Shown here: positions 1 to 64,000 of the stretch, one piece after another
How positions within the stretch are numbered: position 1 is the first letter of the stretch
Layout of the letters: every line of letters begins with the position of its first letter
From: Flavobacteriales bacterium
Lineage (GTDB): Bacteria; Bacteroidota; Bacteroidia; Flavobacteriales_C; GCA-002722245
NCBI GenBank assembly: GCA_038154685.1
Contig: JAYPYW010000004.1
Location: 32,473 to 96,472, forward strand
Direction: 5' to 3'
Length of the DNA: 64,000 nucleotides
Notes under the pieces: model-generated
The model's input: the letters and a program-made list of their open reading frames with translations, nothing else
Databases searched by the model: none
What the model was told of the DNA's origin: nothing
Program-made: the position numbers and the translations under genes

Positions 1-561
1 GTTAGCTGTTCTACTTGGTCCTAAACCTCTTGTAGCGATATCTAGTTGAAGTCCTGCAAAATCACTTTCCCAAATATTTAAACCTGGAACTTTAGCAAAT
101 AATTGACGCGCATTGTTGGTTGATTTATTTGCTGCGAAATCGTCCAGCACAATCACCTCATTTTTTTTGGATTCGTATATCACCGTTCCCTCAACCGATT
201 TTAATCTTGTAATTCCATTGGTTGATTTTTCTTTTACGATTTCTACAACTTTTAGGTCGTTTGATTCCTGTAAAAGTGAGAAGTTTATAACTGTATCTTT
301 TGTAATGTTTAAATTGAGGATTTCATGTTGCATACCAATTTTAACAACCTCAATACTATTTTTTCCTTTGTTGGTTTGGAAAGAGTAAGTTCCATCCTTC
401 TTAACATTTATTACTTGTTGAGAGGGTTGGATCATAATTAAGGCATCCTTAACGGGTTTTTGATCAAGTTTCGCCTTCACCGAACCACTAATGTTTACAT
501 TTTGAGCAAATCCCAAAACAGTAATAAAAACGAGTAATATGACAAGTTTAAATCTTTGCAT
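1..561 (-). CDS. TonB-dependent receptor, N-terminal part (signal peptide, carboxypeptidase-regulatory-like domain and plug); gene runs off the window start
   Basis: My translation of the minus strand from the ATG at 561 gives MQRFKLVILLVFITVLGFAQNVNISGSVKAKLDQKPV...ARQLFAKVPGLNIWESDFAGLQLDIATRGLGPSRTAN, a typical TBDR N-terminus. The ORF track omits it because it is incomplete. It overlaps the stop of the HTTM gene by 14 nt. Confidence 0.6.
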   Translation of the reverse strand, partial: MQRFKLVILLVFITVLGFAQNVNISGSVKAKLDQKPVKDALIMIQPSQQVINVKKDGTYSFQTNKGKNSIEVVKIGMQHEILNLNITKDTVINFSLLQESNDLKVVEIVKEKSTNGITRLKSVEGTVIYESKKNEVIVLDDFAANKSTNNARQLFAKVPGLNIWESDFAGLQLDIATRGLGPSRTAN

Positions 562-1927
562 TGCTGGCTTTAAATGGCAAAATCCAATCTTTTGATCGCC
601 AAGTGTCCTTTTTTTCTGTCAGATCCACACTAGGATCAATTAATAATTGTGCAGGTTTACCGTTAAGTGTTACCCATGCTTCTACTCTTACCTTAGGATC
701 TTTCATCCCTTTTTCCTTAAAATGCTCTTCCAAATAATGAGCAAATTGTAAGATTAAATCTGGCTGCATAGCCATTTGCTTTTCTTGATGCATGTTTAGG
801 AATTGATGGTTTATAACTGAACCCTCTCTTCCGTTTTCGCCATCCTTAACAAAGAAAGTTGCTGTTCCAGCTTTTTCCATTAACATCACTCTCCACCCAA
901 ATCGATATCCTTGCTCAGTCCAAAATAAATTCCCTGAATAAAGCATGAATCTCCATGGAAACAAGATTTGAAAAACGAAGAACAAAAATACGGCTGTTTT
1001 AAAGAACTTAGGTGTTTTGTAACTGTATAAATCAGTATTTTTTGAGCTCAACATGCCAAAACCGATCAACTTTCTTAACCCTACGATAATTTTTTGATGA
1101 AACTCGTCTGAAAAGAAGATTAAAACTCCAAACATCATTACGATTGGAAATACACCAATTTGAAATAAAATTCCTGTGATAGAATGGAAGAATACAACGC
1201 ACAGATAGGAAATTAGGCGCGTTTTTTTGTACATCAATCCAAAAATTATAAATGTATCAAATAACATCCCCGCCCAACTAAATAAGTAGGGAATGATATC
1301 ATATTCGAACATAAAACCGATGATAGGAAGTTCACTTTGGGCAGGAAGCCAAATTCTTAAAGGTAAGGCTTCTATTAGCCAAGCGTAATTCATTTTCGCA
1401 AGTCCTGCGTAAATATATACTATGGCAATTTGCCATTTGAAAACACCAATGCACCAACTTGGAATTTTATCGATTGATTGAGTGAGACCTAATTTTACAT
1501 CAAGGGAAAAATGTTTATTTGCGGGAACAAAAATTAGCATAAGTGCTACCAAACTTACAAAGTAATAGTGGTTGAGATAATAAGTGATGTCTATTAGCTC
1601 TATGTAAGTAAAACAAAGAAAGAAAACAATGGTTGATATCCTGTACACGAATCCAAGGGAAATGAAAATACTTGCGATCATCATTATTATGAATATCATA
1701 TACATTCCGGTTTCCGAAATCGGTTTTATCCAATCAAAACCATAATAACTGAAATGCAAAATCGGATCGGTCAATTGATTTTCCAACCAACCCATGTATA
1801 GGTACCTCGATGAACTAAAAAGCATTAATAGTCCAAAGGCTATTCTAAAAACAACTAATGGAGCAATCGAAGTAGATTGCTCCATTTTGTTAAAAACAGA
1901 TTGTATGTATTCTCCTATCGTTTTCAA
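548..1927 (-). CDS. HTTM-domain (vitamin K-dependent gamma-carboxylase-like) polytopic membrane protein
   Basis: 459-aa ORF with a hydrophobic multi-TM N-terminal half (FRIAFGLLMLFSSSRYLYMGWLEN...) and a soluble C-terminal half. It sits in the conserved Bacteroidetes neighbourhood TonB receptor/HTTM/imelysin/DUF4856. Confidence 0.55.
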   Translation of the reverse strand: MKTIGEYIQSVFNKMEQSTSIAPLVVFRIAFGLLMLFSSSRYLYMGWLENQLTDPILHFSYYGFDWIKPISETGMYMIFIIMMIASIFISLGFVYRISTIVFFLCFTYIELIDITYYLNHYYFVSLVALMLIFVPANKHFSLDVKLGLTQSIDKIPSWCIGVFKWQIAIVYIYAGLAKMNYAWLIEALPLRIWLPAQSELPIIGFMFEYDIIPYLFSWAGMLFDTFIIFGLMYKKTRLISYLCVVFFHSITGILFQIGVFPIVMMFGVLIFFSDEFHQKIIVGLRKLIGFGMLSSKNTDLYSYKTPKFFKTAVFLFFVFQILFPWRFMLYSGNLFWTEQGYRFGWRVMLMEKAGTATFFVKDGENGREGSVINHQFLNMHQEKQMAMQPDLILQFAHYLEEHFKEKGMKDPKVRVEAWVTLNGKPAQLLIDPSVDLTEKKDTWRSKDWILPFKASNAKI

Positions 1928-1936
1928 AGGTTATTT

Positions 1937-3067
1937 TTAATCACCGTCTCCTGAACTATAAGTAATACTAATTCCTAAAATTGAACTTAATGAACTTTTA
2001 AAATTCGCGGTGTTGTCTTGTAATTTGTCCCTTAATGTTTCAATCGCAGGATCAGCAATGTTATCAGATAATTTACCCGCTGGAAGAGCATTAATTAAAT
2101 CTTCGATTTGAGTGATTGTAGTGTTTGTTTGGGTAGCTAATTCCGGTCCACCAACTAACACAGCTAAGTACTCTTCAAATCCTTGAATATTTGTGCCATC
2201 TTTTGATGTACCACTCCAAATATTAGTACAACTTTTAAAATGCTCAACAATTAAATCTCTTGAAATCCCGCTATAATAAGCTTCAACCAATGTTGGGTCT
2301 GGAGTTTCAAACCCAGCAGTTAACCCAGCAGGAAGTTCCAGTTTAAAGTTTTTCAAGTTTTCATAATCCTTTACAAAATCATTGTAGTAAAGAGACAATG
2401 AACTACCAGCAGATGTACCTGTACTTGCAATAAAATCAGCTCTGTAAGAACCATTCCATTCGGCTACTATGTTGTCGAAAGTAGATTTAAGTTCATTAAC
2501 GATTAAAAGTAAGTAAGCCTTTCTGTCTGCATCAAAAGATGAAACTATATCGGCATCACTTAATCCTTCTCGGTAAATTAAATATTCTATAGCATAAAAG
2601 CCTCTGATGTCTTTACTGAAGCTATTTGGAAGGTCAAAGCTATCATCAACAATATTTGCTTCTACTGCAGATTCGTTAACTGGAAAAACTCCCAATACGG
2701 AAGCATAAGGCCCTAATAACAATTTTCCCGGACCAAAACCAAATGCAGAACAATGCTGATGTGCCATAGCAGCATCAACCCATGCTTCTCTAGTTGCAAT
2801 TAGATTCGCCTCATTAGAGGTAGTATTAAATGTTTCGATAGCCGTTTTTAAATCATTTACCTCTGTTTGAAGGGTTTCAAAGTTTGGGATAATTAATAGG
2901 TCAGCCACGTCAGTTAACATTGCAGCCCTATCAAAATTATCAGAGTTATCGTCGTCTTTTTTGTTGGATTTGTTGTTACAAGATGAAAGGGTAAATCCAA
3001 CAATAAGGACAGTTAAAAACAAGGCTTTTAAATTCTTTGTTTTTCCCAATAGAGTGTTGAAATTCAT
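1937..3067 (-). CDS. imelysin-like (peptidase M75 family) lipoprotein
   Basis: Lipoprotein signal (…FTLSSCNNK) and a HQHCSAFGFGPG-type segment. It lies between the HTTM and DUF4856-like genes as in the conserved cluster. The family is assigned from memory. Confidence 0.45.
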   Translation of the reverse strand: MNFNTLLGKTKNLKALFLTVLIVGFTLSSCNNKSNKKDDDNSDNFDRAAMLTDVADLLIIPNFETLQTEVNDLKTAIETFNTTSNEANLIATREAWVDAAMAHQHCSAFGFGPGKLLLGPYASVLGVFPVNESAVEANIVDDSFDLPNSFSKDIRGFYAIEYLIYREGLSDADIVSSFDADRKAYLLLIVNELKSTFDNIVAEWNGSYRADFIASTGTSAGSSLSLYYNDFVKDYENLKNFKLELPAGLTAGFETPDPTLVEAYYSGISRDLIVEHFKSCTNIWSGTSKDGTNIQGFEEYLAVLVGGPELATQTNTTITQIEDLINALPAGKLSDNIADPAIETLRDKLQDNTANFKSSLSSILGISITYSSGDGD

Positions 3068-3084
3068 AGCTTATGAAATTGGAA

Positions 3085-3116
3085 AACCCCGTGAAAATCA
3101 CGGGGTGATTTTTTTA
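3085..3116. terminator. bidirectional rho-independent terminator hairpin
   Basis: ccccgtga-aaa-tcacgggg stem (3087-3105) followed by a T-run on the + strand and flanked by an A-run. It lies between the 3' ends of the DUF4856-like and imelysin-like genes. Confidence 0.6.
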
Positions 3117-3124
3117 AATTAATC

Positions 3125-4240
3125 TTAGTTACTTACGTAGAAAGAAGTTACCTCTGCACTTGTAAATCCGTAGATAGTTTTAATCTTATCTTCTATTGAA
3201 TTCAAATTAGCGATTAAAGATGCTTCATTTAGGAATTTGTAGCTCTCTGGAGTTTCACCTGCTTCTGCTAAGAATAATGCTAAAATTTCATCAATTTGAG
3301 TATCTGTAATTATTTTGTTACTTACTCCTCTGAATCCCATTGTAAAACCAACACCTTCAGAATAAGCATGTAAAGCGTCACCTAGTTTTTCATCCTTTTC
3401 AACTCCAGATAAAGAAGCTGCTTCAGTTAACATGGTTCTTGTTCCATTACAGTAGTTAATAACTGTAGCGAAGTTTGATTTTTCCCAAGCAATTAAGTAT
3501 GCTTCAACAGCTTCATCGCGCTCAGTGCTGTATGCGTCTCCAGCTTCAATAGCTGCTTTTGCCTTTAAACAAGCATTTTTAACATCGTAAAAGAACCCTG
3601 TTTTGTTGGTGTTATCTGATCTTCTTTTTGCATATTTTGCAGCAAAACCTGCATCATCAGCTGAGAAACTCGCGTCAGTACCAAAAATTTCAACTAACCT
3701 GTCGATAGCATCACTAGTTGATAAGCTTCCACCAATAATAGCTGTAGCATGGTTGTATAAGGCGGCCCCATAGCTTCCTTTATCTAACATTTGCTCAAGC
3801 TCTAAACCATTTTCGTCCAATAATCTGGTTCCTAAAATTCCTCCTTCTTCATCCACAGCCGGTGATCCTGACCCAGGGTTTTGGAAAGCATTATCATCGT
3901 TAACTGCTTTAACTATTTCATCAATCCATCCATTAACATATGTTTTGTAGGTTGGAACAGTAACAAAAGTTAAGTTCGGACCATAAGGAAGGTCAGCAGA
4001 TGTAATAGTATGACTAGGGTCAGCAACTAATGCTCCTTCTGCTGTATTAGCACCACCTGTCAATGCACTTAAATCCGCAAGAACAGCTAATTCACCAGTC
4101 GTGTTTGCTTCATAATTCGCAGAAACATATTCGGTTGGGATAACCAATCCTGTTTCTTCAGTTTCTTCTTCTTTCTCCTCTTTTTTACAACCCACGAAAA
4201 TTAATCCTAGTGCTGCGATATATAGCCAATTTTTATTCAT
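3125..4240 (-). CDS. DUF4856-like lipoprotein, the usual companion of imelysin/HTTM
   Basis: Lipoprotein signal (LIFVGCKKEE). Its size and position in the cluster support the call. No catalytic motif was recognised. Confidence 0.4.
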   Translation of the reverse strand: MNKNWLYIAALGLIFVGCKKEEKEEETEETGLVIPTEYVSANYEANTTGELAVLADLSALTGGANTAEGALVADPSHTITSADLPYGPNLTFVTVPTYKTYVNGWIDEIVKAVNDDNAFQNPGSGSPAVDEEGGILGTRLLDENGLELEQMLDKGSYGAALYNHATAIIGGSLSTSDAIDRLVEIFGTDASFSADDAGFAAKYAKRRSDNTNKTGFFYDVKNACLKAKAAIEAGDAYSTERDEAVEAYLIAWEKSNFATVINYCNGTRTMLTEAASLSGVEKDEKLGDALHAYSEGVGFTMGFRGVSNKIITDTQIDEILALFLAEAGETPESYKFLNEASLIANLNSIEDKIKTIYGFTSAEVTSFYVSN

Positions 4241-4453
4241 GATAAACAGTTTTGTTTTAATGTGATTGCAAAGCTATGTTGTTTCCTAAATCCTGAAATA
4301 CCCTTTTTGTGGTATTATAACATTTTTCGACTCCAAAACCCTTTATATATAAGGGTTTGTTTATGATTTCCATATTCAAAAACTTATCGATTTTAGGACT
4401 AAAAAATGGAATAAAAGTATGCATCTAAAGAACCTTTCCGTAGCTTTGTTTTA

Positions 4454-5491
4454 ATGAAGGCCAGAATTAAAGATCAGCTTAACCTTACTTCTAAACTAAC
4501 ACCTACCAAATTGGTGAATAGTTTTAAGTTGTTAGCTAGTTTTTATTGGTCGAGAATCACAAAAAAACCAGTTCAATGGGGGTATCCTGCAAGCATATCG
4601 TTTGAACCTACTACTTCTTGTAATTTAAGATGTCCTGAATGCCCAAGCGGTTTACGTGCTTTTACCCGTCCAACTGGGATGTTGGAAAACAAGTTTTTTA
4701 AGGATTCAATTTTACAGCTTAAAAAGCAATTACATTATTTAACTTTTTATTTCCAGGGAGAACCTTATTTAAATCCAGCGTTTTTGGACATGGTGAAGTT
4801 CGCTCACGATAATAAAATCTATACGGCTACTTCAACCAATGCTCACTACCTGAAGCCAGAAATGGCTAGGAAAACGATTGAATCCGGTTTGGACCGGTTA
4901 ATTATTTCCATTGATGGTACAACTCAAGATACATATGAATCCTATAGAGTAGGAGGTAAGTTAGATAAGGTAATTGAAGGAGCTAAAAATATTATTGCTG
5001 CGAAAAAGGAAATGAATTCTTCCAAGCCTTTTGTAATATTCCAGTTCTTGGTTGTTAAGCCCAATGAGCATCAAATTGATGATGTATTGAAGTTGGGAAA
5101 GGAGATTGGTGTAGATGAAGTAAGATTAAAAACAGCTCAGGTTTACGATTATAAAAATGGAAACGAGTTAATTCCTTCCATCGATAAATATTCTCGCTAT
5201 TATCAAAAGAAAGACGGTACTTGGGGAGTTAAAAATCGAATGATTAACGCTTGTTGGAGAATGTGGCAAGGATGTGTTATTACCTGGAATGGAGGGATTG
5301 TTCCTTGTTGTTTCGATAAAGATGCTACTCACCAATTAGGGCAATTAGCTGAACAGGACTTTAAATCAATTTGGAAGGGTCAAAAGTACAAAGGTTTCCG
5401 TCAGGCAATTTTAAAATCTCGTTCAGAAATCGATATCTGTAAAAACTGTACAGAAGGAACCAAAGTTTGGGGAGAGAAGAGTGCTACCTAA
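4454..5491 (+). CDS. radical SAM enzyme with a C-terminal SPASM-like Cys-rich domain
   Basis: CxxxCxxC motif (SCNLRCPECPSG) followed by FQGEPYL. The C-terminus has cysteine clusters (CWRMWQGC...VPCCFDKD...CKNCTEG). Confidence 0.75.
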   Translation: MKARIKDQLNLTSKLTPTKLVNSFKLLASFYWSRITKKPVQWGYPASISFEPTTSCNLRCPECPSGLRAFTRPTGMLENKFFKDSILQLKKQLHYLTFYFQGEPYLNPAFLDMVKFAHDNKIYTATSTNAHYLKPEMARKTIESGLDRLIISIDGTTQDTYESYRVGGKLDKVIEGAKNIIAAKKEMNSSKPFVIFQFLVVKPNEHQIDDVLKLGKEIGVDEVRLKTAQVYDYKNGNELIPSIDKYSRYYQKKDGTWGVKNRMINACWRMWQGCVITWNGGIVPCCFDKDATHQLGQLAEQDFKSIWKGQKYKGFRQAILKSRSEIDICKNCTEGTKVWGEKSAT

Positions 5492-5589
5492 AGAGGTTTT
5501 AGATATTAGGTTTAAGGTTTCAGGAAGTAAATAAACTGGTTTCTCAATTCTGATTTCTGACTCCTGAAAATTATTCATAATTTCCCGCA

Positions 5590-5931
5590 ATGGCTTTCAA
5601 TGAATATTTAGCGGATAGGGTTCGTCAAAGAATGTCTTCTTTGGATGATGTTTTTGAGAAAAAAATGATGGGTGGTTTAATCTTTATGGTTAATGAAAAG
5701 ATGTGCGTGGGAGTCGATATTGATAAAAAGACCAATGAAGATCGGTTAATGGTTAGAGTAGGTAAATTAGCTTATGAGGATCTTCTTGGAAAAAATGGAA
5801 GCAGATTAATGGATTTTACAGGGAAGCCTATGAGAGGTTTTCTGTTTATTTCTCCTGATGGTTTTGATGCTGAGGAAGATTTAGATTTCTGGATTGAAAA
5901 GGCTTTAGAATTTAATCAACTAATAAAGTAG
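5590..5931 (+). CDS. TfoX N-terminal-domain protein
   Basis: 113 aa carrying the MMGGLIFMVN motif typical of TfoX_N. Confidence 0.5.
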   Translation: MAFNEYLADRVRQRMSSLDDVFEKKMMGGLIFMVNEKMCVGVDIDKKTNEDRLMVRVGKLAYEDLLGKNGSRLMDFTGKPMRGFLFISPDGFDAEEDLDFWIEKALEFNQLIK

Positions 5932-5983
5932 AAAAATGTTTTTTTGGTATGAATTTTGATTTTAGTTGGAAAACTAAAACAGG

Positions 5984-6610
5984 ATGAAAATTACAATTAA
6001 ACTGATGCTCATTTTCTTGATGAGTATGTCTTCAATGGCCCAAAATTATTTAGAGCCACCATTACTCACTTTTACTCAAACTCAAACTGTGAGTGTTAAA
6101 CCAAATACTGCAGTTATAAGAATAGAGTTAAGAAAGAGTTTTGAGCAAGTTGGTAATACTCGATTGCTTGATTTTTTTACAGAGTTAGAAATTAATAATC
6201 GCCTTTTGGGAATTGAAAAAAGAAGTGTTGAGTTGTTTCCAACTTTTGCTGATTCTGCTGGATATGTTAAGAGAGCAGTTATTTCTGTAAATGATTTATC
6301 TAAAATTGAGCCTTATTTATTATTGCTTAAACAAAGAAATGTTCATGTTACCTCTACTCAGTTTTTATACTCAAACCTAAATCAGCTAAAACAACAAGCA
6401 TATTTGGAAGGGATTAAAGTTGCTAAAATTAGGGCTCAGGAATTATCATCAGCCTTAAGTGCCGTATTGGGTAAGGTTTATTCAATTAAGGAATCGAAGT
6501 TCGAAATAGATAATTACGCCAATAATACTATTCAGCAAAGTGATTATTTGAGTTCGCCTTTGGAATTGAATATTGTATTGGAATTGGAGGATTCTTATTT
6601 GTTGAATTAA
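5984..6610 (+). CDS. secreted SIMPL/DUF541-like protein
   Basis: Signal peptide, then a C-terminal LEGIKVAKIRAQELSSALSAVLGKVYSIKE segment resembling the SIMPL signature. Tentative. Confidence 0.35.
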   Translation: MKITIKLMLIFLMSMSSMAQNYLEPPLLTFTQTQTVSVKPNTAVIRIELRKSFEQVGNTRLLDFFTELEINNRLLGIEKRSVELFPTFADSAGYVKRAVISVNDLSKIEPYLLLLKQRNVHVTSTQFLYSNLNQLKQQAYLEGIKVAKIRAQELSSALSAVLGKVYSIKESKFEIDNYANNTIQQSDYLSSPLELNIVLELEDSYLLN

Positions 6611-6645
6611 ACTTTAGCGTTTTAACCCCCTCAGTTCTGCGGGGG

Positions 6646-7298
6646 TTAAATCAAATCAATCAATCCTAATTCACCAGTGGACTTTGGAGTAACATAATCA
6701 GAAATACCCAAATCTTCTAATTGATTTCCAGTAGTAGGGCCCATTGAAATTACTTTTTGATTCTTGTTGATGTTAAATTTCGAAAAGTAAGCTCGTGCGT
6801 TTGAAGGGCTAGTGAAAATGAGTGTATCAGCTTTGGGGTTTTCGAAATCTGATTTTTCAGATGTGTTGTAAACTACTAAATCAAAAACTTTTGATTGATC
6901 TGTGAAATATTGTTGGATGGTTCTTTTGGAGATATTGGAAACTGGAAATAAGCACGTACCTCCATTTACAGCAGCTTCGAATTGTTTTCCAACCTCATGC
7001 ACATTTACGGCATCTCCAACAAAATCAATTTCGTGTACATGTTTAGCTAATTCTTTGTAGGTGCCTTTTCCAACGCAAGCTACCTCTCGGTTACCTAAAT
7101 TGAGCTTCTGTTTAAAGAAAAACCTTACTGAGTTTTTACTAGTGAAAAATATCCAATCAGTGTCAGGAATATTGTTTACTTCATTAGCCTCAAAACCAAT
7201 TAAGGATTCAGCAATAATTTCATATTCAGGTAAAATAAAACCTGATAGGAATAGACTATTTCTGTCGAGGTTTTTAGAAATAAAGACTCTTTTAGTTG
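6646..7298 (-). CDS. hemD: uroporphyrinogen-III synthase (HemD); no start codon identifiable
   Basis: The open frame from 7314 to 6646 translates IKKKVATKRVFISKNLDRNSLFLSGFILPEYEIIAESLIGFEANEVNNIPDTDWIFFTSKNSVRFFF...ISMGPTTGNQLEDLGI. The VxISR...DWxxFTSxNAV pattern identifies HemD. The track's 118-aa ORF is only its C-terminal part. There is no ATG/GTG/TTG between the upstream TGA and the conserved N-terminus. The frame is offset by one nt from hemC across an A9 run. Confidence 0.6.
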
Positions 7299-8189
7299 CT
7301 ACTTTTTTTTTAATTCAGCTACAATTGAATCTGCAGCACCTTCTTCAGAATTAAAAGTAGATTGCAATCTTTTTAAAGATCCGTCTTCCTGACCAAGAGC
7401 AGTCCAAACTTCGTATTTCCCGTCAATTTTTTCAGCATAAACACCAAGTGGTAACTGGCAACCTCCGTTTAATTTATTTAAAACGCCTCTTTCGATATTG
7501 ATGATAGATTTAACTTCTGCGTTATTCATTTGGGAGACAAACTTTCTAGTTTGTTCATCGTTTGCGCGGATTTGTAACCCTAAAACACCTTGTGCCGGCG
7601 CTGGGATAAAATCTTGTGGCTTTAAAACTTCAACTTGAAATTCGGAAAGTTCAATTTCTAATCTTGATACTCCAGCGTTGGCTAAAACAATGGCATCATA
7701 ATTACCTTGTCTTAGTTTATCAATTCTAGTAGGTACATTACCCCTTAAGTCCTTGATTTCAATATCAGAGCGGAAAGTATTTAATAAAGCCTTTCTTCTT
7801 GCCGAAGAAGTTCCAACAATAGCTCCTTCTTTTAAAGCTAATTGTTTTGATGGATCGTAAGCATCTTTTTGAATAAGTAATATGTCCGAAGGATTTTCTC
7901 TATCAGATACAGCTACAATTTCCAACCCTTCAGGTTGATTAGTTTCTAAATCTTTATGCGAGTGAACGGCCAAATCAACTGATTCATTTAAAAGAGCCTC
8001 TTCAATTTCTTTGGTAAAGAATCCTTTACCTTCAAGCTTATCGAAACTTAGGTGTTGGATTTTATCTCCTTGGGTTTTGATAATGTTGATTTCAACCTCA
8101 CAACCCATTTTTTCCAATTCACCTTTAACAAAATTAGCCTGCCATAATGCAAGGTCACTTCCTCTTGTTCCGATTTTTATCAATGCCAT
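7299..8189 (-). CDS. hemC: porphobilinogen deaminase (hydroxymethylbilane synthase)
   Basis: MALIKIGTRGSDLALWQAN N-terminus and full-length similarity to HemC. Confidence 0.9.
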   Translation of the reverse strand: MALIKIGTRGSDLALWQANFVKGELEKMGCEVEINIIKTQGDKIQHLSFDKLEGKGFFTKEIEEALLNESVDLAVHSHKDLETNQPEGLEIVAVSDRENPSDILLIQKDAYDPSKQLALKEGAIVGTSSARRKALLNTFRSDIEIKDLRGNVPTRIDKLRQGNYDAIVLANAGVSRLEIELSEFQVEVLKPQDFIPAPAQGVLGLQIRANDEQTRKFVSQMNNAEVKSIINIERGVLNKLNGGCQLPLGVYAEKIDGKYEVWTALGQEDGSLKRLQSTFNSEEGAADSIVAELKKK

Positions 8190-8302
8190 ACGGTAAAGTT
8201 AATAAATCGAACATTGAACCAGTAATGAAATGAAACAATAAAGCGAAATATTTAAGCATGGGATTTAAATTGTTTTTATCTTTATGACGAACAGTTATTG
8301 GC

Positions 8303-8752
8303 ATGAAAAGAGCATTAAACAGAGTTTTATTTTTTGGAGCGTTAATTAGCTTATTCGCTTTTGCCCCAACTACAGATAAAGTTTACGTAGGAGTAACGGT
8401 TAAGAAAACTATTAGCCAGGTGAAGGAGAACCTTTTTGAATTATCAATTGTAGTTGAGAATGGAGATAAAATTAATGGAATCGCCAAGTACGAAGCTAAA
8501 CTTCCATTAACTGCTGATTTCGTTAAAGAGGTAAGTAGAGACAAATCTGTTAATTTCAAGATTGAAGGAAGAAAAGTAAAAATGATCTGGATGCATTTAC
8601 AGAAAAATGAATCTTATGAGGCTGTTTTTCAGTTCAGATCTAAATTGAATATCAATAAATTAAGAATGACGGGTAAATTAATGGGACATGAAAATGGAGT
8701 AAAGGTTATGTTTCCTGATAATAGCTCTCTGAATGTTGTTAATGCTGAATAA
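8303..8752 (+). CDS. hypothetical secreted protein
   Basis: Signal-peptide-like N-terminus and no recognisable domain. Its 3' end overlaps the aldehyde dehydrogenase gene convergently by 14 nt. Confidence 0.35.
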   Translation: MKRALNRVLFFGALISLFAFAPTTDKVYVGVTVKKTISQVKENLFELSIVVENGDKINGIAKYEAKLPLTADFVKEVSRDKSVNFKIEGRKVKMIWMHLQKNESYEAVFQFRSKLNINKLRMTGKLMGHENGVKVMFPDNSSLNVVNAE

Positions 8753-10121
8753 CAACTAGTTTTTGTTTTAGCATTTCATTTACCGAAAATTCTATTCCGC
8801 CCAAGCCTTCACCACTAAATCCTTGTCCGCCAAAAGGCATCCAATCAACTCTAAAAGCAGGATGGGTATTAATCATTACCGCAGCACAGTTTAGTTGTTC
8901 GCTAAAATTTATGGATTGGTTAATATTTTGTGTGTAGGCAGCTGATTGAAAAATGTAAGGGGAAGAATTAGCACGTTGAATAGCTTCTTGATCATCAGAA
9001 TAAGAATAAACGCAAATTACTGGTCCGAATATTTCTTCTTGGGTGACTTTACTGGAATCACTGGGATTTAGAAGAATTGTAGGTTCGTAACATTGATTTT
9101 GTAATTTATTTCCTCCACAAATTAAAGTAGCCCCTTCGGTGATAGCTTCCTGAACCCAATCATCAATTCTATTCAAAGCAGCTTTAGAAATAATAGGTCC
9201 AATAGCTGTGGTTTCTTCTTTTTGATTACCTACTTTTTGTAATTGAGCTTGAGTGCTTAATTGCGCGACAAACGAATCTACAATACTTTCATGAACGTAA
9301 ACCCGTTGAGCAGAAACACATACCTGTCCGGCATGATAAAACCCTGCTTTGGCAATTTGCGGAACAGCGTCGGCTAGCTTCGCATCTTCAGCTACAATTA
9401 CTGGAGCATTTCCTCCATGTTCAAGCGCTATGGTTACACCAGGAGCCATCTTGGATTTGATCTTCCATCCAACCTTCGAAGAACCAATAAAGGAAATATA
9501 ACCTAACTGAATACTTTGGGATAACTCAGCTGTTGTTTCATTGTCACATAATAGATAAGTGCACCATTCTTTTGGTAAACCAGCCTCATACAGTAAGTTA
9601 ATCATCTTCTTACTCACCAATGGAGTAGTTAAAGCAGGTTTGTAAATTACTGGGCACCCAGCTGCAACGCAAGGTACAATTTGATGAATAGCTAAATTAA
9701 TCGGGTGGTTAAACGCACTTATAGAAAGCACAACACCCATAGGTGATTTTTTTGTGAAAGCCAATTTATTACTGCTTACACTGTTTAAATCCATGGGAAT
9801 CATTTCCCCTTTAATGTTTTGGATGGCTTGGATTCCCAATTTAACTCCGTTCAGCGCCCTTTTCATTTCAACAACAGAATCCGTAATAGGTTTTCCTCCC
9901 TCAGATAAACTTATTTGAATTAACTCTTCTTGATTGGCTTCCAGTAATTCATAGAATTTTTCAAGAATTTGAATTCTTTGTTCCTTCGGCAATCCATTTG
10001 GATTTGATTTATGAAGGTTAAAAGCAGCTTGAAGCTTTCGAAAAGCTTGTTCTTTTGATTCTAATTCAAGGTTAGAAATTACTTCTGAAGTAAATGGGTT
10101 AACAACGTCCAAATTTGTCAT
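8739..10121 (-). CDS. aldehyde dehydrogenase family protein
   Basis: Catalytic-Glu region (IALEHGGNAP) and catalytic-Cys motif (GQVCVSAQR) in a 460-aa ALDH-length protein. Confidence 0.85.
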   Translation of the reverse strand: MTNLDVVNPFTSEVISNLELESKEQAFRKLQAAFNLHKSNPNGLPKEQRIQILEKFYELLEANQEELIQISLSEGGKPITDSVVEMKRALNGVKLGIQAIQNIKGEMIPMDLNSVSSNKLAFTKKSPMGVVLSISAFNHPINLAIHQIVPCVAAGCPVIYKPALTTPLVSKKMINLLYEAGLPKEWCTYLLCDNETTAELSQSIQLGYISFIGSSKVGWKIKSKMAPGVTIALEHGGNAPVIVAEDAKLADAVPQIAKAGFYHAGQVCVSAQRVYVHESIVDSFVAQLSTQAQLQKVGNQKEETTAIGPIISKAALNRIDDWVQEAITEGATLICGGNKLQNQCYEPTILLNPSDSSKVTQEEIFGPVICVYSYSDDQEAIQRANSSPYIFQSAAYTQNINQSINFSEQLNCAAVMINTHPAFRVDWMPFGGQGFSGEGLGGIEFSVNEMLKQKLVVIQH

Positions 10122-10175
10122 AGCCCTAAAAATAGAAAAGATCTGCGGGATCTACGAGATCCGCGAGCGAATTAA

Positions 10176-11543
10176 TCAAGCAAACAAATCTCGGAAAACC
10201 TCCTCAATCTTTTTGGCCTTGAAAACTTTAATTCCTTTGATGTTTTTTAGCGCACTAAAGTCGTTGTATTCCGAAACATAAATAATTTCGAAACCAAGTT
10301 TAGCAGCTTCTGAAATTCTTGCCGATATTTTTTGAACTGGTCGAACTTCCCCAGAAAGTCCAACTTCCCCAGCAAAACAAACTTTACTAGAAATAGGAAT
10401 ATCTTCTCTGCTAGAAACAATGGCTGAAAGAATGGCTAAGTCAGATGCTGGATCTTCAATTTTAATTCCTCCAGTAATATTCAAGAAAACGTCTTCTAAT
10501 CCTACTTTGAAACCGCATTTTTTCTCCAAAACAGCTAATAACATATTCATTCTGCGAGCATCAAATCCAGTGGCGGATCTTTGCGGAGTTCCATATGCAG
10601 CTCTGGAAACTAATGCCTGAGTTTCTATCATTAATGGTCTTACTCCTTCCAAATTGGCTGTAATGGCTATTCCACTTAAATCCTCTTCGCGAGCAGATAT
10701 TAAGATTTTAGAAGGGTCGATAACTGGTTTTAAACCAGACTCTAACATCTCGTATATCCCTAGCTCATTTGTAGATCCAAAACGGTTTTTTATACTTCTT
10801 ACAATTCTGTAGAAATGATTTCGATCTCCTTCAAATTGCAATACAGTATCAACCATGTGTTCCAAAACCTTTGGTCCGGCTAAACTACCCTCTTTATTTA
10901 TATGACCAATAATGAACGTTGGCAGAGATAAGCTCTTCGAGAAAGCTAATATTTCAAAAGTACACTCTCTGATTTGAGAAACCGTTCCAGGTGCGGAATC
11001 GAGTTTGTCGGAATGTAAAGTTTGAATGGAATCTATGATTAATATATCTGGCTGAAGATTTTCAGCAGCTTTTCTAATAATAGTGGTATCTGTCTCAGTA
11101 AGGATGAAAATGTTATCGGTTGTTTCCGGTTTAACACGATCGGCACGAGTTTTTATTTGTTCATCGCTTTCCTCTCCAGAAACATATAAAACCTTGAATT
11201 GAGGGTTTAATAATGCTACTTGAAGCATCAGGGTAGATTTTCCAATTCCTGGTTCACCTCCAAAAAGAATTAGTGATCCTGGAATAGCTCCTCCACCTAA
11301 AACTCGATTTAATTCATGATCAGTAAAAACTAGTCTCTTTTGAGTTAAAGGGGAAACCTCACTTAAAGATTTAGCTTTTTTAGCGGTTCTACTTGAACCA
11401 GATGAAATAGAGGAAGAAGATTTTTCGGTAATGATTTCCTCTACAAATGAGTTCCAAGCACTACATTGAGGACATTTACCTAACCATTTAGCGGATTGAT
11501 TACCACAACTTTGACAAACAAATGTGGTTTTCTTTTTTGCCAA
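10176..11543 (-). CDS. radA: DNA repair protein RadA/Sms
   Basis: N-terminal C4 zinc finger (CQSCGNQSAKWLGKCPQC), RecA-like Walker A (GEPGIGKST) and C-terminal Lon-like domain. Confidence 0.95.
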   Translation of the reverse strand: MAKKKTTFVCQSCGNQSAKWLGKCPQCSAWNSFVEEIITEKSSSSISSGSSRTAKKAKSLSEVSPLTQKRLVFTDHELNRVLGGGAIPGSLILFGGEPGIGKSTLMLQVALLNPQFKVLYVSGEESDEQIKTRADRVKPETTDNIFILTETDTTIIRKAAENLQPDILIIDSIQTLHSDKLDSAPGTVSQIRECTFEILAFSKSLSLPTFIIGHINKEGSLAGPKVLEHMVDTVLQFEGDRNHFYRIVRSIKNRFGSTNELGIYEMLESGLKPVIDPSKILISAREEDLSGIAITANLEGVRPLMIETQALVSRAAYGTPQRSATGFDARRMNMLLAVLEKKCGFKVGLEDVFLNITGGIKIEDPASDLAILSAIVSSREDIPISSKVCFAGEVGLSGEVRPVQKISARISEAAKLGFEIIYVSEYNDFSALKNIKGIKVFKAKKIEEVFRDLFA

Positions 11544-11942
11544 TTATAGCTCTTTTTGGAATTCATACCATTGAGTTCCACTTTCAGTTTCTCTTCTTAG
11601 AGACATGAACTCTTTTGATAAACTTTGAATGTCCCAGTCACCGTTGTAAACACTACCTCTACAAGGTTCTTCAGGTAAAGCAAGTGTTAAAACGCCATTT
11701 TTCAGGATGTATGCACCATATGCACATGTATCTAATTCGCCTGTCGGTTCATCGTTTTCATCAGCATCGGAAGCCATAACAGCAACTTTAGTATCAGTAA
11801 AAGACCATATATAATCAACATCTTCAGCTGGTTTACTTACTAGGTTCCAGTCACCTAATAGGTATTCTTTGTTCTGCTTGTTACAAGATGAAACAATTAC
11901 TAATAAAACTAGAAATGATAATAAAACTGATAACTTTTTCAT
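11544..11942 (-). CDS. hypothetical lipoprotein
   Basis: Lipobox (VIVSSCNKQ). Abuts radA and is probably co-transcribed with it. Confidence 0.45.
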   Translation of the reverse strand: MKKLSVLLSFLVLLVIVSSCNKQNKEYLLGDWNLVSKPAEDVDYIWSFTDTKVAVMASDADENDEPTGELDTCAYGAYILKNGVLTLALPEEPCRGSVYNGDWDIQSLSKEFMSLRRETESGTQWYEFQKEL

Positions 11943-11977
11943 GGCTCTCTAAATTCCGTTGTGAATATACAAACAAT

Positions 11978-12478
11978 TTAACTTTTACTAAAACTTTGAA
12001 TCTTTGTTACAATATTGGTAGTTGAATAGCCTTCTAAAAAAGGAATAACTTCAACTATTCCGCCATACTCAATTACTTCTTTGGACCCAACAATTGTATC
12101 AATTGTGTAATCTCCACCTTTAACCAAAATATTTGGTTTTATGTTTGAAATTAAATTCATAGGTGTATCCTCATCAAAAACTATAACTAAATCAACAAAC
12201 TCAAAGGCTGCTAACATTAAAGACCTTGATTCAGTAGAATTTATGGGTCTTGTGGGTCCTTTTAATCTATTTACAGATTCAGAGGAGTTTAATCCAATTA
12301 CCAATTTCGAACCTAAATCTTTTGCCTTTGATAAGTAATCGATATGCCCTACATGCAGTATATCAAAACAACCGTTAGTGAATACCAAAGTGTCATTTCC
12401 TGATTTCCATTCCTCCACTTTTTTTAATGCTTGATCAAGTGAAAGTACTTTTGATTCGATTTTATCGTAGGAAGTCAA
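11978..12478 (-). CDS. D-glycero-beta-D-manno-heptose 1-phosphate adenylyltransferase-like cytidylyltransferase (RfaE domain II family)
   Basis: FTNGCFDILHVGH nucleotidyltransferase motif in a 166-aa protein. Confidence 0.7.
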   Translation of the reverse strand: MTSYDKIESKVLSLDQALKKVEEWKSGNDTLVFTNGCFDILHVGHIDYLSKAKDLGSKLVIGLNSSESVNRLKGPTRPINSTESRSLMLAAFEFVDLVIVFDEDTPMNLISNIKPNILVKGGDYTIDTIVGSKEVIEYGGIVEVIPFLEGYSTTNIVTKIQSFSKS

Positions 12479-12829
12479 TTACTTTATTTTATTAGTAGAC
12501 GTTTCTGGGAATACAATGGTTGGCTTAAAGCTTTTTGCTTCTTCAAAATCCATGTGCGCGTATGAAATGATAATAATTATATCACCAACAGCAACTCTTC
12601 TTGCAGCGGGACCATTTAAGCAAATATTACCTGATCCTCTTTCTCCTTTAATAATGTAGGTTTCCAATCGCTCACCATTGTTAATGTTGACAATTTGAAC
12701 CTTTTCACCTTCAATTACATTAGCTGCCTCCATGATATCCTCATCAATAGTAATACTACCAATGTAATTTAAGTCTGCTTCTGTAACAGTAACTCTATGG
12801 ATTTTAGATTTTAATACCTCAACTAACAT
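12479..12829 (-). CDS. panD: aspartate 1-decarboxylase
   Basis: [29 protein letters not shown], including the pyruvoyl-forming GS site. Confidence 0.9.
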
Positions 12830-12870
12830 GCTGCAAAATTACAACTAAAATTTATCTATAGGAAACAATT

Positions 12871-12896
12871 AAAAAAAGGAACCCAAAAGAGTTCCT
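12871..12896 (-). terminator. rho-independent terminator downstream of tRNA-Cys
   Basis: aggaac-ccaaaaga-gttcct hairpin. On the minus strand it is followed by a 7-T run. A-run/T-run flanks make it bidirectional. Confidence 0.55.
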
Positions 12897-12904
12897 TTTT
12901 GTTG

Positions 12905-12976
12905 AGGTTGCGGACGGAATCGAACCGCCGTAGCAGGTTTTGCAGACCTGTGCCTAAGCCCCTCGGCCACGCAACC
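12905..12976 (-). tRNA. tRNA-Cys (anticodon GCA)
   Basis: Hand-folded reverse complement GGTTGCGTGGCCGAGGGGCTTAGGCACAGGTCTGCAAAACCTGCTACGGCGGTTCGATTCCGTCCGCAACCT. It has a 7-bp acceptor stem, anticodon stem CAGGT/ACCTG with loop CTGCAAA, T-loop TTCGATT and discriminator U. CCA is not encoded. Confidence 0.85.
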
Positions 12977-12993
12977 ATTTTTAATTGCTCGCC

Positions 12994-13028
12994 AAAGATA
13001 ATACAAATCCTTTATTGTTTGCAAAATT
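12994..13028 (-). promoter_or_regulatory. Bacteroidetes-type sigmaA promoter for tRNA-Cys
   Basis: On the minus strand, TTG…21 nt…TATCTTTG (the TAnnTTTG -7 element) lies about 16 nt upstream of the tRNA 5' end. Confidence 0.45.
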
Positions 13029-13143
13029 AAGACAAGGTTAATTTTAATAACGAAACTATTTCAGGATAGATTTTACAAATAGAGAACATCAATCAATTGA
13101 GAACAAATGATTACTTTTGTGTAGAATTATTCTAAATAAGGAT

Positions 13144-14244
13144 ATGATCCCAAGTAAAGACCAGGTTTTAGAGGCATTGAGTTCCGTTCAGGAACCAGAT
13201 TTGAAAAAGAATATTGTAGAATTGAATTTAGTGGATGATTTAGTATTCACAGAAAATTCTGTTGCGTTCTCTGTCAAAGTTCACAATCCAGCACTTCACA
13301 ACAGGAAGAAAATGGAAGAGGCTTGTGAGTTTGCAATTCACCGTTTTATTTCGAAAGAAATTAAAGTTAAGGCGGATATCATTCCGTTACCTCAAGATAG
13401 AGAGCCGGAACAAAGAAAGGTTCTACCAGGTGTGAAAAATATTATTGCGGTTTCATCAGGAAAAGGAGGTGTAGGTAAGTCTACAATTACCTCAAACTTA
13501 GCTGTTGGTTTGGCGCAACAAGGATATAGTGTTGGTTTAGTGGATGCTGATATTTACGGACCAAGTATGCCTTTGATGTTTGATGTGGCCAATGAAAAAC
13601 CAACAACAATTGATGTTGATGGTAAAAACTACATTCAGCCAATCGAAAATCATGGGGTGAAAATGTTGTCTATTGGTTTCTTCGCGGACGCTAGTCAGGC
13701 AATTGTTTGGAGAGGACCAATGGCCAGTAAAGCTTTACGTCAAATGTTTATCGATACATACTGGGGAAGCTTAGATTATTTGTTGATTGATTTACCTCCA
13801 GGTACAGGGGATATCCACTTGAGTTTAGTTCAAACAGTTCCGGTAACGGGTGCTGTTGTAGTTTCTACTCCGCAAGGTATTGCCTTAGCAGATGCTAAGA
13901 AAGGGGTTGGGATGTTTCAATTAGAGAATATTAATGTTCCGGTTTTAGGAATAGTAGAGAATATGGCTTATTTCACACCAGCTGAATTGCCCGATAACAA
14001 ATATTACATCTTCGGAAAAGAAGGAGGGATGCAGTTAGCTGAGCAATTAGGAGTGAAACTTTTAGGACAAATTCCTTTAGTTCAAAGCATTTGTGAAGCG
14101 GGTGAAGCTGGAAGACCAGCAATATTGCAGGAGACAACACCACAAGCTATTGCGTTAAAGGAAATGGTTAAAGAAGTTGAAAAAGCAACTGAGGTTAGAA
14201 ATAAGACACAGGAACCAACTAAGTTGGTGAAAATGAATGGATAA
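13144..14244 (+). CDS. Mrp/NBP35 (ApbC) family iron-sulfur cluster carrier ATPase
   Basis: Deviant Walker A (SSGKGGVGKST) and a DUF59-like N-terminal domain. Start placed at MIPSKDQVLEAL rather than the upstream ATG at 13117. Confidence 0.85.
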   Translation: MIPSKDQVLEALSSVQEPDLKKNIVELNLVDDLVFTENSVAFSVKVHNPALHNRKKMEEACEFAIHRFISKEIKVKADIIPLPQDREPEQRKVLPGVKNIIAVSSGKGGVGKSTITSNLAVGLAQQGYSVGLVDADIYGPSMPLMFDVANEKPTTIDVDGKNYIQPIENHGVKMLSIGFFADASQAIVWRGPMASKALRQMFIDTYWGSLDYLLIDLPPGTGDIHLSLVQTVPVTGAVVVSTPQGIALADAKKGVGMFQLENINVPVLGIVENMAYFTPAELPDNKYYIFGKEGGMQLAEQLGVKLLGQIPLVQSICEAGEAGRPAILQETTPQAIALKEMVKEVEKATEVRNKTQEPTKLVKMNG

Positions 14245-14272
14245 CAATTCGTTGAACTCAAAACGAAATTGA

Positions 14273-14524
14273 ATGAAAAGAGAAGAGGTTTTATCTAAGG
14301 TAAATGTTGGTTTAGAGAAAGTTAGACCATTTTTACAATCGGATGGAGGTGATGTTAAAATCATTGATTTGTCGGATGATGGTGTTTTAACCTTGGAGTT
14401 TGTAGGGAACTGTAGTTCTTGCTCCATGAGTAACATGACTTTCAAAAGCGGAATTGAAGAAAATGTATTAAGAGAAGCGCCAGAGGTTAAGTTGGTACAG
14501 GTGACTAACCTTGCCTCCAACTAA
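14273..14524 (+). CDS. NifU-like Fe-S cluster scaffold (Nfu C-terminal domain) protein
   Basis: GGDVKIIDL...LEFVGNCSSCSMS, with the CxxC motif. Confidence 0.8.
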   Translation: MKREEVLSKVNVGLEKVRPFLQSDGGDVKIIDLSDDGVLTLEFVGNCSSCSMSNMTFKSGIEENVLREAPEVKLVQVTNLASN

Positions 14525-14633
14525 TTAAGTTGGCTAAAGCTTCGATAATTAGGGGATTAGTGTTAATTTTGCATCCTCAAAAACTAAACAAATAACTGGG
14601 TCTTTCTCTTTGAAAGGCTTTTTTGCTAAAAAT

Positions 14634-16484
14634 ATGTCACAAATTACAAGTGAAATTAGAGATGAGGTTACGATACTCTTCGCTGGAGATTCTGGGGATG
14701 GTATTCAGTTAACCGGGGGGCAGTTCACAGATACTGCAGCCTTAGTAGGGAACGATATTAGTACTTTCCCAAACTTCCCAGCAGAAATTAGAGCTCCTCA
14801 AGGAACTGTTGCTGGAGTTTCGGGATTCCAATTACATTTTGGTTCCATCGAATTATATACACCTGGTGATAAAGCTGATGTTCTTGTTGTAATGAATGCT
14901 GCAGCTTTAAAATCAAACCTTCAATCTTTAAAGAAGGGAGGGATTGTTATTGCTAACATCGCTGGTTTCGATAAAAAGAATTTAAGATTAGCAAAGTACG
15001 ATGAAGGAGTTAACCCTTTAACTGATGGTACTTTAGATGGTTATAAAATTCATGAAGTTGATGTTACTAAAATCACTCGTGAAACGTTAAAGGAGTCTGG
15101 TTTAGGAACTAAGATTGTTGATCGTTCTAAAAACATGTTCGTACTTGGTTTCTTATACTGGATGTATAACAGAAAGTTGGACAACACAATTAAGTTCATT
15201 GAAACTAAGTTTGCTAAAAAGCCAGAATTAATTGAATCGAACATTGCGGTTTTAAAAGCAGGTTACCACTACGGTGATACTGCTGAAGCAATTGCATCAA
15301 GATTTGAAGTTAAGCCTGCAAATATCAAAGCAGGAACATATAGAAACATTATGGGTAACCAAGCTACGGCAATAGGATTAATTGCTGCTAGTCAGAAAAC
15401 AGGTTTAGATCTTTTCTGCGGAACTTACCCAATTACTCCAGCGTCTGATATCTTACACTTTTTATCGAAGTACAAGAATTTCGGAGTTAAAACTTTCCAA
15501 GCAGAGGACGAGATTGCAGGTATTTCATCGGCAATTGGAGCTTCATTTGGAGGTTTGTTAGGAGTTACAACTTCATCTGGACCAGGTATTGCCTTAAAAG
15601 GAGAAGCAATTGGTTTAGCAAGTATCTTTGAATTACCTTTGGTTATCATCAATGTTCAAAGAGGAGGGCCTTCAACTGGTTTACCTACAAAAACTGAGCA
15701 AGCGGATTTGTTTCAAGCGATGTATGGAAGAAATGGAGAATCTCCTGTACCAGTAATTGCTGCACAGTCTCCTAAAGATTGTTTTGATGCTGCTTACGAA
15801 GCTTGTAGAATTGCAGTTGAGCATATGACTCCAGTTTTCTTATTAACTGATGGATACATAGCTAATGGTTCTGAGCCTTGGGAGGTACTAAATTCAAATG
15901 ATCTTCCTGATATCGAAGTTAAGTTTGCTGAGCCTAGAGAGGCAGATGATCCAGCATTCTTGCCTTATAAAAGAAATGAAAAACTAGTTCGTCAATGGGC
16001 TGTTCCTGGAACAAAAGGATTAGCACACAGAATTGGAGGGTTAGAAAAAGATTTCGAAACTGGTAATGTTTCTTACGACCCTGATAACCATGAAAAAATG
16101 GTTAAGGTTCGTCAGGCAAAAGTTGATGAAATCGCTAACTATATCCCAGAGCAAACTATTGACACAGGAGCCGATTCAGGTGATGTATTATTATTGAGCT
16201 GGGGTTCAACTTACGGAGCTGTTAAAACAGCAACTAAGCAGTTAATGGAAGAAGGATTGAGCATTTCTCATGCTCATGTTAAATATTTAAATCCTCTGCC
16301 TAAAAACTTAGGAGAGCTTATTAAGAAGTTCGATAAAGTAATTATGCCAGAAATGAATAACGGACAGTTTATTAAGATCGTTCGTGAGAAGTATTTGGTT
16401 GATGCAAAAGGGTTAAACAAGATCAAAGGATTGCCATTCGCAACCGATGAGATTGTAAGTTTTGTAAAAGAGGAATTAGCTTAA
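14634..16484 (+). CDS. korA: 2-oxoacid:ferredoxin oxidoreductase, alpha subunit
   Basis: FAGDSGDGIQLTGGQF…FPNFPAEIRAPQGT N-terminal signature. Start moved to the ATG at 14634; the track's start at 14610 is TTG. Confidence 0.85.
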   Translation: MSQITSEIRDEVTILFAGDSGDGIQLTGGQFTDTAALVGNDISTFPNFPAEIRAPQGTVAGVSGFQLHFGSIELYTPGDKADVLVVMNAAALKSNLQSLKKGGIVIANIAGFDKKNLRLAKYDEGVNPLTDGTLDGYKIHEVDVTKITRETLKESGLGTKIVDRSKNMFVLGFLYWMYNRKLDNTIKFIETKFAKKPELIESNIAVLKAGYHYGDTAEAIASRFEVKPANIKAGTYRNIMGNQATAIGLIAASQKTGLDLFCGTYPITPASDILHFLSKYKNFGVKTFQAEDEIAGISSAIGASFGGLLGVTTSSGPGIALKGEAIGLASIFELPLVIINVQRGGPSTGLPTKTEQADLFQAMYGRNGESPVPVIAAQSPKDCFDAAYEACRIAVEHMTPVFLLTDGYIANGSEPWEVLNSNDLPDIEVKFAEPREADDPAFLPYKRNEKLVRQWAVPGTKGLAHRIGGLEKDFETGNVSYDPDNHEKMVKVRQAKVDEIANYIPEQTIDTGADSGDVLLLSWGSTYGAVKTATKQLMEEGLSISHAHVKYLNPLPKNLGELIKKFDKVIMPEMNNGQFIKIVREKYLVDAKGLNKIKGLPFATDEIVSFVKEELA

Positions 16485-16492
16485 AAGTTTGA

Positions 16493-17521
16493 GTGATGGC
16501 AGAAGTAAAAGCAAAAAAAATAACAGCTAAAGATTACGCTTCAGATCAGGATGTAAAATGGTGTCCTGGTTGTGGAGATTACTCGATATTAAAGCAAGTT
16601 CAAAGCGTTTGTGCTGAGCTTGAGTTGGTAAATGATGAAACAGTATTTATTTCAGGAATCGGGTGTTCATCACGTTTCCCATACTACATGGAAACTTACG
16701 GAATGCACTCTATTCACGGAAGAGGACCAGCATTTGTTACTGGTTTAAAAACTTCACGTCCTGATTTAAATGTATGGATGATTACTGGAGATGGAGATTC
16801 ACTTTCTATTGGAGGTAACCACTTCATTCACTTATTAAGAAGAAACATTGATGTAAATGTTCTTTTATTCAATAACCAGATTTATGGTTTAACTAAAGGG
16901 CAATACTCACCAACTTCGGAGAAAGGAAAGGTGACAAAATCAACTCCATTTGGATCGATTGATCACCCTTTTAACCCATTAGCGCTTGCTCAAGGAGCTG
17001 ATGCTACTTTTATTGCAAGAACAATGGATAGAGATCCTAAGCATATGCGCCCGATTTTATTGGAAGCGTCAAAGCATAAAGGAACTTCATTGGTTGAGAT
17101 TTATCAAAACTGTAACATCTTTAATGATGGTGCATTCTTCGCATTTACAGAAAAGGATTCGAAGCCTGATAACACAATTTTTATTGAGCACGGTCAGCCA
17201 TTAGTTTTTGGTAAAGAGAATGATAAAGCGATTGTTTTAGATGGATTTGAACCAAAAGTTGTAAACGTTGCAGATGTTGCTGAATCTGATTTATGGGTGC
17301 ATGATAAATATGATAGAGTTAAAGCTTCGATCTTAGTAAGATTCTTTGATGACCCAAGAGAAGAAGGAGGTTTGCCAAGACCATTCGGAATCTTTTATCA
17401 GGAAGATCGTCCAGTATACGAAGAAGGAGTTCAAGCACAAGTTGAAAGACATGTTGAAGCAAAGGGAGAGCCTAATTTAGATGCCTTATTAGAGGGGCCA
17501 AATACATGGACTATTAAGTGA
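16493..17521 (+). CDS. korB: 2-oxoacid:ferredoxin oxidoreductase, beta (TPP-binding) subunit
   Basis: WCPGCGDYSIL Cys motif and TPP-binding GDGD region. Confidence 0.85.
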   Translation: MMAEVKAKKITAKDYASDQDVKWCPGCGDYSILKQVQSVCAELELVNDETVFISGIGCSSRFPYYMETYGMHSIHGRGPAFVTGLKTSRPDLNVWMITGDGDSLSIGGNHFIHLLRRNIDVNVLLFNNQIYGLTKGQYSPTSEKGKVTKSTPFGSIDHPFNPLALAQGADATFIARTMDRDPKHMRPILLEASKHKGTSLVEIYQNCNIFNDGAFFAFTEKDSKPDNTIFIEHGQPLVFGKENDKAIVLDGFEPKVVNVADVAESDLWVHDKYDRVKASILVRFFDDPREEGGLPRPFGIFYQEDRPVYEEGVQAQVERHVEAKGEPNLDALLEGPNTWTIK

Positions 17522-17542
17522 AAATCTTTTAAGATAAATGAA

Positions 17543-17572
17543 AGCCGGTATCAATTGATATCGGCTTTTTTG
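17543..17572 (+). terminator. rho-independent terminator after korAB
   Basis: agccggtatcaa/ttgatatcggct stem with one mismatch, followed by TTTTTT. Confidence 0.6.
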
Positions 17573-17670
17573 TTTTAAGTTCAATTGGCCCGACTTTTGT
17601 TCATAACCTTCGCCGTTTGTAAGCGATTTTGTGGATTATAGTTTTTATTTTTGAGGGCTGCTATAAGCAA

Positions 17671-20235
17671 ATGTGGAATAAAGTATCACATATTATTCTT
17701 AGGAAGCGAGTTTGGGTAATCGGGTTTCTAATTGCTATAACAGCTTTCTTGGCTACAAACCTTAGGTATAATAAGGTTTCTTACGATTTAACAAGATTAT
17801 TACCTGTTGGAGATTCTACCTCTGTTGTATTCAGAGAATTCAAAAAAACTTTTGGAGCTAACGATAATGTTTACTTAGTTTCTACCGAAGATCCTGAATT
17901 ATACAAGTTAGAGAACTTTCAGAAGTACTATGATTTTTCTGTCCAATTGTATGAGGAGCCAGCTGTTGATAGTGTGTTTTCTATTGCCAATTTTGGGTAT
18001 TTAAAACTAGATAAGGAATCCAGTGCATTTAAGTTACAAAAAGGGTTAGACCAAAAACCAGCTACTCAAGCGCAAGTTGATTCTGTAAGAGAGGTATTAT
18101 ATAATCAGCCTTTTTATGAAAGGATTTTGTATTTGCCAGATGATGATATCTCGGTAATCGCAATTTCTTTTAATGCAGATTCAATGGCTACCCCAAGAAG
18201 GAATAAATATGTTCTTTCAGTAACTAATAAATTTGAAGAGTTTTCGGAAAATACGGGAATAGAGTTCCAACATTCTGGAATGCCATATATAAGGGCGAAA
18301 CTAAGCTCTCAAGTACGAGATGAAATCCTTTTATTTATTGGTTTAGCATTCTTGCTTACAGCTTTATTACTCTATTTTTTCCTTAGAGCTCCAAGGGCAG
18401 TTTTTGTCTCTTTATTAGTAGTTAGTGTTGGAGTTATATGGCTTTTTGGTTCACTTGGGTTTTTAAATAGGTTAGCTGATTTTGGATGGTTTGGAACGCT
18501 TGAGTTTAACATTAATATTCTTACAAGTTTAGTTCCTCCATTGGTAATTGTAATAGGGATTCCTAACTGTATTTTCTTAATCAATAAGTACTTTGATGAA
18601 TACAGAGATCACAAAAATCAAGCCTTAGCCCTTAAACGTGTAATTCAAAAAATTGGGGGAGCTACCTTCATGACAAACGTTACTACGGCAAGTGGTTTTG
18701 CTACGTTTGTTTTTGCATCAAGTGATATTTTAAAAGAATTTGGTATTGTTGCTTCTATTAGTATTATGGGAGTTTTCTTCCTGTCTATTTTATTACTTCC
18801 AATAATCTACAGCTACTTATCACCACCATCTCAAAAGCATTATAAGCACCTAGATTATAAATGGACAAACGCTTTAATCGAATGGTTTGTTAATGTTTGT
18901 ACCAACTACAGAGGAACTGTTTATGTTATCATGATATTCATAGCTGGGACGGCAGGTTTTGGATTAAGTCAGTTGGATAATGACGCATTGGTTGTAGACG
19001 ATATGCCAGAGGATCACCCAGTAATGGTTGATTTGAAGTATTATGAAAATAAGTTTGATGGAGTTGTTCCTTTTGAAATCATTCTTAGGGCTGGAGTTGG
19101 AGAGAAATTAACTTTTAAAGCCTCAGATTCAATTCCAAAAAAGGAATTCCAAGAACTACCTTTTGTAAAGTATATATCTCATAAGGATAGTGGAGTTCAT
19201 GTTGTTGTGACTAATCAAAATGGTTTGTTTATTGATGAAATTCAATCGTTTTGTGAAAGCAATAATATTAAAGCAGAATTAACTTCAAGAGAAAAAATAA
19301 AAGGGAAAGTCTTAAAACCAAGGACGCTTCAAAAGGTGCAGAAACTTTATGATCTACTAGAAACTTATCCTGAATTCTCGAGGCCTTTATCATTATTAGA
19401 TATTCTTAAATACAGTAAACAAGCGCTTTGGGGCGGAGAGAAAAAAGAATTCACGTTGCCAACCAAAGTTGAGTTAGCGCTAATTAATAAATATGCTTCA
19501 AAGGCCAAAGATTCTTCTGGAGATATGCTTAAGGCTTTTATCTCAGAGGATCGCAGTCAGTTAAGAATAAGCTTCCAAATGAAAGATGTTGGAACAAACA
19601 GGACGAAGGCTTTAATGAAAGAGCTTTCTCCAAAGATTGAGAAGATTTTCAAGTCCAATAAGTTCAGTTATTCCTTTACAGGAATTGGAGTAATTGTAGC
19701 GAAAGGAGTAGAGACTTTGATTAGTAACCTGATTATGTCGTTAGCCCTAACTGTACTTATTATCTCAGTATTAATGGGTATTATGTTTAAGAATATAAGA
19801 ATGGTTTTAATTAGTTTACTCCCGAACATTCTACCATTGTTCATTACCGCTGCCATAATGGGATATTTTGGAATTAATTTAAAACCTTCAACAATCCTAG
19901 TATTTAGTATCGCTTTTGGTATTTCCATTGATGATACGATTCACTTTCTGGTTAAATACAGGCAAGAGCTAGCAGCAAATAATGGAGCTATTAAAAAATC
20001 GGTACTTAAGGCGCTGAGAGAGACAGGTTTAAGTATGTTTTATACTTCGGTAGTTTTATTCTTTGGATTTGGAATATTTGTAGCCTCTGAATTTGGAGGT
20101 ACAGTAGCCCTTGGAGTCCTTGTAGCATTAACGCTACTTGTTGCCATCTTATCAAATATAATTTTATTACCTTGCTTACTGTTAACGCTCGATAAGTTGA
20201 TTACTATTAAGGCCGAAAAGGCAGAGCAAAACTAA
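17671..20235 (+). CDS. RND-superfamily (MMPL-type) exporter
   Basis: ~850 aa with two TM bundles separated by large periplasmic loops. Start placed at [10 protein letters not shown]. Confidence 0.7.
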
Positions 20236-20239
20236 TCTT

Positions 20240-21100
20240 ATGAAGGGAATAATATTAGCCGGAGGTTCTGGAACTAGATTACATCCTCTAACATTAGCTG
20301 TTAGTAAACAGTTAATGCCAGTTTACGATAAACCAATGATTTATTATCCATTGTCTACTTTACTGTTAGCAGGCATAAATGAGATATTAATCATCACTAC
20401 TCCTCATGATCAGGCTGCTTTTAAGAAGCTTTTAGGAGACGGAAGTAGAATCGGATGTAAATTCGAATATGTTATTCAACATGAGCCAAATGGTTTAGCA
20501 CAGGCATTTGTTTTAGGAGAGGAATTTATTGGAGATGATAATGTTGCACTTGTTTTGGGTGATAATATCTTTTACGGTTCAGGAATGTCTAGCCTATTAC
20601 AATCTAATAATGCTCCTGATGGAGGTGTTGTTTACGCATATCATGTTTCAGATCCTGAAAGGTATGGTGTTGTAGAATTTGATGATAATATGAATGCGGT
20701 TTCAATAGAAGAAAAGCCAGAGGTACCAAAATCAAACTACGCAGTACCAGGTCTTTATTTCTACGATAATGATGTTGTAGAAATTGCTAAAAACATCAAG
20801 CCATCTCCTAGGGGAGAGTTTGAAATTACTGATATAAATGCCGAGTACCTTAGAAGAGGTAAATTAAAGGTTTCCGTTTTAAATAGAGGAACTGCTTGGT
20901 TGGATACTGGGACATTTGCGAGCTTAATGCAGGCTGGACAATATGTTCAGGTTATTGAAGAAAGACAGGGTCTTAAAATAGGGTGTATCGAAGAGATTGC
21001 TTACAGAATGGGATTCATTAATAAAGAACAATTAGTTGAACTTGCACAGCCACTTAAAAAGAGTGGTTATGGAGTTTACATGGAAAACGTAGTTAAGTAA
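20240..21100 (+). CDS. rfbA: glucose-1-phosphate thymidylyltransferase
   Basis: [18 protein letters not shown] with full-length RmlA similarity. Confidence 0.9.
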
Positions 21101-21101
21101 A

Positions 21102-22046
21102 ATGACTAGAATTTTAGTTACTGGAGGAGCAGGGTTTATTGGAAGTGTTTTAGCGGAAAAATTAGCTTCAAATAAGGATAATTATGTGGTGATTGTTGAT
21201 GATTTATCAACTGGTAGTGCCGACAAGTTACCACACCATTTACCAAAAGAAAATTGGCGTTTTGTAAAAGCTGATGTAAACGAATACAGAGAGATTGCTG
21301 AGATTATGCTTGGTAAAAAATTCGATTATGTATTCCATTATGCTGCTTTAGTTGGTGTTCAAAGAACGCAAGATAATCCTGTTAAGGTTTTAAAGGATAT
21401 TGAAGGATTCAAGCATATCTTAAACCTTTGTAAAAGTACTGGAGTGAAAAGAGTTTTCTTTTCTTCTTCTTCAGAAGTTTATGGAGAGCCTGTTGAATTA
21501 CCGCAGCATGAGCAAACTACTCCACTAAACTCTAAAGTTCCATACGCGGTTGTAAAAAATATTGGTGAGGCATTCTTAAGATCTTACCAACAAGAGTTTG
21601 GATTGGATTATACAATCTTTAGATTCTTTAATACTTACGGACCAAAACAAAGTGATGATTTCGTAATGTCGAAGTTCCTTTACAAAGCTTTAAAAGGAGA
21701 AGATATTACTATTTACGGTGATGGTTCTCAAACAAGAACTTTCTGTTTCTGTGACGATAATGTTGATGCTTGTTTAAAAGCTTTCTATGATAACAAAGTA
21801 GTAAATGACGTTATTAATATCGGAGGAGAGCAAGAAATTCGCATCATCGATTTAGCTCAAAAAATTATCGATGCAACGAATAGCAAGTCTAAAATCGTTC
21901 ATTTACCACCATTAAAAGATGGTGACATGACTAGAAGATGTCCGGATAATACTAAAATGAGAGTTTTATTAGGGCGTGATTTGATTTCTATTGATGAAGG
22001 AATCAAAAAGCTTTTGGCTAGTCCACAGTTTCAATTAAAGGATTAA
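21102..22046 (+). CDS. NAD-dependent epimerase/dehydratase (extended SDR) family protein
   Basis: VTGGAGFIGS Rossmann motif and a YxxxK region. Confidence 0.8.
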   Translation: MTRILVTGGAGFIGSVLAEKLASNKDNYVVIVDDLSTGSADKLPHHLPKENWRFVKADVNEYREIAEIMLGKKFDYVFHYAALVGVQRTQDNPVKVLKDIEGFKHILNLCKSTGVKRVFFSSSSEVYGEPVELPQHEQTTPLNSKVPYAVVKNIGEAFLRSYQQEFGLDYTIFRFFNTYGPKQSDDFVMSKFLYKALKGEDITIYGDGSQTRTFCFCDDNVDACLKAFYDNKVVNDVINIGGEQEIRIIDLAQKIIDATNSKSKIVHLPPLKDGDMTRRCPDNTKMRVLLGRDLISIDEGIKKLLASPQFQLKD

Positions 22047-22053
22047 GAGCGTT

Positions 22054-23025
22054 TTGAATATTTTAGGTTTCCAGGAGATCATCCCGTTAGTTCAACAAGA
22101 AATTGCAGAGACTAAATATGAAGGGTCACCTGCTGAATTATATAATCCAATGAATTATATATTGCAGCTAGGTGGTAAAAGATTACGCCCGGTTACCGCA
22201 CTTTTAGCAGCTCAGTTATTTAACTGTGATTTGCAATCCGCTATGCCTGCAGCTAAAGCTGTTGAGGTATTTCATAATTTCACTTTGGTTCATGACGATA
22301 TCATGGATAAAGCACCTCTAAGAAGAGGTAAGGCTACCGTTCATGAAAAGTGGGATGATAACATTGCGATTCTTTCTGGAGATACTTTGTTAATTGAAGT
22401 TTACAATCATTTCTTAGAGGGTGGATATACCAATCTCGCTGATATCTTAAAAGTATTCAATCAAACCGCTATCGAAGTTTGCGAAGGCCAGCAGTTGGAT
22501 ATGAACTTCGAAACACGCGATGATGTTACAATTGATGAGTACATCAATATGATCCGATTAAAAACTTCGGTTCTAGTTGGAGGTGCTTTCAAGATAGGAG
22601 CATTAGTCGCAAAGGCTTCTGATAATGAAGCGGATTTAATTTACGATTTCGGAGTAAATCTTGGAATAGCATTTCAATTACAGGATGATTACCTAGATTG
22701 TTTTGGAGATCCTGAAAAATTTGGAAAACAAGTTGGAGGAGATATCATCTCTAACAAAAAAACATTTATGATGCTTAAGGCTTTGGAGTTAGATAACTCT
22801 GGCGAATTACAGTCATGGGTGGATAAATTAGAATTCTCTAACGAGGAAAAAGTAGAAGCTGTCAAGACTATTTACAAAAACTTAAAAGTAGATGAGTTGG
22901 CTTTCCAGTTAATGGACGATTTCTACCAAAAGTCTTTAACTAGCTTAAACCAAATAGAAGCTTCTAAAGAGTCAAAAGACAAAATTATAGAGTTTGCTCA
23001 AGCCTTAATGAAAAGATCCTCCTAA
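22054..23025 (+). CDS. polyprenyl diphosphate synthase (trans-isoprenyl diphosphate synthase family)
   Basis: FARM motif (LVHDDIMD) and SARM motif (LQDDYLD). Confidence 0.85.
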   Translation: MNILGFQEIIPLVQQEIAETKYEGSPAELYNPMNYILQLGGKRLRPVTALLAAQLFNCDLQSAMPAAKAVEVFHNFTLVHDDIMDKAPLRRGKATVHEKWDDNIAILSGDTLLIEVYNHFLEGGYTNLADILKVFNQTAIEVCEGQQLDMNFETRDDVTIDEYINMIRLKTSVLVGGAFKIGALVAKASDNEADLIYDFGVNLGIAFQLQDDYLDCFGDPEKFGKQVGGDIISNKKTFMMLKALELDNSGELQSWVDKLEFSNEEKVEAVKTIYKNLKVDELAFQLMDDFYQKSLTSLNQIEASKESKDKIIEFAQALMKRSS

Positions 23026-23378
23026 TGGCTTTAATCGAAGTTAAGGACGCCTCTTTATATCTCAGTCAAGAACATTATTTCTCAAAACTTAAAGCTCAGC
23101 TTTCTAAAGATTTAAATGATGTTGATTTCGATGACGAATTGGACAGAATTGATTTATCCAATTCATCTGATTTACCTGATTTAGTTAGAAGGTTCTTAAA
23201 TCAGATTTTCTCTACCAACGCCGAGCAATTTTTCCAACTCATGTACCGGATAGATATTCCAGATGCAGATATGAGAACTATGGTACTAGGATCAGGATTA
23301 GATTTTGATGGACTAGCAGATTTAGTACTTAAAAGAGAGTTACTTAAGTTATTGTTTAGAGAGAAGTATTCTGGGTAA
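23025..23378 (+). CDS. hypothetical protein
   Basis: 117-aa ORF reading on from the upstream gene. No recognised domain. Confidence 0.35.
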   Translation: MALIEVKDASLYLSQEHYFSKLKAQLSKDLNDVDFDDELDRIDLSNSSDLPDLVRRFLNQIFSTNAEQFFQLMYRIDIPDADMRTMVLGSGLDFDGLADLVLKRELLKLLFREKYSG

Positions 23379-23401
23379 AAAAGCTTGTTACAATCTTATT
23401 T

Positions 23402-24652
23402 CTACTCCTTCGGATACTCAATCGCATCCAACTCCTTCATCACAGCCTCTTTGATGCCTTTGTAAGTCTCAAGATTTGCTTTTTTAATCGGTTCTGCCTT
23501 TGGTAATTTCTGGCGATATGGATCAACTTGTTTTCCGTTTTTCCAGAAGCGGTAACAAACATGCGGTCCAGTTGCTAATCCCGTAGAACCAACAAATCCA
23601 ATTACATCTCCTTGGTTAACTCTAACACCTGGTCGGATTCCTCTTTTAATTTTACTCATATGTAGGTACTGAGTAGTGTAAACTGAGTTATGCTTTACTT
23701 TAACGTAGTTTCCATTGTATTTACTGTATCTGGCGTGTGTTACAACTCCGTTTGCGGTTGAGTAAATTGGCGTCCCTTTTGGTGCTGCATAATCGGTTCC
23801 TAAATGCGGTTTGTTGCGCTTTTGAACTGGATGATAGCGCTTCATTGTGAATCTTGAAGATATTCTGGAGAACTTAACAGGGGCTTTTAAGAACTGGCGT
23901 CTTAAACCTCTGTTGTCTTGGTCGTAATATCCAGCATGTCCGTCCTGACTAAATTGAATGGCGTAATAAGGTTTTTTGAAATGTTCGAAGTATGCGGCCT
24001 TAATTCTTTTAATGTCAATACTCTCTCCATCTACTACAGTTTCTTCGTAAATCACTTTAAATCGGTCTCCCTTTTGAATATGGTAGAAATCGATACTCCA
24101 TGCATAAACCTCAGATAGAGTAATGGCTAAAGCAGGGTTGTAACCTTGGTTTTCCAACGTCATGTATAAAGAACTATTAATAACACCAGAGGCAGTTTTA
24201 GTTACGATTTCAACGGGCTTTTTATCGCGGTAAATCTTTAACGAATCTCTTAAATCGTAAACCACATAGTTTACTCTATCTATTTCATAAACTAGGATTT
24301 GCGCTTCTTCGGTAGAATCCTTTTTCTCAAAAACAGTATAGTGTCTTCCAGCTCTTAATCTTCTAACATCAAAATGCTCTTTCCCTTCGGTAGCCATGCG
24401 ATTCATCATAGCATAGCTGATTCCATGACTAGTTACTAAATCGCTAAAGAATTGATTCTTTTTCACTTCATCCCCAACCACTTTAAATGAGTCTACTGGA
24501 AATCCGTAAAGCATTTGAGGTTCCTTAACTTCTACAGAATCCACTTTATCAGGATTGTCGTTTATTGCTTCAGAAACTTTATCGTTATCCCCACATGAAA
24601 ACAGGGCTAAAATGGAAAGGATTACTACTATTACCGAATAGATTGCGCGCAT
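23402..24652 (-). CDS. M23 family (LytM-domain) peptidoglycan metalloendopeptidase lipoprotein
   Basis: Lipobox (ALFSCGDN) and a HLGTDYAAPKGTPIYS…HVCYR M23 zinc site. Confidence 0.8.
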   Translation of the reverse strand: MRAIYSVIVVILSILALFSCGDNDKVSEAINDNPDKVDSVEVKEPQMLYGFPVDSFKVVGDEVKKNQFFSDLVTSHGISYAMMNRMATEGKEHFDVRRLRAGRHYTVFEKKDSTEEAQILVYEIDRVNYVVYDLRDSLKIYRDKKPVEIVTKTASGVINSSLYMTLENQGYNPALAITLSEVYAWSIDFYHIQKGDRFKVIYEETVVDGESIDIKRIKAAYFEHFKKPYYAIQFSQDGHAGYYDQDNRGLRRQFLKAPVKFSRISSRFTMKRYHPVQKRNKPHLGTDYAAPKGTPIYSTANGVVTHARYSKYNGNYVKVKHNSVYTTQYLHMSKIKRGIRPGVRVNQGDVIGFVGSTGLATGPHVCYRFWKNGKQVDPYRQKLPKAEPIKKANLETYKGIKEAVMKELDAIEYPKE

Positions 24653-24728
24653 ACTTCAAAGCTACGGGAAAGGAGCTTTGAGGATTCGCCAAACCACGAA
24701 TAGAAATTAACGATTGGACGTTTATTTC

Positions 24729-24873
24729 GCCCACAGACTGCACAGACTTTCTCAGAATTATACTTTTTGTAAGGTCGAAGATATTCGACCACTACTATTT
24801 TCGTAGTGGCCGATTATTATCGGCCAAAAGTCATTTCGTAAAAAGTCTGTGAAAGTCTGTGCAGTCTGTGGGA
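24729..24873. repeat. structured palindromic element: a perfect 22-bp inverted repeat enclosing three tandem hairpins
   Basis: Left arm cccacagactgcacagactttc (24730-24751) is the exact reverse complement of gaaagtctgtgcagtctgtggg (24851-24872). Between them are hairpins ggtcgaa/ttcgacc (24773-24790), ccactac/gtagtgg (24789-24809) and ggccgat/atcggcc (24808-24825). The arms also contain the tandem repeat agtctgtg. Confidence 0.7.
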
Positions 24874-24880
24874 GAAAAAC

Positions 24881-26905
24881 TTAAAAATTCCTTCCTAAAG
24901 CAATTGAAAGAGATCTTTTCGCTTGATTAAGCAAACTCAAATGAACCAATAAATCATTGATTTCTTCAGTGAATTCGTTGGACTCTAACTTGGCGTTGAT
25001 TTCGTTGATTTGCAGGCGAACTTTTGCCAACTTCAATCGGTTTAAAGCAACAGTTATTGCTAATCGAATTTTATCGCCTTCTGTGGTAACGAAGATGGAG
25101 TGTTTTTTCCAATCGTTTAGCGTGTGTCGTTCCTCGGTTATTTCGATAACCTGCTTTACCAATTCAGCTTCAGCACTACTTAGGAAGAACTTCTCAGTAG
25201 GGATTTCTCCTTCTTCAAATTTGTTCTTAAATGTGTCCCAAATAGATTGGTGCGTTGGATTATCAAAGTTAATATCATCGTGAACTATGTCCTCAATAAC
25301 ATACTGGGCAACGGTGATTAATATTGTTTTTTCAGGATTTTCAACTCCTTCCTCAATCTCGTTTTCGTAGTTCGGATTGTCTACTACAATTTCGAAATGT
25401 CCATACTTTAAGAGCAATCTTAACAAATAAGCCTCCTGAGGATCGTTTGGAAAAGTAGGTGCTTTCGGCTCAATCTTTTTAGGAAGCGGACTTTGTTGTC
25501 CAATTACATCACGATATTCTGGCGGAATATAATCCGGTGGCGGAATTCCAAAATCTGGTTCTGGTGGTTGGGGAGTTGGGTTTGACTTTTGCTCTTTTTC
25601 AAAATTTGAGCGTCGGTTTTTATTCAACTCGTTCACCAAAGTTTGCTCCTCAATTCCTAATAGTTTAGCAGCTTCTTGCGTATAAACCGAACGAATAATC
25701 ATGTCTGGAATTAAGGCAATCGATTGAACAACATCCTTAATTAATCCAGCTCTTTTAATAGGATCGTTACCCGCATCTTTTAAAAGGATAGAGGTTTTAA
25801 AGTTGATAAAATCCTGTTGATTTTCTTGGATGTATTCTTCTAATTCAGCGCTTGTATTTGCTCTGGCAAAACTATCTGGATCCTCACCATCAGGGAACGT
25901 TACAACTTTAACGTTCATTCCTTCTTTCAGAATCAAATCAATCCCTCTAAATGATGCTTTAATCCCAGCGGCATCACCATCATAAAGAACGGTAATGTTA
26001 GGCGTGAAACGACGAACTAACTTAATCTGACCAGGGGTTAAAGAGGTACCACTGGAAGCAACAACATTTTCAATCCCTTTTTGGTGGAAGGAAATAACAT
26101 CAGTATATCCTTCAACTAAAAAACAATTGTCTAGTTGAATCATGGAGCGCTTTGCCAAATGCAAACCATAAAGCACATCACTTTTGTGGTAAATATCCGT
26201 CTCAGGAGAGTTAAGATATTTAGCAGCCTTTTTATTGGTTTGAAGAATACGAGCACCAAAACCAATGGCTCTACCGGATAAATTGTGAATCGGGAAAATT
26301 ACTCTTCCTCGGAATCTATCGTATGTTCTATCATTTTTCTCAGAAGTAAGTCCGGAGTCGATTAAAACCTCTTTTTTATATCCTTTATCAAGCGCAATTT
26401 TGGTGAAGTGGTTAGGTTCTTCAAAAGAGTAACCTAATCCAAACTTTTCCAGCATTTCATCGGAAATCCCTCTTGACTTAAAGTACCCTAAACCAACCGA
26501 TTTACCTTCGTCGGTTTCGAACATGTTTTTAATAAACTGCTCTTTAGCGAACTGAGTAACTAAGAAAAGTGATTCCCTTTTATCTTGTTTTTGCTTTTCC
26601 TCAGGCGTAACTTCCTTTTCCTCAACCTCAATGTTATATTTTTTCGCAAGGTATTTTAAGGCTTCGGGGTAGGACATTTGCTCATGCTCCATTACAAAGT
26701 TCACGGCATTACCAGAAGCGCCGCAACCGAAACATTTGTATATCCCTTTAGCTGGAGAAACAGTAAAAGAAGGTGTTTTTTCGTTGTGAAACGGACAACA
26801 TCCCAATAGGTTAACCCCTCGTTTTTTTAAGGCAACAAAATCTCCAACAACCTCCTCAACGCGAGATTCTTCGATGATTTTATCTACGGTTTCCTTTGGG
26901 ATCAT
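24881..26905 (-). CDS. dnaG: DNA primase
   Basis: Zinc finger (CPFHNEKTPSFTV…CFGCG), TOPRIM domain (EGYTDV) and a 674-aa length. Confidence 0.95.
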   Translation of the reverse strand: MIPKETVDKIIEESRVEEVVGDFVALKKRGVNLLGCCPFHNEKTPSFTVSPAKGIYKCFGCGASGNAVNFVMEHEQMSYPEALKYLAKKYNIEVEEKEVTPEEKQKQDKRESLFLVTQFAKEQFIKNMFETDEGKSVGLGYFKSRGISDEMLEKFGLGYSFEEPNHFTKIALDKGYKKEVLIDSGLTSEKNDRTYDRFRGRVIFPIHNLSGRAIGFGARILQTNKKAAKYLNSPETDIYHKSDVLYGLHLAKRSMIQLDNCFLVEGYTDVISFHQKGIENVVASSGTSLTPGQIKLVRRFTPNITVLYDGDAAGIKASFRGIDLILKEGMNVKVVTFPDGEDPDSFARANTSAELEEYIQENQQDFINFKTSILLKDAGNDPIKRAGLIKDVVQSIALIPDMIIRSVYTQEAAKLLGIEEQTLVNELNKNRRSNFEKEQKSNPTPQPPEPDFGIPPPDYIPPEYRDVIGQQSPLPKKIEPKAPTFPNDPQEAYLLRLLLKYGHFEIVVDNPNYENEIEEGVENPEKTILITVAQYVIEDIVHDDINFDNPTHQSIWDTFKNKFEEGEIPTEKFFLSSAEAELVKQVIEITEERHTLNDWKKHSIFVTTEGDKIRLAITVALNRLKLAKVRLQINEINAKLESNEFTEEINDLLVHLSLLNQAKRSLSIALGRNF

Positions 26906-26928
26906 TTCGAGCTATTACTTGATGTTGA

Positions 26929-27264
26929 TTATCTAGTAAGAATTTTCATTTCTTTCCCGATTTCCATTCCGAAATCACGAATCTTTTTAGCTACTGTATT
27001 CTCTCCAGTTGATCTTTCTAATGAATCAGCTAAGGTCATTAACGTTTGGAAGTGGTAGTACTTCATTTCATCTACCATCATTTCCTTCGTCCATAAATCC
27101 ACTCTTTTAGCCACTTTTTCTTTTCCGTCCCAAACAGAAATCATCAGGGCTTTTATCTCTTCCTCAGATACACCACCACCTTCTGAAGCAGTCCATTCTA
27201 ACTTCTCAGGAATGTGATTTTCATCCAACGTAACAGTGAATTTTATCTCTTTCTTATCGCTCAT
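26929..27264 (-). CDS. gldC: gliding motility-associated protein GldC
   Basis: 111-aa soluble protein (MSDKKEIKFTVTLDENHIPEKLEWTASEGGG…) immediately downstream of the GldB-like lipoprotein, as in Flavobacterium johnsoniae gldBC. Identity recalled from memory. Confidence 0.55.
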   Translation of the reverse strand: MSDKKEIKFTVTLDENHIPEKLEWTASEGGGVSEEEIKALMISVWDGKEKVAKRVDLWTKEMMVDEMKYYHFQTLMTLADSLERSTGENTVAKKIRDFGMEIGKEMKILTR

Positions 27265-27267
27265 GAT

Positions 27268-28248
27268 TTACGGATTGTATTTTGATCCTTTAAAAATACT
27301 AGTAAAATCCGTATTTGTCATTAATTCAGGCAAGCTAACTTCAGGATTTTGTTCCATAAAGTCTCTTACAATTCTATATCCAATAAAAATTCCAGCTCTT
27401 CCAGGCGAATCTCTTTCCATAGAAGAAACAAAAGGACCATGCTGCAAGAATTTTTTGTAGGTATGGTAATCCTTAGAGAATAAGAAGTTTTTCATAGTTA
27501 AATGCTTCCAGAAAGATTGCTCATGACTGTAACACCAAACCATTTGTTTAGTGGTAAATTGGAATCTTGTAGAATCCATCATGGTTGGCATCATGGACTC
27601 GAGGAGGTATTCTATTTTACCCAATCCAATCATTGTTTCAAGCATATTATCCCCTTTTAGGTAGGGTGCAAATCTTTGCTTTGCAAATTCTCTCATAACA
27701 ACTGGCGCAAGGAATTTGGTTTCATGATTTTTAGAGATGTATTGAGGGATTTGTAATTGTCCATAAGGCGAATAATCTTTCCCGTAAAACAGGTCTATTC
27801 CAATTAATATTGCTTCTGGGTTAATTACAATTGGCTCTTCATAATTTAAACCTGAGATGTAAGTGTAAACAGGTGGGATAGAATCTTCCGGGAAGTAGTA
27901 ATTGTAATGAGAAAAAGCTTCATTTAAATCCGTTTTAATGACAGAATAATCACCAATTCTATCATTCCAATCATTGTAAAGCTTGATGTTTAAATCGTTG
28001 TTGAGGTATTGATTTAATTGCATCAGTTTGGCAGGGTCTTTGTAATTACCGTTGATGAAAACAGGATATTTATGCGCTAAGCTATCAAGCGAAGTGGTTA
28101 AATCACCCGTTTTTACATTAAATAAATCTTGCTCATAATGTCGGAAATCCAGATTAACCTTGGAGTTTGAGGTATCTACGATTAATTTCGGCTCAGAGCA
28201 GCCAAAAATTATAATTGTAAATAAAAACAAAAAAAGGACGTTCTTCAT
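27268..28248 (-). CDS. gldB: gliding motility lipoprotein GldB
   Basis: 326-aa lipoprotein (IIIFGCSEPK) of the expected length, paired with gldC 3 nt downstream. Confidence 0.55.
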   Translation of the reverse strand: MKNVLFLFLFTIIIFGCSEPKLIVDTSNSKVNLDFRHYEQDLFNVKTGDLTTSLDSLAHKYPVFINGNYKDPAKLMQLNQYLNNDLNIKLYNDWNDRIGDYSVIKTDLNEAFSHYNYYFPEDSIPPVYTYISGLNYEEPIVINPEAILIGIDLFYGKDYSPYGQLQIPQYISKNHETKFLAPVVMREFAKQRFAPYLKGDNMLETMIGLGKIEYLLESMMPTMMDSTRFQFTTKQMVWCYSHEQSFWKHLTMKNFLFSKDYHTYKKFLQHGPFVSSMERDSPGRAGIFIGYRIVRDFMEQNPEVSLPELMTNTDFTSIFKGSKYNP

Positions 28249-28355
28249 AAACTATCAATTGCTTTACTTAATTTCGTAAAGTTAGCTGGTGAATCAAAAT
28301 ATATTGTTAACCAGATTAACTTTGTTTGAAAAGCGATATTTTAATAAACATGATT

Positions 28356-29129
28356 ATGAAAAAAATTATTGCCTCATTATTTGCTTTAGTTTTAGCATTA
28401 AACACATTTGGTCAGGATGCGTCAGCAGGACCAGAATTTAGAAAACACAGATTCGGATTAATAGGAACTCCTGGAGTTTCATACCTTGGAGTTAATAAGC
28501 CAGGAAGTCAAAATAGAGGGCTTGGTTACCACATTGCTGGAGGTTTAAATTATGAGTATTCTTTTAGTAGAAGTGTTGCAATTACTACTGGTTTATTGTT
28601 TGCACAAACAACTGGGAAAGTTGAATACTTGGATTCTTTAGGATTGAATTACAAAAGGACTGATCAGGGGATGACAACTGATGAAAAAGCGTACAGAATT
28701 CATGAAAGAAACTACGTTTTCAATTCAATTGATATTCCTTTGAAGTTTAAGTTTAGAACTCCAGAGATTGGATACATGACTTACTACGGAGAGTTTGGTA
28801 CAACAGCTAATATTCTTACAAGTGCATGGGCAAGAAAGAATTTAGTTACTCAAAATTTAGGAGACGGTAAGACGACTTTATCTGAAAATGAATCGAGTCT
28901 TGATGCAGGAGATGAAACAAGATTTTTCCGAATGGGAGTTAATTTTGGTGCTGGTGTAGAATGGAATGTTGCAGGAAATACATCGTTATTAATTGGTTTA
29001 AACGGAAACCTAGCTTACACGAATATTTTAAAGAAAGAGTCTGCTTCAATTGTATATGATAGTGGAACTACTTTTAAAAGAGCAACTAACTTGAACTACA
29101 TTGCTTTAATGTTAGGAGTTCAGTTTTAA
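28356..29129 (+). CDS. outer-membrane beta-barrel protein (porin-like)
   Basis: Signal peptide (MKKIIASLFALVLALNTFGQD), alternating amphipathic strands and an aromatic C-terminus (…LMLGVQF). Confidence 0.5.
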   Translation: MKKIIASLFALVLALNTFGQDASAGPEFRKHRFGLIGTPGVSYLGVNKPGSQNRGLGYHIAGGLNYEYSFSRSVAITTGLLFAQTTGKVEYLDSLGLNYKRTDQGMTTDEKAYRIHERNYVFNSIDIPLKFKFRTPEIGYMTYYGEFGTTANILTSAWARKNLVTQNLGDGKTTLSENESSLDAGDETRFFRMGVNFGAGVEWNVAGNTSLLIGLNGNLAYTNILKKESASIVYDSGTTFKRATNLNYIALMLGVQF

Positions 29130-29155
29130 AGAGAATCGAGAAGAGAGAATCGAGA

Positions 29156-29186
29156 AGAGAGTAGGGAGACTTACTCTCTTTTTTTG
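29156..29186 (+). terminator. rho-independent terminator nested in a larger inverted repeat
   Basis: agagagta/tactctct stem and then TTTTTTT. It is flanked by two tandem copies of agagaatcgagaag (29130-29157) and the inverted copy cttctcgattctct (29207-29220). Confidence 0.6.
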
Positions 29187-29250
29187 TGCGCTAAACTCAA
29201 TTCTCCCTTCTCGATTCTCTCTTCTCACTTCTTCAAATTATCTTTGTCTT

Positions 29251-30882
29251 ATGAAAATTGCAGTTGCTCAATTGAATTTCCATGTTGGGAATTTCGAATC
29301 CAATACTCAGAAAATTATTGCTAGTATAAATGAAGCCAAATCTCAAGGAGCAGAATTGGTTGTTTTTTCAGAGTTAGCTATCTGTGGATACCCACCTCGT
29401 GACTTTTTAGAGTTTAATGATTTTATTCAAACTTGCTTGGAGAGTATTGATAAAGTAGCTGCTGAGACTGAAGGAATAACAGCCATAGTTGGTAGCCCAA
29501 GTAAAAATGAAACAGGTCACGGGAAGCCGCTTTTTAATTCAGCTTTTGTTTTAGCTGAGGGGAAAGTTCAGCAAATTATTCATAAAACACTTTTACCTAC
29601 CTACGACATCTTTGATGAGTATAGGTATTTTGAACCTAACAGAGAATTTGAAGTTGTAGAAATTGCAGGGAAAAAGGTAGGAATTGCCATTTGTGAAGAT
29701 TTATGGAACGTTGGAGATAATCCTTTATATACCAAAACACCAGCTATTGAATTAAAAGATAAAGGAGCCGAATTAATTGTGAATATCGCTGCCTCTCCAT
29801 TCTCCTATCAGCAAGATGAGGAAAGGAAAGAAGTACTAAAAGAAAATGCTCAAAAAACTGATTTACCAATAGTTTATTGTAATCATGTTGGTGCGCAAAC
29901 TGAACTGATTTTCGATGGAGGTTCGTTTTTTATGGACGCTTCAGGAGATGTTGCCTCTCAAGAAAATTTCTTTGAGGAAAAGTTATTGATTTCAGAGTTG
30001 AAAGGTAAAGAATTTTCAAGCGGAGAATCTCAAACGGGGACTAAAATTGAATTAATCCATGACGCATTAGTTATGGGAATCAAGGATTATTTTAAAAAGT
30101 TAGGTTTCAAAAAGGCCATTGTTGGATTAAGTGGAGGGATTGATTCTGCCGTTACTTTTGCCCTAGCTGCAAGAGCTTTAGGATCTGAAAATGTTTACGG
30201 GATTTTAATGCCATCTCAATATTCTTCCGATCACTCGGTTGATGATGCTAAACAGTTAGCCGAAAACATAGGTGCTCCATATGAGGTTGTTGCGATCAAA
30301 GATATTTACGAGGCTTACGATGAAAAGCTTAAACCAATTTTTAAGGATTTACCTTTTGGATTAGCAGAAGAAAATCTACAAGCTAGAACTAGAGGGGTAG
30401 TGGTAATGGCTATTTCCAATAAGTTCGGACATATCGTTTTAAACACTTCTAATAAAAGTGAAGCGGCTGTTGGATACGGAACATTATACGGAGATATGTG
30501 TGGAGGTTTAGCTGTATTGGGAGATGTTTATAAAACAGAGGTTTTCGACCTAGCTAGGTACATTAATAAAGATGAAGAGGTAATTCCTGTTAATTCGATA
30601 ACTAAACCACCATCAGCAGAGTTAAGACCGGATCAAAAGGACTCGGACTCTCTTCCTGATTATGATGTCTTAGATAAAGTTTTATTCGAGTACATTGAAA
30701 ATAGGAAAGGACCAAGAGAACTGGTTGCAATGGGAATTGATGAAGCATTGGTTAACAGAGTGCTTAAAATGGTTAATATTAATGAATATAAGCGTTACCA
30801 AACACCTCCAATTTTAAGAGTAAGTCACAAAGCTTTTGGAATGGGAAGAAGGCTTCCTATTGTTGCAAAATATTTGTCTTAA
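29251..30882 (+). CDS. nadE: glutamine-dependent NAD+ synthetase (nitrilase domain plus NAD synthetase domain)
   Basis: N-terminal CN-hydrolase (MKIAVAQLNF…) and C-terminal PP-loop (GLSGGIDS). Confidence 0.9.
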   Translation: MKIAVAQLNFHVGNFESNTQKIIASINEAKSQGAELVVFSELAICGYPPRDFLEFNDFIQTCLESIDKVAAETEGITAIVGSPSKNETGHGKPLFNSAFVLAEGKVQQIIHKTLLPTYDIFDEYRYFEPNREFEVVEIAGKKVGIAICEDLWNVGDNPLYTKTPAIELKDKGAELIVNIAASPFSYQQDEERKEVLKENAQKTDLPIVYCNHVGAQTELIFDGGSFFMDASGDVASQENFFEEKLLISELKGKEFSSGESQTGTKIELIHDALVMGIKDYFKKLGFKKAIVGLSGGIDSAVTFALAARALGSENVYGILMPSQYSSDHSVDDAKQLAENIGAPYEVVAIKDIYEAYDEKLKPIFKDLPFGLAEENLQARTRGVVVMAISNKFGHIVLNTSNKSEAAVGYGTLYGDMCGGLAVLGDVYKTEVFDLARYINKDEEVIPVNSITKPPSAELRPDQKDSDSLPDYDVLDKVLFEYIENRKGPRELVAMGIDEALVNRVLKMVNINEYKRYQTPPILRVSHKAFGMGRRLPIVAKYLS

Positions 30883-31832
30883 TGAGAGGTAGAATAGTTC
30901 CAATATTACTATTTGGCTTTATCCATTTAGTCTTTATAATTGGGATAGTTTACCCTAAATGGGGTTGGTTTTCACTGATAGGTTTAATTCCCCTTCTTGG
31001 GTATTCTCAGTTCAGCAAAAATGAAATCAATTATAGTTTGAAAGAACATTTGATTTCGATTATTCTGTTTTTTGTGGGCTTTTTTATCACAAAAGTAATT
31101 GTGGTTTTTGGAGGAGTTTCTACAGTTTATGGTTCTGCGATTACAGGAGCGCTATTTGCTTTTACCAAGATTAAGTATCTCCCAAACTTATCAGCTTTAA
31201 TTTACGCAGGTTCCTTTGCTGCGATGCTTTTTGGTAAACCATTTAGTGATGTATGGGTAGTTGTATCAATTTGTTTGATTGGAGGGTCGATGTTCCATTT
31301 ATTGAAGGATAACTTTAATGGGTTAGGGGGTAAGCTAGGTTCTATTGGTTTCGGAGCTTTGATTGTTCCTTTGATTATTTTAGAATCATATTATTTCCCC
31401 ATAGGCTCAATAAAATTAGGATTTAGCACAAAGTATCAAACCGATAATTCAATTCGATTCTTTTTGATTTCTGTTGGGTCCTTGTTAGTGACAACTCTTG
31501 TTTATAAAATTCACAACTCTACAAAATGGAACGCTATTGCGGCTTCCTCTTTAGTTACAATTTTCACACTTTTAATTTTGGAGTTTATAGGAATGAATCT
31601 TCCTTCTTTGGCAGGTGCAGTATTTGGAGCATCCTTTGTAGGAATGTCATCAAAGGAAGTGTTGAAATTCCCGTTCTTAATTGTTAGTGCAGTTGTATTT
31701 GGTTTCGGCTTTTACTTAATGTACAGGTATCTTCAAGGGTTCGGCGGAACACTTGGAACAATTGCATGTTTAAGTTGTTTAACGGGTGTTTTAATTCAGA
31801 AAGCTTTCCAGAGCAAGTCTGTAAGAGTCTAA
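30882..31832 (+). CDS. polytopic membrane protein of unknown function
   Basis: 316 aa, almost entirely hydrophobic helices. Starts at the nadE stop codon. Confidence 0.4.
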
Positions 31833-32207
31833 TCCAAAACCTAAAATCACTCCTTTACAAACTGGGGAAATATATGAATGGTGTCTAAACTCCTCTCTTT
31901 GGTGTGTGTTCGAAATATGTACTTCAATTACTGGAGTTTCAATACCTGCAATGGCATCTCTTAAAGCAACAGAAGTATGAGTATATGCTCCAGCATTAAT
32001 CACAATTCCATCGTAACTGAATCCCACTTTGTGAATTTTATCAATTAATTCACCTTCTACATTGCTCTGGAAATATTCTAAATCTAATGAACTAAATTTC
32101 GATTTTAATTCTCCGAAATAATCCTCGAAAGTAGTTGAACCATAAACTTCAGGTTCGCGCTTTCCTAATAGATTTAAGTTGGGTCCGTTGATGATTAGAA
32201 TTTTCAT
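31791..32207 (-). CDS. aroQ: type II 3-dehydroquinate dehydratase
   Basis: [23 protein letters not shown]…[15 protein letters not shown]. Confidence 0.9.
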
Positions 32208-32306
32208 ATTTGCTAAAATATATAATAACTCACACAGATTAATATGATTAATACGATTAATTAAGTCTCAAAACATAATAATTGAGTTAATCTGTGTGAG
32301 TAAATT

Positions 32307-32759
32307 TTACTCTTTGTTTTTCGAATCGATATTGATTGTCACTGGCCCGTCGTTGATTAATGATACCTTCATGTCAGCGCCGAAAACTCCAGTTTGAATA
32401 GTTTTGCCTGTTTTTTGAGAAAGTTCAGCTACAAACTGATCACACATTTCTTTAGCGAAATTAGGTTCTCCCGATCGAGTGAAACTTGGTCGGTTACCTT
32501 TTTTCGTACTTGCGAATAATGTAAACTGACTAACAACCAAAACTTCTCCATCAACATCTATTAAACTCCGATTCATTGGAGCTTTGTCATCAGGGAAAAT
32601 TCTAAGCTTACTTATTTTTGCAGTTAGCCATTCAATATCTTTAGCTGTATCCTCGTCCTCAATTCCAAGTAAAACAAGTAAGCCTTTTTGAATTTCACCA
32701 ACAATACATCCATCAACCTTCACAGAAGCTTCTGAAACCCTTTGAATAGTTACTCTCAT
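32307..32759 (-). CDS. dtd: D-aminoacyl-tRNA deacylase
   Basis: MRVTIQRVSEASV… with the SQFTL motif, 150 aa. Confidence 0.9.
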   Translation of the reverse strand: MRVTIQRVSEASVKVDGCIVGEIQKGLLVLLGIEDEDTAKDIEWLTAKISKLRIFPDDKAPMNRSLIDVDGEVLVVSQFTLFASTKKGNRPSFTRSGEPNFAKEMCDQFVAELSQKTGKTIQTGVFGADMKVSLINDGPVTINIDSKNKE

Positions 32760-33685
32760 TATCTGTAATTTTCATCTTGATCGTTATTGTAAATACTTAG
32801 GTAGCTATTGTATCGCTCTGGTGCAATTTCTCCTTCTTCTAATGCTTCTTTAACGGCACATTTTGGTTCGTTGATGTGAACACAATTATTGAATTTGCAC
32901 TGATCTTTTAATCGCAAAAACTCAGGAAAATAATCCCCTAATTCTTCAGGTTCGATATCTACAACACCTAAACCTCTTATTCCCGGAGTATCAATTAGAT
33001 GTCCACCTTCAGGAAGGTCAAACATTTCCGCAAAAGTTGTGGTGTGAACACCTTGTTGGTGCATTTCAGAAATCTCTTTTACTGCGATATCTGAATTTGG
33101 CACTAAGGTTTTTAGCAAGCTGCTTTTTCCAACACCACTGTTTCCCGATAAAACAGTTGTTTTGTTTTTAAAGAGTTCCTTCACCTTATCAATATTAATT
33201 CCTTTTTCAACACTTATTGGAATAACAGGATAACCAGCGTCCTGATAAATCATATCCCAATCCGCTAATTGCTCCAAGTGTTTATCTTCATAAACGTCTA
33301 GTTTATTTACAAGGATGACAGCAGGGATATTATATGCAGTGACGGAAACCAAAAAACGATCGATAAATTCATTTAAGGTATCTGGCTGAGCAACTGTTGC
33401 AACTAAAACAGCTTGATCAACATTTGAAGCTAGAATGTGATATTGTTTGGAGAGGTTTACCGATTTTCGGATGAGGTAATTAGAACGGTCTTCTATTTTA
33501 GAAATAATACCAGTTTCCTTACCTTCTTCAATCTCATATTCTACAACATCACCAACAGAAACAGGATTGGTAACCTTAAGTCCTTTAATTCGGAACTTTC
33601 CTTTAAGGCGACATTCGATGAAGTTTCCATCATCTCCTTTAACCTTATACCAACTACCAGTTGATTTGTAAACCAATCCCTTCAT
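32759..33685 (-). CDS. rsgA: ribosome small-subunit-dependent GTPase A
   Basis: Circularly permuted GTPase (…NKLD…GNSGVGKSSLL) and C-terminal zinc knuckle (CKFNNCVHINEPKCAV). Confidence 0.9.
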   Translation of the reverse strand: MKGLVYKSTGSWYKVKGDDGNFIECRLKGKFRIKGLKVTNPVSVGDVVEYEIEEGKETGIISKIEDRSNYLIRKSVNLSKQYHILASNVDQAVLVATVAQPDTLNEFIDRFLVSVTAYNIPAVILVNKLDVYEDKHLEQLADWDMIYQDAGYPVIPISVEKGINIDKVKELFKNKTTVLSGNSGVGKSSLLKTLVPNSDIAVKEISEMHQQGVHTTTFAEMFDLPEGGHLIDTPGIRGLGVVDIEPEELGDYFPEFLRLKDQCKFNNCVHINEPKCAVKEALEEGEIAPERYNSYLSIYNNDQDENYR

Positions 33686-33760
33686 TAACGTAAAATTAAA
33701 TTATTTGAGTGACTACTCTATGTTTTGAGGTTATGTTATTGGAATGTTTCTTAAATTTAA

Positions 33761-34687
33761 ATGTCGGAATACTTTAATTATATGTCAGTTTCAGTAAAAG
33801 GAGTAACCAAATTATACGGAAAGCAAAAGGCTTTAAATAATGTTTCGTTTGAAATAGGAGCTGGTGAAGTAGTTGGTTTTTTAGGGCCAAATGGAGCTGG
33901 AAAGTCTACAATGATGAAGATTCTAACAGGATACATTACCCAAAGTGAAGGGGAGGTTTCGGTTTGCGGAATTGATGTATTGAACGACTCGATTTCATCC
34001 CGTGCTAAAATCGGGTATTTACCAGAGCACAATCCACTTTATTTAGATATGTATGTAAAGGAGTTCCTTTCTTTTATTGCTGATATTCATAAGTTAAAGA
34101 ATAAAGTAGAGCGAGTGGAAGAGATGATTGAATTAACTGGATTAACTCCGGAAAAATCAAAGAAGATCCGACAATTATCTAAGGGTTACCGACAAAGAGT
34201 TGGTTTAGCTGCAGCCATGATTCATGATCCTGAAGTTTTAATTTTAGATGAGCCAACAACAGGATTAGATCCTAATCAGTTGAAGGACATCCGACAGCTA
34301 ATTAAATCAATCGGACAACAGAAAACTATCATGCTTTCAACTCATATCATGCAAGAGGTTGAAGCTATTTGTGATCGTGCAATAATTATAAAGAAAGGAG
34401 AGATTGTAGCTGATAATAAAATTGATAGTTTACAGTCTGGAGGTTCAGAAGTTGTTATTGAGGTTGAGTTTGAAAAATCACTTGATAAAACTCTGTTAGA
34501 GAATATAAATCACGTTTCTAAAGTTGTTAAAATTAGTGATACTTCATTCGAAGTATTTATGGCTCATAGTAAGGATTTAAGGTCTCAAATATCCCAGTTG
34601 GCAATAGATAATGGGAACCTTGTACTAAGCATGCAAAAGCGTGAGCAAAAGATGGAAGATGTTTTCCAAGATCTAACTAAGGATTAA
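33761..34687 (+). CDS. gldA: ABC transporter ATP-binding protein, GldA-like (gliding-motility ABC ATPase family)
   Basis: Walker A (GPNGAGKST), signature (LSKGYRQR) and Walker B ([11 protein letters not shown]). The N-terminal region matches my recollection of F. johnsoniae GldA. The GldA assignment is tentative; the ABC ATPase call is firm. Confidence 0.5.
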
Positions 34688-34730
34688 TCCCTTTTATTCC
34701 CTACATTTGCCATCTCATAAATTTATAAGA

Positions 34731-35987
34731 ATGGCAAATTACTTATTTACTTCTGAGTCTGTCTCTGAAGGACACCCAGATAAAGTTGCAGATCAGATTT
34801 CTGATGCTTTAATCGATAACTTTTTAGCTTTTGATCCACAATCTAAAGTAGCTTGTGAAACATTAGTAACAACTGGACAAGTTGTTTTAGCTGGAGAGGT
34901 GAAGTCAAACACATATTTAGATGTACAAAAGATTGCTAGAGATGTAATCAATAAGATTGGTTATACGAAATCTGAGTACATGTTCGAAGCAAACTCTTGT
35001 GGTGTGCTTTCTGCAATTCATGAGCAATCAGCTGATATTAACCAAGGGGTTGATAGAGGTAATCCTGAAGAGCAAGGAGCTGGTGACCAAGGAATGATGT
35101 TTGGTTATGCTTCGAAAGAAACTGAAAACTACATGCCATTGGCATTAGATCTTTCTCATAAAATCTTAATTGAGCATGCCGAATTAAGAAGAGAAGGGAA
35201 GTTAATTCCTTACTTAAGACCAGATGCTAAATCTCAGGTAACGATTGAATATTCAGAGGATAATGTTCCTCTAAGAATTGATTCTATCGTATTGTCAACT
35301 CAGCATGATGATTTTGACACTGAGCCAGCAATGTTAGCGAAGATTAAAGAGGATGTAATTAATATTTTGATCCCTAGAGTTAAAGCTCAATTACCTGCCG
35401 ATCTTCAAGCGTTATTTAACGATGAGATTACTTACCATATTAACCCAACAGGAAAATTCGTAATTGGAGGACCTCATGGAGATACTGGTTTAACAGGAAG
35501 AAAAATTATTGTAGATACATACGGAGGTAAGGGAGCTCACGGAGGTGGTGCTTTCTCTGGAAAAGATCCATCAAAAGTAGATAGATCTGCAGCATATGCT
35601 ACTCGTCATATTGCTAAAAACTTAGTTGCAGCTGGTGTTTGTGATGAGGTTTTAGTTCAAGTTTCTTATGCAATTGGAGTTGTTGAGCCAATGGGTATTT
35701 TTATTAATACTTACGGTACAGCTAAAGTTGGATTAGATGATGGAGCTATTGCTAAGATTGTTGAGGAAGTATTTGATATGCGTCCTTATGCAATTGAAAC
35801 AAGATTGAAATTAAGGAATCCAATGTATTTAGAAACTGCTGCTTACGGACACATGGGACGTAAAAACGAAGTGGTTAAGAAAACTTTCGTTGGAGCTGAT
35901 GGTTCTGAGAAAACAATGGATGTAGAGTTGTTTACTTGGGAAAAGTTAGATTTCGTTGACAAAGTAAAAGCTGCTTTTAAATTATAA
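34731..35987 (+). CDS. metK: S-adenosylmethionine synthetase
   Basis: [22 protein letters not shown]…[19 protein letters not shown]. Start moved to MANYLF. Confidence 0.95.
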
Positions 35988-36010
35988 GAGTTAGCTTTTT
36001 AGATATTTGG

Positions 36011-36040
36011 ATCCCTCGGCTTTTGTCGGGGGATTTTTTG
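36011..36040 (+). terminator. rho-independent terminator of metK
   Basis: atccctcggc-tttt-gtcgggggat hairpin with two G·U pairs, followed by TTTTTTG. Confidence 0.6.
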
Positions 36041-36089
36041 TTTACAGTCGTCCGCGCCCTTAAACCTCGAAGCGATGCTTCTCCTCTAA

Positions 36090-36165
36090 ATTTCATTTGC
36101 TCAGGATTACTCCATCGCGGAAATCGTCACCCTGAGCGGAGTCGAAAGGCTATTAATCTGTTGAG
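36090..36165. repeat. dispersed palindromic intergenic repeat, copy A (with an insertion in the left arm)
   Basis: …gctcaggattactccatcgcggaaatcgtcaccctgagcggagtcgaaaggctattaat is about 90% identical over the right arm to copy B at 42990-43062. Confidence 0.65.
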
Positions 36166-36166
36166 C

Positions 36167-36976
36167 CTATCTAACGATGAAATTCTCCTTTGTTTGATCT
36201 TTCGAAAAGAAAACGAGTCCAACCCAGAAAATATCAACTGTAACCGTAACTGATGGATGCGACTTGATATAATCCCAAGCTTCCTCCATTCCTTTGCTCC
36301 AGTGGATGTCATCGAAGATGAAAATGGAGTTGTCATGTGCCTTTTCTAGGCATTTGTCAAAATATTCGATTGTAGGTTCCTTTTGGTGATTTCCATCGAA
36401 GAAAACATAATCTAATTGATCATAGGAATCCAAAACTTCGGGTAAAGTTTTAGCAAAATCGCCCACCTTAATTTTTATCTGATCGGCTTTGAAATTGGAG
36501 AAAACTTTTTGAGCTACTTTAGCCGTTTGAGGACAGCCCTCCATGGTTGTGAAGTTGGCCTTTTTGTTTGGTGCAATTTGATAACAAGCAGAAATACCCA
36601 GTGAAGTTCCTAGTTCAAGCATATTTTTTGGCTCAAACTTATTAATCAATCGGAACATCATTTGTCCTAAACCAGGGGCTTTGGCTGAATTTGAGGCAAC
36701 ATCAGAAATCTTTCTTTCATTGGATTTGTTGATGTTACTTCCAGCACCAAAGTCGGTAATTTTAATAGTGGAATTATTCTTCTTTAAAGCTGCTCTTAAA
36801 CCTTCAATTTCTTTAAAGGCATAATACTGTTGATCAGATTTTATAACCTCCTCAATCAGCTCGTTTACAAACGCAGAATTCGTTTTCGTTTTAGCCGAAA
36901 GCCAGTACTTGAAAAATCTTGCTGCAAATTGGAAACGTTTAAGCATGCTGCAAAGATAGATGATTTTAAATTTCAC
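36167..36976 (-). CDS. class I SAM-dependent methyltransferase
   Basis: Motif I (ITDFGAGSNIN), motif II region (LELGTSLG) and an acidic-loop motif (VFFDGNH). The 5' end overlaps repeat copy A, so the true start is probably internal. Confidence 0.65.
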   Translation of the reverse strand: MKFKIIYLCSMLKRFQFAARFFKYWLSAKTKTNSAFVNELIEEVIKSDQQYYAFKEIEGLRAALKKNNSTIKITDFGAGSNINKSNERKISDVASNSAKAPGLGQMMFRLINKFEPKNMLELGTSLGISACYQIAPNKKANFTTMEGCPQTAKVAQKVFSNFKADQIKIKVGDFAKTLPEVLDSYDQLDYVFFDGNHQKEPTIEYFDKCLEKAHDNSIFIFDDIHWSKGMEEAWDYIKSHPSVTVTVDIFWVGLVFFSKDQTKENFIVR

Positions 36977-37043
36977 GCAGAGTCTAAGGAATATAAAGAG
37001 TTTTGATGTTACAAACTCTTTTAACTCTTAATACTCTGTGTGC

Positions 37044-37068
37044 AAAAAAAGAGCCGCAAACGCGGCTC
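37044..37068 (-). terminator. rho-independent terminator downstream of the gldM-like gene
   Basis: Minus strand: gagccgcg-ttt-gcggctc followed by TTTTTTT. Confidence 0.65.
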
Positions 37069-37110
37069 CTCCTCCTAACATCATATCCTAAGATATGTCC
37101 TGACAATGTT

Positions 37111-38718
37111 TTATTTAATTGTTATTTTCTGACGGATTTTGTGAGTTATTTTGTCAGCGCCTTTGGCTTTAATTTCAATCTCTACACTATTTCCTTTTGA
37201 TAACCTTTTAATTTGATTGTATGTTGTTTGATCAATCTTTCCATTTCTAAGATTAATTGGAGAGCCCAATTCATTTCCTTTTTTTACCATTATTGTTGCA
37301 GATACAATTTTGGGTACAGAGGAAATTGGGAACGCTTTATCGTATATTGGTTTTGTACCAACTTGTAATAAAACTGTGGCTAGTGCATTTGCCGATGCTC
37401 GATCATGTTTTACTCCAGGAGTTTTTATAAATGGAATTGGTAATGAAGTACTCTTCCATGTTTGTTGAGATATAGTTTTCGTTTCCCCGTTAATTTTCGC
37501 GGCAACAGTTATGTTAAATCTTCCTCCTCTTGAGGGCACAAACACGTACTTTCCATTGCCTTTAGAAGATACTCTACAACCATTCCCTGCAGTAACAACC
37601 AAATCTTCCGATCTCATTCCAGGGGCTGAAACACTTATTTCATTATCCAATCCCATGTACATAATATTTAACTGATCTGAGGAAATTACAGCGCTTGGAG
37701 CAGCAACCGTAAAGTTATTAACGAAAGGATAGGTAAGGAATTCGCCCTTTCGTTTGGGGTTTGGATGGGGTACTTTCATGATTCCACCCCAAGCGTGATT
37801 TCCAGTTTCTTCAGCTTTTATTTTGAATTGTCCAATACCACCAGATACAGGTAAGTCTTTTGTTTCTCCAATAAACTTGATTTGTCCTGTTTTTCGGTAA
37901 TGAGCGGTGTCATAATCTCCTACTTTTACAATAGGTTCTGCAGTTGTATCCGAAGCAGCCAAAAAGATATTTGCCGAATATTCATCTCCTTGTAAAACAT
38001 AACCTGATTGAGCTATTGAAGTAGCAAGGATTTTATTCACCTTTAGTACATCCGCACTAATCTCTTCGTACATGTAGTTTAATGCTTGTGATTCTGCATT
38101 TCTTACATAACTCTGTAAGTTGGTTAAGTTTGCCGTTACAGCTGCTAGTGGTAAGTATTCACTAATTCCATTTTCCCAAGGACTTTTCACTCCTTCGTAA
38201 TCAACATGTGGAGGTGTCTCCAAAAGTTTATTAATCCCGTTAATCACAGAGGTATCTTGAGGATCAATTAAAGCCACTAAGTCAGCCTTATATTTTCCGA
38301 TATTGTTTTTTAAGGTTTCTCCGTGACCTTTAACAACAAGGTATTCTGCTCCAATATCCTGATTATCTTTTCCAATTGGTACACCATTTTCCTCATCGAT
38401 ACCTCCACCAATTTCGATGATATCGCTTTTGTATTTCTCTATCTCTTGAAATATTCGATTGGCAGCTTCAGCAATGATTTTAGCATTTTCGTTTGTTTTA
38501 ATTGCTGTTTTTGATCCAGTGGCTGCAGCCGTTGAGATTTTATCGTAAATAGTTTGGTTGGTATTGTTAAAGTTACTTGTAGTAACATCAATTCCGTCTT
38601 CCAAAAAGATGAATGCGTTTAATAAATCTTTCGATGCATTCATTGCCAACATAGCCAACAGGACAAGGTACATCATCCCTATCATTTGCTGGCGTGGGGT
38701 TTGTTTTCCTCCTGCCAT
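37111..38718 (-). CDS. gldM: GldM/PorM-like protein (T9SS/gliding motor-associated family); orphan copy lacking adjacent gldK/L/N
   Basis: N-terminus MAGGKQTPRQQMIGMMYLVLLAMLAMNASK closely matches the conserved GldM N-terminal TM segment (MAGGK..PRQKMINLMYLV…) as I recall it. 535 aa with a mostly periplasmic, beta-rich remainder. No gldL upstream and no gldN downstream. Confidence 0.55.
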   Translation of the reverse strand: MAGGKQTPRQQMIGMMYLVLLAMLAMNASKDLLNAFIFLEDGIDVTTSNFNNTNQTIYDKISTAAATGSKTAIKTNENAKIIAEAANRIFQEIEKYKSDIIEIGGGIDEENGVPIGKDNQDIGAEYLVVKGHGETLKNNIGKYKADLVALIDPQDTSVINGINKLLETPPHVDYEGVKSPWENGISEYLPLAAVTANLTNLQSYVRNAESQALNYMYEEISADVLKVNKILATSIAQSGYVLQGDEYSANIFLAASDTTAEPIVKVGDYDTAHYRKTGQIKFIGETKDLPVSGGIGQFKIKAEETGNHAWGGIMKVPHPNPKRKGEFLTYPFVNNFTVAAPSAVISSDQLNIMYMGLDNEISVSAPGMRSEDLVVTAGNGCRVSSKGNGKYVFVPSRGGRFNITVAAKINGETKTISQQTWKSTSLPIPFIKTPGVKHDRASANALATVLLQVGTKPIYDKAFPISSVPKIVSATIMVKKGNELGSPINLRNGKIDQTTYNQIKRLSKGNSVEIEIKAKGADKITHKIRQKITIK

Positions 38719-38807
38719 AATAACTGATTTTTAAATGATTAAAATTCAGCTTCAACATGAGCTCTATTGTTGACGCTTCAGTTATTAAATACAAGAAAAA
38801 ATAATGG

Positions 38808-39461
38808 TTACAGTAAAATTTTTGATTTTGCCGAGTTTTTGAGCAATATGATGGATTCTTTTACGAGTTCTTCGAACTCCGTAAGTCTGTTTTTATTGAG
38901 GTTTCTTGCTTCGCAAAAATGTTCAATTTGAATGGCATATTTTTTTAATAGATCACATCCAATCATGGCGAATGATGACTTCATTGTGTGCGCAATTTTT
39001 CGAATTTTATTCAAATCAGATTGCTGGTAGGCAAAATGCATTAAGCTTAAATGTTCTACACATTGTTGCCCATACATTTCTATTATTTCTTTAAAAGCTT
39101 GGTTGTTTGGTCCAACTAAAGCTTCAATAAGTTTGAAGTTAATAGTTAACTCCTTTGGAGGGGGGGAGTTGTAATCCTTTTTTAGTTCCTTTAACTCCTG
39201 CTGAGCTTTGTGGATTTGTTTTTTAGATAATCTAATTAAGGATGCTGCGGCTCTTAGATTGTAATGCCGTACACTAGCGTAGCGATCAAAATCATTTGCT
39301 AGCTGGTATTTGTTGATTTGTTTAAAAAGTATTCTGCCAATTTTTGAAAGCTTTTCTATTTTTTCAGAATCATTTCTCTTAATTGACTTCTCAAAATCGC
39401 AAATAATTTTTGGAGCATACTCCAAGAACTCAATTAAATCAATAATTCTCTGTTCTTTCAT
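38808..39461 (-). CDS. Hpt (histidine phosphotransfer) domain protein
   Basis: Soluble 217-aa helical protein with IAHTMKSSFAMIGCDLL matching the HxxKGxxxxxG Hpt phospho-His motif. Confidence 0.5.
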   Translation of the reverse strand: MKEQRIIDLIEFLEYAPKIICDFEKSIKRNDSEKIEKLSKIGRILFKQINKYQLANDFDRYASVRHYNLRAAASLIRLSKKQIHKAQQELKELKKDYNSPPPKELTINFKLIEALVGPNNQAFKEIIEMYGQQCVEHLSLMHFAYQQSDLNKIRKIAHTMKSSFAMIGCDLLKKYAIQIEHFCEARNLNKNRLTEFEELVKESIILLKNSAKSKILL

Positions 39462-39478
39462 ATACTTTGATTCTTCTT

Positions 39479-39838
39479 TTAAGCAGCTACAAGAGCTGCG
39501 ATTTTTGAGTCAAGATTTCCATAATTAATAGGTTTAGTTAAAACCAAATTAGTATCTAATTGATCGTCTAGGTCTTTCAGGTACTTTTTTTTCAAGGAAG
39601 TTATGAATAGCATCTTGGTTTGGGAATTATTTAGATTATTGAGCGTTTTGTATAGTTCATTTCCAGTAACATACGGCATTAATAAGTCCGATATAACTAG
39701 ATCAGGTTGAAGTTTGAGAATTTTTGGGAGTGCGTCCATAGCGCTCGTGGTTTCGATAATCTCATGACCTTGCTTTTGTAAATAGAAGGAAATTTTTTTT
39801 ACGACAAGTATATTATCGTCTATAACTAAGATTTTCAT
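39479..39838 (-). CDS. single-domain CheY-like response regulator receiver
   Basis: MKILVIDDN (acidic pocket), phosphoacceptor VISDLLMP, ITS and TKP motifs. 119 aa with no output domain. Confidence 0.8.
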   Translation of the reverse strand: MKILVIDDNILVVKKISFYLQKQGHEIIETTSAMDALPKILKLQPDLVISDLLMPYVTGNELYKTLNNLNNSQTKMLFITSLKKKYLKDLDDQLDTNLVLTKPINYGNLDSKIAALVAA

Positions 39839-39951
39839 AAAACGCAGAATTGAAGATGTTCTTGGGTTTACGGAATCTAGCTATTATGGATCATTGCATT
39901 ATCGATAAACAGTTGTGTTATATCGATAAATCCATTAAATATATGGTTAGT

Positions 39952-41007
39952 TTAGTCAAAACTTACCTGCGCAGTTTCTGATAAAACTCTTGATTGACAG
40001 GCTAATACAACTCCGCTTTCAACTTCATCATCAGAAAGTGCGATATTACTGTCCATTTCAATTTCTCCTTTTCCTTTCGTGCATCTACAAACTCCGCAAA
40101 CACCTCCTTGGCAGGAAAAAGGTAAATCAAAGCCAGCAGCAATTCCGGCTTCTAAAATAGTCTGACTACTTTTTACATTGAAAGAAATCTCTTCTCCATC
40201 AAGAATTGCAGATACTTTACTTCCATCCGATTTTGGGGCTTCTGTTTGGTTTCCTTTTTCAGCAATAGCTGAAGAAGTAAATAATTCAAAGTGCAAATTC
40301 GCAAGATTAAAGTCGAACTTCTTACTCAATAATTCCTTCACATTATTTGTTAAAGCTTCCGGCCCACAAATAAAAATGTCATCCGTGTTTTCGGGTAAAG
40401 CATATTTATTAAAAAGCTTCTTAAGTTTTCTTCCTTCTAATCTTCCAGAGTGGAATCTATCTTCACCTTTGACCTGACTGAAAAATAGATGAAGTTCAAA
40501 TCTTGAGCTGTACTCTTTTGCTAGGTCTTCAAGTTCGGATTTAAAAATAGTAAGCTCAGGAGATTTATTTCCATAGAACAGCATTACCTTACTTTCTTTT
40601 TCTTCTAAAAGAATTGTTTTTAGGATGGAGTAAATTGGAGTAATTCCACTCCCTGCAGCAATTAAAGTGTAATATTTTTTTCGCTCTGGTTTCGGCTCTA
40701 TGTAAAAATTACCGGCTGGTTTTCCAACTTCAATTTGGTCACCAATTTTTAATTCTTGGTTAGCATAAGTTGAGAAAATACCATTAGGAATTTGTTTAAC
40801 AACAACTGTATGTTTACCAGATGCAGGAGCTGAACATAAAGAATATGATCGTCTGACTTCTTTTCCATTGATGTCCTTTTTAAGGGTTAAAAACTGACCA
40901 GCTTTAAAGGCAAAGTCTGAAGTCAGATTTGAAGGGATTTCAAAATCAATAGAAACTGATTCCGAAGTTTCCTTGTTAATGCGCTTAACGGTTAAATTAT
41001 TGAACAT
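39952..41007 (-). CDS. ferredoxin–NADP reductase-type oxidoreductase with C-terminal 2Fe-2S ferredoxin domain (PaaE-like)
   Basis: FAD-binding RSYSLCS, NAD-binding GSGITP and a C-terminal CQGGVCGVCRC…LACQ plant-type ferredoxin cluster. Confidence 0.8.
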   Translation of the reverse strand: MFNNLTVKRINKETSESVSIDFEIPSNLTSDFAFKAGQFLTLKKDINGKEVRRSYSLCSAPASGKHTVVVKQIPNGIFSTYANQELKIGDQIEVGKPAGNFYIEPKPERKKYYTLIAAGSGITPIYSILKTILLEEKESKVMLFYGNKSPELTIFKSELEDLAKEYSSRFELHLFFSQVKGEDRFHSGRLEGRKLKKLFNKYALPENTDDIFICGPEALTNNVKELLSKKFDFNLANLHFELFTSSAIAEKGNQTEAPKSDGSKVSAILDGEEISFNVKSSQTILEAGIAAGFDLPFSCQGGVCGVCRCTKGKGEIEMDSNIALSDDEVESGVVLACQSRVLSETAQVSFD

Positions 41008-41076
41008 GTAGAAAAGTTATTCTTATAGTTTAACAAATGTAAAAAAGTAATTACGTTTGTGACACTGATATAAGCA

Positions 41077-42186
41077 ATGGTTTATAAATTAATTCAATAT
41101 ATATTAAGAATTTACCTTCCGGTTTTCTTCAAAAGAATGGAATTTAGGGGGGTGGAGAATGTTCCGAGGGATAAACCTGTTGTCTTTGCTGTGAATCACC
41201 AAAATGCCTTTTTAGATGGTGTGCTTGTTGCTTTAAAATTGAGGAGACCAGTTTTCTTTTTAACCAGATCTGATGTTTTTAAAGGGAAATGGGTGGTGAA
41301 GATTTTTAAGGCGCTGAATTTAGTTCCAATTTTCAGAAGGCAAGATGGGCATGGAGATTTACAAGGAAAGAATAAAGAAACATTTAAGTACTGTATAAAA
41401 GAGTTAGAAAAGAAAAAACCTGTATTAATTTTCCCTGAAGGCGTAAGCGAGCCTGTTCATCATTTATTTAAACTTAAAAAGGGAGTTGCAAGATTGGCAT
41501 TCGAGGCGGAAGCTAAAAATAATTTCAACTTGAAATTGCATGTGGTTCCTGTGGCAATTAACTATGAAAACCACTTTGTTGGTGGTAAAAAAGTGTTTGT
41601 GAATTATGCATCTCCTATATTGTTATCAGAATATAAAAATATATTTAATGAGTCTGAATCACGTGCAAGGAAACTTTTCTTGGATGATCTTGAAAACGAG
41701 TTGAGAGAGAATATGATTCATATAGAAGGAGATTATGTTCGCTTCAAAAGGAAATACTGGAAAGGAATAATTCGCCAATCTAGGAACGACAAGGAAATGA
41801 TTGCAGCAGTTAAGTCTATTCCTAAGGATGAGGAAGAATTTACAACAAAAGGTTTTAGGTGGTGGAGGGAGAAATATAAATACAATAAACCAAGACCATT
41901 TTTAGTTAGATTTTTATACTTCCTTGTTTGTTTACCTGGTTTCTTAATGTATTTACCTACCATAATTTTAACTAGATTTTTATTAGCCAAAATAAAAGAT
42001 GAATCCTTTTACTTGTCTGTTACAGCATTTTGTTGGTTGATCTTTGGAATAGCTCAGACTACTATTACCTCGATTTACATTTGGAATTATACGGATTGGG
42101 ACATTTTCGTAACCTCGTTATTGGTGATTTTTGGAATTACTTTTATTACTCTAAGGAACTTTTATAAACCTATAAAAGCGGGGTAA
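41077..42186 (+). CDS. lysophospholipid (1-acyl-sn-glycerol-3-phosphate) acyltransferase family protein with C-terminal TM extension
   Basis: HX4D-type motif (NHQNAFLDG) and FPEG motif. Confidence 0.7.
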   Translation: MVYKLIQYILRIYLPVFFKRMEFRGVENVPRDKPVVFAVNHQNAFLDGVLVALKLRRPVFFLTRSDVFKGKWVVKIFKALNLVPIFRRQDGHGDLQGKNKETFKYCIKELEKKKPVLIFPEGVSEPVHHLFKLKKGVARLAFEAEAKNNFNLKLHVVPVAINYENHFVGGKKVFVNYASPILLSEYKNIFNESESRARKLFLDDLENELRENMIHIEGDYVRFKRKYWKGIIRQSRNDKEMIAAVKSIPKDEEEFTTKGFRWWREKYKYNKPRPFLVRFLYFLVCLPGFLMYLPTIILTRFLLAKIKDESFYLSVTAFCWLIFGIAQTTITSIYIWNYTDWDIFVTSLLVIFGITFITLRNFYKPIKAG

Positions 42187-42187
42187 G

Positions 42188-42916
42188 CTACTTTTTATAT
42201 TCAGGAGCTTCCTGATTGATATAATTAGTGAATTTCCATATTTCCATTATGTCCTCAACTTTAACTTCGTAAGGCTCATAAAATGTATTAGTTGAGCATA
42301 ATAAGAAAGTCTTATTTTTCTTTAGCTGATTGTATAAAACTTTAAAAACAATCCCTTCGTCTTTAGTGATTACGATATACGGGTATCCATTCTTAATGTA
42401 ATTCCAGTTTTGGACAAATTCACCTGTTACAAAACTACCATCGGAAACAGGAGGCATAGAGTCTCCTGAAATAGGGAAGGTTCTGTATTTTTTATCCTTA
42501 GCGAGGAATGGTAATTGGAAAGTAGGGAGTACTTTAATATATTCCGGATCATATAAACCTTGAGTATATCCAGCTTGTGCTGCAAGAGGAACTAATTCGA
42601 TGTTTTCTTCATCTTCTTGGTTAACGGTTGTGGTAAGTACCCTCAATTTTCTACCAGTAACGTCAACATCAAATCCGTTTTCTAAATTGGTTAATCTCAA
42701 TTCCGAAAATCCATGTAGATCTTCCTTTAAAAATACATCTATTGGAACACTAAAGTATTTAGCAATTCTCATTAATGTGTCGAAGTTCGGTTCGGCAGCT
42801 TCATTCTCATATGCGCTCCAAGATGAACGAGTGATTTTAAGTGTAGAAGCAACATCAGCTTGTGACCTAGCTCTTCTTTTTCTTAATAATTTGAGGTTGC
42901 TACCGAAATAACTCAT
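42188..42916 (-). CDS. XRE-family HTH transcriptional regulator with S24 (LexA-like) autopeptidase domain
   Basis: N-terminal HTH (LKLLRKRRARSQADVASTLKITRSSWSAYE) and C-terminal S24 catalytic Ser motif (SGDSMPP). The track ORF's 5' extension to 42982 runs into the palindromic repeat, so start taken at MSYFGSNLK. Confidence 0.75.
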   Translation of the reverse strand: MSYFGSNLKLLRKRRARSQADVASTLKITRSSWSAYENEAAEPNFDTLMRIAKYFSVPIDVFLKEDLHGFSELRLTNLENGFDVDVTGRKLRVLTTTVNQEDEENIELVPLAAQAGYTQGLYDPEYIKVLPTFQLPFLAKDKKYRTFPISGDSMPPVSDGSFVTGEFVQNWNYIKNGYPYIVITKDEGIVFKVLYNQLKKNKTFLLCSTNTFYEPYEVKVEDIMEIWKFTNYINQEAPEYKK

Positions 42917-42989
42917 TGACAAAAAATTTGTCAAAAGATAGTGAGGTTTCTTCGGAATTACAAATTGATGTAAAAGACTCAACGGATTA

Positions 42990-43062
42990 AAGGCCCTTCG
43001 ACTACGCTCAGGATGATTTTAGCGCTTTTTCACCCTGAGCGTAGTCGAAGGACTATTAATAC
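42990..43062. repeat. dispersed palindromic intergenic repeat, copy B (perfect 18-bp inverted repeat)
   Basis: ccttcgactacgctcagg (42994-43011)…cctgagcgtagtcgaagg (43035-43052) followed by actattaat. Homologous to copy A. Confidence 0.7.
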
Positions 43063-43072
43063 AACAGTGAGA

Positions 43073-46000
43073 TTATAAGTTGCTACTTATAGAAGAAAGC
43101 GTAGCAAAAGCCTCCTCAATGGATCTGATCTGATTGAAGGTCAATGCTAACTTTCCTTTGATCTCCTTCATCTTGCAAGCTTTTGGATTTTGCTGAACGA
43201 ACATTAAGATCTTACCGAACTTTTCAGTTTGATAGTAATCGCTATCTGGGTTGGAAATAAAATATCCTCTTAGGATTCCGTTCTTCATGTAAAGCCTTTC
43301 TAAGCCTATGTCTTGTGCCAGCCATTTTAATCGCATGGTAGATAAAAGTTCCTCGGTTTGATGTGGCATTTCTCCAAAACGATCTACTAGGTTCTTGGCG
43401 AAGTTTTGTAATTCTTCTTCGGTATTAATGTCGTTTAACTGCTTGTACAATCTTAATCGCTCATCAACTGCATTTACATAAGTTGTTGGCATTAATATTT
43501 CCATGTCAGTTTCAATCACACAGTCTTTAACAAAAACTCTGTTTTCTTCTTTTAATTCTTCCGCATAAAGTTCCTTGAATTCCCCTTCCTTAAGTTCTTG
43601 AATAGCTTCATCGAGGATCTTTTGATACGTGTCATAACCAATATCTGAAATAAAACCAGATTGTTCAGCTCCTAACATATCTCCGGCACCTCTGATGTCC
43701 AAATCACGCATTGCGATATTAAAACCACTCCCTAGATCGCTAAATTCTTCAAGGGCTCTTAATCTTTTTCTTGCCTCAGGAGTAAGCGTACTTTGTGGCG
43801 GAGCTAATAATAAACAAAATGCTTTTTTATTCGATCTTCCAACTCTTCCACGCATCTGGTGTAAATCACTTAATCCGAAGTTTTGTGCCTGGTTGATGAT
43901 GATTGTATTGGCATTAGGAATGTCTAATCCCGATTCTATAATGGTAGTTGCTACCAAAACATCGAAATCTCCATGCATAAAATCCATCATGATCCCTTCT
44001 AGCTTTTTACCTTCCATCTGACCATGACCAACGCCAATTTTTGCGTTTGGCACAAGTCTTTGTAAAGTACCAGCAACCTCTTTTATATTTTCAACCCTGT
44101 TATGGATAAAGTAAACTTGTCCGCCTCTTGCTAATTCATAAGCAATTGCGTCCCTTAAAGTTTCTTCATTAAAACCAGTTACCGTTGTTTCTACCGGGTA
44201 ACGGTTGGGTGGGGGAGTATTAATTACACTCAAATCCCTTGCCCCAAGAAGCGAAAACTGCAATGTTCTTGGAATAGGAGTGGCTGTTAATGTAAGTGTA
44301 TCTAGGTTTGCTTTTAAGGTTTTAAGCTTGTCTTTAACTCCAACACCAAATTTTTGTTCCTCATCAATAATCAGTAGTCCAAGGTCATTGTATTTGATGT
44401 CTTTTCCTGCTAGTCGATGAGTTCCTATTATGATATCAACTTTCCCTTCTTCTAGCTTTTTAAGGGTCTCTTTTTGATCTTTTGTACTCCTGAATCTGTT
44501 GATGTAGTCAACGTTAACGGGGAAGTCTTTCAACCTTTTAGAAAAAGTTTGATGATGCTGAAAAGCAAGTATTGTAGTTGGGACTAAAATCGCTACTTGT
44601 TTACCATCAACCGCTGCTTTAAAAGCAGCTCTAATTGCAATTTCGGTTTTACCAAATCCAACATCTCCACAAACTAATCTGTCCATTGGGAATGGTTTTT
44701 CCATATCCTTTTTAACAGCAGCGGTAGAGGTAACTTGATCTGGCGTATCTTCAAATAGGAAGGAAGCTTCCAATTCAGTTTGCAAATACGAATCTTTACT
44801 GTAAGCAAAACCTTGTGTTGCTTTTCTTTTAGCATAAAGTTGGATTAAATCGTAAGCGATTTTCTTAACCTTTTTCTTAGTGCTTGCTTTCTTGGTTTTC
44901 CAAGTTGTTGTTCCAAGTTTATTTAAGGTAGGTTCTTTACCTTCTTTACCAGAATATTTAGCAATTCGGTGTAAGGATTGGATGCTAACATAAAGTACAT
45001 CTCGGTCTTTGTATAATAACCTTATCGATTCAGATTTTTTACCTCCTTGATCAACAATTTCAAGTCCGTCAAACACTCCAATTCCGTAATCAATATGTGT
45101 AACAAAGTCTCCTTTCTGAAGTCCTGTTAGTTCTTTTATTGTTAAAGATTGATTGCTCTTTCTTAGGCTGTCTTTAACTCTGAATCTATGATACCTGTCG
45201 AAGATCTGATGGTCTGTATAAACAACTGTCTTTGTGTCGTTGTCTATAAAGCCTTCATGAAGGGTGAAATATTGTGGGGTGAATTGTAAATCCTGACCAA
45301 TATTTGCACCGTTAACCTCGTAGTCTTCTAGTATGTTGTATATCCTCTCAATTTGCTTAGCATTCTCACTAATAATATTTACTTCGTAATTATTAGACTG
45401 ATGCGCTTTAATATCTTCAATTAATAATTGAAAGTTTTTGTTGAAGTTTGGTTGAGCAGAAGTGTCGAATTTTAGTACCTCTGAATCATTGTAAAAGTTA
45501 CTTCCACCAAACTCAATTACTTTAGTTTGATTTAAGTTTTTTTCAAGTCCGTTTCTTGAGGTGTATATTTCATTTGGAGGTAATTGGACTGTGTTTTCCT
45601 CAATCTTACTCCAAGCATCCACTGCTTTTTGATAAAATTGGTCAATTCTGTCTAAGGTGAATTGCACATCCTTAATCCAAACTACAGATGATAATCCCAA
45701 GAATTCTAAAAACGTTGTTTGTTCTTCTTGAAGTAATTTATTTTGAACATTAGGAACTATGCTGATCTGATCATAAGAAGCCACTGATAATTGATCGGCT
45801 GGGTCAAATGATCTAATACTATCTACATCGTCACCAAAAAAATCTACCCTGAAAGGTTTGTCGTAGGAATAAGACCAAATATCCATTAACCCTCCTCTAA
45901 CAGCGAACTGTCCAGGTTCAACAACAAATTGTTCTCGTGTGAATTCGTATTCGAAAAGCACATCGATTAGAAAATCCATTGATAAGGAGTCGCCCACCTT

Positions 46001-46429
46001 AATTTGATGGCTGTTTTTAGAAAGCTCTTTCTTAGTAACAACTTTCTCTAATAAAGCCTCAGGATAAGTAACAATGAATTTCTTTTTACTGTTATTTAGC
46101 TCTGATAGGACCTCTGCTCTTTGAACTACATTGGCATTTTGAGTTCTGCTTGTAGTGTAAGGAGAGGTGGAGCTTGCAGGGTAATAAAGCGCTTTAGTTT
46201 CGCCTAAAAGGTTTTGAATATCATTATACAAATAAGCGGCCTCCTCTTGATCGTTAGCGATTATTAACTGCTTTTCCGGTTTGTTGTTTTGGAGAGCAGA
46301 CATTAAAACTTGCAAAAAAGATCCTTTGGCTCCTTTAATTACTAATTTCTCGTTTGTAATTAAGGAATCTTGCAATTTAGAAAAAGAGGGGTGGTTTTCG
46401 AATTTCGATAACCATTCAAGCGACTTCAT
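43073..46429 (-). CDS. mfd: transcription-repair coupling factor
   Basis: 1118 aa with the superfamily-2 helicase core (GDVGFGKTE, DEEQ) and UvrB-interaction/TRG domains. Confidence 0.95.
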   Translation of the reverse strand: MKSLEWLSKFENHPSFSKLQDSLITNEKLVIKGAKGSFLQVLMSALQNNKPEKQLIIANDQEEAAYLYNDIQNLLGETKALYYPASSTSPYTTSRTQNANVVQRAEVLSELNNSKKKFIVTYPEALLEKVVTKKELSKNSHQIKVGDSLSMDFLIDVLFEYEFTREQFVVEPGQFAVRGGLMDIWSYSYDKPFRVDFFGDDVDSIRSFDPADQLSVASYDQISIVPNVQNKLLQEEQTTFLEFLGLSSVVWIKDVQFTLDRIDQFYQKAVDAWSKIEENTVQLPPNEIYTSRNGLEKNLNQTKVIEFGGSNFYNDSEVLKFDTSAQPNFNKNFQLLIEDIKAHQSNNYEVNIISENAKQIERIYNILEDYEVNGANIGQDLQFTPQYFTLHEGFIDNDTKTVVYTDHQIFDRYHRFRVKDSLRKSNQSLTIKELTGLQKGDFVTHIDYGIGVFDGLEIVDQGGKKSESIRLLYKDRDVLYVSIQSLHRIAKYSGKEGKEPTLNKLGTTTWKTKKASTKKKVKKIAYDLIQLYAKRKATQGFAYSKDSYLQTELEASFLFEDTPDQVTSTAAVKKDMEKPFPMDRLVCGDVGFGKTEIAIRAAFKAAVDGKQVAILVPTTILAFQHHQTFSKRLKDFPVNVDYINRFRSTKDQKETLKKLEEGKVDIIIGTHRLAGKDIKYNDLGLLIIDEEQKFGVGVKDKLKTLKANLDTLTLTATPIPRTLQFSLLGARDLSVINTPPPNRYPVETTVTGFNEETLRDAIAYELARGGQVYFIHNRVENIKEVAGTLQRLVPNAKIGVGHGQMEGKKLEGIMMDFMHGDFDVLVATTIIESGLDIPNANTIIINQAQNFGLSDLHQMRGRVGRSNKKAFCLLLAPPQSTLTPEARKRLRALEEFSDLGSGFNIAMRDLDIRGAGDMLGAEQSGFISDIGYDTYQKILDEAIQELKEGEFKELYAEELKEENRVFVKDCVIETDMEILMPTTYVNAVDERLRLYKQLNDINTEEELQNFAKNLVDRFGEMPHQTEELLSTMRLKWLAQDIGLERLYMKNGILRGYFISNPDSDYYQTEKFGKILMFVQQNPKACKMKEIKGKLALTFNQIRSIEEAFATLSSISSNL

Positions 46430-46585
46430 GCTGCAAAATTACTCTTTTTGAAAAAAGTTATCTGATTCTGGTAACAAAACTTATCTATCAACCGTTCTGC
46501 TTATGTAAATATGCTTAAAGGCCCATGAAATAGGGGGGATAGAGATATGTTAATTATTTGTTTTTAATATTTATTTAAAAAAATT

Positions 46586-46614
46586 TTGATGGTATTTTAA
46601 AAAGTATACTTTTG
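46586..46614 (+). promoter_or_regulatory. Bacteroidetes-type promoter (TTG…18 nt…TACTTTTG) upstream of the DUF2795 gene
   Basis: -33-like TTG at 46586-88 and TAnnTTTG -7 motif at 46607-14, about 37 nt upstream of the ATG in a very AT-rich spacer. Confidence 0.4.
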
Positions 46615-46650
46615 CGGGAAATTGACCATCACACATTAAAGATTTAAGAT

Positions 46651-46872
46651 ATGTATTGGACGTTAGAGCTAGCGAATTATTTAACAGATGCACCTTGGCC
46701 TGCAACTAAGGATGAGTTAATTGATTACGCAATGAGATCGGGAGCACCATTAGAGGTGACAGAAAACTTACAAGAGTTAGAAGAGGAGGTTGAAGCTTAC
46801 GAAAATATCGAAGAGATATGGCCAGACTTCCCAACTAAAGAAGATTTCCTTTTCAACGAGGACGAATATTAA
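46651..46872 (+). CDS. conserved small acidic protein (DUF2795-like)
   Basis: 73 aa, MYWTLELANYLTDAPWPATKDELIDYAMRSGAPLEVTENLQEL…; recalled as a widely conserved Bacteroidetes small protein. Has its own promoter and terminator. Confidence 0.55.
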   Translation: MYWTLELANYLTDAPWPATKDELIDYAMRSGAPLEVTENLQELEEEVEAYENIEEIWPDFPTKEDFLFNEDEY

Positions 46873-46882
46873 GAGAATTTAA

Positions 46883-46907
46883 ATCCTGCTTCGGCAGGAT
46901 TTTTTTT
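46883..46907 (+). terminator. rho-independent terminator, bidirectional
   Basis: atcctgc-ttcg-gcaggat followed by TTTTTTT. Confidence 0.7.
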
Positions 46908-47415
46908 ACATTGATCTTTCGTCAATTTTAAGCAATACTTCTTCAATATTGCTATATAAGGCCTTCCTGATCAAAAGTGAAAAGTACCTGGCAAAGATTT
47001 TTCTTTTATTGTGAATGGTCATGGAACAAGTGACAAAACTACAGTTGTCTAGTTCTTCAATATTAAAAACAATCGAACCTCTCTTTCTTTTTCCGTAATA
47101 CCATTCGTATTCCAATAAATTATTGGGTGATGCCTCAGTAAGAACAACTAAACCATCCTTTAATTCCTTTATTTTAGACCTCCAGCGGTACCTTGCTCCA
47201 ACTTCATTTGGAGGATCGGAAACTATAACTTCTAAAGTGCGGTCATCATTCCAAATGGCCCAGTTTTCCCAGTTTCTAAAATCTAAAACCGTATTGTAAA
47301 TAGATTTATGATTACCAGTCATTTTTAAAGAAACGGCAATTGTTGTGTTTGCAGGAAGTAAAAGCCCGATAATGTAATAAACAACTACAATTGATATGAT
47401 AATCCAGACTAACAA
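46906..47415 (-). CDS. hypothetical membrane-anchored protein
   Basis: N-terminal TM helix and then a ~140-aa soluble domain. No motif recognised. Confidence 0.4.
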   Translation of the reverse strand: MLVWIIISIVVVYYIIGLLLPANTTIAVSLKMTGNHKSIYNTVLDFRNWENWAIWNDDRTLEVIVSDPPNEVGARYRWRSKIKELKDGLVVLTEASPNNLLEYEWYYGKRKRGSIVFNIEELDNCSFVTCSMTIHNKRKIFARYFSLLIRKALYSNIEEVLLKIDERSM

Positions 47416-47427
47416 ATCAGAACAAAA

Positions 47428-48333
47428 TTAATCAACTAAATTCAAACTGATTTCACCGTTTTTAACTTCCATTCTAGTTTTTGCTCCAAATATTAAAGAT
47501 CTGTTATCATCAATATGTCCTGCAGGGAAATCAGAAAATACTGGAATGTTAAGATGATTAACTAACTCAAATAGCATTTCTTCTACAGACTTTCCGAATT
47601 TAATTGGTCCGTCCTTCATATCTGTAAAACTTCCAATGATCAACCCTTTAATGTTACTAAACATACCATTACGTTTGATGTTATTTAACATTCTATCGGT
47701 ATGATATAGGTATTCACATAAATCTTCCACGTAAAGTATTTTACCATGTGTTTCGGCAGAGGAAACAGACCCGCATAAACTAAATAATATTGATAGGTTT
47801 CCTCCTGCAATTTCCGCTTCAGTAATTCCATCTTTGCAAGTTTGTGGTTTTGTTGATCGATGGTTGTATTCCATTTTACCCTCAAATAAAGCTGATTTCA
47901 AAGAGGTCAAAGCTGCTTCTGTATTTCCTTTAAAGAATACAGGCATCGTTGCATGAAGTGTTGGGATGCCTAGGTTTTGAGCAATGTGAGCATGAAAAAC
48001 AGTGATGTCGCTAAAACCGATTAACCATTTTGGTTGATTAGCAAATTTGGTGAAGTCTATTTGATCGATAATCCGAACAGAGCCATACCCGCCTCGTGCT
48101 GAAATTAATGCTTTAATAGAATCATCATCTAACATTTTCTGAACATCAGCTCTTCTTTGCTCATCATTACCTCCAAATTGATTCCAAGACGCACCTATAG
48201 TTTCTCCAATTACAACTTCTAATCCCCAGCTTTCGAAAAGAGAAATAGCTGGCTTGATTTCTTCTAAAGTGATTTTTTTTGCAAAAGCAACAATTCCAAT
48301 TTTGTCGCCAGGTTTCAATAGAGGTGGAAGCAT
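47428..48333 (-). CDS. LD-carboxypeptidase (S66 family, LdcA-like)
   Basis: GDKIGIVAFA…SARGGYGS…; start placed at MLPPLLKPGDKIGIVA. Confidence 0.75.
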   Translation of the reverse strand: MLPPLLKPGDKIGIVAFAKKITLEEIKPAISLFESWGLEVVIGETIGASWNQFGGNDEQRRADVQKMLDDDSIKALISARGGYGSVRIIDQIDFTKFANQPKWLIGFSDITVFHAHIAQNLGIPTLHATMPVFFKGNTEAALTSLKSALFEGKMEYNHRSTKPQTCKDGITEAEIAGGNLSILFSLCGSVSSAETHGKILYVEDLCEYLYHTDRMLNNIKRNGMFSNIKGLIIGSFTDMKDGPIKFGKSVEEMLFELVNHLNIPVFSDFPAGHIDDNRSLIFGAKTRMEVKNGEISLNLVD

Positions 48334-48564
48334 GTTTTTAAATATACAAAACTTACCCACTCCTTAAAACGAGACTAAGAAAGTGTTTTAAACAATAAGA
48401 TTACCTCTTAACTATTACCTTCCCACTTTTGATTAAGAATTCATGGATAGGATCTAATTCAGAAGTCCAACCAATTAAATATTTTGTATCATCGCCTATT
48501 TCCGATTTCCTGATGTTTCGCATTGGTTTGGCCACGATGTCGTTATGGAAATATTTATCAGGTT

Positions 48565-49170
48565 TTATGGTTTTTCAAAAAGAGGATTGATTTCGTTAAC
48601 ATAATTTAGGACTTTATCCTTTCCTGTTTTCTTTTCCGAAGAAGTTACAAAGTAGGGTGGCAGTTCTTCCCAGTATTTGTAAAGCTCTTGTTCGTAGGTC
48701 TTAATATTTTGAGAAAGTTCTTTTTGTTTGAGTTTATCCGATTTTGTAAAAATTATCGAAAAAGGAATGCCATTTTCCCCTAACCAAAGCATGAATTCAA
48801 TGTCAATTTTCTGAGGTTTTATGCGAGAATCAATTAATACAAAAGTATTCATTAAGTTTTCACGATATTGGATGTAATCCTTTATCATCTTCTCCCATTT
48901 CTCACGAGATTTCTTACTCACTTTAGCGTATCCGTAACCAGGTAAATCACATAAGTACCAGTTTTCATTAATTAGGAAATGATTGATCAATTGAGTTTTG
49001 CCTGGAGTAGAGGAGGTTTTGGCTAATCCTTTATGTCCGCACAGCATGTTTATTAAAGAGCTTTTACCAACATTAGAGCGTCCGATAAACGCGTATTCAG
49101 GCATAACCGGATTCGGACAATCTTTCCAATGTGGTTTACTAATAACAAAGCTTGCAGACTTGATTTCCAT
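48565..49170 (-). CDS. engB: ribosome biogenesis GTPase YsxC/EngB
   Basis: G1 motif [20 protein letters not shown] and TKSDK motifs. Confidence 0.9.
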
Positions 49171-49191
49171 ACTGTAAAGTTAAGCACAAAA

Positions 49192-49221
49192 AAAATGGTC
49201 GGGTTACCCGACCATTTTTTT
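49192..49221. terminator. bidirectional rho-independent terminator
   Basis: atggtcggg-tta-cccgaccat with an upstream A8 and a downstream T7. Confidence 0.7.
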
Positions 49222-49234
49222 AATATTTGGATTT

Positions 49235-49999
49235 TTATCCTTTTCTAACCTCGTCTAACCAAGGTTCTAAAATTTCATTAAATTCTTTTGGATGCTCCAT
49301 CATAGGAGCGTGACCACATTTGTCTATCCAGTTTAAAACTGAATTAGGCATTAATCTATGAAAGTCCTCAGCAACTTCAGGTGGAGTTACAATATCTTGT
49401 TTACCCCAAATTAAGTTTACAGGAATTGTGAAGTTCGGTAACTCCTTTTCCATGTTGTGTCGAATAGCCGATTTAGCCAAGGCTAAAATTCTAACTAATT
49501 TATTTCTGTCTCCAATAATTCCTTGAACTTCTTCAACTAATTCATCAGTTGCTAAAGCAGGGTCATAAAAAGTTTTAGCCGTTTTTTCACGGATATATTC
49601 TTTATCACCTTTTCTTGGATACTGGTTTCCAAATGCATTTTCATATAGTCCAGATGATCCAGTTAAACACATTGAGTGAACCTTCTCTGGCCAATTAGCA
49701 TAATAAACCAAAGAAACGTGTCCCCCTAGAGAGTTTCCTAAAAGAGTAATATTATCGTATCCTTTTAAATCAATAAACTCCTTAACATGTTTTGCTAATG
49801 ATTTAACTCCAGTTTTAACAACAGGTAAATCATATAAAGGAAGCATTGGTATAACAACTTTGTACTTTCCTTTGAAGTGCTCAAATAAATCTTGGAAGTT
49901 TGATAAAGCTCCAAAAAGACCATGTAATAGTATAACTACATCTCCTTCTCCTTCTTCTAAATACTTAAACTTTCCTTCTTCTTTGATTTCGTAATTCAT
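49235..49999 (-). CDS. alpha/beta-fold hydrolase
   Basis: HGLFG oxyanion region and nucleophile elbow GNSLGG. Start taken at MNYEIKEEG. Confidence 0.7.
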   Translation of the reverse strand: MNYEIKEEGKFKYLEEGEGDVVILLHGLFGALSNFQDLFEHFKGKYKVVIPMLPLYDLPVVKTGVKSLAKHVKEFIDLKGYDNITLLGNSLGGHVSLVYYANWPEKVHSMCLTGSSGLYENAFGNQYPRKGDKEYIREKTAKTFYDPALATDELVEEVQGIIGDRNKLVRILALAKSAIRHNMEKELPNFTIPVNLIWGKQDIVTPPEVAEDFHRLMPNSVLNWIDKCGHAPMMEHPKEFNEILEPWLDEVRKG

Positions 50000-50120
50000 A
50001 TTTCCTCGCGTCAATATCAAAAGCAAATATAACATAAAGCTATTATGGTTCAAAAGAAAAATTTTAATACTCGATAAGGAAAGTCAATTTGGGAAACGAA
50101 ATGACAAAAATATAGTTGAG

Positions 50121-50183
50121 GTTTCAGAATCCAGGCATCAGGCATCAGGCTTCTAAAACCTGAAATCTGAAGCCTGAAATCTG
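50121..50183. repeat. low-complexity tandem and inverted heptamer/undecamer repeats
   Basis: (aggcatc)x2-aggcttc followed by cctgaaatctg-aag-cctgaaatctg. tcaggcttc and gaagcctga form a 9-bp stem. Confidence 0.6.
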
Positions 50184-50320
50184 TCGTCAGACTTATCAAC
50201 AATCGAAATTTCTCCCACCATTTACCACATCTCTTAAGGTGTCTATAAACCACTGCATTTAAAGGGTTTTTGACTCGTTAGATAATAAGTCGTATCTTCG
50301 TTCGTTGTAAAGTTATTAAC

Positions 50321-50350
50321 AACGTGGTAAAAGGTGGTAAAAGGTGGTAG
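50321..50350 (+). promoter_or_regulatory. MraZ operator: three direct GTGGTA repeats at 10-bp period upstream of mraZ
   Basis: aacGTGGTAaaagGTGGTAaaagGTGGTAgaaac at 50324, 50334 and 50344, with a degenerate GTTGTA at 50304. A weak TACTTTTA -7-like element lies between the repeats and the mraZ ATG. Confidence 0.7.
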
Positions 50351-50384
50351 AAACTTCTTACTTTTATAATACCAGCAAAATGTT

Positions 50385-50843
50385 ATGACAAACCTGATTG
50401 GAGAATATGAATGTAAAGTTGACGCGAAGGGCCGATTATTGGTGCCTGCAGGTCTTCGTAAGCAGTTCTCTCCTGAAGCTGAGGGTAAGTTGTTCGTTAA
50501 GCGCGGTATTGAGAAATGTTTGGAGTTGTACCAAAAACACGATTGGGAGTCTGTTTCCGAAAAAGTGAGTAGCCTTAACCAGTTCGTTAAGAAGAACAGG
50601 GTATTTGCCCGTAAGTTCATCAGTGGTGCAACGCAACTAGAACTCGATAGCGTGGGGAGAATTAATCTTCCTAATGGCTTGTTAGAATATGCAGGAGTTG
50701 AAAAGGAATTAGTCCTTTTTGCATATGGTAACAAAATTGAGATTTGGGATAAGGCGGCGTACGATGCAGAATTAGACATGAGTGACAATGATTTTGCTGG
50801 TCTTGCTGAAGAAGTTATGGGAGATATTAACCTGGACGAATAG
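50385..50843 (+). CDS. mraZ: transcriptional regulator MraZ
   Basis: MTNLIGEYECKVDAKGRLLVPAGLRK; two MraZ repeats. Confidence 0.9.
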   Translation: MTNLIGEYECKVDAKGRLLVPAGLRKQFSPEAEGKLFVKRGIEKCLELYQKHDWESVSEKVSSLNQFVKKNRVFARKFISGATQLELDSVGRINLPNGLLEYAGVEKELVLFAYGNKIEIWDKAAYDAELDMSDNDFAGLAEEVMGDINLDE

Positions 50844-51740
50844 ATGCAATACCACAAATCAGTACTACTTAAGGAAAGCGTTGACGCATTAGAGGTTTCT
50901 CATGATGGTGTGTATGTGGATGTCACTTTTGGTGGCGGAGGTCATTCCAGAGAAATTCTAACAAGAGCCGAAGATTGTTCTTTGTATGCTTTTGATCAGG
51001 ATGAAGATGCTTTGGAGAATGAATTAGATGATGATCGACTAACGTTGATCCATTCTAATTTTTCCGACTTAGAAAATTCATTAAAACTGTATCGTGTAAA
51101 TGAGGTGGATGGAATACTTGCTGATTTAGGTGTTTCCTCTCATCAGTTTGACGCAGAAGAAAGAGGTTTTTCAATCCGGTTTGACGGTCCATTGGACATG
51201 AGAATGGGAAAAGGAATTCAGAAAACTGCAGCCGATATTATAACTGAATATACTTGGGAGGAGTTAGCAGAGATGCTAAGAAGTTATTCCGATTTGAAAG
51301 GAGCAGGAAGAATTGCTCGAAGAATCAAAGATGTGAATGACGACGAGCCTTTAAAAACTACCGGTGCTTTGGTTGAGGTGATTAAAAAATTAGCTCCGCC
51401 AAACAAACACAACAAGTTTTTAGCGCAGGTTTTCCAAGCATTAAGAATTGAGGTGAACAACGAAATGGAGGTTTTAAAAGCAATGCTTGAACAAACAGCC
51501 AAAATGTTGAAGCCAGGAGGGAAGTTAGTTGTGATTTCTTACCACTCGATTGAAGATAGGTTGGTTAAGAATTTTATGAGAGCAGGGAAGTTTTCTGGAG
51601 AGGAAGAAAAAGATTTTTTCGGGAACTCACTTTCACCTTTTAAGGTGATTACAAGAAAACCAATTGTTCCAACAGAGGAAGAGATTGAAAATAATAATAG
51701 AGCTCGAAGCGCTAAGCTTCGAATAGCAGAGAAAGTTTAA
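50844..51740 (+). CDS. rsmH: 16S rRNA (cytosine1402-N4)-methyltransferase
   Basis: HKSVLLKESVDAL…YVDVTFGGGGHS. Confidence 0.9.
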   Translation: MQYHKSVLLKESVDALEVSHDGVYVDVTFGGGGHSREILTRAEDCSLYAFDQDEDALENELDDDRLTLIHSNFSDLENSLKLYRVNEVDGILADLGVSSHQFDAEERGFSIRFDGPLDMRMGKGIQKTAADIITEYTWEELAEMLRSYSDLKGAGRIARRIKDVNDDEPLKTTGALVEVIKKLAPPNKHNKFLAQVFQALRIEVNNEMEVLKAMLEQTAKMLKPGGKLVVISYHSIEDRLVKNFMRAGKFSGEEEKDFFGNSLSPFKVITRKPIVPTEEEIENNNRARSAKLRIAEKV

Positions 51741-52067
51741 TTGAAAGAGAAACTTAAAATAAAAAAGTGGTTTGGGTTAAATGAAAAATTGTTTTTCAAA
51801 AACCTGCCATTCGTTCTTTTTCTTACAGGGTTAGGTTTTTTATACATCACCAACTCTTACTATTTAGAAGAAACAGTAAGGGAAATGGAAAGCATAAAAA
51901 ACCAAATCAATGATCAAAATAATGAGTTTGTCATTACTAAAACCCAAGTGAGTTTGAAAGGACAGAGAAATGAGGTGGTGGAGAAAGTTGAAAAGTTAGG
52001 CATGAAAGAGAGTAAAAAGCCTCCTTTTCAATTGGAAGAAAATAATAGCAAAACAGAAAACGAATAG
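51741..52067 (+). CDS. ftsL: FtsL-like cell division protein
   Basis: 108 aa with a single TM helix and then a coiled-coil segment, in the ftsL slot between rsmH and ftsI. Confidence 0.55.
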   Translation: MKEKLKIKKWFGLNEKLFFKNLPFVLFLTGLGFLYITNSYYLEETVREMESIKNQINDQNNEFVITKTQVSLKGQRNEVVEKVEKLGMKESKKPPFQLEENNSKTENE

Positions 52068-52080
52068 TTGTATTAATTAA

Positions 52081-54168
52081 GTGGAACCAAAGGCAAACAT
52101 ACTCAAGAGAGTTTACCTTTTCTTTTTCGTGTTAGTGGCATTTAGCTTACTTATTGTGGCGGCGACTGTAAATATCCAGTATTTCAAGGGGGATGAGGTA
52201 CAGGTTGCAGTAAAAACTACAAGCGTAAAAAAGAGAACTTTTCCTGCGAAAAGAGGAGATCTTTATGCTAAAGATGGAAGCTTATTAGCTACTTCGTTAA
52301 CTTATTATGAAGTGGGATTGGATTTAACTTCTCCTTCCATTAATGAAGATACTTTAAGCAAGTATGCTGGAGCATTGGCTGATTCGTTAGAGCTTTTAAT
52401 AGGGAAGAGAACTGCTAAAGAATACTACAGAGGAATTACTCAAGCCTACAAAGATTCTGTAAGATGGTATCCATTGAGCAGAGGTTTAAATTACCCTGAA
52501 TTCCAAAAATTAAAGAAGTTCCCTTTTATTAATCAAGGAAGATTAAAAAGCGGTTTAGCATACAGAAAGTATACAAAACGTAAAAAACCATTTGGCGTTT
52601 TAGCATCGAGAACAATTGGTTCAAGAGCGCCTTTCGGTTTAGAAGGTGCATATGATTCTTACCTAAAAGGGGAAGACGGAGAGCAATTACAGAGAAGAAA
52701 ATCCAACGTTTGGGTTCCAGTAAATGAATCAAATATTAAGGAGCCGATTAATGGAGCTGATGTTTATTCTACTATTGATATAAATATCCAAGAGGTAGCT
52801 GAAAACGCTTTAAAGGATCAACTATTTCATAACAAATCTGATTATGGATGCGCGATTGTGATGGAGGTTGAAACTGGTAAAATTAGAGCCATCGCTAACT
52901 TATTAATTGATACAGCAACGGGTCAGTTTACTGAAGCAAGAAATTATGCCGTTGCCGATGCAGAAGAGCCGGGGTCAACAATCAAATTAGCAAGTTTCAT
53001 GGCTGCTTTGGAAAAAGATCAATTTGATTTAGATAAGAAGAAATATGATGTGGGTCACGGAGTTTATAAGGTTTACGATCGAAAAGTAAGGGATTCACAT
53101 ACTTATCCAATTCGTCAGACTTTCTCTGCGAGAGAGATTTTCGAAAAGTCTTCAAATGTAGGAACTGTTAAATTAATAGAAGAGTACTACAAAGACAATC
53201 CAGGTGAGTACATCGAAAGATTGTACAGCTTTGGATTACATGATAAGCTGGGAGTAGACATCATTGGTGAAGCAACTCCAAAAATAAAATCTCCATCAGA
53301 TGAGGATTGGTATGGTACAACTTTGCAATGGACATGCCACGGTTATGAAACTCAATTTACCCCTCTTCAAATATTAACCTACTACAATGCAGTTGCCAAT
53401 AATGGTAAACTGGTTAAACCAATCTTTATTGAGAAGATTGTTGACGAAAACAAAAAAGAAACAGTTTTCGAACCACATGTGATCAAGTCTTCAATCTGTT
53501 CTCAAGAAACAGTTGGAAAACTTCAGGAACTGCTAAATGGTGTTGTTGAAAGAGGAACTGCTAAAAGACCATTTAGAGGGTCATTATATAAAGTAGCTGG
53601 GAAAACGGGGACTGCGAAAATCAATTATGCTAAAAACGGAAAAAGCAAAGTGGAATATAGAAGTTCATTTGCCGGATACTTCCCAGCGGATAACCCTAGA
53701 TATTCTTGCATTGTTGTTGTTACTAATCCTCGTGAAAACGGATTTTATGGAGGAAGCACTGCAGCTCCAGTATTCAGAAAGATTTCAGACAGAGTTTACG
53801 CATTAGATAAAGAATTAAGAACCGAACTCATCGCCGAGAACAAAAAAGTAAATGTGAAAGCGATGAACGGCCTAGAAAACGAAATGGTAACTGTTGCTAA
53901 AACACTTAAAATGAAGGCCGATGTTCGAGGAGAGAACACATATGTGTCGGCAAAAGTGAATCAAGGAGAATTGTCGACTAAAGAATTAAAGGCGCAAGGA
54001 GATCAAGTACCAAATGTAAAAGGTTTATCGGCAAAAGATGCATTGTTCTTATTGGAAGAAAGAGGGTTAACAGTTAAGATTTTAGGAAAAGGAAAAGTAA
54101 TTAAACAAAGCCTTAAACCTGGTAGTAAGGTGGTAAAAGGTAAGCAAATTGAAATCACTTTAGGATAA
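52081..54168 (+). CDS. ftsI: penicillin-binding protein 3 (peptidoglycan D,D-transpeptidase) with C-terminal PASTA domain
   Basis: N-terminal TM anchor, active-site STIK (EPGSTIKLASF), SSN (KSSNVGT) and KTG (GKTGTA) motifs, and a PASTA-like C-terminus. GTG start. Confidence 0.9.
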   Translation: MEPKANILKRVYLFFFVLVAFSLLIVAATVNIQYFKGDEVQVAVKTTSVKKRTFPAKRGDLYAKDGSLLATSLTYYEVGLDLTSPSINEDTLSKYAGALADSLELLIGKRTAKEYYRGITQAYKDSVRWYPLSRGLNYPEFQKLKKFPFINQGRLKSGLAYRKYTKRKKPFGVLASRTIGSRAPFGLEGAYDSYLKGEDGEQLQRRKSNVWVPVNESNIKEPINGADVYSTIDINIQEVAENALKDQLFHNKSDYGCAIVMEVETGKIRAIANLLIDTATGQFTEARNYAVADAEEPGSTIKLASFMAALEKDQFDLDKKKYDVGHGVYKVYDRKVRDSHTYPIRQTFSAREIFEKSSNVGTVKLIEEYYKDNPGEYIERLYSFGLHDKLGVDIIGEATPKIKSPSDEDWYGTTLQWTCHGYETQFTPLQILTYYNAVANNGKLVKPIFIEKIVDENKKETVFEPHVIKSSICSQETVGKLQELLNGVVERGTAKRPFRGSLYKVAGKTGTAKINYAKNGKSKVEYRSSFAGYFPADNPRYSCIVVVTNPRENGFYGGSTAAPVFRKISDRVYALDKELRTELIAENKKVNVKAMNGLENEMVTVAKTLKMKADVRGENTYVSAKVNQGELSTKELKAQGDQVPNVKGLSAKDALFLLEERGLTVKILGKGKVIKQSLKPGSKVVKGKQIEITLG

Positions 54169-55631
54169 TGAAATTACTATCGGATTTATTATATAAAACA
54201 GGAATTGAAGAGGTAAAGGGGAACACTAATCTTGCTATCACTTCAATATGTTTCGATTCGCGCAAAGTGACGCGCGACTGTTTGTTCATTGCTACAAGAG
54301 GAACAACCGTTGATGGTCATTCTTTTATCGAAGGTGCTATTAATGACGGTGCAATGGCTATTGTTTGTGAAGAGTTTCCGGAAGAAATTTTAGAGAAAAT
54401 CACTTACGTTAAAGTGAAGAACTCTCAGAACGCTTTGGGAATTATTGCTTCTAACTTTTATGATAATCCTTCAGAAAAATTAAAGTTAGTTGGTGTTACT
54501 GGAACAAACGGTAAAACCACTACTGCTACTTTATTGTACTTGTTGTTTAGAAGCTTAGCAAAGAAAGCAGGTTTACTTTCCACAGTTAAAAACAGAATTA
54601 TTGGGGAGACAATCCCATCAACTCATACAACACCTGATGCTATCGCAATTAATGAATTATTAGCGCAAATGGTGGAGAAAGGTTGTACGCATTGTTTCAT
54701 GGAAGTGAGCTCTCATGCAATTCACCAAAGAAGAATTGCAGGTTTAGAGTTTGATATCGCGTTGTTTACAAACATCACGCATGATCACTTAGATTACCAC
54801 AAAACATTTGATGAGTACATTAAAGCGAAGAAACAATTCTTCGATGAGCTACCAGTAGGAACTGTTGCTATTACAAACGCAGATGAGCGTCATGGCGCAA
54901 CAATGACTTTAAATACTAAAGCCGACGTAAAGAAATACGGATTAAAGGCGATGGCTGATTATAAATGTAGACTAGTAGAGAATTCATTCGAAGGTTTACA
55001 GTTAAACATTGACGGGCAGGATGTGTGGACTAGAATAGTAGGATCGTTCAATGCTTATAATTTATTGGCTGTATATGCTACAGCTATTGAGTTAGGTGAA
55101 GATAAAATGGAGGTGTTAACTTCATTAAGTAGCCTATCTGCAGTTGAAGGAAGATTTCAACATTTCAAATCACAAAGTGGGGTGATCGCAGTTGTTGATT
55201 ACGCACACACACCAGATGCATTAAAGAAGGTATTAAATACCATAAAAGATATTAGATCGGGGAATGAACAACTAATTACAGTTGTTGGTTGTGGAGGAGA
55301 CAGAGATAAAGAAAAACGACCGCTAATGGCGCGCATAGCTGCCAACTTAAGCGATCGTGTTTTTGCTACTTCAGATAACCCAAGATCAGAAAATCCTGAC
55401 GCAATAATTAATGAAATGAAGATGGGATTAGATCCTGTTGAATTAGCCAAAATTCTATCTATTACAGATAGGGCTGAGGCCATTAAAACTGCATGTACTT
55501 TAGCTCAACCTGGCGACATTATAATTGTCGCCGGGAAGGGTCATGAAAAGTACCAGGAAATAAATGGTGTGAAGCATCCATTTGATGACTTTGAAGTGTT
55601 AGAAGATTCATTCAAAATATTGCAGAAGTAA
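54168..55631 (+). CDS. murE: UDP-N-acetylmuramoyl-L-alanyl-D-glutamate–2,6-diaminopimelate ligase
   Basis: P-loop [11 protein letters not shown], and a DNPR motif consistent with meso-DAP specificity. Confidence 0.9.
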
Positions 55632-55632
55632 G

Positions 55633-56859
55633 ATGTTATACTACTTATTTGAGTACTTAAACGAAATTGATTTCCCAGGAGCGGGAGCATTCCAGTTCAT
55701 TACAACTAGAGCTGCGTTTGCAATTATTGTGTCACTTATTATTTCGATGATTTTAGGAAAGAGAATCATCAAGATGTTGCACAAATTGCAAGTTGGTGAA
55801 ACAGTTAGAGATTTAGGTTTAGAAGGACAGTTAGAGAAGTCAGGAACACCGACAATGGGTGGCTTATTAATTTTGGCAGCTATCTTAATTCCTACTTTAC
55901 TATTCGCAAAGTTGGATAACATTTATATCATAATGTTATTGCTTTCAACAATTTGGCTTGGGCTGATTGGATTCTTAGATGATTATATTAAAGTATTTAA
56001 GAAGAATAAGGAAGGACTTAAAGGAAAAATGAAAGTTGTTGGTCAGATCGGAATAGGAGTGATCGTAGGAGCAACGCTTTTCTTTAGTGATGATGTTGTA
56101 ATAGCAGAAGAATCTCCAGAATCTACAATTGAATTAGTTGACGGGAAGGTTGAGAAAAATACGATCTGGGATCAGAAGAAATCGTTATCCACTACAATTC
56201 CATTCTTCAAGAATAACGAATTAAATTATGGAGATGCAGTTGAATGGATTGGTTTAGACCCAACGGAATGGGGATGGTTAGTTTTTATTCCAGTTGTAAT
56301 TGTAATTATCACGGCAGTTTCTAACGGTGCTAATTTAACCGATGGAATAGATGGTTTAGCAACTGGTACTTCCGCAATAATCGGAGTTGCTTTAGGTGTG
56401 CTTGCCTATGTATCAGGTAACGCCTTTTTCGCAGATTACTTAAATATTATGTACATCCCTGATACAGGTGAGTTAGTAATATTTATGGGAGCTTTTGTAG
56501 GAGCATGTATTGGGTTCTTATGGTACAATGCTTACCCTGCTCAAGTATTCATGGGAGACACTGGAAGTTTAGCTTTAGGTGGTATCATCGCAACATTCGC
56601 TATTGCTATCAGAAAGGAGTTATTGATTCCAATTTTATGCGGAATATTCTTAGTGGAAAACCTGAGTGTTATCATGCAGGTGGGATACTTCAAATACACA
56701 AAGAAAAAGTTTGGTGAAGGAAAGCGAATTTTCAAAATGGCGCCTTTACATCACCATTACCAAAAGTCTGGTTACCACGAAGCAAAAATTGTTAGTCGAT
56801 TCTGGATTGTAGGAATCTTACTAGCCATTTTCGCAATCGCTACACTTAAGCTTAGATAA
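55633..56859 (+). CDS. mraY: phospho-N-acetylmuramoyl-pentapeptide transferase
   Basis: Polytopic membrane protein with the NxxNxxDGxDGL motif ([14 protein letters not shown]). Confidence 0.9.
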
Positions 56860-56867
56860 AACAAAGA

Positions 56868-58208
56868 GTGAGCAAGCGATTAGTCATACTAGGTGCTGGG
56901 GAGAGCGGTGTTGGAGCTGCAATCCTAGGTAAACAAAAAAACTATGAGGTTTTTGTTTCCGATATGGGAACAATTGCCAAAAAATATAAAGACGTTCTTT
57001 CAAGAGAAGAAATCTCATTTGAGGAAACAAAACATACCAAAGAGCAAATACTAAATGCTGATGTTGTTGTTAAAAGTCCAGGAATTCCTGATTCGGCTCC
57101 TTTAATTGTGGAGTTAAGAAACCAAGGTACTCAAGTTATCTCCGAGATAGAATTTGGGTCTTGGTACACGAAAGCCAAGTTAATTGGAATCACAGGAAGT
57201 AACGGTAAAACAACTACAACAAGCCTTACTTATCATATTTTGAAAAGTGCAGGTTTAAATGTAGGAGTTGGTGGTAACATTGGTGATAGTTTCGCGCTTC
57301 AGGTGGCAACATGTGATTACGATTATTATGTGTTGGAGTTGAGCAGTTTTCAATTAGATGGTATTAAAAAACTGAAATTAGATGTATCAATTTTATTAAA
57401 TATCACACCAGATCATCTGGATAGATATGACTACAGCCTAGACAAATACATCGATTCGAAGTTCCAATTGGTAAAAAACTTCGACGAAAATTCGGTTTTT
57501 ATTTACAATTCTGATGATGAAAACATCGCTAAAAAACTCCAAAATGTAACCCTTCCTAAATCGGTTTATCAATTCAGTTTGAGTAAGTTAACTGGTGTAG
57601 GTGCAGGGGTCAAAGACAGGAATATATTAATAGATATTAACAACCCTATGCTGATATCTGTTGATAGTGTTTCCTTGAAAGGCAAGCATAATTCGTATAA
57701 TATTATGGCATCTGTTTCAGCGGCATGTGTTTTAGGCATTGATGAAAAGAAAATTTTAGTTGCTGTGGAATCTTTTCAGCCTATCGAGCACAGAATGGAA
57801 CGGGTAGTTGTTCTTAACGGAGTTGAATATATCAATGACTCAAAGGCTACTAATGTGGATAGTACCTTTTATGCATTGGAAAGTATGGACAACAACGTTA
57901 TTTGGATTGCTGGTGGTGTGGACAAGGGGAATGATTATTCCCAACTTATCCCTTTAGTAAAATCCAAAGTTTATGGTATGGTTTGCTTAGGCAAGGATAA
58001 CGAAAAGTTGCATGCAGCTTTCGGAGGAATTGTTGAGCGAATCGAAGATGCAAGTAGTGCTGATGAGGCAGTAAAAAGGGCTTCTGCAATGGCAGAAGAG
58101 GGGTTCACTGTGTTGTTGTCACCAGCTTGTGCAAGTTTTGATTTGTTTTCGAATTACGAGGACCGTGGAAGAAAATTTAAAGAAGGAATAACCAAACTAA
58201 ACGAGTAA
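56868..58208 (+). CDS. murD: UDP-N-acetylmuramoylalanine–D-glutamate ligase
   Basis: Rossmann N-terminus, GITGSNGKTTTT P-loop and full C-terminal domain (…VLLSPACASFDLFSNYEDRG…). Confidence 0.9.
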   Translation: MSKRLVILGAGESGVGAAILGKQKNYEVFVSDMGTIAKKYKDVLSREEISFEETKHTKEQILNADVVVKSPGIPDSAPLIVELRNQGTQVISEIEFGSWYTKAKLIGITGSNGKTTTTSLTYHILKSAGLNVGVGGNIGDSFALQVATCDYDYYVLELSSFQLDGIKKLKLDVSILLNITPDHLDRYDYSLDKYIDSKFQLVKNFDENSVFIYNSDDENIAKKLQNVTLPKSVYQFSLSKLTGVGAGVKDRNILIDINNPMLISVDSVSLKGKHNSYNIMASVSAACVLGIDEKKILVAVESFQPIEHRMERVVVLNGVEYINDSKATNVDSTFYALESMDNNVIWIAGGVDKGNDYSQLIPLVKSKVYGMVCLGKDNEKLHAAFGGIVERIEDASSADEAVKRASAMAEEGFTVLLSPACASFDLFSNYEDRGRKFKEGITKLNE

Positions 58209-58223
58209 AATTTAATTAAAGTC

Positions 58224-58772
58224 ATGACAAAGGGAAATTTTGAATTCCAAAACAAACTAAGCATCGGTGACACGATGGCTGAGAACTTAAAACAAAACGT
58301 TGGGAACTTAAGAAAGGAAAGCTTAAGAGAAAAGTTTAGTGATTTTGAAAATGTTGAGCACAGATTAGAATTTGTGGCGAATGTACATGGTATTGAGTAC
58401 ATCAATGATTCAAAAGCTACTAATGTGAATTCAACTTGGTATGCGTTAGAAAGAATGCAAAGAGAAACTATTTGGATTGTTGGGGGTGTTGACAAAACAG
58501 TAGATTACTCTTCTTTACAGGAATTAGCTAAAGAAAAAGTAAGAGCTATTGTTTATATTGGGACCAACAAATCAAAAGTCTTTGAAAACTTTTTAGATAA
58601 AGTAGATATGATTGTAGATGCAGGATCAATGGAAGAAGCGGTTCAAATGGCATACTACATTGCAGACAAAGGGGAGACTGTTTTACTATCTCCTGCTTCA
58701 GCGAGCTTTAACATGTTCGAGAACCTAGAGGAAAGGGGGAATACTTTCAAACAAGCTGTAAGAAGCTTATAA
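58224..58772 (+). CDS. standalone paralogue of the MurD C-terminal domain (Mur-ligase C-terminal domain only, no ATPase core)
   Basis: 182 aa with a 45-aa unique N-terminus, then HRLEFVANVHGIEYINDSKATNVNSTWYALERM…IWIVGGVDKTVDY…VLLSPASASFNMFENLEERGNTFKQAVRSL. This aligns end-to-end with murD residues ~300-446 at roughly 45% identity. Confidence 0.7.
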   Translation: MTKGNFEFQNKLSIGDTMAENLKQNVGNLRKESLREKFSDFENVEHRLEFVANVHGIEYINDSKATNVNSTWYALERMQRETIWIVGGVDKTVDYSSLQELAKEKVRAIVYIGTNKSKVFENFLDKVDMIVDAGSMEEAVQMAYYIADKGETVLLSPASASFNMFENLEERGNTFKQAVRSL

Positions 58773-58922
58773 AACAAATTTGCTATGGCACGAGTTAAGC
58801 CGGATAAGAGTTTTGAGAAACGTCATCTCGCAACTATTGTCCTTTCTAGTGTATTATTGTTTTTGATTTTTAGTACTGTGTGGGTGATTAAAAGAATTAA
58901 GACAGGAGTATTATAAAGTCAA

Positions 58923-60074
58923 ATGCAGGAGATTTATAACAAAATATATGGTGACAAAGTCATCTGGGGCGTTATCATTTCTCTTGCCTTACTTTCGATT
59001 CCTATTGTTTATGTAGGAACGGAACAATTAGCGTTACTGCGGGGAGGTAACTTCTTTTATTTCGTGATTAAACACGCAATAATTTTGTTAAGTGCCTTTG
59101 TCATTGCTTACCAAGTTTCAAAAATTAAACATGGTTACCTGTCGCGGCTCTCGCTAATTTTAATGGTAGTCACCATACCATTGCTACTCTACACAATGCT
59201 CGCAGGACATAGTGTTGATTCAGCAGAAAGGTGGATCAAAATTCCCGTCATTGGTTTAAGTTTCCAAACCTCTGATTTCGCAAAAATTTCATTAACTATT
59301 TATTTAGCCAGAGTCCTCAGCAGAAAGCAAGGGGACTTAGATGATTTTAAAGAGGTAGTAAAACACTTGTTTTTGCCTGTTGTTTTAACTTGCGCTTTAA
59401 TCATCAAATCTGATTTCTCAACAGCTGCCCTTATCATGGGAGGTTGTTTTATCATGATGTTTTTTGGAGGGGTAAAGTTATCTCACTTCGGTATCATTTT
59501 ACTCGCCATTATTGGTTTATTTACAATTATGGTTTTGGTCTTTCCAGATAACTTACAAAGACTACAAACTTGGATTAACAGACTAACCGCTTTTACTGCT
59601 GAAAATGCTGATGCAGGAAGTGGGAATTATCAAAAGAATTTAGCTCAGGCATCTATTTATGATGGAGGAGCTGTTGGTTTATGGTTTGATATCTTACCTG
59701 GTAAATACGGTCAGCCACCACAAGCTGCTTCCGATTTTATTTACGCAACTATTTTAAGGAATTACGGATTGATTGGTGGTGTTTTCACCATTTTCATGTA
59801 CCTCATATTATTCTTCCGAAGCATTAAAATTGCAAGGAAGTGCAATAAATTATTTTCAGTTCTATTGGTAATTGGATTGTCATCAGGACTAGTTCTCCAA
59901 GCCTTTAGTAACATGGCTGTAGCCGTTGGGATATTCCCAGTAACTGGTCAGCCCCTTCCCATGGTAAGTATGGGAGGAACATCGCTGTGGTTCACAGCAA
60001 TTTCAATTGGAATCATACTTAGTATAAGTAGAGAAATAAGTAGCAATTCTCCTACAGATGAAGAAATCGCCTAG
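58923..60074 (+). CDS. ftsW: peptidoglycan glycosyltransferase FtsW (SEDS family)
   Basis: 10-TM SEDS protein in the ftsW slot (…SDFIYATILRNYGLIGG…). Confidence 0.85.
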   Translation: MQEIYNKIYGDKVIWGVIISLALLSIPIVYVGTEQLALLRGGNFFYFVIKHAIILLSAFVIAYQVSKIKHGYLSRLSLILMVVTIPLLLYTMLAGHSVDSAERWIKIPVIGLSFQTSDFAKISLTIYLARVLSRKQGDLDDFKEVVKHLFLPVVLTCALIIKSDFSTAALIMGGCFIMMFFGGVKLSHFGIILLAIIGLFTIMVLVFPDNLQRLQTWINRLTAFTAENADAGSGNYQKNLAQASIYDGGAVGLWFDILPGKYGQPPQAASDFIYATILRNYGLIGGVFTIFMYLILFFRSIKIARKCNKLFSVLLVIGLSSGLVLQAFSNMAVAVGIFPVTGQPLPMVSMGGTSLWFTAISIGIILSISREISSNSPTDEEIA

Positions 60075-61167
60075 AGTAATAGTAAGCGGTGGAGGAACTG
60101 GAGGTCATATTTTTCCAGCGGTTGCCATTGCTAATGCTATTAAATTAAAATATCCTGATACGGATATCCTTTTTGTTGGTGCAAAAGGGAAAATGGAAAT
60201 GGAAAAGGTGCCTAAAGCAGGTTATCCTATCGAAGGTTTATGGATTAGTGGAATCCAAAGAAAATTAATCTTAGCCAACCTTTCGTTCCCATTTAAATTA
60301 ATATCGAGTTTATGGAATGCTCGAAAGATTATAAAAAGATTCAAACCTGATATTTGTATTGGTGTTGGAGGATTTGCCAGTGGTCCTTTGTTAAAGGCTG
60401 CTACTTGGGCTAAAGTGCCAACATTAATTCACGAATCAAACTCATACCCTGGAATTACTAATAAGCTTTTAGGCAAGAATGTAAACACTGTTTGTGTGGC
60501 GTTCCAAGGAATGCAAAAGTTCTTTCCAACAGCTAAGAATTTAGTGATTACAGGAAACCCGGTCCGACAAGAAATTTTAAAGCTCGAAGGTAAAAAAGCA
60601 CGTGCTTTAGAGAAATTCGGATTAGCGGGAGATAAACCAATTGTACTTTCCATTGGAGGTAGTCAGGGTGCCAGAAGCATTAACCATGCATTGGATGCCG
60701 ACTTAGAAAAGTTTGTTGAAAAAGGTTATCAGCTACTTTGGCAAACAGGGAAGTTTTACAAAACCGAATCTCAAGGAAGAGTTAAATCTATCGGTTCCAA
60801 TTTACTGCACGCACACGAATTCATTTATGAAATGGATTTAGCTTATGCAGCAGCAGATGTTGTGATTTCACGTTCAGGAGCAATGTCGGTTACCGAGTTA
60901 AGTTTGGTTGGTAAACCATGTGTGTTAGTACCATTCCCATTCGCGGCAGAAGATCATCAAACTGCCAACGCAATGGCCTTGGTAAATAACAATGCAGGAA
61001 TCTTGGTTAAAGATTCGGAAGTGAGAGAAAAGTTATTTAATGAAGTTGATGCTTTACTTTCTGATGAGATAAAAAGAGAAGCTTTAAGACGAAATATCGA
61101 GAAGCTAAAAATTGAAAACGCCGCCGATAAAATTATGGTGGAGGTTGAAAAATTATTACAAAAGTGA
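60058..61167 (+). CDS. murG: undecaprenyldiphospho-muramoylpentapeptide beta-N-acetylglucosaminyltransferase
   Basis: VIVSGGGTGGHIFPAVAIA N-terminus and GT-B fold length. Confidence 0.9.
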   Translation: MKKSPRVIVSGGGTGGHIFPAVAIANAIKLKYPDTDILFVGAKGKMEMEKVPKAGYPIEGLWISGIQRKLILANLSFPFKLISSLWNARKIIKRFKPDICIGVGGFASGPLLKAATWAKVPTLIHESNSYPGITNKLLGKNVNTVCVAFQGMQKFFPTAKNLVITGNPVRQEILKLEGKKARALEKFGLAGDKPIVLSIGGSQGARSINHALDADLEKFVEKGYQLLWQTGKFYKTESQGRVKSIGSNLLHAHEFIYEMDLAYAAADVVISRSGAMSVTELSLVGKPCVLVPFPFAAEDHQTANAMALVNNNAGILVKDSEVREKLFNEVDALLSDEIKREALRRNIEKLKIENAADKIMVEVEKLLQK

Positions 61168-62525
61168 CCCAAAAGGAAAACATATATTTCATAGGAGTTG
61201 GTGGTATTGGAATGAGTGCCTTAGCTCGTTATTTTGTGGCGCAAGGAAAACGTGTTGGAGGGTATGATAAAACCGAAACTACTTTAACTAAAAAGTTAGT
61301 GGAGGAAGGCGTTGAAATTCATTACGAAGATGATTTAAGCTTGGTTGATGATTCGTTTAAAGACAAGGAAAACACTTTGGTAATTATAACACCAGCCATT
61401 CCTAAAAACCATTCTGAATGGAACTACTTCCAAAGTGAAGGTTTTGAGTTGTTAAAGCGTTCGCAAGTTTTAGGTAGAATCACCGAAGCTAACAGAAGTG
61501 TTGGAGTAGCAGGAACCCATGGGAAAACAACAATTTCCAGTATGGTTTCGCACATTTTTAAATACTGTAAAGTTCCGTTTACAGCGTTTCTTGGAGGGAT
61601 TTCTAAAGATTTAGGGAGTAACTATTACCATGATTCAAATAGTGAGATAACTGTAATTGAGGCCGATGAATATGATCGTTCGTTTTTGCAGTTAAAGCCT
61701 TCAATAGCAACGGTTTCTGCGATTGATCCAGATCATTTGGACATCTATGGAACAAAGGAAGAAATGCAAAAAACCTTCAAGCAATTTTTGTCGGAAAACC
61801 TTATTGAAGGAGGTGTTGGAATCGTGCACAGTTCTTTAACGGATGTACTTGGGAACAACTATAAAACTTACTCAATAGAGGACGCTTCAGCTGATTATCA
61901 TGCCGCAAATTTCCGAGTTGAAAATGCTGAGTTTTTAGCCGATTTTAAATGGGCAGGAGGAGAGTTAAAAGACGTGAAAATCGGTTTGCCTGGAATCCAC
62001 AATATGGAGAATGCTTTAGTAGCATTTGGAGTTGGAATTGAGAAAGGAATCGATCCTCAATTATTAAAAGAAGCCATTGCTAATTATTCAGGAGTTGATC
62101 GAAGATTCGACGTGCAAATCAAGTCAGATAAACTGGTTTATATCGACGATTATGCACATCATCCGGAAGAGATAACAAAGTTGATTAAATCGGTAAGAAA
62201 AATGTACCCAGAACGTAAAGTTTTAGGGATATTTCAACCTCATTTATTTAGCCGAACTCAGGATTTTGCAGATGGCTTTGCACGAAGTTTAGAGTTGTTG
62301 GATGAGCTATTGCTTTTAGACATATATCCAGCGAGAGAATTGCCTATTCCTGGGGTGGATTCTCAGATGCTTTTAGACTTAATTAACATGAATTCAAAAA
62401 CGCTTTGTTCAAAAAAAGAGCTTACCTCCCTTATAAGTGCATCGGATTGTGACGTAGTTTTAACAATAGGTGCGGGCGATATTGGAGCAGAGGTTGAGAA
62501 TATAAAAAAGTTCTTGTTAAACTAA
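61164..62525 (+). CDS. murC: UDP-N-acetylmuramate–L-alanine ligase
   Basis: IYFIGVGGIGMSALA and GVAGTHGKTTIS P-loop. Confidence 0.9.
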   Translation: MTQKENIYFIGVGGIGMSALARYFVAQGKRVGGYDKTETTLTKKLVEEGVEIHYEDDLSLVDDSFKDKENTLVIITPAIPKNHSEWNYFQSEGFELLKRSQVLGRITEANRSVGVAGTHGKTTISSMVSHIFKYCKVPFTAFLGGISKDLGSNYYHDSNSEITVIEADEYDRSFLQLKPSIATVSAIDPDHLDIYGTKEEMQKTFKQFLSENLIEGGVGIVHSSLTDVLGNNYKTYSIEDASADYHAANFRVENAEFLADFKWAGGELKDVKIGLPGIHNMENALVAFGVGIEKGIDPQLLKEAIANYSGVDRRFDVQIKSDKLVYIDDYAHHPEEITKLIKSVRKMYPERKVLGIFQPHLFSRTQDFADGFARSLELLDELLLLDIYPARELPIPGVDSQMLLDLINMNSKTLCSKKELTSLISASDCDVVLTIGAGDIGAEVENIKKFLLN

Positions 62526-62544
62526 AGGAAAACAGAAGGTTAGC

Positions 62545-63321
62545 GTGAAGAAAGGACTGAAGGATATAGTTGGGTTTTTACTGTTTGTTGGCTTTTTTGT
62601 TTTGGTATCGTTTGCTAAAAACGAACAAGAAAAAAAATTAGTGAAGAAAGTTGATGTGTCAATCAACGCCACGAAAGGGGACCCTTTCATGGACGAGGAT
62701 GATGTAATCAACTTAGTGTATTCACGACAAGATACCTTAGTGGGAAAACCGCTAGGGAATTTGCATTTAAACGAGGTTGAAAACTTGCTTAGGAAAGAAA
62801 GCTCAGTTAAAAATGCAGAAGCATATGTTAAGCATAATGGAGACGTTCATTTACAAGTTGAGCTTAAAAAAGTAATCGCAAGAATTAAGCCTGACTCTAC
62901 GTCGGGATTTTATGTTGATGAAGACGGAGGTACAATGCCATGGTTAACTAAATACTCACCAAGAGTTTTAACAGTTACAGGGCATTTAGCAAACTATAAT
63001 CGTTACCTAAAAGATACTCTTGTACAAGTAGATTTATCTACTCATTCAAAGTTGGTAAAGGATGTTTATGAGTTTGCTCAATATGTGAACAAGGATTCGT
63101 TCTGGCGTTCCCAAATTGGTCAGGTTTACATCAATAAAAAAGGAGATGCTATCCTCATTCCATTAATCGGAAATGAGGAATTTGTGTTTGGAGAGTTAAC
63201 CGATTACAAAAAGAAGCTTGGAAAAATTAAAAGGTATTATAACGAGATTGCTCCAAAAATGGGGTGGGACAAATACCAGGAAGTGAACGTGAAGTTTGAA
63301 AAGCAAATAGTTTGCAAATAA
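62545..63321 (+). CDS. ftsQ: cell division protein FtsQ (POTRA domain)
   Basis: N-terminal TM anchor, POTRA-like region and position between murC and ftsA. GTG start. Confidence 0.7.
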   Translation: MKKGLKDIVGFLLFVGFFVLVSFAKNEQEKKLVKKVDVSINATKGDPFMDEDDVINLVYSRQDTLVGKPLGNLHLNEVENLLRKESSVKNAEAYVKHNGDVHLQVELKKVIARIKPDSTSGFYVDEDGGTMPWLTKYSPRVLTVTGHLANYNRYLKDTLVQVDLSTHSKLVKDVYEFAQYVNKDSFWRSQIGQVYINKKGDAILIPLIGNEEFVFGELTDYKKKLGKIKRYYNEIAPKMGWDKYQEVNVKFEKQIVCK

Positions 63322-63331
63322 AGAGTTAAGA

Positions 63332-64000
63332 ATGAGTACGTCAGATATAGTTGTTGGATTAGATATAGGTACAACCAAAATTGTGTGTATGGTTGGTCGC
63401 CGAAACGAGTTTGGGAAAATCGAAATTCTTGGAATGGGTAAATCCGAGTCGGTTGGAGTAACTCGTGGAGTAGTATCTAACATCGACAAAACAGTTGATA
63501 GCATTAAAACAGCAGTTGCCGAGGCAGAAGCGCAATCGGGAGTTGATATCCGAGTGGTGAATGTTGGAATTGCTGGTCAGCACATCAAAAGTTTACAACA
63601 CCGCGGAGAAAGAATTCGTCACTCGTACGAGGATGAAATCGGACAAGTGGATGTTGATGGATTAATTGACGACATGTACAAACTGGTAACTTTACCAGGT
63701 GAAGAAATTATTCACGTACTTCCACAAGAATATATCGTAGATAACGAGCAAGGAATTAAAGATCCAATTGGGATGGCAGGTGTTAGGTTAGAAGCTAACT
63801 TCCACATCATTACTGGACAAGTAACTGCAGCCAAAAACATTTACAAATGTGTTGAGAAAGCTGGGCTTCAAGTCGCTGATTTGATTTTAGAACCATTAGC
63901 CTCTTCGGAAGCTGTCTTAAGCGATGAGGAAAAAGAAGCAGGTATTGCTTTAATCGATATAGGAGGTGGGACAACGGACATTGCAATTTTCCAAGATCAA
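63332..64000 (+). CDS. ftsA: cell division protein FtsA (actin-like ATPase); 3' end beyond the window
   Basis: My translation from the ATG at 63332 gives MSTSDIVVGLDIGTTKIVCMVGRRNEFGKIEILGMGKSESVGVTRGVVSNIDKTVDSIKTAVAEAE…LIDIGGGTTDIAIF. Not in the ORF track because it is incomplete. Confidence 0.9.
   Translation, partial: MSTSDIVVGLDIGTTKIVCMVGRRNEFGKIEILGMGKSESVGVTRGVVSNIDKTVDSIKTAVAEAEAQSGVDIRVVNVGIAGQHIKSLQHRGERIRHSYEDEIGQVDVDGLIDDMYKLVTLPGEEIIHVLPQEYIVDNEQGIKDPIGMAGVRLEANFHIITGQVTAAKNIYKCVEKAGLQVADLILEPLASSEAVLSDEEKEAGIALIDIGGGTTDIAIFQDQ

Follow-up and report, generated by a model that had tools for sequence, protein, structure and literature searches.

Why should a gene for GldM stand apart from gldK, gldL and gldN, directly behind genes for a response-regulator receiver (REC) and an Hpt protein? 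GldM, or PorM, is the rotor ("axle") of the type IX secretion (T9SS) and gliding motor, a proton-driven GldL5-GldM2 complex. The arrangement was met in a 64,000-nucleotide stretch of DNA from a Flavobacteriales bacterium (hereafter the window), for which a preliminary description had offered two readings: a phosphorelay coupled straight to a GldM-like component through a REC-Hpt-GldM operon, or a divergent paralogue of GldM that works in some other envelope machine. The second fits the evidence best. We consider it probable that the gene encodes a stand-alone paralogue of the GldM rotor which lies beside the remnant of a REC/kinase cassette, while a normal porP-gldKLMN operon is present elsewhere in the genome.

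The features of the locus are collected in Table 1. The physical description given earlier was accurate: the three open reading frames lie at the coordinates first reported, all on the minus strand, with gaps of 17 and 89 nt, and gldM is followed by a terminator (GGAGCCGC-GUUU-GCGGCUC, then U7) with a folding energy of -27.8 kcal/mol and z = -4.4 against shuffled sequences. A consensus promoter and terminator scan was uninformative and missed this terminator at about 37075..37041, and an Rfam search of the window returned one tRNA and nothing else. In agreement with what had been noted, a tblastn search of the window for gldK, gldL and gldN came back empty, and the GldA, GldB and GldC proteins encoded elsewhere in it all score above their NCBIfam cutoffs.

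Table 1. Features of the orphan gldM locus, in window coordinates.
Feature	Position	Strand	Remarks
REC (119 aa)	39479..39838	minus	single-domain response-regulator receiver; PF00072
Hpt (217 aa)	38808..39461	minus	stand-alone; PF01627, aligns with the C-terminal end of a hybrid histidine kinase
Orphan GldM/PorM paralogue (535 aa)	37111..38718	minus	TIGR03517, PF12081/PF21601/PF21602
Intrinsic terminator after gldM	37041..37075 (approx.)	minus	14-bp stem and U7 tract
Promoter-like motif TGTAACC-N12-TGTAT (ECF-sigma-like)	38789..38812	minus	Hpt-gldM gap, overlaps the Hpt stop codon
Two ATCGAT palindromes, 5' of REC	39901..39927 (39927-39922 and 39906-39901)	minus	invariant in aligned REC loci
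Class I SAM-dependent methyltransferase (Methyltransf_24), 3' of gldM	36167..36976	minus	PF13578 and PF01596

The 535-aa protein does belong to the GldM family, since the PorM/GldM equivalog model TIGR03517 matches residues 1-530 with 274.4 bits (cutoff 180), and the Pfam models PF12081, PF21601 and PF21602 match as well. The model for the fourth domain, PF12080, finds no match in the window protein; it is missing in most members of the orphan subfamily described below and matched in some. The predicted architecture starts with an N-terminal tail and a single membrane helix that carries Arg9, followed by a helical D1 and Ig-like D2-D4, and the AlphaFold2 model has a pLDDT of 81.5 overall and above 90 in D4. 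Four periplasmic domains are present, D1-D3 recognised by Pfam and D4 by the model and its superposition on 6ey6. The best Foldseek matches are PorM 7cmg, GldM 6ey4, the D3-D4 part of PorM 6ey6 (TM-score 0.70) and SthGldLM 7sau (TM-score 0.85). The orphan protein thus resembles canonical GldM/PorM (F. johnsoniae Fjoh_1855, P. gingivalis PorM; 6ys8, 6ey4, 7cmg, 7sau) in its length, its Arg9 helix and its D1 plus three Ig-like domains, and the model superposes domain by domain. In F. johnsoniae GldM, Arg9 faces Glu49 of GldL within the membrane (bioRxiv 10.1101/2022.01.28.478170), and the residue is the same in all of 30 orphan-subfamily members. Unlike canonical gldM, however, the orphan gene is apart from gldK, gldL and gldN, carries its own promoter-like motif and has a methyltransferase gene as neighbour.

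This subfamily comprises 57 loci (37 once dereplicated), where a protein was counted as a paralogue, and not as canonical GldM, from 39% identity upwards. It is monophyletic in a neighbour-joining tree, and bit scores break sharply, from 390 to 277, between its members and canonical GldM. None of the 37 dereplicated orphan loci has gldK, gldL or gldN within 6-10 kb; by contrast, all three genes lie beside canonical gldM in 48 of the 49 loci with adequate flanks. The hosts are MAGs of uncultured Flavobacteriales from marine and fresh water, with the exception of one MAG that is labelled Saprospiraceae. The idea that the window gene might be a second copy also held up: a complete porP-gldKLMN operon with a separate GldM, 31-38% identical to the window protein, is present in 11 of 14 orphan-bearing genomes, and twice both copies are found on one contig, in PBEC01000018 (L012, L036) and in Ga0257114_1000001 (L103, L136). 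Because of this coexistence, the orphan GldM is, judged by sequence comparison, a true paralogue; for the window organism itself, paralogy is taken from relatives with orphan GldM proteins 43-71% identical to the one in the window. It could otherwise be thought that the orphan is the sole GldM of an organism whose gldKLMN operon has been broken up and scattered, given that the protein passes the PorM/GldM equivalog cutoff and that the window covers 64 kb of the genome; this is highly improbable in view of the intact operons of relatives, the two shared contigs and the monophyly of the orphan clade apart from canonical copies. In the literature, the only relevant finds on further GldM copies, paralogues or GldM-like proteins were GldO and the gldKLMN carried by a Cardinium plasmid, and we found no description of a stand-alone second GldM, probably because annotation pipelines name the orphan protein simply "GldM".

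How the two copies differ is informative. When the orphan and canonical GldM of the same genome are compared, residues 1-36 (tail and membrane helix) are 72-100% identical, whereas D1-D4 are only 13-39% identical. Gene conversion was rejected as the source of the near-identical N-termini, because only 16-21 of the 36 third codon positions agree; a level of about 50% at third positions points to selection instead. It should be noted that the membrane helix is highly conserved in all GldM, so that constraint alone would make the two copies nearly identical here, and their agreement does not by itself prove a shared stator. Mean pairwise identity among orphans is 56, 61, 52 and 32% for D1, D2, D3 and D4, compared with 49, 48, 66 and 59% among canonical GldM. 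Thus, as far as these alignments go, the gradient of conservation is reversed in the orphans, with D1-D2 highest and the distal D4 lowest, while D4 is among the most conserved domains of the canonical protein.

Such a weakly conserved D4, at 32% mean identity, could belong to a non-functional duplicate being lost, or to a dominant-negative decoy that titrates GldL stators without mechanical output. Two MAG copies (L022 and L023) are frameshifted, and the former also has Arg9 replaced by Ser, which would make the paralogue dispensable in some lineages unless these frameshifts are assembly errors; the only candidate for a dedicated partner gene, moreover, is the methyltransferase. In 22 of 26 dereplicated loci a homologue of the latter follows orphan gldM at a distance of less than 1.5 kb, and the adjacency persists where the neighbours are otherwise different; in the window the terminator stands between the two genes. 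However, the gene is under strong purifying selection (dN/dS 0.011-0.11), the length of the protein stays at 531-551 aa over 39-97% identity to the window protein, D4 is folded with high confidence in the model and the promoter motif is maintained. These observations rule out simple decay; a regulatory decoy would still be compatible with them. Loss and decoy taken together appear quite unlikely.

The promoter-like motif also bears on how the three genes are expressed. TGTAAC-N13-TGTAT stands before nearly every orphan gldM, with an exact match in the window that falls inside the gap between Hpt and gldM, and the blocks TGTAAC and TGTAT are invariant in 11 aligned loci whether REC and Hpt are present or not. 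Across 2.41 Mb, 91 matches were counted, 48 of them in the 160 nt that precede an orphan gldM and 10 ahead of gldK, against a background of 0.0011 per 160 nt; the motif found 5' of gldK in sister genomes is a related one. From its resemblance to promoters with -35 AAC and -10 CGT-like elements, the motif may be of the ECF type; no sigma factor gene is found at the locus. The standard sigma-A promoter of Bacteroidetes has the consensus -33 TTTG / -7 TAnnTTTG. It was discarded as the identity of the motif, as the invariant bases do not match. Since gldM has its own motif irrespective of REC and Hpt, co-transcription of all three is not required, and the single operon of the preliminary description is not borne out.

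The REC/Hpt cassette is limited to one marine lineage. Among 32 informative dereplicated orphan loci, 18 carry neither gene, nine carry REC only, four carry REC and Hpt, and one carries REC with a 944-aa kinase; degraded remnants of REC or Hpt were not detected in the loci that lack them (all E-values above 0.1). The receiver itself is clearly recognised by PF00072 (59 bits, cutoff 30), and D7, D8, D51, T80 and K102-P103, which include the acidic pair, the phospho-acceptor Asp, the Thr and the Lys typical of receivers, are invariant in seven orthologues of 67-100% identity. In the nearest match, locus L089 of the same species (GldM 99% identical), which we read over +/-10 kb, REC is 100% identical with dN/dS of 0 at dS of 0.08. 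This indicates a strongly conserved protein that is probably still phosphorylatable. The PorX model NF052313 gives 35 bits, against a cutoff of 300, and covers the REC domain only, so that the protein does not qualify as PorX.

The Hpt protein has a different history. PF01627 matches residues 125-193 (45 bits, cutoff 24.6), the motif originally quoted, IAHTMKSSFAMIG, is found in the protein with His158 invariant among homologues, and so is the whole HxxK element H158-T-M-K161. The N-terminal half is helical and has no Pfam match; the C-terminal half is an Hpt four-helix bundle that, in an AlphaFold2 model built on a 5-row alignment (pLDDT 81), resembles HptB 7c1i with a target-normalised TM-score of 0.81 and likewise matches the Hpt domain of ArcB. 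Homologues form only four clusters among 5.8 billion proteins. A cognate hybrid kinase had been named as something to look for, and the search for it gave a divided answer: none is found among the ten largest ORFs of the window, all of which are housekeeping genes, but two sister loci of the same synteny, L172 and L173, hold at the same position a PAS-PAS-HisKA-HATPase-REC-Hpt kinase, together with REC, the motif and orphan gldM. Residues 7-203 of the window Hpt align with residues 732-930 of the 944-aa L173 kinase (E = 1e-22), an alignment that takes in the Pfam-less N-terminal half. The Hpt gene has a dN/dS of 0.22, compared with 0.00-0.05 in the neighbouring genes, and evolves 4-20 times faster. 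Owing to this rapid evolution and to full-length homology with the C-terminal 210 residues of the kinase, the window Hpt is most likely an eroding remnant, a truncation relic of the hybrid kinase under relaxed selection. We prefer truncation to fusion of Hpt with a kinase purely on functional logic, one event being needed either way; a tree of the PaaE-like reductase encoded nearby places the loci with the kinase in the other major marine branch. A CheY/CheA chemotaxis module was dismissed, since the Hpt is homologous to the C-terminal end of a hybrid kinase with PAS domains and not to CheA; no che genes are found among the window ORFs examined.

How far, then, could a phosphorelay act on the GldM-based motor? 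The original proposal was one REC-Hpt-gldM operon in which phosphate passes from a kinase through Hpt to REC, as a chemotaxis-like or regulatory input; phosphorylated REC might, for example, bind GldL at its cytoplasmic domain and so shift stators from one GldM rotor to the other. The co-directional genes, their short gaps and the sole terminator behind gldM agree with it, as do the complete catalytic residues of REC under very strong purifying selection, and REC, Hpt and kinase always lie directly 5' of orphan gldM and nowhere else. There is also a separate kinase/Hpt/REC cluster in freshwater relatives, about 1.7 kb downstream of gldN. PorX binds PorL (PMC5005315), and GldL is bound by the CheY-like domain of PorX in its phosphomimetic form (PMC10951265). 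However, both genes are missing from more than half of the informative orphan loci, and one syntenic neighbourhood is common to all REC loci, so that adjacency is not independent evidence. The gldM motif lies past the stop codon of Hpt or the kinase, truncation or loss has struck the kinase more than once, selection on Hpt is relaxed, REC is not PorX-like, and no histidine kinase was seen among the ten largest ORFs of the window. We therefore regard the operon and relay as unlikely, and with 18 loci lacking both genes and Hpt eroding, direct wiring of a phosphorelay to GldM is not sustained. Only about 10 residues of GldM are exposed to the cytoplasm. A direct contact between REC and GldM is for this reason implausible, and any input to the motor would have to pass via GldL, which is encoded elsewhere. 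REC may still be tied to the function of the paralogue: it is very strongly conserved, it always lies directly 5' of gldM where it occurs, and the phosphorylated receiver of PorX binds GldL (PMC10951265).

We return to the stand-alone paralogue beside a cassette remnant as the reading we favour. The cytoplasmic tail and the membrane helix, whose Arg9 pairs with Glu49 of GldL, have been kept almost intact, and the four-domain periplasmic shaft is retained while its domains have diverged. Since orphan gldM is not accompanied by a second gldL, the paralogue is most likely housed in the GldL stator that also serves canonical GldM. The resulting alternative motor would either couple its tip to a partner other than the conserved GldK/GldN ring, which canonical GldM contacts through D4, or compete for stators; the conserved helix and the diverged D4 are indirect indications of this. 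The gene of the paralogue would be transcribed from its own ECF-sigma-like motif. In the ancestor of one marine clade, a cassette of a receiver and a soluble PAS hybrid histidine kinase presumably occupied the same position; in the window lineage, the kinase would then have been reduced to its last ~215 codons (linker and Hpt), and in sister lineages it would have been lost wholly, or the entire cassette would be absent. By analogy with PorX, REC may still act on the motor, for instance on the cytoplasmic domain of GldL. A more elaborate version, in which two rotors share one GldL stator, strikes us as unlikely: the canonical one would drive the GldKN secretion ring, and the orphan, with its fast-evolving tip, would pass proton-motive force to another output in the periplasm or outer membrane. 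Both would belong to a common ECF regulon, and in the marine clade a relay of PAS kinase, Hpt and CheY-like receiver, working on the cytoplasmic side of the motor, would modulate the choice now or would have done so in the past.

Known systems offer partial parallels. GldO of F. johnsoniae is a paralogue of GldN and shows that a duplicated core component can coexist with the original (PMC9127263); gldO, however, adjoins gldN within the operon and is partly redundant, whereas orphan gldM lies away from the operon and encodes a protein whose periplasmic part has changed strongly. In the PorX/PorY-SigP system, a receiver domain is tied to the T9SS motor and an ECF sigma factor drives por genes (PMC5005315, PMC4800418, PMC10951265), which is a loose precedent for the REC gene and the ECF-like motif of the window. 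The window REC is nevertheless a bare receiver without the three-helix bundle or the PglZ domain of PorX, and in sister lineages it is paired with a soluble hybrid kinase that carries PAS and Hpt domains, instead of a membrane kinase like PorY. The cassette of L172 and L173 corresponds exactly to the architecture of ArcB/BarA/TorS-type kinases with a single-domain receiver. With its HxxK and four-helix bundle, the window Hpt is like the Hpt proteins of hybrid-kinase phosphorelays and HptB of P. aeruginosa, but it lacks the kinase, ATPase and internal receiver domains of such relays, hence there is no cis-encoded source of phosphate.

One question in the T9SS field is how one GldLM motor serves both secretion and the movement of gliding adhesins. 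A natural second rotor that keeps the stator-binding helix and changes shaft and tip would be a direct handle on the output specificity of GldM. Counting genes to infer T9SS or gliding capacity may be misled by orphan GldM, and the REC/Hpt part most likely illustrates clearly how a hybrid kinase can shrink to a free-standing Hpt gene. As a minor observation, the ATCGAT palindromes are unchanged across all six aligned REC-bearing loci, and from this conservation the pair may serve REC as an operator or another control element.

The preliminary description of this locus, in which a receiver (REC), a phosphotransfer protein (Hpt) and a stand-alone GldM/PorM-like gene lie co-directionally on the minus strand with intergenic gaps of 17 nt and 89 nt and a terminator after the third, was borne out in every structural detail (see the table). 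The terminator is a hairpin 3′ of gldM with a 14-bp stem followed by U7 (−27.8 kcal/mol, z = −4.4). Pfam assigned the anticipated families to all three proteins, with no match to the fourth-domain model PF12080 in the 535-aa protein, which the NCBIfam equivalog for PorM/GldM (TIGR03517) matches over its full length at 274 bits against a cutoff of 180. Its AlphaFold2 model (pLDDT 81.5, D4 above 90) reproduces the PorM/GldM architecture, and the top Foldseek matches were 7cmg, 6ey4, 6ey5/6ey6 (D3-D4, TM-score 0.70) and 7sau (TM-score 0.85). It is thus a GldM/PorM by sequence and fold, but not by operon context, for gldK, gldL and gldN are absent from the window, where GldA, GldB and GldC are encoded and all exceed their cutoffs, as had been proposed.

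Coordinates of the features discussed (window numbering unless a relative's locus is named)
Feature	Location	Strand	Remarks
REC ORF	39838..39479	minus	119 aa; Response_reg
Hpt ORF	39461..38808	minus	217 aa; Hpt, residues 125-193
Orphan gldM ORF	38718..37111	minus	535 aa; GldM_1st/2nd/3rd
Promoter-like motif	38812..38789		overlaps Hpt stop codon
SAM-dependent methyltransferase	36976..36167	minus	Methyltransf_24; 3′ of orphan gldM
PaaE-like ferredoxin reductase	39952-41007	minus	FAD_binding_6, NAD_binding_1, Fer2
ATCGAT palindrome pair	39901-39927	minus	21 nt apart; 5′ of REC
HTTM/gamma-carboxylase protein	548-1927	minus	459 aa
Tandem GldN paralogues	L036:11742-13532		marine relative
Frameshifted orphan gldM	L022:10001-11595; L023:10001-11592		two MAGs
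Phosphorelay cluster	L033:14266-19659		freshwater relative

In a search of 5.8 billion proteins, homologues of the orphan GldM form a continuous series (531-551 aa, full-length, down to 39% identity, 390-1151 bits), most of them lacking a PF12080 match, after which the score falls abruptly to canonical GldM (≤38% identity, ≤277 bits), all with PF12080. We scanned species-representative genomes and metagenomes with an alignment of 30 subfamily members and classed the loci by tblastn, which gave 57 orphan-type loci (37 dereplicated). None of the 37 has gldK, gldL or gldN within 6-10 kb, and all three accompany gldM in 48 of the 49 canonical-type loci whose flanks were long enough. A neighbour-joining tree groups the orphan copies in a single clade and sets them apart from their canonical counterparts in those genomes. 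The same scan also recovered a canonical locus in 11 of 14 orphan-bearing genomes, and both copies share a contig in PBEC01000018 (loci L012 and L036, about 100 kb apart) and in Ga0257114_1000001 (L103 and L136); genes above cutoff flanking L036 are PorP/SprF, GldK, GldL, GldM, GldN and a second GldN. Judged from these relatives, the orphan is a second copy beside the canonical operon, a possibility that the preliminary description had raised, and we infer that the window's own organism carries gldKLMN too; the same-species locus L089 (GldM 99%, REC 100% identical) was read to ±10 kb. Every orphan-bearing genome is an uncultured MAG; all carry the label Flavobacteriales except JBLIAZ01, labelled Saprospiraceae, in which two orphan-type genes (51% and 49% identity to the window's) lie on separate short contigs (L014, L015) and the scan recovered no canonical copy. 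In the searchable literature we found no dispersed GldM paralogue described. Among duplicated core components the closest parallel is GldO, encoded in tandem with its partly redundant paralogue GldN (PMC9127263), and the canonical operon of marine relatives has a gldN/gldO-like pair of its own. The interest of the orphan GldM, which we judge moderate, lies in T9SS and gliding research more than in signalling.

Between orphan and canonical copies of one genome, residues 1-36 (cytoplasmic tail and membrane helix) are 72-100% identical, and D1-D4 13-39%. Recent gene conversion could produce such near-identical N-termini, but third codon positions there agree in just 16-21 of 36, which excludes it and indicates purifying selection. 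Arg9 is invariant among the 30 aligned members; the proposal for FjoGldM is that this residue makes a salt bridge with GldL Glu49, a feature kept in all solved GldLM/PorLM structures (bioRxiv 10.1101/2022.01.28.478170). The conservation gradient is inverted relative to canonical copies, with mean pairwise identities for D1 to D4 of 56, 61, 52 and 32% among orphans and 49, 48, 66 and 59% among canonical proteins. Orphan gldM is under strong constraint (dN/dS 0.011-0.11). In two MAGs (L022, L023) a frameshift splits the gene, representing either pseudogenisation or assembly error, and L022 also has Arg9 replaced by Ser.

Across 11 marine loci, the aligned 135 nt that precede the start codon contain invariant blocks, TGTAAC-N13-TGTAT, both in loci with REC and Hpt and in those without. 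A slightly relaxed pattern occurs 91 times in the 2.41 Mb of sequence retrieved: 48 occurrences lie ≤160 nt 5′ of orphan gldM and 10 precede canonical gldK, leaving 33 at other sites (background 0.0011 per 160-nt window). With a −35 that ends in AAC and a short, G/C-G/T-rich −10, the element looks like an ECF-sigma promoter and may be one. SigP, which drives the por genes of P. gingivalis, is an ECF factor (PMC4800418). As a related TGTAAC-N15-GCGTTTA precedes canonical gldK in marine genomes, orphan gldM and the core T9SS may belong to one regulon. The window's motif lies inside the 89-nt Hpt-gldM gap, so gldM does not have to share a transcript with REC and Hpt, which weakens the single operon originally envisaged.

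The same description had suggested a phosphorelay wired directly to a GldM-like component. REC-gldM adjacency is confined to one syntenic clade, and of the 32 dereplicated loci read far enough upstream 18 have neither gene (with no remnants found), nine REC only, four REC and Hpt, and one REC with a full kinase. Nor is this a chemotaxis module, a chemotaxis-like input having been one of the possibilities raised, and REC is not PorX-like (35 bits against a cutoff of 300). Hpt homologues amount to just four clusters among all the proteins searched, and each of those with a neighbourhood read, or with orphan gldM on its contig, sits in a REC-Hpt locus. The most distant REC orthologues (58-61% identity; loci L172 and L173) keep the synteny of mfd, acyltransferase and PaaE-like reductase, followed by a divergent opposite-strand receiver, REC, a 944-aa kinase, a TGTAACC-N12-TGTGT motif and orphan gldM. 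This kinase is a soluble hybrid (PAS-PAS-HisKA-HATPase_c-REC-linker-Hpt), and its residues 732-930 align with residues 7-203 of the window's Hpt (31% identity, E = 1e-22), including the N-terminal half without a Pfam match. A hybrid kinase, as sought by the preliminary description, exists beside REC and orphan gldM in relatives, and in the window's lineage was probably truncated to Hpt. Since a PaaE-like gene tree places the kinase-bearing loci in the other major marine branch, the REC-kinase cassette is probably ancestral to the marine clade, later truncated to Hpt, cut to REC alone or lost altogether; fusion seems to us less likely than truncation, as a relay complete in itself exists only in the form with the kinase.

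Compared with the same-species locus L089, Hpt has a dN/dS of 0.22, REC of 0.00, GldM of 0.011 and the reductase of 0.053; REC retains D7, D8, D51, T80 and K102, and Hpt its His158 and fold. Both genes are lineage-specific and appear to be eroding, and they are best read as the vestige of a neighbouring PAS-kinase relay. As the receiver is still under strong selection, its phosphate must come from elsewhere. A role at the motor is conceivable, by analogy with the binding of phosphomimetic PorX-REC to the cytoplasmic domain of GldL (PMC10951265; PMC5005315); from the present data the one thing that speaks for it is adjacency within a single syntenic clade.

Sequence and model together describe a GldM paralogue whose stator-coupling helix is intact and whose periplasmic part is altered, with a conserved promoter-like motif of its own and, in all cases open to checking, a canonical operon beside it in the genome. 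It would assemble with the single GldL into an alternative rotor, whose variable D4 tip would address something other than the conserved GldKN ring; alternatively, it might modulate stator availability.

The most consistently conserved neighbour of orphan gldM is the methyltransferase gene, found ≤1.5 kb downstream in 22 of 26 dereplicated loci, even where other neighbours are unrelated; in the window the terminator stands between the two, and the protein has no NCBIfam match above cutoff. Upstream, the REC/kinase/gldM region is flanked in all of the marine clade by the PaaE-like reductase (349 bits, below the PaaE cutoff of 421). The two ATCGAT palindromes are invariant in 6 of 6 aligned REC-bearing loci and may be a repressor or activator site. 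Freshwater relatives (L033; also L024, L026, L029, L030, L039, L056 and L057) have a phosphorelay cluster about 1.7 kb 3′ of canonical gldN, past a 166-aa ORF of no assigned family and an oppositely oriented AI-2E transporter gene; its products are an 814-aa NIT-HAMP histidine kinase, a 665-aa REC-PAS hybrid kinase, a stand-alone Hpt of 121 aa and a receiver of 187 aa. Here kinase, Hpt and REC are co-located with a GldM-type gene a second time, independently, although this could be due to chance. Elsewhere the window encodes a protein of an uncommon bacterial family, with HTTM and vitamin-K-dependent gamma-carboxylase lumenal domains.

Follow-up and report, generated by a model that had tools for sequence, protein, structure and literature searches.

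A stand-alone MurD C-terminal domain encoded between murD and ftsW is conserved under strong purifying selection in uncultured Flavobacteriales

The window analysed here, a 64,000-nucleotide stretch of a Flavobacteriales genome, contains a dcw cluster in which a short additional gene, hereafter the paralogue, separates murD from ftsW. The murD stop codon, TAA, occupies positions 58206-58208, and the segment is arranged as follows.

56868 to 58208, + strand: full-length murD, 446 aa, with MurD_N, Mur_ligase_M and Mur_ligase_C by Pfam and a TIGR01087 score of 401.6 bits, above the cut-off
58209 to 58223, + strand: AT-rich spacer of 15 nt, AATTTAATTAAAGTC, from the murD stop codon to the paralogue ATG
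58224 to 58772, + strand: murD-C paralogue ORF, ATG start, 182 aa plus stop codon
58785 to 58916, + strand: ORF of 43 aa for a small membrane protein with one predicted membrane pass, after the paralogue and ahead of ftsW
58923 to 60074, + strand: ftsW, 383 aa, the downstream neighbour (Pfam FTSW_RODA_SPOVE, E 1.3e-59)

The GC content of the cluster is even, at 36-38%. No terminator-like site was found on the + strand in 56500-59300, an interval that spans murD, the paralogue ORF and the start of ftsW; co-transcription of the paralogue with murD and ftsW is likely, though expression data are lacking. The murE, murD and murC genes of the window are all complete, no Mur-type ligase devoid of a C-terminal domain was found in it, and the DNPR motif of its own MurE is located in the C-terminal domain. 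An Rfam search of the window returned a single tRNA and nothing else, so an RNA element is not the explanation of this region.

The only Pfam match of the paralogue is Mur_ligase_C (PF02875), over residues 46-158, with 44.9 bits against a gathering threshold of 28.4. The murD model of NCBIfam, TIGR01087, gives 167.4 bits, below its curated cut-off of 211.95 bits, and only model positions 288-440 of 441 are aligned. Neither MurD_N nor MurD-like_N matches the paralogue, whereas both match the upstream murD; Mur_ligase_M gives no match either, and a P-loop (GxxGK[ST]) is not seen in the translation. Since the UDP-binding and ATPase domains are absent, the paralogue cannot act as a ligase by itself. 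One other profile match was obtained, to PRK11930 (bifunctional MurF/alanine racemase, 20 bits), and the cyanophycin synthetase models TIGR02068 and NF010623 do not match at E <= 0.01. Some NCBI records call proteins of this type cyanophycin synthetase.

Structure prediction divides the protein into two parts.

58224 to 58343, + strand: N-terminal 40 residues, a diverged remnant of the last MurD central-domain helices, aligning with MurD residues ~263-302
58344 to 58769, + strand: residues 41-182, Mur ligase C-terminal (domain 3) fold, supported by AF2 (pLDDT mostly > 90) and Foldseek

The top Foldseek matches are MurD structures, aligned over ~141-145 columns with a TMq of about 0.7 and an rmsd of 1.7-2.9 Å (for instance 7u35, TMq 0.70, rmsd 1.7 Å). 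Both the profile score and the Rossmann-like six-stranded sheet fold place the protein in Mur_ligase_C. The N-terminal 40 residues, modelled with a pLDDT < 50, retain 4/40 identities with the corresponding MurD segment and have lost the GxHNxxN adenine-binding motif of the central domain, whose G, H, N and N positions are conserved in MurD but variable in the paralogue. Purifying selection nevertheless still acts on them inside subclades, where most pairs have a dN/dS of 0-0.07 and the highest values reach 0.2. Within domain 3, the motifs YINDSKATNV (59-68), IWIVGGVDK (83-91) and VLLSPASASF (153-162) are present. The initial annotation had placed the ORF 15 nt after murD and described it as a Mur_ligase_C domain with its motifs kept and both the P-loop and the N-terminal domain missing; all of this held.

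The paralogue and the C-terminus of the adjacent MurD (the cis domain) are identical at 74/142 positions of the core (52%, E 1e-46) and at 78/182 over the full length (43%), so the "about 45%" first proposed is a fair figure. At the nucleotide level the two copies are 58% identical overall; identity peaks at 0.8 only at residues 56-90 and is 0.3-0.6 elsewhere, as expected from the earlier claim that it is confined to the conserved core. The longest exact nucleotide run between the copies is 12 nt and dS is saturated at 2.9, which excludes an assembly duplication or a recent gene conversion. In a single related locus (L013), a 35-nt exact run between the copies was observed. There is likewise no sign of recent transfer from a foreign source, given the even GC content and a tree congruent with that of MurD. 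The paralogue gene is an ancient tandem duplicate of the last ~182 murD codons, covering the final central-domain helices and the whole of domain 3.

In all 24 loci compared, which come from independent assemblies, the order murD, ORF, ftsW is preserved with an intact ORF of 180-184 aa. These loci belong to uncultured marine and freshwater Flavobacteriales and represent 21 separate GTDB species; overall, the paralogue was found in > 100 protein clusters. The paralogues are monophyletic and their branching mirrors the MurD tree. Their dN/dS is 0.01-0.03, against 0.06-0.15 for the cis C-terminal domain, that is, non-synonymous evolution is four to six times slower in the paralogue; the two other MurD domains, N-terminal and central, have values of 0.09-0.28, mostly 0.13-0.2. 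Within the marine clade, identity is 93-98% for the paralogue, 68-92% for MurD and 82-97% for FtsW. The paralogue is the best-conserved protein of the murE-murC segment and, at depth, equals MraY. MurD, on the other hand, shows the lowest conservation of all proteins in the cluster within the paralogue-bearing clade, where the MurD/MurE identity ratio is ~0.73 versus ~1.0 in Bacteroidales pairs without paralogue. The catalytic motifs of the MurD cis domain are all kept in 24/24 genomes. These data show that, in a lineage of uncultured Flavobacteriales with the rank of a family, the paralogue is inherited vertically and very strong purifying selection maintains it.

A referee could object that the ORF is a non-functional remnant, an assembly artefact or a read-through extension of MurD. 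In favour of read-through, the paralogue of the window lies in the murD frame and its spacer contains no in-frame stop. However, the spacer of the related loci varies from 3 to 43 nt, the frame is the same as that of murD in 14 loci and different in 10, and several spacers carry stop codons, so that a C-terminal extension by stop-codon read-through can be rejected. A decaying duplicate does not fit with an ORF intact at 24/24 loci and a dN/dS of 0.01-0.03, nor an artefact with the 58% nucleotide identity, and this family of explanations is all but excluded. Similarly, the locus is not a murD split into a two-piece enzyme, because the upstream MurD is complete in 24/24 loci (440-468 aa, with Mur_ligase_C). 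The initial annotation had argued for an ancient duplication under maintenance rather than a decaying pseudogene, and this is strongly supported; among its proposed checks, Pfam, syntenic orthologues and dN/dS gave Mur_ligase_C only, synteny at 24/24 loci and strong purifying selection, and none of the results that would have refuted it (frameshifted orthologues, relaxed selection, an identical nucleotide copy) was found.

One set of candidate orthologues was left out of the family. These proteins (P0106-P0120), of 182 aa and ~57% identity, start with MSIHDLALQGKHN and are most simply explained as fragments of ordinary murD called from a conserved internal Met. P0118 (L057), the sole protein of this type whose context was checked, comes from an assembly riddled with frameshifts.

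The small membrane protein ORF has a less regular distribution. An ORF of similar architecture, 41-92 aa, occupies the same position in most loci of the clade; it is absent from L001, where the paralogue is retained, and from the ordinary flavobacterial locus L057. It belongs to no Pfam family, and its dN/dS is about 0.1-0.35. It could be an accessory part of the system, but its link to the paralogue is unproven.

Mapping of the conserved positions onto MurD identifies four ligand-facing segments.

58356 to 58364, + strand: E45-H46-R47, invariant in the paralogue family and in MurD
58404 to 58424, + strand: N61-DSKAT-N67 loop, invariant in the paralogue family, equivalent to E. coli D317, K319 and T321
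58482 to 58496, + strand: G87-GVD-K91 loop, equivalent to E. coli K348, a D-Glu carboxylate contact
58689 to 58739, + strand: S156-PASASFNMFENLEERG-172, equivalent to E. coli S415, L416, F422, R425 and G426

The counterparts of H46 and R47 in the published E. coli MurD structures are H301 and R302, which make contacts on the nucleotide side. In an alignment of 38 family members, the equivalents of E. coli H301, R302, D317, K319, T321, K348 and S415 are conserved at >= 90% and match the conserved MurD residue. The positions that are both conserved to this degree and identical to conserved MurD residues comprise H46, R47, N61-N67, G87, G88, D90 and K91, as well as S156, P157, A158, A160, S161, F162, N167, R171 and G172. 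By contrast, the rim of the D-Glu pocket differs in the window family: C is replaced by Y111, the conserved D at 115 is lost, N becomes K116, D becomes N163 and F/Y becomes L168, so the ligand or the partner may have changed. Family-specific changes also follow the GGVDK loop, with T/N-V/T-DY where MurD has GNDY, and in the S156-172 segment they include, besides N163 and L168, C to S/A and D to E170. Furthermore, the paralogue shows no variation at a large number of sites where MurD is variable, which suggests a constraint beyond the sites conserved in MurD. In short, the paralogue has in common with the MurD enzyme its fold, the motifs EHR, NDSKATN, GGxDK, LLSPAxAS and RG, and the dcw location, but differs from it by the missing N-terminal UDP-binding domain, central ATPase domain and P-loop, by a score below the TIGR01087 cut-off and by the changed pocket rim.

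The retained residues raise the possibility of a free-standing binder of D-glutamate or UDP-MurNAc-dipeptide, acting as a buffer, chaperone or sensor that would feed back on D-Glu supply (e.g. on glutamate racemase) or on division. Indeed, the equivalents of T321, K348, S415 and L416, the D-Glu contacts of E. coli MurD in published structures, are invariant, and the altered pocket rim hints that affinity or specificity has been adjusted. However, the amino-acid site of MurD is complete only once domain 3 closes on the central domain, and weak affinity is therefore expected for an isolated domain 3. Moreover, the nucleotide-facing H46, R47, D62 and K64 are also conserved, which would be needless for a binder of D-Glu alone, and neither the carriage of such genes by phages nor the degeneracy of the related Bacteroidia family, both described below, would be explained. 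We consider this explanation unlikely.

The same residues could instead serve an alternative catalytic domain 3, taking the place of the cis domain on the MurD body or serving another Mur-type ligase and conferring a second specificity or kinetic mode, e.g. another amino acid at position 2 of the stem peptide. The catalytic half-site is intact, and systematic changes affect the loops facing the incoming amino acid (Y111, K116, N163, L168 and E170); by comparison of Mur ligase structures, Y111 and K116 are placed in the MurD loop corresponding to the DNPR motif of MurE. The faster evolution of MurD in the paralogue clade and the existence of a possible natural split murD (see below) also speak for this view. 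Against it, the catalytic positions of the cis domain are fully conserved in 24/24 genomes, and the window holds no Mur-type ligase lacking a C-terminal domain. To our knowledge, unusual position-2 residues have not been reported in Flavobacteriia peptidoglycan. This explanation, too, appears improbable.

Collectively, the data make it likely that the paralogue, a gene not described before, assists or regulates the synthesis of cell-wall precursors, a role inferred without functional data. The leading reading, which we put forward tentatively and rate a little short of an even bet, is that of a trans-acting MurD domain-3 module that modulates D-Glu addition; it is an inference without binding, activity or expression data. 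The paralogue keeps one half of the active site, the one which in MurD shuts down on ATP and the acyl-phosphate and accommodates D-Glu, so non-covalent docking on a Mur-ligase body would be expected. The most probable dock would be the N-terminal and central domains of MurD while its own domain 3 is swung open, although the identity of the partner is pure inference. The conserved, intrinsically unstructured N-terminal 40 residues may aid docking. Once bound, the paralogue would adjust the addition of D-Glu and the flux of precursors, probably by restraining or gating them, at the point where the cytoplasmic steps give way to MraY, MurG and FtsW.

This trans-acting module is supported by the retention of ligand-facing residues between copies that share only about 50% identity, by the status of MurD as the least conserved protein where the paralogue occurs and by the absence of a + strand terminator between murD, the ORF and ftsW. 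There is also a precedent for a protein acting on MurD in trans. MigC, a COG0523 protein of Acinetobacter baumannii, binds MurD and inhibits it non-competitively (PMC12208494). Like the proposed paralogue, it is a separate protein that tunes peptidoglycan precursor flux through MurD; unlike it, MigC has an unrelated GTPase fold, is encoded outside the dcw cluster and responds to zinc, and for the paralogue inhibition of MurD is only inferred. Several points weigh against the module. Being covalently attached, the cis domain 3 should have the advantage over a free copy unless the latter is abundant or binds more tightly, the intact catalytic motifs of the cis domain in every genome make the paralogue unnecessary for basic catalysis, and the D-Glu pocket rim is altered in the window family.

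Stand-alone MurD C-terminal domains are not restricted to this lineage, and the orphan status initially given to the ORF has to be corrected: proteins with the same boundary are common in dcw clusters of uncultured Bacteroidia and occur also in phages. In uncultured Bacteroidia MAGs, the 'MTLEALALQG' family comprises 69 clusters of 181-182 aa proteins with Mur_ligase_C only. Like the paralogue, these proteins have the same N-terminal boundary and are encoded directly upstream of ftsW. Unlike it, they have no full murD beside them, their own gene being the sole murD-like one from mraY to ftsW, and the K319 equivalent is mostly R while that of K348 is variable, whereas both lysines are kept in the window family. 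In a neighbour-joining (NJ) tree, which carries no support values, the 'MTLEALALQG' family branches from Bacteroidales MurD, apart from the window family. It is thus likely, but with such a tree not proven, that a stand-alone MurD C-terminal domain was fixed independently in the two groups.

A further stand-alone copy was found in a temperate phage (L067), in its early/replication region with integrase, repressor, exonuclease, helicases and terminase, and another on a phage-like contig (L065). Similar to the paralogue, both phage proteins are domain-3-only, of 170-180 aa, with all domain-3 motifs intact, and that of L067 also has the ASFN variant seen in the window family. Their nearest relatives, however, are the C-termini of ordinary Bacteroidota MurD (59% and 53%) and not the window family. 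We infer that these proteins probably serve host takeover rather than housekeeping. A tblastn search of GenBank 'phages' produced 28 matches, either unannotated short records or full-length murD on bacterial-looking records, and these were not counted as evidence; an IMG/VR record (L068) carries a full-length murD next to phage-like genes; the viral scan with P0155 gave no match, and BFVD gave one weak unnamed match. Finally, on one contig (L066) murD is split into an N-terminal plus central (N+M) ORF and a C-terminal ORF. For the N+M ORF, neither close relatives nor a family of ~255-aa proteins turned up; as this rests on a single contig, a frameshift error is possible.

The recurrence of a same-boundary unit in the 69-cluster family and in phages suggests that the isolated domain is useful in trans, and the split murD of L066 also favours the trans-acting module. 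Conversely, the loss of lysines in the 'MTLEALALQG' family and its lack of an adjacent murD suit a ligand-independent scaffold better, at least for that family. Such a scaffold or adaptor would use the domain-3 fold to link Mur ligases to MraY, MurG, FtsW or the small membrane protein, the active-site residues being kept for structure or interface. This remains a possible explanation. In its favour, in all cellular lineages where a stand-alone copy was found the gene lies between murD (or mraY) and ftsW, the Bacteroidia family is retained despite its degenerate ligand-binding lysines, many MurD-variable positions are invariant in the paralogue, and most members of the clade have an ORF for a small membrane protein directly after the paralogue. 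Mur-ligase folds are, besides, known as non-enzymatic or partner-binding units. The MurE-like subunit of plastid RNA polymerase (PDB 8qma, 8r6s, 8ras, 8w9z), which is among the Foldseek matches of the paralogue, places a Mur fold in a non-peptidoglycan complex, and MurT, with a Mur ligase central plus C-terminal architecture, works with its partner protein GatD (PMC6085368). In contrast to the paralogue, however, these proteins keep more than the C-terminal domain, and their sequence similarity to it is low (11-19%, fold search). Against the scaffold, the ligand contacts of MurD domain 3 all survive ~50% divergence, in the window family as well as in the two phage proteins, which is not expected of a pure scaffold; L001 has the paralogue without the small membrane ORF; and interaction evidence is absent.

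The phage copies suggest one more alternative, namely that the paralogue is a decoy or immunity factor, countering MurD C-terminal proteins of phages or further agents directed at domain 3 of MurD. Such phage genes do exist. Nevertheless, the paralogue is a core, vertically inherited gene under extreme purifying selection, without the patchy, fast-evolving pattern expected of a defence gene; it belongs to the dcw operon instead of a defence island, and the phage copies have no specific relation to it. This alternative is very unlikely.

Returning to the trans-acting module, a bolder version of it is possible, though again only inferred: domain 3 together with the preceding linker helices could be a recurrently evolved trans modulator of the D-Glu-adding step, fixed several times in Bacteroidota dcw clusters and captured by temperate phages, which would presumably use it to manipulate host wall synthesis or division. 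The functional options listed in the initial annotation (a regulator or decoy, a partner, a domain supplied in trans) form the right shortlist, albeit no functional data exist to choose among them. Its remark that no equivalent is known to have been described in any dcw cluster agrees with the literature searched, where no description of a stand-alone MurD C-domain gene was found, a paper on MurE-MurF gene order being silent as well.

Proteins of this kind currently bear the names 'MurD', 'cyanophycin synthetase' or 'hypothetical protein', so pipelines may count them as MurD when peptidoglycan pathways are reconstructed from MAGs. Where MurD activity is encoded in those Bacteroidia with only a MurD C-terminal domain between mraY and ftsW is a puzzle. 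The recurrence of the domain in uncultured Bacteroidia and phages makes the question a general one that goes beyond an oddity of a single MAG lineage. MurD is an essential enzyme that has long served as a target for antibiotics, and little is known of how flux through the Mur ligases is controlled; the paralogue, which consists only of the mobile domain 3, would offer a ready-made, genetically encoded probe of this control. If it binds the MurD body, it would reveal a natural protein-protein interface that inhibitors could copy. Were the bolder reading true, a level of control not described so far would act on an enzyme that is both essential and a target of antibiotics, exerted by a natural protein inhibitor or partner of MurD.

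The dcw cluster of the window is typical for Bacteroidota, its genes running on the + strand in the order ftsL-like, ftsI, murE, mraY, murD, ftsW, murG, murC and ftsQ. The initial annotation had reported, directly after murD, an ORF encoding only the C-terminal domain of MurD (hereafter the paralogue) and retaining the INDSKATN, IW(I)xGGxDK and VLLSPAxASF motifs; this observation held, and the motifs are present.

56868..58208, + strand: murD, complete, 446 aa, with MurD_N, Mur_ligase_M and Mur_ligase_C (TIGR01087, 401.6 bits)
58224..58772, + strand: paralogue, 182 codons from its ATG, 15 nt past the murD TAA
58785..58916, + strand: 43-aa ORF (MARVKPDKSFEKRHLATIVLSSVLLFLIFSTVWVIKRIKTGVL) between paralogue and ftsW, predicted single-pass membrane protein
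12905..12976, - strand: tRNA gene, the sole Rfam match in the 64-kb window

The only Pfam match of the paralogue is Mur_ligase_C (44.9 bits), and on the 441-position murD model it aligns at positions 288-440 alone, with a score under the model cut-off. It shares 52% identity with the MurD C-terminus over a 142-residue core (E 1e-46) and 43% across all 182 residues, and no P-loop is visible in its sequence. The paralogue is thus a Mur_ligase_C domain protein. It does not qualify as a MurD enzyme, given the score and the absent N-terminal and central domains, nor as a pseudogene, nor as a cyanophycin synthetase, though this name is used in some database records; the NCBIfam and PHROG collections contain no model specific to it. 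In nucleotide sequence, the paralogue and murD are 58% identical, with a longest exact run of 12 nt, saturated synonymous divergence and an identity peak confined to the NDSKATN-GGVDK core; GC content is uniform in the region. An assembly artefact is excluded as its source. Since no + strand terminator-like site separates the paralogue from murD and ftsW, co-transcription of the three genes is likely, though not demonstrated.

A search of 5.8 billion proteins revealed more than 100 clusters of intact 180-183-aa paralogue proteins, spanning 100% to about 60% identity; all have MTKGNFEFQ..GDTMAENLK at the N-terminus and share one set of diagnostic differences from MurD. Proteins of 182 aa at about 57% identity were rejected as family members, being most simply read as pieces of ordinary murD starting at a conserved internal Met; one such match, when traced, lay inside a frameshift-ridden assembly. 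Scanning GTDB with a single genome for each species placed the gene in 21 of them; all are uncultured Flavobacteriales, sampled from marine, lake and groundwater sites, and metagenome contigs added three more arrangements. Every one of these 24 loci has a full-length murD (440-468 aa), a gap of 3-43 nt and then a 180-184-aa ORF, followed by ftsW in 23; the exception, L013, has no ftsW within 500 nt. In a tree, the paralogues group as a single clade, and the branching within it parallels that of the neighbouring MurD proteins, which indicates one old duplication followed by vertical descent.

Two other readings of the locus were dropped. Stop-codon read-through was suggested by the window ORF lying in the murD frame, but the frame differs in 10 of the 24 relatives and several spacers contain stops. 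A split murD at this locus fails because the upstream MurD is complete in all loci.

Selection was estimated from pairwise dN/dS (NG86), using only pairs with unsaturated dS. Values were 0.01-0.03 for the paralogue core, 0.06-0.15 for the C-terminal domain of MurD itself (cis C-domain) and 0.09-0.28, mostly 0.13-0.2, for the N-terminal and central domains of MurD. Within the marine subclade, the paralogue is 93-98% identical, as compared with 68-92% for MurD, 84-95% for MraY, 82-97% for FtsW and 86-96% for MurG. In the deepest comparisons the paralogue equals MraY (both 76-77%), and is therefore under constraint no weaker than that on the operon's most conserved enzyme. The paralogue is thus a real, ancient and strongly selected gene, and absence of function is all but excluded. 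The inference of the initial annotation, that an ancient duplicate has been maintained rather than left to decay, is supported; frameshifted orthologues, lack of purifying selection or identical copies, any of which it held would refute it, were not encountered.

Several loci showed particular features. In L013 (JBLIAZ010000143.1, 1810..3754), an exact run of 35 nt is common to murD and the paralogue, versus 8-15 nt in other loci, possibly through micro gene conversion; a repeat-rich ORF takes the place of ftsW, so this contig is rearranged or chimeric. Two 182-aa proteins from metagenome contigs of 1.2 and 2.2 kb (P0098 and P0103) have a paralogue-like N-terminal half and a MurD-like C-terminal half (ICLGxDN, SPACASFDLF), and could be either assembly chimeras of the two similar copies or real recombinants. 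An ORF of 41-92 aa with an architecture like that of the 43-aa membrane ORF occupies the same position in most loci of the clade, with dN/dS of about 0.1-0.35; it is missing from L001 and from the ordinary flavobacterial locus L057, and the 43-aa ORF belongs to no Pfam family.

AlphaFold2, run on a 42-sequence alignment, predicts a confident domain at residues 46-182 (mostly pLDDT >90), best matched by MurD crystal structures (e.g. 7u35, TMq 0.70, rmsd 1.7 A), whereas residues 1-45 have pLDDT <50. The N-terminal segment aligns to the final helices of MurD's central domain with only 4 identities in 40, and its GxHNxxN motif, which in published E. coli MurD structures lines the adenine pocket, is degenerate; the segment is nonetheless under purifying selection within subclades. 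Residue conservation was assessed in 38 family members against 36 MurD C-domains. All domain-3 residues contacting ATP or D-Glu, roles known from published E. coli MurD structures, are kept in the family at >=90% as the conserved MurD residue, namely H301, R302, D317, K319, T321, N322, K348, S415, L416, N421, R425 and G426 (E. coli numbering). The family-specific fixed changes are C to Y111, loss of a conserved D at 115, N to K116, D to N163, F/Y to L168, D to E170 and GN to T/N-V/T after K91; they cluster in loops that, judging by Mur ligase structures, would lie on the same sheet edge. About 20 more positions are variable in MurD but invariant in the family. The paralogue encodes domain 3 of MurD with the ligand-facing half-site intact and the domains needed for catalysis missing. 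It retains half an active site, with a remodelled rim and extra conserved positions. That it works as a free ligand binder, using these kept contacts, is unlikely, and less likely still is an alternative catalytic domain.

When 1.84 billion cluster representatives were searched exhaustively with HMMER, and genomic context was inspected for several matches, many other MurD-C-like proteins of 170-200 aa lacking the GxHNxxN remnant came to light. Two of them, P0130 (more than 24 contigs) and P0171, are flanked immediately by mraY and ftsW, and the dcw cluster at these loci has no full-length murD. The order in these uncultured Bacteroidia is ftsI-murE-mraY-[181/182-aa MurD C-domain protein]-ftsW-murG-murC, and in L059 the ORF begins 2 nt past the mraY stop.

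L059-L061, 5001..5549: MurD-C gene
L062, 5001..5546: MurD-C gene
L058, 35..583: MurD-C gene
L063, 836..1381: MurD-C gene

The P0130 family comprises at least 69 clusters; they come from MAGs of Bacteroidia and Bacteroidales, the longest contig measuring 1.46 Mb. Its members are all 181-182 aa and start with MTLEALALQG (MTLE family); R mostly stands in place of K319, and the residue equivalent to K348 is variable. In a neighbour-joining tree without support values they branch from Bacteroidales MurD, apart from the window family. A ligand-independent scaffold, which remains possible for the paralogue and ranks second among the explanations, ahead of the free ligand binder, better fits the MTLE family with its degenerate lysines and no adjacent murD.

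In one contig, L066, murD appears to be in two pieces, 4231..4998 and 5001..5585 (+). The first is a 255-aa ORF of N-terminal and central domains with an intact P-loop and 42% identity to the window MurD, and the second, in another frame, is a C-domain ORF of 194 aa. Either MurD is naturally in two pieces here or the split is a frameshift error; no relatives with such an arrangement were found.

MurD-C genes were also found on two phage or phage-like contigs:

7992..8504, + strand, L067 (IMGVR_UViG_3300011443_000030): MurD-C gene, 170 aa, all domain-3 motifs intact
2995..3537, + strand, L065 (Logan SRR29078161 contig, 47.5 kb): MurD-C gene (P0155), 180 aa, motifs intact

The L067 contig, from IMG/VR, is clearly a temperate phage, with integrase, CI-like repressor, RecE/YqaJ-type exonuclease, SNF2-type and DnaB-like helicases, DnaD-like loader, HNH endonuclease and small terminase. 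Its MurD-C gene, covered by no PHROG family, lies in the early region; such regions commonly house host-takeover genes. P0155 is surrounded by small unidirectional ORFs, three with PHROGs matches and one matching Pfam Phage_phiTE_072, which marks the contig as phage-like; the 8.5 kb retrieved from it showed no structural genes. By sequence, both phage proteins come nearest to the C-termini of ordinary Bacteroidota MurD (59% and 53%) and not to the window family, and a phage-related decoy is a very unlikely reading of the paralogue.

Ordinary Bacteroidota MurD has a conserved internal Met (FTMSIHDLALQGKHN) around residue 263, at about 57650 in the window murD. The 181-182-aa cellular proteins of the window and MTLE families begin where this Met stands, and the phage ones start no more than about 15 residues away. 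A start codon already present inside murD could underlie the convergence of truncations on 182 aa; internal initiation within normal murD is possible but untested.

Conservation of MurD was compared in the window and loci L004-L027 (paralogue lineage) and in L028-L033. In the paralogue lineage, no protein of the murE-murC segment is as weakly conserved as MurD within the marine subclade, and in deeper comparisons MurD is still among the least conserved. Between the window and L015 or L004, identity is 49-52% for MurD, 69% for MurE and 60-62% for MurG, whereas MurD (58-63%) and MurE (57-60%) are equally conserved in pairs of Bacteroidales lacking the paralogue. The MurD/MurE identity ratio is about 0.73 with the paralogue versus about 1.0 in these Bacteroidales pairs; the sample is small, but constraint on MurD could be relaxed or shifted in this lineage.

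The explanation we rank first, tentatively and without calling it probable, is that the paralogue binds MurD and acts in trans at the MurD step. In the most economical model, itself inferred, it would dock on the MurD central-domain cleft while the cis domain is open and so may gate D-Glu addition. This reading rests on the retained ATP and D-Glu contacts, the MurD-C gene in a phage early region, the possible natural two-piece murD, the faster evolution of MurD in the paralogue clade (small sample) and the precedent of MigC, a trans-acting protein inhibitor specific to MurD (PMC12208494). Against it, a tethered cis domain would be expected to out-compete a free copy, the MTLE family has degenerate lysines and no adjacent murD, and there is no experimental evidence.

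The literature searched held no description of a stand-alone MurD C-domain gene. The paralogue is a domain-only relative of a well-known enzyme, likely with a regulatory or partner role, though its function is unresolved. A MurD-C module with nearly the same N-terminal boundary has likely been fixed several times, which argues that an isolated domain 3 is useful in trans. Since the phenomenon is recurrent and reaches phages, the paralogue is of greater interest than the initial annotation had stated.
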